IMG/VR virus record: IMGVR_UViG_2698536437_000003 | Coordinates: 1 to 6,533 of that record | Strand: one strand, 5' to 3' | Origin: a virus | Lineage: Duplodnaviria; Heunggongvirae; Uroviricota; Caudoviricetes | DNA length: 6,533 nt | In this document: positions 1 through 6,533 of the stretch, piece after piece | How the letters are laid out: every line of letters starts with the position of its first letter | Position numbering within the stretch: the first letter of the stretch is position 1 | Program-made: the position numbers and the translations under genes | The notes under the pieces: model-generated | What the model saw: only the letters and a program-made list of their open reading frames with translations | What the model was told of the DNA's origin: nothing | The model's database searches: none

Positions 1-81
1 CGCCAATGTTAGACTGAAATTGACGCCTGATGTTGATTATTAATAATCAGCTATGAAGTTTTAATTTGAATACAATGCAAT

Positions 82-270
82 TCACGAGGACTGAAGTTTC
101 TCGCAATTAAAATTTATCAGTTTTACTTTCTGCTCTCTGGAAACGCCTGCTTCTTTTTTACCTGAGAGCATTTTTTCGCATTCTGATTTCGTTAGTTTAG
201 ATTTTGAATATCTTGTCCAGTTAGTAGGAGTGCCACCTTCCTTTTCAATTGTAGCGGTAATTTTATACAT
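82..270 (-). CDS. small hypothetical prophage protein (62 aa), in the position ydaC occupies downstream of ralR in Rac-type prophages
   Basis: ORF-track ORF 82..342 (86 aa) contains an internal ATG at 268-270 preceded by GGAGG with a 5-nt spacer. That ATG overlaps the ralR stop (ATGTATAA) at 263-265. The first 24 codons of the 86-aa ORF overlap ralR in another frame, so the shorter start is preferred. Product not recognised; placement is by synteny only. Confidence 0.5.
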   Translation of the reverse strand: MYKITATIEKEGGTPTNWTRYSKSKLTKSECEKMLSGKKEAGVSREQKVKLINFNCEKLQSS

Positions 271-469
271 GAACGCCTCCATTAATATTTTCAGTGGTTC
301 GTTTATCCCATCTTTCGAGCGCTTCTTTTTCACTTCCACCATAGCCAGTTCGGGATTCGCATCCGTTGCATTTTGCCCGGTAATATCATGAAATGTCTTT
401 CACCGTTACTGATGGACAACCACAAAACGGACATGGTTTAACATCGTCATATCTCAAAGTTTTTGTCAT
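263..469 (-). pseudogene. ralR: ralR/lar restriction-alleviation protein (Lar family zinc ribbon), interrupted by an in-frame TGA at 386-388
   Basis: Minus-strand translation from ATG 467-469 gives MTKTLRYDDVKPCPFCGCPSVTVKDIS-stop-YYRAKCNGCESRTGYGGSEKEALERWDKRTTENINGGVHV-stop (TAA 263-265). The two Cys pairs (CPFCGC ... CNGC) are in one frame on either side of the TGA. This matches my memory of the 64-aa K-12 RalR, which has Gly where the TGA sits. A TTG at 455-457 corresponds to the K-12 start position. Too short to appear in the ORF track. Confidence 0.6.
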
Positions 470-513
470 AAAAACTATCTCACGTTGGCGGTGCATTACA
501 CCGCCTGGCTGAA

Positions 514-1318
514 TTATTCTTCTGAATTATCGATTACACTGTATTCCCCGGTTAATACAGAGGAGTCTGCCGGATCGATTGTCAGTGGTTCCTTTTCATC
601 CATTGATACTGCACGCTGGATTTCAATTGAGACAGGCAGGTATTTAAACAGGCGACGAATAGCCGTTTTTTTTGCCATTTCTTCCCAGTGAGTTACCCAC
701 GGCCCGTTATTACCTGCCTTACTCTGGCTGCGCACCAGTTCAATCTGTTTGCGCGTCATAACTTCAAACTGAGTCCCTCCGTCTTTCAGTCTTGCGACAG
801 CATAGACGTGGGTAAGCATCTTCGTTTTCTCCCGGGCGGTGTATTAACTTTTCATCAAGGCCAAATTCGAAGCTAAACTCGTCACCTTCACGGACAACAC
901 GGGCTGACAGGCTGGCGATTTGACCAGAACGGCGAGCCAGATCAATCATGCCGCGATAGCCAATGATTAGCTGAACGTTCTTTTTACCGCTCTTTTCGTT
1001 TTTATTACCAAAAGGCAGTAAATATGCGTGGCCAAGGGCGCTACCTGGCTCAAGGCCGAGCTGTGAACACTGTACGATTGCACTGACAAAACTCATAGTG
1101 TCACAGTTTCCTAACGCTGGAACGTTACGAATTTCTGTGGTGGCGATACGGATCATACGTTCAGCCGTCATATGGCGTGGAAGAGCTGCTGCCAGTTGCT
1201 CTTTCATTGATGGCTGGTTAATAAAACTAATCACGTCGTTATTTTTAACTGCTGCTGGTGCACGGTTTCCCTGAGTTTTTTGCAGATCGGCTTTTGCGAT
1301 TGGTGGTTGCTTAGTCAT
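514..1318 (-). pseudogene. recT: recT (RecT-family single-strand annealing recombinase) disrupted by a frameshift near 814
   Basis: Two same-strand ORFs in different frames: 764..1375 (real start [13 protein letters not shown]... at ATG 1316-1318) and 514..819 (..THVYAVARLKDGGTQFEVMTRKQIELV..SVIDNSEE). Together they cover about 269 codons, the intact RecT length. The upstream frame runs into ...GENEDA and then nonsense (YPRLCCRKTERRRDSV) to a stop at 764. Only 1 nt (814) separates the last conserved codon of one frame from the first of the other, consistent with roughly a 5-bp deletion. Confidence 0.8.
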
Positions 1319-3983
1319 TTGCATATTCCTTAGCCCAGCGGGGCAGTGATAACGTCTTAATAGCTGGCCATTCATCGGTATTGAGGCAGTCAGCCAGGGT
1401 CCTCAGATTGCGGTGATATTCCTGCTGGCCTGCCAGTTTTGCTTCTTCGCCCATCATGAAAATCTCAACCGGATAACGTCCGCATTCAACAGTTGTGCTG
1501 GCAACCAGAAAAACGAAAGTTGGCAGCACACCAAACTGTGCTTCATAACCGTCACTGTAGAATGCATCCTGAACGTGATAGCGGTAGTCGTAATAAGCCG
1601 TTTTGAATCGTTGAATATCCGCTGTGGTTTTCACGTCCATGATCCAGTGAAATTCAGGAATAATTTTGTCCGGACGGCACCGACACAAAATTCCTGTTTC
1701 CGGATCTTCCCAGTAAATTGATGATTCAGCGTGTCCGGCGCTTTCCACAAGCCATTGACCCAGCGGCAAAGCCATAACGCTCTGATACATGAGTTCAATT
1801 TTCCGGCCTTCTTCGGCAGTGATAACCGTTTTTCCTGTGCTTGCGCATTCCATCAGAAACGCTTTCTCTTCTTCTTTTCCGGCGTTTGTACGGCGGTTAA
1901 ATTCAGGTGCTACGATAAAGCGGTTACTGAATTCTTCCGGTTCAAGTACACGGCAGTGGAAAGCGGTTCCTAAATCGAGCGTTTTTGTCTTTGTGGTGTC
2001 CACAGGGGCATTTTTACGCCACAAATACAGCGCCGGAGTATCAGTAATGTCGTCGAGCTGAGACTTACTGACACCGGGACCCGCGTGGTAATTCTCATTC
2101 GAAATTCCGTAATAAATACCAGGCTCTATGTCTCCTGCGATTACGGGATCTGCGACTTCGCCAGTTTCATCACTGCAATCGCGATGCAGATCGCTGCCAG
2201 CATTCTCATTGTGCGGATGTTCAGGGCCTTCCATTTCCTCCGGCTCTTTTTCCTGAGATTCATCCAGATTTTCTTCATTAAAGGTTTCCTGATACGTTGC
2301 GTCGCCCATCACCGCACCACAGTCAGGGCAGTTATCCCCGCCAGTCTGACCGCAGGCATTGCAGACTATTTCCGGTTTCTGTTGCACTACTGGTTCAGGT
2401 TGTTTCACATCCGGGCTGGTTTTTACAGTTTCTGGCGTGTTTTGTTCCGTTTCTGGCTGGTTCTGGTACACAGAGTCGCGAGTCTGGATCCCCTTTACCC
2501 ATTTCGGATCGTTCGGGTCGCTAATCCCTTCAACGAACTCACCACGCGAAGCAGCCAGTAATTTGTCTGCATCGACAGGATTTTTGGGCGGAATGTTTTT
2601 CCGTGTTTCATGGAGTTCTGCCCGCAGTTTCTGATATTTTTCATCAACAGAATTTACCTGTGACTGAGCATCCAGCGGCTGCGTGTCCTGATGATGTTCA
2701 GTTGCATCCGGTTCCACTGTTTCAGCCGTTGCCTGTTCATCTGCCATTGCGCAATATGGTTGCGGTTTTTCTTCATCATCCTGTTTTTCTTCTTCTGTTA
2801 CACGCTGCGGCATCGGGGCAGAGGAACGACCGCAGGCAATATCCACGATTTCCGGATCAGGGTTGGCATGATCAGTTTCAGTCAGTACTTTGTTCAGATA
2901 TTCAGTGACGTGCGCGGGGATGACCTCGATCCCAATTGGTGCTTCTTTCACGGACGCAACCACGATGGCGCGGGAATAATCCAGCCCGCCAGGCATGGTG
3001 ATGAATTTGTCGCGGAAAACAGAAAAGGGCGGTTTATTTTCAGCGATAATTTCCTCAATGCGTTTAGCGTGTGCCGGATGAAGGTTATAGATGTCCACGT
3101 CCATTGAACGGGCCAGAATGCCAGTGGCTACGTCGCGGGCCAGCGACGCCTGATCATGAACGAAACCTTCGCCGCGATCGGTAAGGTTCCCGCCGCCTGC
3201 ATTAGCACCGGAATCTGTGCGAGTGATGCGTGAAACACGATTCCCTTTTCGCCATTCTTTTGTTAGAAGACCGCGATCAATGTGTTCGGTGTCCAGCCAG
3301 GCTGAAATGAAATTCTTAAATTCATAGGGCTGATGTTTTTTCGTGATAGAGAAAACTGCCTTAATTGCATCAGTCAGGCGGAGCAGGGCGGCATTATCCA
3401 GAGTTGTCGGTTCTGCCATGCCGCGTATGGCCAACAGCAGATTCTGGACATAGCTGTTTTCCTGATCCATCTCAAGAGCGGTAATGTGTTCGCGTTGTTT
3501 ACGGGTGGCATGATGCAGGTATTTCCGATCCCCGGCCGCATACGTAAAAATGTGCAGAAGACGCTGTGTGAACCGCAAAGTGGCTACAGAGACTTCGCAA
3601 TCCTGGCAATCCCCGTGGGCGTCTGCCTGCGCGTTTTCTTCCAGGCCTCCCGCCAGTTCTTTGGTTTCCTGAGCATTATCCTGGTGGTGAACGTCGTCTG
3701 GTGCTGCTCCCGGTTTTAGTTCCCAGGTCATGGAGTCTTTGCTGAGTTGATAGCGTTCACTCCAGGTAAAATCGATCTCACCTTCAGGGGGCAGGTCATT
3801 AACGACAGGAAAATTCGTGGCAACAGCTTTAAAATAGTTGCTCAGTTTTTTACCTGACTTAACGATCAGGTAGTCCAGAGTGGCACAGGTTGATTCAAAA
3901 TCGTCGCTTGCCCACAGGACGACGTCAGGCTCACCGGATGATTTTTTCGCTTTCCGTAAAAGGAAGAGTGGTTTTGTGCTCAT
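1311..3983 (-). CDS. recE: exodeoxyribonuclease VIII (RecE), 890 aa, apparently intact
   Basis: Continuous 890-codon ORF. The C-terminal third (..[24 protein letters not shown].. EDPETG.. IMDVKT ..) matches the RecE nuclease domain with a PD-(D/E)XK-like D..E/D..D-x-K arrangement. The central region is acidic/low-complexity with a CNAC-x7-CPDC motif. The stop TAA (1311-1313) overlaps the recT start ATG (1316-1318) as ATGACTAA. Confidence 0.9.
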
Positions 3984-4054
3984 TGTTTTTTAACCTCAAC
4001 TCAGATTAAAATTCGTTTTGTTCAGTGAATGATCTTGCCGGATACACACTGTTC

Positions 4055-4079
4055 ATAGCCTGCGCCATACGCAGGCTAT
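4055..4079. other. perfect 10-bp inverted repeat (ATAGCCTGCG-ccata-CGCAGGCTAT) in the racC-recE intergenic region
   Basis: Arms 4055-4064 and 4070-4079 are exact reverse complements with a 5-nt loop. It lies 6 nt downstream of the racC stop and about 70 nt upstream of the recE start. On the plus strand it is followed by TTCTTTC; on the minus (mRNA) strand no U-tract follows. Confidence 0.4.
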
Positions 4080-4084
4080 TTCTT

Positions 4085-4360
4085 TCAGATTTCACCGTTT
4101 AATTTCATTGCAATCAGAGTTGCCAGAAATCCGGCTTTTTTTTCTGCGGGCAGATTCTTTCCGATGTGAACCAGGCACATTTTTGTGACACCTTCATCAA
4201 GTGTTTTTACGTTGCCTGATGGACCATCGATATCAACCACAGTGAATGGGGTTTCTTTATTTTTTGTTTTAATTACGTAGCCAATGCGCTTTCCTTCCAG
4301 ATTCACCTCGTGAACAATGTCATCGGTAGTTACAACAGTGGTTTCATAATTGGTAATCAT
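4085..4360 (-). CDS. racC: RacC-like small prophage protein (91 aa)
   Basis: ORF-track ORF 4085..4408. The internal ATG at 4358-4360 is preceded by GGAGA with a 5-nt spacer and gives MITNYETTVVTTDD..., 91 aa. Size and position immediately upstream of recE match K-12 racC. Identification is by synteny and size, not verified by alignment. Confidence 0.7.
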   Translation of the reverse strand: MITNYETTVVTTDDIVHEVNLEGKRIGYVIKTKNKETPFTVVDIDGPSGNVKTLDEGVTKMCLVHIGKNLPAEKKAGFLATLIAMKLNGEI

Positions 4361-4434
4361 GTTTTTCTCCTGAATTAAGGTTGAGCGAATCCCTGCCATT
4401 TCTGGCATAAATTCAGTTTCGAATAGTCAATTAA

Positions 4435-4611
4435 TTAAAGTTCGTGTGCCATCTGGTCTTTTTCGGCACAAGCTTCACTGCAATATTTTCTCGGTTCGTC
4501 TTTTGATAAAGTCCCGTGCATGAAGTGAAGCATTCTTTCTATAGTTTTGCTTTCTTCAACGTCTTTTTTGCAAAGGTGGTAAGCACATTTTATTTTCTTA
4601 GTCGTCACCAT
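4435..4611 (-). CDS. ydaE: YdaE-like small Cys-containing (putative zinc-binding) protein, 58 aa
   Basis: Hand translation of the minus strand: [58 protein letters not shown], stop TAA 4435-4437. Cys at C-x4-C and C-x3-C. Too short for the ORF track. The start ATG 4609-4611 overlaps the kilR stop (4605-4607). Sits between kilR and racC as ydaE does in Rac. Confidence 0.6.
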
Positions 4612-4826
4612 GACTCCGCCTTTACAGGTAAACCATCACGACCGAGGAAGACTTTAATCATGCAGTCAGTAATGCATGTTTTTGTAGTTAGGCTACGAAT
4701 ATAAAGTTTTCGCTTTTTAATATTGTTTGCCGAGGCAATATATGTCCGGCCTTCATGAAGAACATAATCGCCAGGAGTCACGCACTGGCGTGGTATTTCA
4801 TCGGTTCCGAAGTGATGAGCAATCAT
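4605..4826 (-). CDS. kilR: KilR-like cell-division inhibitor, 73 aa
   Basis: 73-aa ORF ([14 protein letters not shown]...). ATG 4824-4826 is preceded by AGGAG with a 7-nt spacer. Size and position upstream of ydaE/racC/recE match K-12 kilR. Function is taken from K-12, not shown here. Confidence 0.7.
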
Positions 4827-4872
4827 AATTATCTCCTTAATAAATTTGTCGTATTAAGAAAATTCCAGAAAA

Positions 4873-5721
4873 CTATTTAATACTCAGCAACTGCTCGACG
4901 GTCATGTTTTTAATTGCGCTTCGGTTTACAAGAGTCCAGCCCTGTTTCTCCAGATAAAGGCGGAAAGTGTCTAGGGTACAGACGAGAGCGTCATCAGGAA
5001 CGGTTTCAGTGAATTCGACGTTGCCGAATTTGTCGAAGCGAACAACCAGAGTGCGCCCATCGCCCGGAATGATTTTGTTTGTGGGAGTGGTATTATTCTG
5101 GCGTAGTTCTGCTTCCATGCGGTCGAACTCAGCGATGTAGGCCTCTTTGAATGCAGCGGCTTTTTTGCCAGTGAAGCCCATCACCAGGAAAACGAAGCCG
5201 TTTTTGGTGATCTGGTAGGCATTATAGGAATTGCCGCGATGTTCGAATTTAACCCGCGAAAAGTTGCTGGTTAAAAAATATTCAGAGCATTCGAGGGATT
5301 CTATTTTTTGGACAACATGATGATGTTGCTTGCCAAAAAACTCTGCGATCGCAATGGATGTAGTTACAGCGCGACCGTTTTCGATGGTTACGTCAGGGTG
5401 AGAAAGGGTAGGGATAGTAGTCATAATGACAGCCTCGATAGTCAGTTTAAATAACTCACCACCAAGGTTTTCCACGACCATAAGGGTGGTGAGACGTACA
5501 GGGGTGGAAATACCGGCGACTACCGAAACCGGCCAGCTTTGCGGCTGCCCTGCACGCCCCACCATAATCTGAATGTGGCTGTGCATTACGCATAAAAAAA
5601 CCGCCTGAGCGCGGTTATGCGCGGTAATCATCATCGGGTTTCCACGCCCGGCACCCGTTTTATAAGGTGCAGGTGCACTATAATTCCACCCGTTCTGGTT
5701 TTCAATAGCTACATTCAACAT
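4873..5721 (-). CDS. Rha-family phage regulatory protein; the full 282-codon ORF is given but the real start may be the internal ATG at 5422-5424 (183 aa)
   Basis: Residues about 100-200 (MTTIPTLSHPDVTIENGRAVTTSIAIAEFFGKQHHHVVQKIESL...NFSRVKFEHRGNSYNAYQITKNGFVFLVMGFTGKKAAAFKEAYIAEFDRME) fit the Rha (Phage_pRha) domain pattern, which is normally N-terminal. ATG 5721 has an AGGTGA SD with a 6-nt spacer; ATG 5424 has GAGG with an 8-nt spacer. The upstream 99 codons have no recognisable domain and contain a terminator-like hairpin. Confidence 0.6.
   Translation of the reverse strand: MLNVAIENQNGWNYSAPAPYKTGAGRGNPMMITAHNRAQAVFLCVMHSHIQIMVGRAGQPQSWPVSVVAGISTPVRLTTLMVVENLGGELFKLTIEAVIMTTIPTLSHPDVTIENGRAVTTSIAIAEFFGKQHHHVVQKIESLECSEYFLTSNFSRVKFEHRGNSYNAYQITKNGFVFLVMGFTGKKAAAFKEAYIAEFDRMEAELRQNNTTPTNKIIPGDGRTLVVRFDKFGNVEFTETVPDDALVCTLDTFRLYLEKQGWTLVNRSAIKNMTVEQLLSIK
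5594..5616 (-). terminator. weak terminator-like hairpin (AACCGC-GCUCAG-GCGGUU followed by U5-7), inside the 5' extension of the Rha ORF
   Basis: Plus strand 5594-5616 is AAAAAAACCGCCTGAGCGCGGTT. On the minus transcript this is a 6-bp stem (4 GC pairs), a 6-nt loop, then a U-run. The stem is short, so this may be chance. Confidence 0.25.
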
Positions 5722-5904
5722 TTTCTCTCACCTTTCATCACCGAAGTGAACTTTGTTGATGCGGTGCCTGGTGCCTCCAGGTGACGTTAACCAGTTAACA
5801 ATTAACGCCGGATATTTCACCCATAACTCTGCTACGAAGGACAATAGCTTTTTAACTGTTCCGCGTGCGCTTAGCCGCATTCACCGCATCACAAAATTCA
5901 CTTT

Positions 5905-5951
5905 AAAAAGGGCGGACATCAGTCGAACTTCAAGAAAAAACTGATGCCGCC
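5905..5951 (-). terminator. candidate rho-independent terminator on the minus strand: 12-bp stem with one bulge, followed by CUUUUU
   Basis: Arms 5911-5923 (GGCGGACATCAGT) and 5940-5951 (ACTGATGCCGCC) are reverse complements apart from one bulged A, with a 16-nt loop. On the minus transcript the stem is followed by CUUUUUAAAG (plus 5901-5910). Confidence 0.45.
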
Positions 5952-6105
5952 AAGACTACACACAGCAGTGTTGTTATTCACAACCGGAGGCGCACTCCCA
6001 CCATTTAAATTTGACAGACAAGACCGACTCTTTATGGATACCGGAAATGCGCCTTCGTGTTATGCCCGGTTTTATTTCACCACCTCCGGGCTTTGGTGGC
6101 CTCGG

Positions 6106-6210
6106 CTATACCAAGCTTTTGGTATACGTCATGGCGGTGAACGTTCCATCCTGGTTGGGGAACACGCCACACACTAGGGATTCGTTGTTGCCGAGGTCGA
6201 TTTTTTGCAT
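6106..6210 (-). CDS. small hypothetical ORF (34 aa), in the position of ydaF in Rac; possibly truncated
   Basis: Hand translation: MQKIDLGNNESLVCGVFPNQDGTFTAMTYTKSLV, stop TAG 6106-6108. ATG 6208-6210 lies 10 nt after the stop of the upstream ydaG-like ORF, with no clear SD. Not verified by homology. Confidence 0.3.
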   Translation of the reverse strand: MQKIDLGNNESLVCGVFPNQDGTFTAMTYTKSLV

Positions 6211-6220
6211 TTTGCGAATC

Positions 6221-6355
6221 TCACATCTTGTTGCTGCATATAGCGGCTTCTGCCTGCCAGAGATCCCAGTCGTTGCTGCGTAGAGCCTGTACAGCTTGGC
6301 TGTAAGTGATACCGCAACAATCCATCAAATACTGAACTACTTCGTAATGCACCAT
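6221..6355 (-). CDS. small prophage protein (44 aa), ydaG-like by size and position
   Basis: Hand translation: MVHYEVVQYLMDCCGITYSQAVQALRSNDWDLWQAEAAICSNKM, stop TGA 6221-6223. ATG 6353-6355 is preceded by AGGGAGAG about 7 nt upstream. The 44-aa length matches my memory of K-12 YdaG; sequence identity not verified. Confidence 0.5.
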   Translation of the reverse strand: MVHYEVVQYLMDCCGITYSQAVQALRSNDWDLWQAEAAICSNKM

Positions 6356-6399
6356 TTTATCTCTCCCTTTAACGCCGGGTGGCGGAACTAAAACCTACA

Positions 6400-6533
6400 G
6401 CGCCGTGCTGCTTCTGTAATAATATTAGTTATGTTCATATTAATGATCAACACAAATATGCATTTCGTTGATAAAAATGTACTATCCTAATGAAATTTTT
6501 AGTGTTTTTTTGATAAAAAGTAAGGCGGGGGCG
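6400..6533. promoter_or_regulatory. AT-rich intergenic region with an exact 10-bp direct repeat TTGATAAAAA (6468-6477 and 6510-6519); candidate promoter/operator region
   Basis: No ORF can enter from the right edge on the minus strand for more than about 30 codons (stops in all three frames by 6447-6489). TTGATA (6468-6473) resembles a -35 element, with TGAAAT 17 nt downstream (6491-6496) as a weak -10. No repressor gene is visible inside the window. Confidence 0.3.

Follow-up and report, generated by a model that had tools for sequence, protein, structure and literature searches.

The window, a stretch of 6,533 nucleotides that makes up positions 1 to 6,533 of IMG/VR record IMGVR_UViG_2698536437_000003, carries along its minus strand, in this order, genes for a Rha-family regulator, kilR, ydaE, recE, recT, ralR and DUF1187/rcbA, with xisR, intR and ttcA placed just past its end. 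The order is based on the annotations of near-identical genomes and of K-12, and recE, recT and DUF1187 were confirmed in the window by Pfam. The position of ralR, between recT and the rcbA/xis/int end at ttcA, is that found in a Rac-like prophage, and the host element is, judged by this gene order, an E. coli prophage of the Rac-like kind, inserted at ttcA. The features of the window are as follows.

82-270, minus strand: rcbA/ydaC-like DUF1187 gene, intact, 62 aa (PF06688, 132 bits; WP_001302840.1)
86-264, plus strand: ralA, the gene of the 179-nt RalA antitoxin sRNA (Rfam RF02694, 218.2 bits, gathering score 170; model positions 1-179)
148-163, plus strand: 16-nt RalA pairing element (RalA nt 63-78), the same as in K-12
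263-469, minus strand: ralR (lar), predicted pseudogene; in identical genomes PGAP places the gene at the equivalent of window 457..263, with a TTG start
263-265, minus strand: normal ralR stop, TAA (265..263)
318-336, minus strand: RalA pairing site in the ralR mRNA, GAAGUGAAAAAGAAGCGCU, 3' of the premature stop; site defined by Guo et al. 2014 (PMC4041452)
359-370, minus strand: CNGC, second Cys pair of ralR, from the codon list and translation; 3' of the stop, untranslated
386-388, minus strand: premature in-frame TGA replacing GGA (Gly24 of K-12); base 388 of the window is the mutated one
416-433, minus strand: CPFCGC, first Cys cluster of ralR, from the codon list and translation; the sole part of the zinc ribbon still translated
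487-505, minus strand: recT-ralR spacer hairpin, GGCGGUGU AAU GCACCGCC (-16.1 kcal/mol, z = -3.24)
514-1323, minus strand: recT with a private frameshift, lesion at 814-815
5482-5569, minus strand: C4 antisense RNA (Rfam, 73.1 bits, above the gathering score)
5594-5670, minus strand: isrK (Rfam, 62.7 bits, above the gathering score)

The assignment of the gene to ralR/lar, made in an earlier note on this DNA, is borne out by the family profiles. If Gly is put in place of the stop, the resulting 64-aa protein scores 155.4 bits against NF007260, the NCBIfam RalR equivalog (cut-off 113 bits), over profile positions 1-64 of 64, 51.3 bits against the Lar family TIGR03655 (cut-off 39.6) and 50.8 bits against Pfam PF14354, Lar_restr_allev (cut-off 28.6); read in this way, it has the family profile of the RalR toxin. 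As a refinement of the earlier note, the gene is on the minus strand, where window 499..263 translates as VMHRQREIVFMTKTLRYDDVKPCPFCGCPSVTVKDIS*YYRAKCNGCESRTGYGGSEKEALERWDKRTTENINGGVHV* (asterisks mark stops). The stop, TGA at 388..386 (TCA on the plus strand), interrupts the RalR frame of about 64 aa at codon 24. It lies in frame between CPFCGC and CNGC, just as the earlier note had described and placed it, so that the two motifs are both present in the DNA in the same frame and do not share one polypeptide. The window ralR is a predicted pseudogene of the RalR family and not a functional member. A search for solved RalR structures found none, the matches being weak and irrelevant.

The origin of the stop was traced by comparison with related ralR genes. 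In a five-sequence DNA alignment, K-12 MG1655, CAU16175 and B4103-1 have GGA at this codon, whereas the window and 13E0725 have TGA. K-12 MG1655 RalR reads ...KAISGYYRAKCNGC..., with Gly24 (GGA) opposite the window TGA, as the earlier note had stated; the stop aside, five differences separate the two proteins in the other 63 aligned residues. The closest comparison is with SJ7, whose ralR codes for an intact protein (annotated WP_096245389.1): over window positions 200-560 (361 nt) the sole difference is base 388, which on the coding strand is G in SJ7 and T in the window. Because SJ7 differs at that base only, a single G-to-T transversion explains the whole lesion, and the change from GGA (Gly24) to TGA is, on this comparison, the one-step event that the earlier note had thought sufficient.

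The same note had called the start of ralR ambiguous, with an upstream ATG competing with a TTG at the K-12 start position, and the alignment contains both. The position of the K-12 ATG is TTG in the window (457..455), the start chosen by PGAP in related genomes, and an in-frame ATG lies four codons 5' (469..467) in all five aligned sequences, K-12 (MRKIMRYDN) included. Each start pairs only weakly with the 3' end of 16S rRNA: the window values are -2.8 kcal/mol for the upstream ATG versus +0.7 for the TTG, and those of K-12 are -2.7 for the annotated ATG versus +0.4 for the upstream ATG. The weak Shine-Dalgarno-like pairing is thus swapped between the starts, and different ralR alleles may use different ones. 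A further ATG, far upstream (496..494), is unlikely to serve as the ralR start, being sequestered in the stable hairpin of the recT-ralR spacer, and a tblastn search of phages returned too few diverged homologues to decide the start. The ambiguity leaves the main conclusion unchanged, because every candidate start shares the frame that reaches the TGA.

Translation would end at codon 24, giving a peptide of 23 aa if it begins at the TTG, or of 27 aa if it begins at the upstream ATG. This peptide has the first Cys cluster only; the second pair is missing, as are the C-terminal two thirds of RalR. The truncated product matches NF007260 with 50 bits, under the cut-off, over profile positions 1-23 of 64. 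In the ralR codon list there is no in-frame ATG, GTG or TTG 3' of the stop, and the only remaining candidate is an ATT seven codons ahead of the natural end; in-frame reinitiation is ruled out by the absence of ATG, GTG and TTG in frame past the stop. The region of RalR required for toxicity was shown by Guo et al. 2014 (PMC4041452), and it falls 3' of the premature stop (window 336..318). Loss of toxin function is expected because the second Cys pair and the toxicity region are gone and no restart codon follows. Thus, no functional RalR toxin is expected to be made from the TGA allele; the loss of toxicity is what we infer from the missing part of the protein. Non-specific DNase activity and toxicity on over-expression have been published for K-12 RalR alone, and the DNase activity comes from a single laboratory (PMC4041452). 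Taken together, the window ralR is very probably a loss-of-function nonsense allele of the toxin of the RalR/RalA pair in a Rac-like prophage.

The earlier note had suggested looking for RalA in 250-520 on both strands; RalA is indeed retained (the RF02694 match at 218.2 bits), and its site, 86..264 on the plus strand, lies almost wholly outside that range. The sRNA gene is adjacent to and convergent with ralR, has its 16-nt complementarity to the ralR coding region, and is the same as K-12 RalA at 177 of 179 bases. A local calculation gives a predicted RalA/ralR duplex of -17.9 kcal/mol, versus -18.2 in K-12; prediction with the whole molecules returned a meaningless end-to-end duplex and was replaced by the local one. 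The ralR target site has one edge change relative to K-12, A to G, which turns a U-A pair into U-G. In the K-12 system the action of RalA is Hfq-dependent (PMC4041452). The locus keeps ralA, the target of RalA within the ralR mRNA, and the overlapping gene rcbA/DUF1187; what would be missing, by reason of the premature stop, is the functional toxin of the system, such that the locus as it stands is predicted to be an antitoxin without a toxin.

The gene that overlaps RalA offers a simple account of this retention. The rcbA ATG (270..268) overlaps the end of ralR and is preceded by a strong Shine-Dalgarno sequence of its own, GGAGG (pairing -9.3 kcal/mol), and ralA lies antisense, wholly inside rcbA/DUF1187. 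The stop of rcbA is TGA at window 82-84 on the minus strand versus AGA in K-12, giving 62 versus 69 aa, and the shorter product is the common form WP_001302840.1. Retention of RalA says little about selection for the antitoxin, because selection on the rcbA protein alone would conserve RalA; the sRNA may also have the rcbA mRNA as a target in cis. The two bases at which RalA differs from K-12 are substitutions in the 3' arm of its Rho-independent terminator (Guo et al. 2014), at window 250 and 253 (RalA nt 165 and 168). A C-A mismatch of the stem results, and folding of the window sequence does not give the hairpin predicted for K-12 (-7.8 kcal/mol). Both changes are synonymous in rcbA, and the same bases are present in SJ7, CAU16175 and B4103-1, all with intact ralR; the predicted weakening of the terminator is therefore a feature of an allele group and no consequence of the stop. 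In this group, selection seems to act on RcbA and not on the structure of RalA.

To follow the TGA allele in other genomes, we used a 31-mer centred on the mutated base and megablast with an exact 28-base word, so that every match includes that base. The TGA 31-mer occurs in 18 of 5426 complete E. coli genomes, with a ralR annotation in every case, and in four IMG/VR contigs; it has no match among GTDB species representatives. The sister 31-mer with G (GGA) is found in 107 of the complete E. coli genomes, and the ralR region overall in 1910. The sources on record for the carriers are mainly cattle, beef or human, and several are labelled O157:H7 or O45:H2. Two carriers, F6294 (NZ_CP038372.1) and FWSEC0003 (NZ_CP031916.1), each match the ralR region at a second site. 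Annotation was examined for two carriers, 13E0725 (NZ_CP020092.1, EC725_RS15085) and strain 2571 (NZ_CP038425.1, E3150_RS14445): their ralR region is 100% identical to window 200-560, TGA included, and PGAP calls ralR a pseudogene with an "internal stop". The TGA allele is thus already known, labelled as a pseudogene in RefSeq; the literature search on the ralR pseudogene found nothing particular to this allele.

Between 13E0725 and strain 2571, the chromosomal flank at ttcA/dbpA has 33 differing positions in about 1.5 kb, whereas the int-xis segment adjoining it has 2 in about 1.5 kb. Except for its own recT lesion, the window equals strain 2571 from the int-xis side to position 1027 (rcbA, ralR and the 5' part of recT), and deeper into the prophage, beyond 1027, the identity is only about 95%. 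A near-invariant end set against a divergent flank and interior indicates that the dead allele rides a prophage end that is not confined to a single background or a single prophage mosaic. The segment that carries it, int-xis-rcbA-ralR-recT, is almost invariant and occurs in two or more chromosomal backgrounds. We regard the ralR lesion as ordinary prophage gene decay.

That the loss of RalR was selected and not neutral, with a toxin-null, RalA- and RcbA-proficient prophage end spreading in E. coli of cattle, beef and humans, is in our judgement improbable. If it were true, RalA could be an anti-addiction or immunity RNA whose target is either a Rac-like phage entering the cell or another copy of ralR, and the second ralR-like site in F6294 and FWSEC0003, if it is an intact copy, could give the retained RalA a target. 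Another option under selected loss is that the real job of RalA would be cis-antisense control of rcbA.

We consider it very unlikely that the UGA is recoded, by selenocysteine insertion, programmed read-through or frameshifting, perhaps to supply full-length RalR at a lower, tolerable dose. UGA is the leakiest stop codon of E. coli, and a leaky UGA could in principle tune the dose of a toxin. Against recoding, the 60 nt 3' of the UGA fold with -9.4 kcal/mol, no better than shuffled sequences (z = +0.91), and a scan of the window with Rfam at E<=1 gave neither a SECIS nor any other recoding element; selenocysteine insertion or structured recoding is rejected on this absence of a stable hairpin past the UGA and of an Rfam match. 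Furthermore, the ancestral residue at the stop is Gly, neither Cys nor Sec, no slippery heptamer or prfB-like signal was seen 5' of the stop, and the base after the UGA is U, which makes an efficient termination context. Low-level spontaneous read-through of the TGA allele may occur.

A further reading would give the N-terminal peptide of 23-27 aa a function of its own, for example dominant-negative or as a new micropeptide, for which the allele has been kept. Of the ribbon with its four Cys, the peptide retains one cluster, and it covers only 23 of the 64 profile positions. The occurrence of the TGA allele in more than one chromosomal background would suit such a function, but hitch-hiking on a mobile prophage end accounts for the spread equally well, and a selection signal is not measurable because all carriers are identical near the site. 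We attach very little weight to it.

Gene decay in this prophage may extend beyond ralR. The closest complete relative, 13E0725, has 99.9% identity to the window, which differs from it by three SNPs and two private lesions; compared with the pseudogene of 13E0725 and strain 2571, ralR shows no difference, and what the window has in addition is one lesion in recT, a frameshift, and one in ydaF, a loss of 94 nt, both of them private. In recT, the CACTGGT of every relative is replaced at 814-815 by AA (net -5 nt). The resulting frameshift divides RecT between two ORFs, 764..1375 and 514..819, which match Pfam RecT positions 1-105 and 114-187, respectively. At 6113-6114, AA stands in place of 94 nt of 13E0725, the 3' end of ydaF/DUF1391 is gone, and a HindIII site, AAGCTT, is created within a TATACC/GGTATA inverted repeat. 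The recT junction was found in none of the 5426 complete E. coli genomes and in neither IMG/VR nor the JGI metagenomes, and the 6113-6114 junction likewise has no match in any complete E. coli genome, IMG/VR or the JGI metagenomes. Both AA lesions may be real or artefacts. If real, they describe a prophage decaying at several loci, which fits a neutral loss of ralR; if consensus errors, they leave the ralR result intact, because the TGA is shared with many independent assemblies. For the same reason, although two lesions seen in no other genome make the consensus quality elsewhere questionable, a sequencing or assembly error at the TGA, with GGA in the true genome, has a negligible chance and is ruled out by recurrence: unlike both private lesions, the TGA is common to other genomes, its exact 31-mer being present in the 18 independently finished E. 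coli genomes and the four IMG/VR contigs.

At the other end of the window, isrK and C4 (region 5395-5683, minus strand) lie inside the 5' part of the Rha-family regulator ORF (4873..5721), and Pfam Phage_ASH (PF10554) matches residues 14-109 of that ORF, the same DNA as isrK/C4. The region looks like an antirepressor module of the P1 immI / Gifsy-1 IsrK type; the 'Ash' match may represent translated RNA genes, and the true Rha start may lie further 3'. Upstream of isrK/C4, in 5752-5964 on the minus strand, there are two sub-threshold Rfam matches, STnc100 (5752-5898, 40.6 bits versus 47) and DicF (5910-5964, 42.8 bits versus 48).

The locus compares directly with the RalR/RalA system of the K-12 Rac prophage (Guo et al. 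2014, PMC4041452; ralR was formerly lar). The order recE-recT-ralR-rcbA(ydaC)/ralA-xisR-intR by ttcA is the same, RalA is the same at all but two of its bases, the 16-nt element is identical and the duplex is of similar strength. In contrast, the toxin frame of the window is interrupted at codon 24, the K-12 start ATG has become TTG, the RalA stem has the C-A mismatch, and rcbA ends seven codons earlier. Orphan antitoxins that persist once the toxin has become a pseudogene have been described, for example higA, which E. coli K-12 and HS retain in the absence of parE (PMC7232551). As in that case, the toxin is lost or inactivated and the antitoxin gene stays; unlike it, the antitoxin in the window is an sRNA, wholly antisense in an intact rcbA, and it can be retained with no selection acting on the antitoxin itself. 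A more distant Lar/RalR homologue, unannotated and with 48% identity, lies at about 598-747 of Klebsiella phage vB_KpnP_XY3 (PV296009.1). It has an in-frame stop of its own at another codon (...SGHFRA*CSGC...) and is without the first Cys, and would be an independent pseudogenisation.

Despite its RalA match and its ralR-like sequence, the window prophage should not be counted as an active carrier of RalR/RalA. The locus is a small, clean case in which the toxin is gone and the RNA antitoxin stays, and it illustrates that retention of an antitoxin can be a by-product of its overlap with another coding gene, in this case rcbA.

Follow-up and report, generated by a model that had tools for sequence, protein, structure and literature searches.

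The window analysed here is a stretch of 6,533 nucleotides whose minus strand corresponds to the left arm of a Rac-like cryptic prophage (Table 1). Its gene order matches that of the Rac prophage of Escherichia coli K-12 (RecT 269 aa, RecE 866 aa), with a DUF1187 gene at the position of rcbA, followed by ralR, recT and recE. Further along come kilR, ydaE and ydaF, which close relatives also have at this place in their Rac-like elements. The window differs from K-12 Rac in that RecE is an 890-aa variant, kilR and ydaF are separated by a Rha-family gene with its isrK and C4 RNAs, and ralR contains an internal stop. The consecutive ralR, recT and recE genes, with recT overlapping the 3' end of recE by 8 nt, identify a Rac-type recET module. 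In near-identical complete genomes the same arrangement continues into xisR, intR and ttcA; the contig of the window ends before these genes, and the ttcA/intR/xisR context is taken from those relatives only.

Table 1 Features of the window (positions are those of the 6,533-nt stretch)
Feature	Position	Strand	Remarks
DUF1187 gene	82-270	-	
RalA antitoxin sRNA	86-264	+	Full-length match to Rfam RF02694 (218 bits; gathering score 170)
ralR toxin pseudogene	263-457	-	In-frame TGA (...VKDIS*YYRAK...); sequence identical in the 13E0725 clade; PGAP 'internal stop'
recT, 3' part (codons 171-269 and stop)	514-813	-	300 nt identical to 13E0725 recT; all base-called
NN of the source record, shown as AA; apparent recT frameshift junction	814-815	.	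7 nt in relatives (ACCAGTG or CCCGGTT)
recT, 5' part (codons 1-167 plus bases 1-2 of codon 168)	816-1318	-	503 nt identical to 13E0725 recT; all base-called
Heptamer C CCG GGA	834-840	-	
recE (exodeoxyribonuclease VIII), intact	1311-3983	-	890 aa; Pfam Exonuc_VIII and PDDEXK-like domain
Hypothetical gene, ydaE, kilR	beyond recE	-	
44-aa ORF, following ydaF		-	
Rha-family gene, preceded by isrK and C4 RNAs	4873-5721	-	282 aa; RefSeq 'Rha family phage regulatory protein'
C4 antisense RNA (Rfam)	5482-5569	-	
isrK RNA (Rfam)	5594-5670	-	
Second NN, shown as AA; apparent ~92-nt deletion shortening ydaF	6113-6114	.	94 nt in relatives, same flanks
ydaF (DUF1391), 5' part up to the gap	6115-6210	-	Equals the first 96 nt of 13E0725 ydaF

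RecE is a 5'-3' exonuclease acting on double-stranded DNA, with RecT as its annealing partner, and recombination of linear double-stranded DNA requires the two together (PMC5021808). The recE gene of the window has the same length as that encoding the RefSeq-annotated intact RecE of strain 13E0725, and the two proteins differ by two amino acids (A647T and I839V).

In contrast to recE, recT does not read as a single frame in the window. The earlier note had located a change of frame within positions 764-846, which is indeed present in the text of the window. The open reading frame from the native recT start (1318) encodes RecT residues 1-168 followed by 16 unrelated, out-of-frame residues and a TGA at 766-764. 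Residues 171-269 are encoded in the +1 frame; immediately past a TAA at 846-844, this frame opens and stays open as far as the native stop at 514. The counts of 168 N-terminal and 99 C-terminal codons, with 1 nt where 6 would be needed, were exact, and the assignment of the two genes as recT and an adjacent, intact recE of a Rac-like prophage was correct. The coding strand of the window has GAT GC-TT-ACC CAC at this place, compared to GAT GCA CCA GTG ACC CAC in 13E0725 and GAT GCC CCG GTT ACC CAC in K-12. Between GATGC and ACCCAC there are 2 nt in the window and 7 nt in intact alleles, a net difference of -5 nt between 813 and 816. Nucleotide alignment with K-12 recT, the check proposed at the outset, returned this same discrepancy of 7 nt against 2 nt.

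The two pieces together cover the RecT family domain (Pfam PF03837). The N-terminal piece matched profile positions 1-105 (E 2e-29) and the C-terminal piece positions 114-187 (E 2e-22), and RecT of an intact relative matched positions 1-187 (E 1e-56). The frame break thus falls between positions 105 and 114 of the 198-position profile, in the interior of a single RecT domain. A RecT homologue with a solved structure is that of Listeria (7UB2).

The origin of the junction became evident from the deposited record. The whole window corresponds to contig LGBK01000163.1 of assembly GCA_001281965.1, a draft genome of E. coli O157:H7/NM. At 814-815 this record has NN (it reads gatgcnnaccc), where the window has AA on the plus strand and hence TT on the coding strand. 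A second NN is present at 6113-6114 in the context ccaaaagcnnggtatagcc / aaagcNNggtat, and there, too, the window shows AA. A comparison by program of 2,093 nt (the first 1500 and the last 593) gave differences solely at these two sites, in each case an A in the window for an N in the record. For positions 1501-5940, no N was noticed in a comparison by eye, and the RecE translation was exactly equal. Consistent with this, neither of the 30-mers spanning the recT and ydaF junctions matches LGBK01000163.1, and the recT 30-mer does match the window. The annotation of the record contains no called protein spanning recT or ydaF, and in exact-protein look-ups neither of the two recT fragment proteins was on record as a called protein. 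From the comparison of window and record we infer that four N characters were turned into A when the window was prepared, a step that is undocumented. The change of frame thus exists in the text of the window, but it is nothing that has been observed in the DNA of the organism.

The isolates of the LGBK set are E. coli O157:H7/NM of ST11, sequenced on a MiSeq (2x250) from Nextera XT libraries to a coverage of 60x or more, and CLC Genomics Workbench 7.0.3 was used for de novo assembly (PMC4609726). The reads of the isolate behind the window belong to BioProject PRJNA285020. As in other draft assemblies with N runs at joins, the flanks of the NN in this record match intact relatives perfectly and the length of the run is nominal. 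Unlike in such assemblies, the Ns have been replaced by A in the window, which hides the gap and creates false junctions. CLC puts short N runs at scaffold joins, although nothing specific on this practice was found in a literature search. Relatives have 7 nt at the two Ns in recT and 94 nt at the two Ns in ydaF, so that the number of Ns gives neither the length nor the reading frame of the missing sequence.

To what extent the called bases agree with an intact gene can be read from strain 13E0725. All 803 base-called positions of recT (503 + 300) are identical to the intact recT of this strain (WP_000166318.1) and of its clade (F6294, F3113, FWSEC0003 and the OkiPb strains). Placing ACCAGTG in the gap reproduces the 269-codon recT of 13E0725 exactly. 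The K-12-type heptanucleotide yields the same protein, and any fill with a length of 3k+1 gives one open reading frame. Compared to K-12 recT, recT of the window is about 97% identical at the DNA level with three amino-acid differences. Within the 7 nt of the gap itself, Rac alleles differ at three positions (ACCAGTG vs CCCGGTT).

Overall, 13E0725 and the window are 99.9% identical, with three substitutions outside the two gaps; the record lacks called bases for 7 nt of recT and 94 nt of ydaF. The corresponding segment (for the 13E0725 type, NZ_CP020092.1, 2855401-2862030) measures 6,630 nt in 13E0725 and in a small number of further strains, cattle-associated or STEC, against 6,533 nt in the window. 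All three base-called differences fall in recE, at 1469, 1473 and 2045. The first two lie in a stretch that reads TAT CCG GTT in the window, the common state in K-12 and O157, and TAC CCG ATT in the 13E0725 clade; they include the I839V exchange. The substitution at 2045 is A647T and was absent from six other alleles compared. The resulting RecE (A647T with V839) is KOZ51875.1 / WP_053902232.1 and is known from one contig only, LGBK01000163.1 itself.

At the second site, the window shows a net deletion of 92 nt relative to 13E0725, at 6112-6115, and ydaF is reduced from 50 to 34 codons. The apparent 34-aa ydaF product stems from the NN gap, an artefact identical in kind to that in recT. With N written as A at each of them, the two junctions share the reading GC|TT on their coding strands.

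As a side observation, the ydaF join (context 6040-6215) displays a false, perfect 8-bp hairpin, TATACCAA-GCTT-TTGGTATA, which includes a HindIII site. A template-switch or quasi-palindrome mutation, considered for this junction on account of the 8-bp hairpin and two 'novel' bases, was rejected, as both are explained by the Ns.

Neither junction was encountered elsewhere. The recT junction was absent from 5,426 complete E. coli genomes, species-representative genomes, JGI metagenome contigs and viral contigs, and the ydaF junction was absent from the same complete E. coli genomes, species-representative genomes and JGI metagenome contigs. Taken as natural history, the window would need two private deletions against one truly private substitution, and each junction would carry two 'novel' bases that are absent from known alleles, which fits poorly.

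Together, the record, the allele comparison and the searches indicate with a probability of roughly 90% that the split of recT is an assembly gap combined with N-to-A substitution and not a real feature. The junction consists of Ns in the record, its flanks are identical to intact relatives, and it occurs in no other sequence searched. A genuine frameshift pseudogene would be marked by a base-called, read-supported indel of a length other than 3n, and at this place the deposited record has NN. The earlier note had allowed for a sequencing or assembly error as a fallback, and this turned out to be the right reading. Its deletion of roughly 5 bp near 814 holds for position and size as text (net -5 nt), but not as a genuine deletion, the junction being NN in the record. 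With respect to K-12 Rac, the apparent recT frameshift counts as an assembly gap and not as a difference in DNA.

The most plausible course of events is that the CLC assembler joined three pieces of the 6.5-kb Rac-like contig over stretches that it failed to resolve. A nominal NN would have been written at each join, one in recT and one in ydaF. The later conversion of N to A during preparation of the window would then have produced a continuous sequence that mimics the loss of 5 nt in recT and of about 92 nt in ydaF. The true DNA most probably has 7 nt at the recT join, giving an intact recT of 269 codons. As judged from sequence comparison, recT most probably lies intact beside an intact recE, as an ordinary recET pair of a Rac-type cryptic prophage. 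The idea that RecE was left without its annealing partner is thus unsupported, as the junction is NN in the record and all called recT bases are those of the intact allele. A chimera of two prophage copies is a possible reason for the break in the assembly graph. As an account of the sequence itself, a chimeric collapse of two prophage copies was rejected, given that two clustered recE positions of the other type are too few for a collapsed consensus.

A clean 5-nt deletion was also considered, in which CCCGG would have been lost from a K-12-type patch GCC CCG GTT. About 30 genomes have this patch in matching local surroundings, and K-12-type states occur close by in recE of the window. The deletion was rejected on the strength of the record, in which the TT of the junction is NN, and the match of the second junction T to the K-12 allele is a coincidence, because N was written as A.

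Conservation of recT bears directly on what the gap may contain. Full-length recT matches were found in 1,631 genomes of the complete E. coli set, and all 55 close homologues sampled span exactly 810 nt in one frame; homologues with a two-frame structure, which the earlier note had named as a refutation of its reading, were looked for and none was found. Between 13E0725 and K-12, recT has accumulated 23 synonymous and 3 nonsynonymous changes, with a dN/dS of about 0.035. Because recT is conserved in length and sequence to this degree, an intact gene is by far the likeliest state behind the NN.

Nevertheless, the gap might conceal a genuine inactivating lesion of the isolate, be it a small indel, a rearrangement or a mixed population, with the failure of the assembler as its symptom; recT would then be a recent, private pseudogene of a decaying cryptic prophage, beside a recE that is still intact. 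We consider this improbable. Rac-type prophages do decay, as illustrated by the in-frame stop of ralR in this contig and its whole clade. Furthermore, E. coli UTAK-6 (NZ_CP157151.1, 2631496-2632906) carries a truly frameshifted Rac-like recT, base-called over 811 nt in a complete genome, which PGAP calls 'frameshifted'. In UTAK-6, however, recE and ralR have internal stops ('internal stop' in PGAP) and the module is truly decaying, whereas in the window recE is intact and the site in recT is N. Loss of recT could be tolerated, given that the recET operon of K-12 is reported to stay under full repression unless sbcA mutations activate it or lambda captures it (PMC3945230), and a true indel or a heterogeneous culture might itself explain why assembly failed at this site. 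Against such a lesion, no base call backs it, and all 803 called bases equal the intact allele. The other NN replaces 94 nt of ordinary sequence, which indicates that gaps in this contig need no underlying mutation. The constant length of recT among the sampled genomes and its low dN/dS also argue against it. A related and similarly improbable variant is that two co-resident recET alleles or a mixed population exist in the isolate and that the gap hides this heterogeneity or a private recT lesion; it would offer a reason why the assembler stopped at precisely the 7-nt patch with three differences between Rac alleles.

If a hidden lesion existed, a clinical O157 isolate would harbor a RecE-only module. 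Even then, losing recT would be nothing unusual for a cryptic prophage in decay, because the K-12 operon is silent under the repression described above.

It is also conceivable in principle that a two-frame recT is functional, either through a programmed +1 ribosomal frameshift or through separate halves that reassemble. The C-terminal frame begins with an ATG at 819-817 that is preceded 9 nt upstream by a Shine-Dalgarno-like GGGAG, which would suit a split protein, and three rare arginine codons (AGA CGG AGG) occur in the N-terminal frame shortly before its stop, which would suit a +1 shift. Shifting at these codons, however, would replace about 12 core residues, and the break falls within a single RecT domain, which disfavors separate halves as well. 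The overlap zone (846-764) contains one heptamer of the X XXY YYZ type, C CCG GGA, and no prfB-like CUU UGA motif. The earlier note had seen no slippery heptamer; this one does lie in frame, 24 nt upstream of the junction, but it shifts by -1, the wrong direction, and it also occurs in intact alleles. Neither a conserved two-frame architecture nor a +1 shift-prone site in the overlap was found, and none of the 1,631 genomes with full-length matches provided a two-frame homologue. We therefore agree with the initial judgment that a programmed shift is unlikely: the homologues are single-frame and the sole heptamer is of the -1 type where +1 is needed. As the junction bases themselves are NN in the record, a functional two-frame recT is effectively refuted, and we assign it hardly any weight. 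A -1 shift at the heptamer would lead to a TGA after 17 codons, which is probably meaningless.

With an assembly gap as the preferred explanation, the biological importance of the site is minimal, since it belongs to a well-known locus, the recET pair of Rac-like cryptic prophages. The practical consequence concerns method. When Ns are rewritten as ordinary letters in windows from draft assemblies, false deletions, frameshifts and neat-looking hairpins arise. Scans of such windows should carry along a mask of the Ns in the source, without which gap joins will turn up again and again as reported pseudogenes.

Some observations concern the prophage beyond the gaps. The recT gene of this 'cryptic' prophage type is under strong purifying selection, though recET is reported silent in K-12. 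As far as sequence comparison can tell, this conservation suggests that recT is put to use, either under some condition or in the course of transfer.

The lesion of ralR is of a different nature from the two gaps: its in-frame stop is shared by the 13E0725 clade and is genuine. The RalA antitoxin RNA, encoded on the opposite strand, persists after the death of the gene for the type I toxin RalR.

Finally, the isrK and C4 antisense RNAs are located inside the 5' third of the 282-aa open reading frame annotated as a Rha family phage regulatory protein, on the same strand. The Rha domain occupies residues 120-203 of this frame, and a Pfam Phage_ASH match at residues 14-109 covers the same nucleotides as isrK and C4. 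The true coding sequence of the Rha/antirepressor protein may start at an internal methionine (MTTIPTLSH...), in which case the upstream part would be an RNA leader of the P1 c4 / Gifsy-1 IsrK type.

Follow-up and report, generated by a model that had tools for sequence, protein, structure and literature searches.

The C4 antisense RNA of bacteriophage P1 is released from a precursor transcript by RNase P and acts by repression of translation followed by Rho-dependent termination. In the curated P1 record, the target site b2 mediates the translation repression, and Ant antagonises the C1 repressor. Experiments on the Gifsy-1 prophage have shown that a terminator is read through, that IsrK activates the translation of anrP and that AnrP brings about prophage induction (PMC4825925). 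The CI RNA of phage P4 acts mainly through premature transcription termination ahead of the replication genes (PMC4825925, PMC10111431). Here we describe a candidate member of this group in a 6,533-nucleotide stretch of phage DNA (IMG/VR record IMGVR_UViG_2698536437_000003), hereafter the window. The block at 4837-5743 is probably a self-contained cassette for an antirepressor gated by antisense RNA, of the type seen in P1 c4, P4 CI and Gifsy-1 isrK, carried in a Rac-like early-left operon.

Position of the cassette relative to K-12 Rac

An earlier note, made from the sequence and its open reading frames, had given the gene order of K-12 Rac, and tblastn with the K-12 proteins returned the same order: recT, recE, racC, ydaE and kilR on one side, with ydaF and ydaG on the other. 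The note had also placed the K-12 sieB gene between the kilR side and ydaF, on the opposite strand, as the K-12 annotation does, and had taken it to be absent here. A tblastn search of the window with K-12 SieB bears this out, with no homolog in 4873-6105; the best match (E = 0.58) falls inside recE, outside the kilR-ydaF region. Where the note went astray was in setting the Rha gene at the sieB position. Comparison with K-12 shows two separate differences, one on either side of the conserved kilR leader.

4837..5743, minus strand: 907-bp cassette (promoter, IsrK, C4, Rha), not present in K-12 Rac, where 8 bp stand in its place (blastn and junction alignment)
6106..6210, minus strand: truncated ydaF (DUF1391), with 32 of 51 K-12 codons conserved (Pfam DUF1391, tblastn, comparison with O157 F3113 and K-12)

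The first is the 907-bp block, flanked by the conserved leader on one side and by the ribosome-binding site of kilR on the other, directly upstream of kilR and ~370 bp away from the sieB position. The second is at ~6113, a junction marked by the truncated ydaF, where ~600 bp of K-12 sequence, comprising sieB and the 3' end of ydaF, are missing. Strain A30, which has a variant Rac, carries both sieB and the Rha cassette, so the two were not exchanged in a single swap. Given the separate difference points, the co-occurrence in A30 and the polymorphism of both sites among 5,426 complete E. coli genomes, the region is indeed variable, as the note had it, but it is not one cargo slot. By this comparison, the presence of the cassette and the loss of sieB with the 3' end of ydaF are best read as two independent differences from K-12.

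Among the same 5,426 genomes, the uninterrupted K-12-type leader|kilR junction occurs in 1,820 and the Rha|kilR junction in 116, while the K-12-type leader|sieB junction is found in 1,369 of the ~1,770 that bear the leader. The block is 99.9-100% identical in nine complete genomes of differing serotypes, which are otherwise identical to the window apart from 92 extra bp at ~6113, and at least 80% of it is covered in 379 genomes. Carrier genomes hold four to eight partial copies of the region each. Rac-like prophages that bear the cassette occur in cattle-associated and Shiga-toxin-producing E. coli strains.

The kilR leader and its KilS homolog

The ~380 bp in which the earlier note saw no confident gene (5722-6105, 384 bp) turned out to share ~89% identity with the K-12 kilR leader, as does the stretch at 5744-6112, and to carry a homolog of KilS, an Hfq-associated small RNA verified by northern blot (PMC8175672). 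That paper, which does not mention DicF, was the sole match in our literature search for KilS.

5905..6001, minus strand: KilS sRNA homolog in the kilR 5' UTR, syntenic with K-12 kilS (b4833, 1,418,405-1,418,502)
5752..5898, minus strand: STnc100-like structured segment of the kilR leader, function unknown (Rfam STnc100 40.6 bits, below the gathering score of 47; E = 1.5e-7)

Judged by alignment, the orthology to kilS is clear, with few mismatches and one 1-nt gap over ~98 nt (~93% identical), and the homolog has a fold z-score of -3.46. In comparison with dicF of the Qin prophage, the hairpin in its 3' half (5964-5910) aligns to the Rfam DicF model (RF00039; E = 3.7e-8), and since the score of 42.8 bits is under the gathering score of 48, we refer to a DicF-like RNA rather than to DicF. 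The STnc100-like segment is conserved with K-12, A30 and O157 F3113. Two small open reading frames, 5728-5880 (minus) and 5944-6177 (plus), have no Pfam or PADLOC match and lie within leader annotated as non-coding in K-12; we rejected both as genes. No support was found for the 'DicB fragment' called by PGAP at the equivalent place in A30. In K-12 nothing separates the leader from kilR, whereas in the window the junction alignments show the cassette interposed between this conserved KilS/DicF-like leader and kilR.

Promoter, leader RNA and C4 antisense RNA

The RNA elements of the cassette all lie on the minus strand, in the following order.

5677..5705, minus strand: sigma-70-type promoter (TTGAAA, 17-nt spacer, TATAGT; 10/12 matches in promoter scan)
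5594..5670, minus strand: IsrK/P4-seqA-type leader sRNA (Rfam isrK 62.7 bits, gathering score 50)
5645-5639, minus strand: C4 target site a1 in the leader, GUGGAAA (complementarity to a')
5630-5622, minus strand: C4 target site b1 in the leader, UGAUUACCG (complementarity to b')
5616-5594, minus strand: intrinsic terminator of the leader (terminator scan)
5482..5569, minus strand: C4-type antisense RNA (Rfam C4, RF01695, 73.1 bits, gathering score 45)
5529-5517, minus strand: C4 loop b', GUUUCGGUAGUCG
5510-5504, minus strand: C4 single-stranded a', UUUCCAC
5432..5475, minus strand: downstream target region, comprising a2 and b2
5475-5469, minus strand: site a2, GUGGAAA
5444-5432, minus strand: site b2, UGACUAUCGAGGC, which includes the Rha Shine-Dalgarno GAGG (5436-5433), 8 nt before the ATG at 5424

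The promoter lies downstream of the ATG at 5721 that opens a 282-aa reading frame, and thus within that frame. Its -35 and -10 elements occupy the same alignment columns in eight to nine phages despite differing surroundings. It ends ~7 nt before the isrK match, at which point (~5669-5672) homology to 170 phage records begins, and the predicted transcription start is near 5670. No LexA box was seen by eye around the promoter. Against the Rfam family c4-a1b1 the leader scores 24.6 bits, under the gathering score of 46.7.

C4 folds as a long basal stem enclosing two hairpins (minimum free energy -45.2 kcal/mol, z = -4.98). Across nine sequences, 94.3% of the cells in its stems pair, as opposed to 38-46% when the partners are slid; 12 pairs show double (compensatory) changes, and none of 500 shuffles reaches the observed score. 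Single-stranded a' forms seven of seven Watson-Crick pairs with both a1 and a2, and b' forms a 9-bp helix with b1 and a 13-pair helix with b2 (nine Watson-Crick and four G-U). The Shine-Dalgarno of Rha is also sequestered by a local hairpin (z = -3.96). The a1/a'/a2 and b1/b'/b2 triplets covary across the nine phages, with at least five and at least six alleles, respectively. Cognate helices have 6-11 Watson-Crick pairs throughout, except for one Yersinia-phage b' site with four, and non-cognate combinations mostly have two to six, although allele-sharing phages and a few other combinations (the window b' on cdtI) equal the cognates.

The Rha gene and the Phage_ASH extension

The earlier note had read a minus-strand Rha-family protein of 282 aa. 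The reading frame (4873-5721) and the Rha domain are real, as shown by a Phage_pRha score of 92 bits for the full frame (cutoff 29.9), but the domain covers aa 120-203 only and the gene is the last 183 codons.

4873..5424, minus strand: Rha-family antirepressor-type protein, 183 aa (MTTIPTLSHPDV...), pRha domain at aa 21-104, variable C-terminal domain of ~80 aa
5425..5721, minus strand: non-genic N-terminal extension of the 282-aa frame, that is, translated promoter and RNA genes (Phage_ASH match, no coding signature)

Codon-position statistics, the limits of the domain and homologs of 183-184 aa together indicate that the true start is the ATG at 5424. From this ATG onward, and only there, the sequence has codon periodicity, with variable columns by codon position of 42/104, 37/103 and 82/102 (p = 2e-11); in the extension the corresponding counts are 48/80, 50/81 and 44/81 (p = 0.61), without bias. 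The homologs of 183-184 aa begin at the same Met, and one of them lies behind an unrelated antisense leader. The 183-aa protein scores 91.6 bits against PF09669 (Phage_pRha; cutoff 29.9) and 86.8 bits against TIGR02681 (cutoff 45.95), and it matches the antirepressor PHROGs 373, 63 and 2379. The C-terminal ~80 residues, which the note had left to be classified, yielded in part: they match phrog_25059, whose function is unknown, and show a weaker match to phrog_2379, to which Gifsy-1 AnrP belongs (E = 2e-7, against 3e-98 for AnrP itself). An AlphaFold2 model from a shallow nine-sequence alignment has a pLDDT of 61 overall and below 50 over most of the C-terminal part; searches of the PDB returned nothing, either with Foldseek at E < 0.1 or with phmmer. 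A reading of Rha as defence cargo was discarded, PADLOC having returned no defence-system match. BLASTP similarity is absent to P1 Ant1 (E = 22) and marginal, in the C-terminus only, to AnrP (E = 0.014), and we therefore infer antirepressor activity from family and context.

The first 99 codons of the 282-aa frame span the promoter, the IsrK/seqA-type leader and C4. Residues 14-109 coincide with the Rfam C4 and isrK matches on the same strand, and it is these residues that match Pfam Phage_ASH (PF10554) with 66.8 bits (cutoff 26). The frame of the extension is open in seven of the nine aligned phages and closed in the Yersinia phage and phiV10, and in Gifsy-1 the equivalent frame differs and ends in a stop. 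In P4, the Phage_ASH match of the obsolete 'cI protein' CDS likewise falls on the CI RNA gene. These results are evidence that the Pfam 'Ash' domain is translated RNA, and the same over-call seems to lie behind Phage_ASH and parts of several PHROGs. Recent papers still handle Phage_ASH as a protein domain of unknown function. A reading confined to open reading frames is what produced the 282-aa protein and, next to it, an apparent lack of genes; both are artefacts.

Proposed switch and alternative readings

Under the arrangement that we favor, transcription from the promoter would begin near 5670, and most transcripts would end at the intrinsic terminator to give an IsrK/seqA-type RNA of ~77 nt that bears a1 and b1. 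Transcripts that read through would include C4, the a2 and b2 sites and the 183-aa Rha gene, in that order. Following the predicted processing, a' and b' of C4 would pair with a2 and b2, and since b2 includes the Rha Shine-Dalgarno, Rha would go untranslated in the lysogen. The short leader RNA, which bears the same pair of sites, could compete for C4 or remodel the long transcript, and a switch would result, as shown experimentally for Gifsy-1. Rha, when made, would most likely serve as an antirepressor or early regulator directed at a CI-type repressor, either RacR or that of a co-resident prophage. Since no predicted terminator separates Rha from kilR, transcripts that run past Rha would supply kilR-ydaE-racC-recE as well.

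Two alternatives deserve discussion, both of which we consider improbable. The first is dual coding, in which an N-terminally extended Rha with a functional extension would also be made, either of 230 aa from an AUG at 5565 or of 282 aa by read-through from upstream, much as P1 produces the in-frame proteins Ant1 and Ant2. The AUG at 5565 is the equivalent of the orf45 start of Gifsy-1, which lies in the 5' stem of C4, is translated and is needed for full activation of anrP (PMC4825925); in the window it is in frame with Rha and runs for 47 codons and then into Rha without a stop. A 230-aa gene call occurs among the homologs (P0021), and the frame is open in most of the aligned phages. Substitution rates are nevertheless equal at the three codon positions of the extension, and the AUG is buried inside the very stable basal stem of C4. 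Moreover, the relation of upstream frame to gene is not the same in the two phages, being a +1 frame with an ATGA overlap in Gifsy-1 and in frame in the window, and where an ortholog of Rha follows a leader of the sRNA-Xcc1 type, its start is the Met of the 183-aa form.

The second is decay: carried along in a cryptic prophage, the cassette would have no regulatory role left. Rac is generally cryptic, and the Rha|kilR junction is uncommon. Elsewhere in the window recT is frameshifted, ralR is interrupted by a stop and ydaF is truncated; given this other damage, the cassette could be unused. In the cassette itself, however, every element is intact: the promoter and terminator are in place, the C4 fold is preserved, a' and b' are fully complementary to their cognate sites in both target pairs, and the Shine-Dalgarno is followed by a complete reading frame. 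The coding sequence is under purifying selection among relatives, and the block is nearly identical across serotypes.

Less probable still, and already contradicted by the results here, is a single 282-aa Rha-family regulatory protein next to a non-functional spacer, filling the sieB slot of K-12. In its favor, sieB is absent, no stop interrupts the 282 codons, the ATG at 5721 has a plausible Shine-Dalgarno before it, RefSeq annotates exactly that protein (WP_000935601.1), most database homologs are called at 281-283 aa and PHROG 995 covers the full length. Against it, a promoter and two RNA genes significant in Rfam lie across the first 99 codons, which lack periodicity; their frame is closed in the Yersinia phage and phiV10 and differs in Gifsy-1. 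The spacer is conserved leader with a KilS homolog, and cassette and sieB loss sit at different points, with both genes together in A30.

Specificity alleles shared with Stx phages and significance

The window b' and b2 are of the same allele as those of the Stx2a-converting phage Stx2_131990, b2 being identical and b' differing by one terminal base, and the a allele matches those of PhiR40_1 and ST64B-type phages. The modularity of the a and b specificity alleles points to an immunity code that reassorts and is shared with Stx phages, which could matter for cross-induction among prophages. That the C4 of a cryptic Rac prophage cross-talks with co-resident Shiga-toxin prophages is a rather unlikely, allele-based conjecture; if true, Rac C4 or IsrK could partly repress or de-repress the antirepressor of the Stx2a phage, or the reverse, linking a 'dead' prophage to Stx-phage induction and, by way of read-through, to KilR-mediated division arrest.

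The main value of the analysis is the correction of annotation. RefSeq and most databases give a 282-aa "Rha family" protein and no RNA at this locus, and about a third of that annotated frame is a promoter and two regulatory RNA genes. The correction places an apparently antisense-gated gene of antirepressor type directly upstream of the FtsZ inhibitor kilR and of recET in Rac-like prophages.

Comparison with known systems

An orthologous Rha under a different kind of leader is found in E. coli GCA_900450475.1 (locus L013), 79% identical over 184 aa and with the same Met start, in a Rac-like context that adjoins ydaE and recE. Its leader, of antisense type, belongs to the sRNA-Xcc1 family (RF02221, 67.4 bits); CAGUUAAG sites recur in it, and one lies at the Shine-Dalgarno. 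C4 and isrK are absent from that locus, and a PhdYeFM/ParE pair lies upstream.

In P4 (PLE-seqA-CI-seqB/seqC), the Rfam models isrK (seqA) and C4 (CI) match with scores nearly equal to those of the window, and the RNA genes of both are covered by a protein annotation, obsolete or over-long, that matches Phage_ASH. Unlike in P4, the downstream gene of the window is a Rha of antirepressor type, with b2 on its ribosome-binding site.

Gifsy-1 (isrK-orf45(STnc1160)-anrP-isrJ) has the Rfam isrK and C4 matches in the same order as the window, followed, as here, by a two-domain protein of antirepressor type (~185 aa) whose Shine-Dalgarno overlaps b2. The N-terminal domain is ORF6N in AnrP and pRha in the window protein. 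The 45-codon orf45 ends in an ATGA that overlaps the anrP start, whereas the equivalent AUG of the window is fused in frame to Rha, and the coupling mechanism of Gifsy-1 therefore cannot apply unchanged. For isrJ, Rfam gave no match at E ≤ 1 in the window. The neighbor of the Gifsy-1 cassette is antQ, and those of the window cassette are kilR and KilS.

The immI region of P1 and P7 (c4-icd-ant1/ant2) has, according to the curated P1 record, the same order as the window, namely promoter, a1, b1, C4, a2, b2 and first open reading frame. P1 is a plasmid prophage, whereas the window cassette resides in a lambdoid Rac prophage. P1 has an icd frame translationally coupled to ant, while in the window no icd-like frame lies between C4 and Rha, and the window leader, unlike that of P1, ends in an intrinsic terminator that would release a separate sRNA of the IsrK type. 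No C1 operator was identified in the window. Both systems have two specificity elements of 7-9 nt at similar spacings, with b2 abutting a GAGG Shine-Dalgarno, and both would draw antisense RNA and target from one promoter with an antirepressor as the output. The cassette is probably an ordinary phage immunity switch that was missed by protein-only annotation, and it introduces no new principle beyond those established for P1, P4 and Gifsy-1.

Genomic context of the Rha cassette

A tblastn search with the K-12 Rac proteins recovered the gene order that the earlier note had given (recT, recE, racC, ydaE and kilR to one side, ydaF with ydaG to the other), and, as the note had also stated, K-12 SieB found no homolog anywhere in the window (best E-value 0.58, inside recE). 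By blastn the window and K-12 share four collinear blocks, whose junctions were resolved to single bases by a four-way alignment. Window 1-3296 and 3687-4836 align to K-12, reaching the start of kilR; 4837-5743, a 907-bp block, has no counterpart, K-12 having 8 bp at that point; 5744-6112 matches the K-12 kilR leader at 89%; and 6115-6391 aligns to ydaF and ydaG. Between these last two blocks a few bases stand in place of some 600 bp of K-12 sequence, which hold sieB and the 19 final codons of ydaF. The two junctions lie about 370 bp apart, and the window therefore carries two separate differences from K-12 rather than the single replaced cargo slot proposed earlier. E. coli A30 has one Rac variant with the order ydaG-ydaF-sieB-leader-Rha. 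Of 5,426 complete E. coli genomes, 116 have the Rha-kilR junction and 1,820 the uninterrupted K-12 leader-kilR junction; the K-12 leader-sieB junction is found in 1,369 of the ~1,770 with the leader, and 379 cover at least 80% of window 4873-6105.

At ~6105-6115, where the junction reads AAGCTT, ydaF is cut to 32 of 51 codons. Nine complete genomes otherwise 99.9-100% identical over 3900-6533 have 92 bp extra there (~96 bp versus the 4-bp AAGC of the window), and the window's deletion is shared by none of the complete E. coli genomes in the top matches listed. recT (514-1375, minus strand) has a frameshift near 815-816 that breaks it in two, with K-12 RecT residues 1-168 and 170-269 matching two different window frames at 98-99% identity; recT is intact in a close relative, O157:H7 F3113. 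In the region of 86-264 (plus) and 266-457 (minus), the antitoxin sRNA RalA is intact (Rfam, 218 bits) and the toxin gene ralR is apparently interrupted: the ORF list covers it in short pieces only, and in the F3113 record ralR has an internal stop and is annotated as a pseudogene. RecE (recE, 1311-3983) has 890 residues versus 866 in K-12, with an internal block, 3297-3686, that shows no DNA-level alignment to K-12; in F3113, IS1203 interrupts recE.

A promoter, an IsrK-type leader and a C4 RNA precede Rha

Features of the 907-bp block (window positions; all on the minus strand, that of Rha)
5705-5677: predicted promoter TTGAAA-17-TATAGT (promoter scan, 10/12 matches)
5683-5631: c4-a1b1, sub-threshold Rfam match
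5670-5594: isrK (Rfam 62.7 bits, gathering score 50)
5645-5639: a1, GUGGAAA, in the IsrK loop
5630-5622: b1, UGAUUACCG
5616-5599: predicted intrinsic terminator (same scan as the promoter)
5569-5482: C4 antisense RNA (Rfam 73.1 bits, gathering score 45)
5529-5517: b', GUUUCGGUAGUCG, complementary to b1 and b2
5510-5504: a', UUUCCAC, complementary to a1 and a2
5475-5469: a2, directly 3' of C4, complementary to a'
5444-5432: b2, UGACUAUCGAGGC, including a GAGG Shine-Dalgarno

The transcription start predicted from the promoter, ~5670, coincides with the 5' end of the isrK match, and in a distant blastn search of 50,697 phage records homology begins at window ~5669-5672 in 170 of them. Eight of these (Stx2a, Stx1a and Stx2c phages, PhiR40_1, ST64B, cdtI, a Yersinia phage and phiV10) were aligned with the window. 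Both promoter hexamers are column-fixed across the aligned phages, in flanking sequence that varies. In this nine-phage alignment 94.3% of cells pair in the C4 fold, versus 38-46% with slid partners, 12 pairs of the C4 stems have changes on both sides, and none of 500 shuffles attains the observed score; covariation thus supports the fold. Folded alone, the window C4 gives -45.2 kcal/mol (z -4.98).

C4 leaves two parts unpaired, a' and b', each with two complementary sites, and the site/element/site triplets of both co-vary across the nine phages. There are at least five a alleles (GUGGAAA, UUGCUAC, UUGGCGU, UCGCAG and UUGGAAC) and at least six b alleles. Cognate helices have 6-11 Watson-Crick pairs, excepting one b' site of the Yersinia phage (4), against mostly 2-6 in non-cognate combinations; cognate-level scores also occur between allele-sharing phages and in some further combinations, for example window b' on cdtI. 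The window joins an a allele of the PhiR40_1/ST64B type to the b allele found in an Stx2a phage. The Stx2c phage has a as in cdtI and b as in ST64B. The a and b alleles reassort between phages.

The Rha gene begins at ATG 5424

The mechanical ORF list gives a minus-strand ORF of 282 residues at 4873-5721, which the earlier note had assigned whole to the Rha family. The assignment stands for one part: a Pfam HMM check finds Phage_pRha (92 bits), limited to residues 120-203, with which TIGR02681 (NCBIfam) is consistent, and a second family, Phage_ASH, at residues 14-109. From the transcription start to ATG 5424, in the frame of this ORF, substitution rates by codon position are 0.296, 0.304 and 0.307 and variable columns 48/80, 50/81 and 44/81 (p=0.61); over the ~340 nt from ATG 5424 on, the rates are of coding type, 0.235, 0.183 and 0.445, with 42/104, 37/103 and 82/102 variable columns (p=2e-11), the test being based on six sequences. 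The upstream frame is open in seven of nine phages, with stops in the Yersinia phage and phiV10. Homologs are mostly called at 281-283 residues, along with proteins of 183-184, one of which, in a Rac-like ydaE-recE context, has the same start Met despite a non-C4 leader. In P4, Phage_ASH matches the CDS of the historical 'cI gene product' (8168-8584 of locus L012) exactly over the CI RNA gene. Translation of Gifsy-1 orf45 has been demonstrated experimentally (PMC4825925); it starts at a conserved AUG in the C4 5' stem and runs for 45 codons in another frame, its stop overlapping anrP as ATGA, whereas the window counterpart, AUG 5565, lies 47 codons upstream of Rha and reads into it in frame without meeting a stop. 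Some translation from AUG 5565 is conceivable but unlikely. From the rates, the broken frames, the orf45 frame, the 183-184-residue homologs and the P4 CDS we conclude that the Rha gene is 5424-4873, with 183 codons from ATG 5424, and that the Ash part of the 282-residue ORF is translated promoter and RNA genes. Judged by the missing codon periodicity, the frame breaks in some relatives and the P4 CDS match over CI, both PF10554 (Phage_ASH) and the N-terminal portions of four PHROGs (995, 821, 6928 and 3960) look like translated IsrK/seqA and C4/CI RNA genes; the stretch concerned in the window is 5425-5721, minus strand.

Annotated CDS of 340-385 residues in ST64B (sb41), cdtI (orf44), Stx1a ('Ant') and PhiR40_1 ('Rha protein'; loci L003-L006) extend past the IsrK promoter by ~230-360 bp on its upstream side, so that a single call takes in an upstream ORF together with the RNA genes and the antirepressor. 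In E. coli GCA_900450475.1 (2230-2500 of locus L013), the source of the Rac-like homolog above, an orthologous 184-residue Rha lies behind an RNA of the sRNA-Xcc1 family (RF02221, 67.4 bits), whose leader has CAGUUAAG repeats as target sites upstream and at the Shine-Dalgarno; judged by sequence, its regulatory logic would be that of the window with a different RNA family. A PhdYeFM/ParE toxin-antitoxin pair is directly upstream.

In the 183-residue Rha, pRha occupies residues 21-104. Homology in tblastn searches against phages mostly stops near residue 107, and the C-terminal domain is therefore a swappable module. This domain matches phrog_25059 (function unknown) and, more weakly, phrog_2379 (E 2e-7), to which Gifsy-1 AnrP belongs (E 3e-98). 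The N-terminal domains of Rha and AnrP both match antirepressor PHROGs 373 and 63, although Pfam assigns that of AnrP to ORF6N and that of Rha to pRha. Direct BLASTP is marginal with AnrP (E 0.014) and gives no similarity with P1 Ant1. The AlphaFold2 model of the C-terminal domain is unreliable, structure and PDB searches were empty, and Rha has no PADLOC match.

The kilR leader

The 384 bp that had looked gene-poor are not an empty stretch: 5744-6112 is the conserved kilR leader, in which the K-12 annotation places the sRNA kilS.

Features of the kilR leader (window positions)
6001-5905, minus strand: KilS homolog, ~93% identical to K-12 KilS (few mismatches, one 1-nt gap)
5898-5752, minus strand: STnc100-like structured segment (40.6 bits, below 47)

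KilS is an Hfq-associated sRNA that lies in the 5' UTR of kilR and probably has its own promoter; RIL-seq predicted it and a northern blot verified it (PMC8175672). The homolog has a fold z of -3.46, and its 3' half scores 42.8 bits against the Rfam DicF model (E 3.7e-8), under the gathering score of 48. This DicF-like half (UUGGCGGCAUCAGUUUU... CCGCCCUUUUU) is present in K-12 KilS as well; the paper naming KilS (PMC8175672) does not mention DicF. The STnc100-like element, of unknown function, contains a CACCUGGAGGCACCAGGCACC hairpin and is common to K-12.

A proposed mechanism

Upon the elements, folds, complementarities, covariation, gene start and genomic position observed here, we infer every point of the cassette's expression and protein function by analogy with the P1 record annotation, P4 and Gifsy-1 (PMC4825925). 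The majority of transcripts would end as a short IsrK-type RNA. Read-through transcripts would carry C4, whose b' would pair with b2 and block the Rha ribosome-binding site, a'-a2 pairing assisting. The short RNA, with a1 and b1, might compete for C4 or remodel the long RNA, turning Rha translation on, and Rha, once made, would antagonize a CI-type repressor. The Shine-Dalgarno, 8 nt upstream of ATG 5424, is also buried by a predicted local hairpin (z -3.96), and the 5' arm of this hairpin (GGUGGUGAG) has an alternative potential partner in the C4 basal stem, namely its 3' strand. The terminator scan predicts no terminator between Rha and kilR, so activation may extend to kilR-ydaE-racC-recE. 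In P1, C4 is released by RNase P, and its translational block leads to Rho-dependent polarity.

Comparison with known systems

P1 immI has the same design: its curated record gives promoters, then a1, b1, c4, a2 and b2, followed by icd and ant, and assigns the repression of icd-ant translation to b2, and in both P1 and the window b2 runs into GAGG. P4 has isrK (seqA) and C4 (CI) with Rfam scores close to those of the window, and in Gifsy-1 Rfam finds isrK, C4 and isrJ around anrP, where the alternative structures described recall the choice between hairpin and C4 stem. The type of system is thus well known and can be found by Rfam-based annotation; a 2023 paper notes that, within genes of the 'Bro network', relatives of CI and seqA are detected by the C4 and isrK profiles (PMC10111431). 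Absent from the records consulted are a cassette of this kind lying between kilR and the KilS leader of Rac-like prophages, and the evidence of no coding signature in the Ash 'domain', which is still described as a protein domain whose function is unknown (PMC8951638).

Follow-up and report, generated by a model that had tools for sequence, protein, structure and literature searches.

The window analysed here is a 6,533-nt stretch of a Caudoviricetes virus record (IMGVR_UViG_2698536437_000003, positions 1 to 6,533). An ORF of 282 aa, 4873..5721(-), begins at ATG 5721-5719 and contains an in-frame internal ATG (5424-5422) exactly 99 codons downstream; the 99-codon in-frame 5' extension of the Rha ORF, described in a sequence-only reading of this DNA, is indeed present between the two. 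The Rha domain lies behind the internal Met, as that reading had placed it: residues 120-203 of the long ORF match Pfam PF09669 (Phage_pRha) with 91.6 bits against a cut-off of 29.9, an onset 20 residues past the internal Met, and the PHROGs families assigned to the product of 4873..5424(-) are Rha-like and anti-repressor. In a comparison of Rha homologues, a check suggested by the same reading, those that are free of the RNA cassette described below begin at the internal Met (5424). This start has the form GAGG-N8-ATG, with the SD GAGG at 5436-5433(-); among 41 related sequences, four of its 11 SD/ATG columns are invariant (T240, A247, T248, G249) and seven are conserved in at least 90% (G235, A236, G237, G238, G241, C243, A244). 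The upstream start at 5721 had been credited with the better SD, but a crude anti-SD duplex gives -4.6 kcal/mol there versus -5.9 kcal/mol for the GAGG before 5424. The extension is slightly GC-rich, as had been stated (50.8% vs 46.6%). The locus lies between dicF and kilR, and the host element resembles a defective Rac/Qin-type lambdoid prophage in which recT is apparently split into two ORFs. The features of the region are collected in Table 1.

Table 1. Features at and upstream of the Rha-family gene (window positions).
Feature	Position	Strand	Basis and remarks
Rha-family regulator/antirepressor gene	4873..5424	-	183 aa from ATG 5424; Pfam, PHROGs
a2 target GACTATCG and SD	5433..5443	-	a2 (5443-5436) shares one base with the SD GAGG (5436-5433)
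Candidate alternative hairpin, b2 in loop	5455..5493	-	CTCACCACC (5493-5485) pairs with GGTGGTGAG (5463-5455)
b2 target GTGGAAA	5469..5475	-	51 nt before the Rha ATG
C4/CI-type antisense RNA	5482..5569	-	Rfam RF01695, 73.1 bits vs gathering 45, model positions 1-87 of 87
b' TTTCCAC	5504..5510	-	single-stranded C4 segment
a' CGGTAGTC	5518..5525	-	loop of C4 hairpin 2
ATG at +106 of the inferred transcript	5563..5565	-	in frame with Rha, 47 codons upstream; without SD
IsrK-like small RNA	5594..5670	-	Rfam RF01394, 62.7 bits vs gathering 50, model positions 1-77 of 77
IsrK intrinsic terminator	5594..5616	-	stem 5616-5599, T run 5600-5594; terminator scan
a1 GATTACCG	5622..5629	-	IsrK linker; complementary to a'
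b1 GTGGAAA	5639..5645	-	loop of IsrK hairpin 2; complementary to b'
Sigma-70-like candidate promoter TTGAAA-17-TATAGT	5677..5705	-	10 of 12 consensus matches; putative function
ATG of the annotated 282-aa ORF	5719..5721	-	equivalent of the P4 eta start; PGAP start in an identical E. coli record
In-frame TGA closing an upstream 50-aa ORF (5880-5728, dicB 5' remnant)	5728..5730	-	6 nt before ATG 5721

A promoter scan of the region found 3 sites where 3.1 are expected by chance; the -35/-10-like hexamers of the candidate promoter occupy the same position in three unrelated upstream contexts and in P4 (TATAGT), and the -10 element ends 6 nt upstream of where the IsrK match begins. The inferred transcript start, 5670/5669, coincides with recombination breakpoints. 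The IsrK-like RNA is 77 nt long and is composed of two 5' hairpins, a linker, and an intrinsic terminator. The hairpin with a U-run that had been noticed on the coding strand is this IsrK terminator: AACCGCGCTCAGGCGGTT (5616-5599) leads into a T7 run (5600-5594), and a terminator scan detects it. In two related loci (L007 and L056) and in P4, the terminator stem sequences differ yet still form a stem. The short direct repeat GCGCGGT(T/A)A is found in the letters (TACCGCGC at 5626-5619 and AACCGCGC at 5616-5609) but does not hold as a feature, because its first copy overlaps the hypervariable, unconserved a1 site, which makes the repeat a coincidence of this specificity type. The isrK and C4 Rfam models are also matched as a pair in 14 of 14 related loci, in P4, and in Gifsy-1, and E. 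coli EDL933 likewise has isrK and C4 within genes.

The C4-type RNA comprises 88 nt with a 17-bp outer stem that encloses two inner hairpins; hairpin 2 presents a' in its loop and is followed by a single-stranded stretch with b'. Its minimum free energy is -45.2 kcal/mol (z = -4.98). Across the related sequences, pairing in the outer stem reaches 99.6%, and 8 of its 17 pairs have changed on both sides, as have four of the five pairs of hairpin 1; for the local structure as a whole, pairing is 94.5%, with two-sided changes in 17 pairs, values that were reached by none of 500 shuffles. One C-A mismatch in an inner hairpin is unique to the window. C4 RNA is a stable RNA cut from a longer transcript, by RNase P in P1/P4, and the invariant CCACC at the 3' end of the C4 stem is compatible with processing into a stable RNA. 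An alternative hairpin with b2 in its loop may form between the 3' strand of the C4 outer stem (5493-5485) and 5463-5455: its arms are nearly invariant in A1, and a compensating pair, CTATCGCC/GGCGATAG, occurs in P4. The hairpin folded by 5481-5416 alone (z = -5.27) was not counted as conserved, because the variable a2 pairs there with invariant sequence.

The pairing sites connect these RNAs with the Rha start. In the comparison, b1:b' is paired in 99.7% of cells, with both sides changed in 6 of 7 pairs; a1:a' is 94.5% paired, with 7 of 8 pairs co-varying; and a':a2 is 83% paired. All 41 sequences have a 7/7 complementary b2 site between 45 and 51 nt upstream of the ATG, 38 having it at -50 or -51, and an 8/8 a2 site ending 9-11 nt before the ATG is present in 38 of 41. 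The best a2 site is 7/8 in L006, L015 and L016; for L009, the automatic pick is 6/8, but the a2 of this locus (TCACCATG) overlaps the start codon. Nine b types and 17 a types occur in the 41 related loci. The a':a2 duplex has 12 bp and an energy of -14.3 kcal/mol and extends into the SD, and the mean energy of the a'+b' duplexes is -24.8 kcal/mol for cognate versus -15.6 kcal/mol for non-cognate combinations. Covariation of this kind shows that a and b, each present in three copies, evolve in concert as RNA pairing partners, and all pairing sites in the window are intact and cognate. The stretch 5705-5425(-) is very probably an antisense-RNA control cassette of the P4/P1/Gifsy-1 type for the Rha gene, set within a frame that is kept open, with a mechanism that is ascribed to it by homology. 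The Rha-family gene would be the regulated cargo of this cassette.

It had been proposed that the extension, which was said to have no recognisable domain, might be either a novel N-terminal domain or a structured 5' leader. A match does exist at both levels: residues 14-109 match the Pfam profile PF10554 (Phage_ASH) end to end with 66.8 bits against a cut-off of 26, and the extension DNA also matches the Rfam isrK and C4 models. This Pfam match would favour a real folded "Ash" domain in residues 1-99 that modulates the Rha regulator, with the RNA matches being secondary, and so would the conservation of the frame across many phages and the literature on Stx phages, which lists Rha/Ash proteins with Ash as a domain of unknown function. 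Such a protein domain is nevertheless very improbable. The coding-potential comparison proposed earlier gives a strong third-position excess for Rha, with 67/45/125 variable columns at codon positions 1/2/3 among 179, but no codon-position signal for the extension, where the corresponding counts are 10/9/8, 13/12/11 and 8/11/12. Protein-level purifying selection in the form of a third-position excess and conservative replacements was not found for the Ash region in this comparison. Instead of being conserved at the protein level, the 99-residue N-terminus shifts radically in amino acids where the RNA pairing partners co-vary, and blocks such as GRGNP/GIATP/GISTP change in step with their RNA partners elsewhere. 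In addition, the Pfam Ash profile maps on the promoter-to-kil interval of P4, the immunity product of which has been described as an RNA. Homologues of the extension are confined to Enterobacteriaceae and resemble it at the nucleotide level; as a protein query, the 99 residues retrieved 51 "ash family protein" fragments, most of them partial and all from E. coli, Shigella or Salmonella, and a contig scan with the same residues gave 7 loci. AlphaFold2, run on the 282-aa ORF with a 30-sequence alignment, returned a mean pLDDT of 38.9, and the values of 31-37 for residues 1-99 are weak evidence because the Rha domain itself reached only 50-54. Annotations in RefSeq and the literature carry Ash and Rha-Ash proteins of Stx phages, whereas here the "domain" coincides with the RNA cassette from transcript start to Rha start; P4 epsilon, which one paper equated with Ash, falls in a different family (PF25738). 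A separate upstream protein domain in the 383-aa ORFs of the ST64B type was considered and rejected, the only Pfam matches there being Ash and Rha. To judge from these comparisons, the Pfam "Ash" match is the translation of the RNA cassette, as in phage P4, and of the two original options it is the structured 5' leader that fits, consisting of an IsrK-like sRNA, a C4/CI antisense RNA, and their target sites.

The frame was also suspected of simply happening to be open. Frame 0 is, however, stop-free in 44 of 47 unique sequences, while the other frames carry 2-11 stops in nearly all of them, and in the hypervariable segments the roughly 480 codons of frame 0 contain no stop, against 74 stops in frames 1 and 2 together. 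The length classes among related loci, 246, 243 or 240 nt, differ by multiples of three. That the extension is a decaying, functionless remnant open by chance is hardly conceivable: the defective look of the prophage with its apparently split recT and the C-A mismatch found only in the window would agree with decay, but every pairing site is intact and cognate, both RNA models are matched over their full length, and the identical sequence and close variants are widespread and bear the marks of compensatory evolution. A narrower reading holds that translation is needed only from ATG 5565 to the Rha ATG, for coupling as in Gifsy-1, and that 5721-5566 is open because it is short, GC-rich and highly conserved, with ATG 5721 never being used. 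It can draw on the experiments of Hershko-Shalev et al. (2016, PMC4825925), in which Gifsy-1 orf45 is translated from +107 and is required for anrP translation, and on the invariance of ATG 5565 in 41 of 41 sequences; this codon is the counterpart of the orf45 start and of the point where the old P4 "cI protein" CDS begins. The 45-aa ORF 5593-5456 in another frame was rejected as an orf45 homologue, because Gifsy-1 orf45 begins at the equivalent of ATG 5565. The same reading gains from frameshifts inside the cassette in L024 and L079 (IsrK T-run) and L080 (b'), which break the annotated long ORF there, and from a stop at codon -88 in L004. It is still distinctly unlikely, since ATG 5565 is without SD and is buried in the C4 outer stem, the IsrK part is also free of stops in frame 0 across 18 different a1 variants but not in frames 1 and 2, and in P4, eta is read in the same frame from a start that precedes the promoter. 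Open frames of 182-220 codons in ST64B, WGPS2, cdtI, an Stx1 phage and Citrobacter also speak against it, and the annotated phage records of the first three have a CDS that overlaps the preceding gene by 4 nt. The position of TGA 5728..5730 is a sense codon in several related loci, where the frame extends 134-141 codons. In the distant P1-like loci L009, L015 and L016, the frame is closed, from which it follows that the function of the cassette does not need translation through it. On balance, the extension frame is kept open by evolution, as in the nested eta/kil genes of P4; its conservation could also reflect a separate function of the long protein isoform.

If the stretch is an antisense-RNA control cassette, transcripts from the internal promoter would mostly end at the IsrK terminator and yield a small RNA, and read-through transcripts would be cut to the stable C4 RNA. 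Pairing of its a'/b' with a2/b2 would block Rha translation and probably promote premature termination, a repression that would keep the antirepressor-like protein off in the lysogen. By binding C4 competitively, in cis or in trans, the a1/b1 sites of the IsrK-like RNA may switch expression on. Translation of internal-promoter transcripts would begin at ATG 5565 or at ATG 5424, the two characterised relatives differing in this respect. ATG 5721 is located upstream of the internal promoter and is thus carried only by transcripts begun further upstream; the long ORF starting there would be the counterpart of P4 eta, translatable only from such transcripts, here those of the dicF/dicB early operon. 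Ribosomes crossing the cassette would open up its RNA structures and avert termination, and the transcript would become insensitive to the RNA repressor, which would explain an open frame with an unconstrained amino-acid sequence.

In RefSeq and Pfam, this stretch is annotated as belonging to a 282-aa "Rha family" or "ash family" protein. As the evidence indicates that the conserved signal is an RNA switch, the regulated product is likely the 183-aa Rha protein, and Ash-domain matches may mark P4-type RNA immunity cassettes. The locus is also a clear example of letters constrained at the RNA level in which the coding level constrains only the absence of stop codons. The gene that the cassette would control is antirepressor-like and occurs in E. 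coli prophages, Stx phages among them, which gives the switch a bearing on prophage induction and cross-talk. Co-resident cassettes with different a/b codes, two per contig or chromosome, occur in L060 and in the chromosomes of L010-L013, and the large number of reassorted specificity types suggests that selection favours insulating prophages of one host from each other. A bolder and unlikely proposal is that the same ~250 nt serve two uses, as three RNA pairing elements with a freely reassorted code (at least nine b and 17 a types) and, in translation, as the N-terminal arm of a long Rha isoform whose synthesis requires an active upstream DicA-controlled dicF/dicB operon, with a network of co-resident prophages and isoforms of different activity. 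If it is true, co-resident prophages with different codes would form mutually insulated or cross-talking antirepressor switches, and the long and short Rha isoforms would differ in activity, as Ant1 and Ant2 of P1 may.

The elements of the cassette are known from three systems. The immI region of P1/P7 (c4, icd, ant1/ant2) shares with the window a C4-family RNA bearing a'/b', with a1/b1 targets before it and a2/b2 targets after it at a ribosome-binding site involved in antirepressor control, and also the occurrence of different specificity types among related phages. The IsrK-like RNA of the window corresponds to the a1/b1 element of P1 and to the seqA leader of P4. In P1, a2/b2 form the target at the RBS of the small icd ORF, and ant transcription depends on icd being translated. 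Between C4 and Rha, the ORF list of the window shows no separate small ORF of the icd type, and the target there is the Rha SD itself. The distant Yersinia phage locus L009, unlike the window, has a 63-aa ORF and a 380-aa ORF6N/Rha protein. In Salmonella, Gifsy-1 isrK-orf45-anrP-isrJ has the same arrangement as the window, with matches to the isrK, c4-a1b1 and C4 models, three copies of the a and b sites, and an a2 that adjoins the SD of the antirepressor gene. Experiments on Gifsy-1 have shown the promoter, read-through of the terminator, an RNA processed to about 80 nt, and an activating effect of IsrK on anrP translation (Hershko-Shalev et al. 2016, PMC4825925), and the putative promoter of the window corresponds to PisrK and to P4 PLE. 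The two loci differ in that orf45 is separate, out of frame, and ends with ATGA on the anrP start, whereas its equivalent in the window is fused in frame; in that AnrP has ORF6N rather than Rha, the C-terminal 75 residues being weakly alike (22% identity, E = 0.014); and in that Gifsy-1 adjoins antQ, whereas the window locus has dicF and kilR as neighbours. The isrJ gene of Gifsy-1 was not found downstream of Rha in an Rfam search of the window.

The closest parallel in layout is P4, from which the arrangement of an RNA cassette inside an open frame is already known. P4 has a Rho-dependent terminator, timm, and an upstream late promoter, and kil is reportedly the first gene translated. P4 and the window sequences have the same order of promoter, seqA-like sites, CI RNA, seqC-like sites, and short-ORF start. 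The -10 element TATAGT precedes the IsrK-like leader by 6 nt in both and the spacing of the elements matches, with b1/a1 upstream, a C4-model RNA with a'/b', and b2/a2 beside GGAGG-N8-ATG; P4 kil and Rha even start in the same GGAGGCTGCCATCATGGCTAC context. The P4 ORF 8812-8168 begins upstream of an internal promoter in frame with a short ORF, as in the window, where ATG 5721 is upstream of the -35 element and ATG 5424 is in frame with it, the eta/kil type of nesting; both long ORFs match Pfam Ash in the same frame. According to the account of the eta/kil/CI/seqA mechanism in PMC10111431, RNA-dependent premature (Rho-dependent) termination is relieved in P4 by translation of the long ORF. The differences concern about 35 extra codons in P4 between the leader and CI, the host element, a satellite in P4 and a lambdoid Rac/Qin-like prophage in the window, and the cargo, which is the 65-aa Kil followed by epsilon and replication genes in P4 and a 183-aa Rha-domain protein in the window.

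The 99 codons on the minus strand between the annotated start of the Rha ORF and its internal ATG (5721-5425) belong to a known family of RNA cassettes, with an IsrK-like RNA followed by a C4 (CI-type) antisense RNA, both full-length Rfam matches, and by target sites near the Rha start. On present sequence evidence, the extension is best read as a P4/Gifsy-1/P1-type antisense-RNA switch over a Rha-family (antirepressor-like) gene, embedded in an eta-like ORF whose frame is kept open and whose amino-acid sequence is unconstrained.

Features of the Rha ORF and its 5' extension
Feature	Position	Strand	Basis
Rha ORF	4873..5721	-	282 aa
Rha domain	residues 120-203 of the 282-aa ORF		Pfam
PF10554 'Ash protein family'	residues 14-109 of the 282-aa ORF		Pfam, 66.8 bits
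Putative sigma-70-like promoter, TTGAAA-17-TATAGT	5705-5677	-	ends 6 nt 5' of the isrK match
isrK	5670-5594	- (coding strand)	Rfam, full-length, 62.7 bits (gathering score 50)
c4-a1b1	overlaps the 5' half of isrK		weak Rfam match
C4 antisense RNA	5569-5482	- (coding strand)	Rfam, full-length, 73.1 bits (gathering score 45)

Because of the position of the putative promoter, the annotated ATG 5721 lies upstream of it. The hairpin and U-run noticed at 5616-5594 were recovered by a terminator scan and are the IsrK terminator; the short direct repeat described beside them is present but is not kept in the alignment of 41 distinct cassettes. The C4 fold agrees with the family model (-45.2 kcal/mol, z = -4.98). 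Transcripts from the promoter would be processed to C4 RNA, which would repress at the Rha ribosome-binding site; IsrK would act as an anti-antisense RNA, and translation from ATG 5721 may have a part in the switch. The C4 inner hairpin 1 at 5534-5547(-) carries a C-A mismatch (CAGCC GCAA AGCTG) in the window only, the other aligned sequences (n = 41 in all) being paired there. In addition, the 3' arm of the outer C4 stem, CTCACCACC (5485-5493(-)), can alternatively pair with the downstream GGTGGTGAG (5455-5463(-)), which would place the downstream b2 target in a loop; a compensating pair, CTATCGCC/GGCGATAG, is found in P4 (8432-8390), and this pairing is possibly the alternative conformation considered for Gifsy-1.

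Related loci were gathered (n = 96), and almost every close Rha homologue among them has the RNA region upstream. In the 41-sequence alignment, the local structure is 94.5% paired, with 17 pairs altered on both sides, and the observed values were reached by 0 of 500 shuffles. The C4 pairing sites a' and b' co-evolve with their partners: b1 in the IsrK hairpin-2 loop is 99.7% paired with b' (6/7 pairs co-vary), and a1 in the IsrK linker is 94.5% paired with a' in the C4 hairpin-2 loop (7/8 pairs co-vary). Downstream, a' and a2 are 83% paired by columns; in 38/41 sequences an a2 site complementary at 8/8 positions ends 9-11 nt 5' of the Rha ATG, and all 41 have a fully complementary (7/7) b2 site 45-51 nt 5' of the ATG, at -50 or -51 in 38. 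The a':a2 duplex of the window extends into the Rha Shine–Dalgarno GAGG; the GAGG-N8-ATG columns are kept in at least 90% of the 41 sequences, with the ATG invariant. Nine b and 17 a specificity types occur in 22 combinations, and the mean a'+b' duplex energy is -24.8 kcal/mol for cognate against -15.6 for non-cognate partners. The terminator and C4 stems of two loci (L007, L056) and of P4 are built from other sequences with pairing retained. The a and b sites reassort independently of each other. Two cassettes occur on one contig or chromosome in L060 (1255-1503, 2785-3030), L010/L011 and L012/L013; the co-resident pairs differ in b type and one pair also in a type, which suggests heteroimmune, mutually insulated switches.

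The structured 5' leader entertained in the sequence-only reading is thus supported by the Rfam matches and the co-varying pairing sites, and its two other accounts, a genuine novel N-terminal domain and a stretch that happens to be open, can be weighed by codon position and by frame. The Rha gene shows the classical third-position excess (67/45/125 variable columns at positions 1/2/3, of 179), and none is found in the IsrK (10/9/8), C4 (13/12/11) and b2-a2 (8/11/12) segments of the extension. Radical change in the translated blocks GRGNP, GIATP, GISTP and GICTP tracks their RNA partners; therefore, the amino-acid sequence of the extension is not under protein-type selection, which speaks against a novel domain. 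The open-frame test points the other way, and both tests matter. From the putative transcript start to the Rha ATG, frame 0 has no stops in 44/47 unique sequences, and the other two frames have 2-11 stops for nearly all of the 47; cassette lengths are 246, 243 or 240 nt, and the hypervariable segments hold 0 stops in ~480 codons of frame 0 versus 74 in frames 1+2. A frame that is open by chance does not fit these counts, and the reading frame through the cassette is kept open. Four phages and one Citrobacter chromosome, five distant loci in all, have it open for 182-220 codons, and in the annotated phage records ST64B, WGPS2 and cdtI the CDS and the gene before it share 4 nt. The exceptions (L024, L079, L080) are single-base frameshifts in homopolymer runs; in three distant P1-like loci the frame is closed, and a separate gene follows the cassette.

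As for the starts, an internal in-frame ATG does lie at 5424-5422, 99 codons 3' of the annotated start, and this Met is where Rha homologues that lack the cassette begin, as the suggested comparison of homologues reveals. The better Shine–Dalgarno sequence claimed for 5721 was not upheld (anti-SD duplex -4.6 kcal/mol, versus -5.9 at 5424), and the third candidate, ATG 5565, has no anti-SD duplex. RefSeq, on an identical E. coli chromosome segment, names all 282 aa a Rha family protein.

On one side of the cassette and Rha lie a DicF-like RNA and a 5' remnant of dicB, on the other kilR, in a Rac/Qin-type prophage. Against a locus without the cassette, homology breaks off at 5744 and returns at 4597; in other loci, shared homology begins exactly at 5670/5669, the putative transcript start. 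The dicB remnant is in the long-ORF frame with one TGA (5730-5728) between, a sense codon in several relatives. The DicF-like match (5910-5964(-)) falls just short of its gathering score (42.8 bits versus 48). Upstream of the cassette, a partial STnc100 match (5752-5898(-), 40.6 bits versus 47) overlaps a 50-aa ORF (5880-5728) that holds the dicB remnant, itself in the frame of the long Rha ORF. In a Stx2c phage (L008, cassette 1501-1746), the frame is open 202 codons upstream, and a different downstream protein is joined to the cassette after ~10 shared N-terminal residues; the cassette therefore moves between cargo genes, and this junction lies just inside the coding start. Two Rha homologues without the isrK/C4 cassette (L049, L057) have an sRNA-Xcc1 match (RF02221, 67.4 bits, gathering score 53) at 1367-1456, ~45 nt 5' of their ATG at 1501 and in the same place as the cassette, which is possibly another type of RNA element controlling the same kind of gene. 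Elsewhere in the window, a full-length RalA antitoxin sRNA match (86-264(+), 218 bits) opposite ORF 82-342(-) forms with it the type I toxin-antitoxin pair RalR/RalA known from Rac-like prophages; a recT-like gene (514-1375(-)) appears split into two overlapping ORFs (764-1375, 514-819), suggesting a frameshift, and the recE-like ORF 1311-3983 (890 aa) is intact.

The layout of phage P4 is that of the window cassette: the -10 TATAGT lies 6 nt 5' of the isrK-model match (8692-8615), the upstream sites are b1 GTGAGAA and a1 TTCACAGG, the C4-model match (8507-8420) holds a' CCTGTGAA and b' TTCTCAC, and b2 and a2 adjoin GGAGGCTGCCATCATGGCTAC. By published accounts, this C4-model match corresponds to the CI immunity RNA (PMC4825925, PMC10111431). 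P4 Kil (65 aa, from the ATG in the GGAGGCTGCCATCATGGCTAC context) begins MATTLTPSHPE and window Rha MTTIPTLSHPD, and the P4 Eta ORF (199 aa) starts 5' of the promoter in the frame of Kil. It has been summarized that CI is yielded by transcript processing, that read-through allows Kil to be translated, that full-length Eta requires transcripts from an upstream promoter and is translated in coupling with the gene before it, and that Eta translation prevents termination (PMC10111431). The extension had been described as lacking any recognisable domain, but Pfam places PF10554 across it; the same profile covers P4 Eta residues 21-145 as a whole profile and hits the obsolete CDS 'cI gene product' of P4 at precisely the C4-model match, and thus the 'Ash domain' is a frame-specific translation of the RNA cassette. 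The main value of the analysis is this corrected reading of the 'Ash domain' in Rha proteins. In P4 (L097, NC_001609, 8168-8812), the full length of the profile spans the interval between the start of the PLE transcript and that of kil, overlapping the matches to Rfam C4 (CI RNA) and isrK; in RefSeq the record retains the CDS as 'cI gene product (AA 1-137)', and P4 epsilon, equated with Ash in one paper, belongs to another family, PF25738.

Gifsy-1 isrK-orf45-anrP is the second characterised relative, with the isrK, c4-a1b1 and C4 models and the a/b triplets positioned as in the window. Experiments on Gifsy-1 demonstrated the promoter; they also showed that the terminator is partly read through, that an RNA of ~80 nt arises by processing and that IsrK activates translation of the antirepressor (PMC4825925). 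Unlike in the window, orf45 and anrP are read in different frames, and AnrP carries an ORF6N domain instead of a Rha domain. The system is of the known P4/Gifsy-1/P1 kind, to which the window cassette adds one more member.
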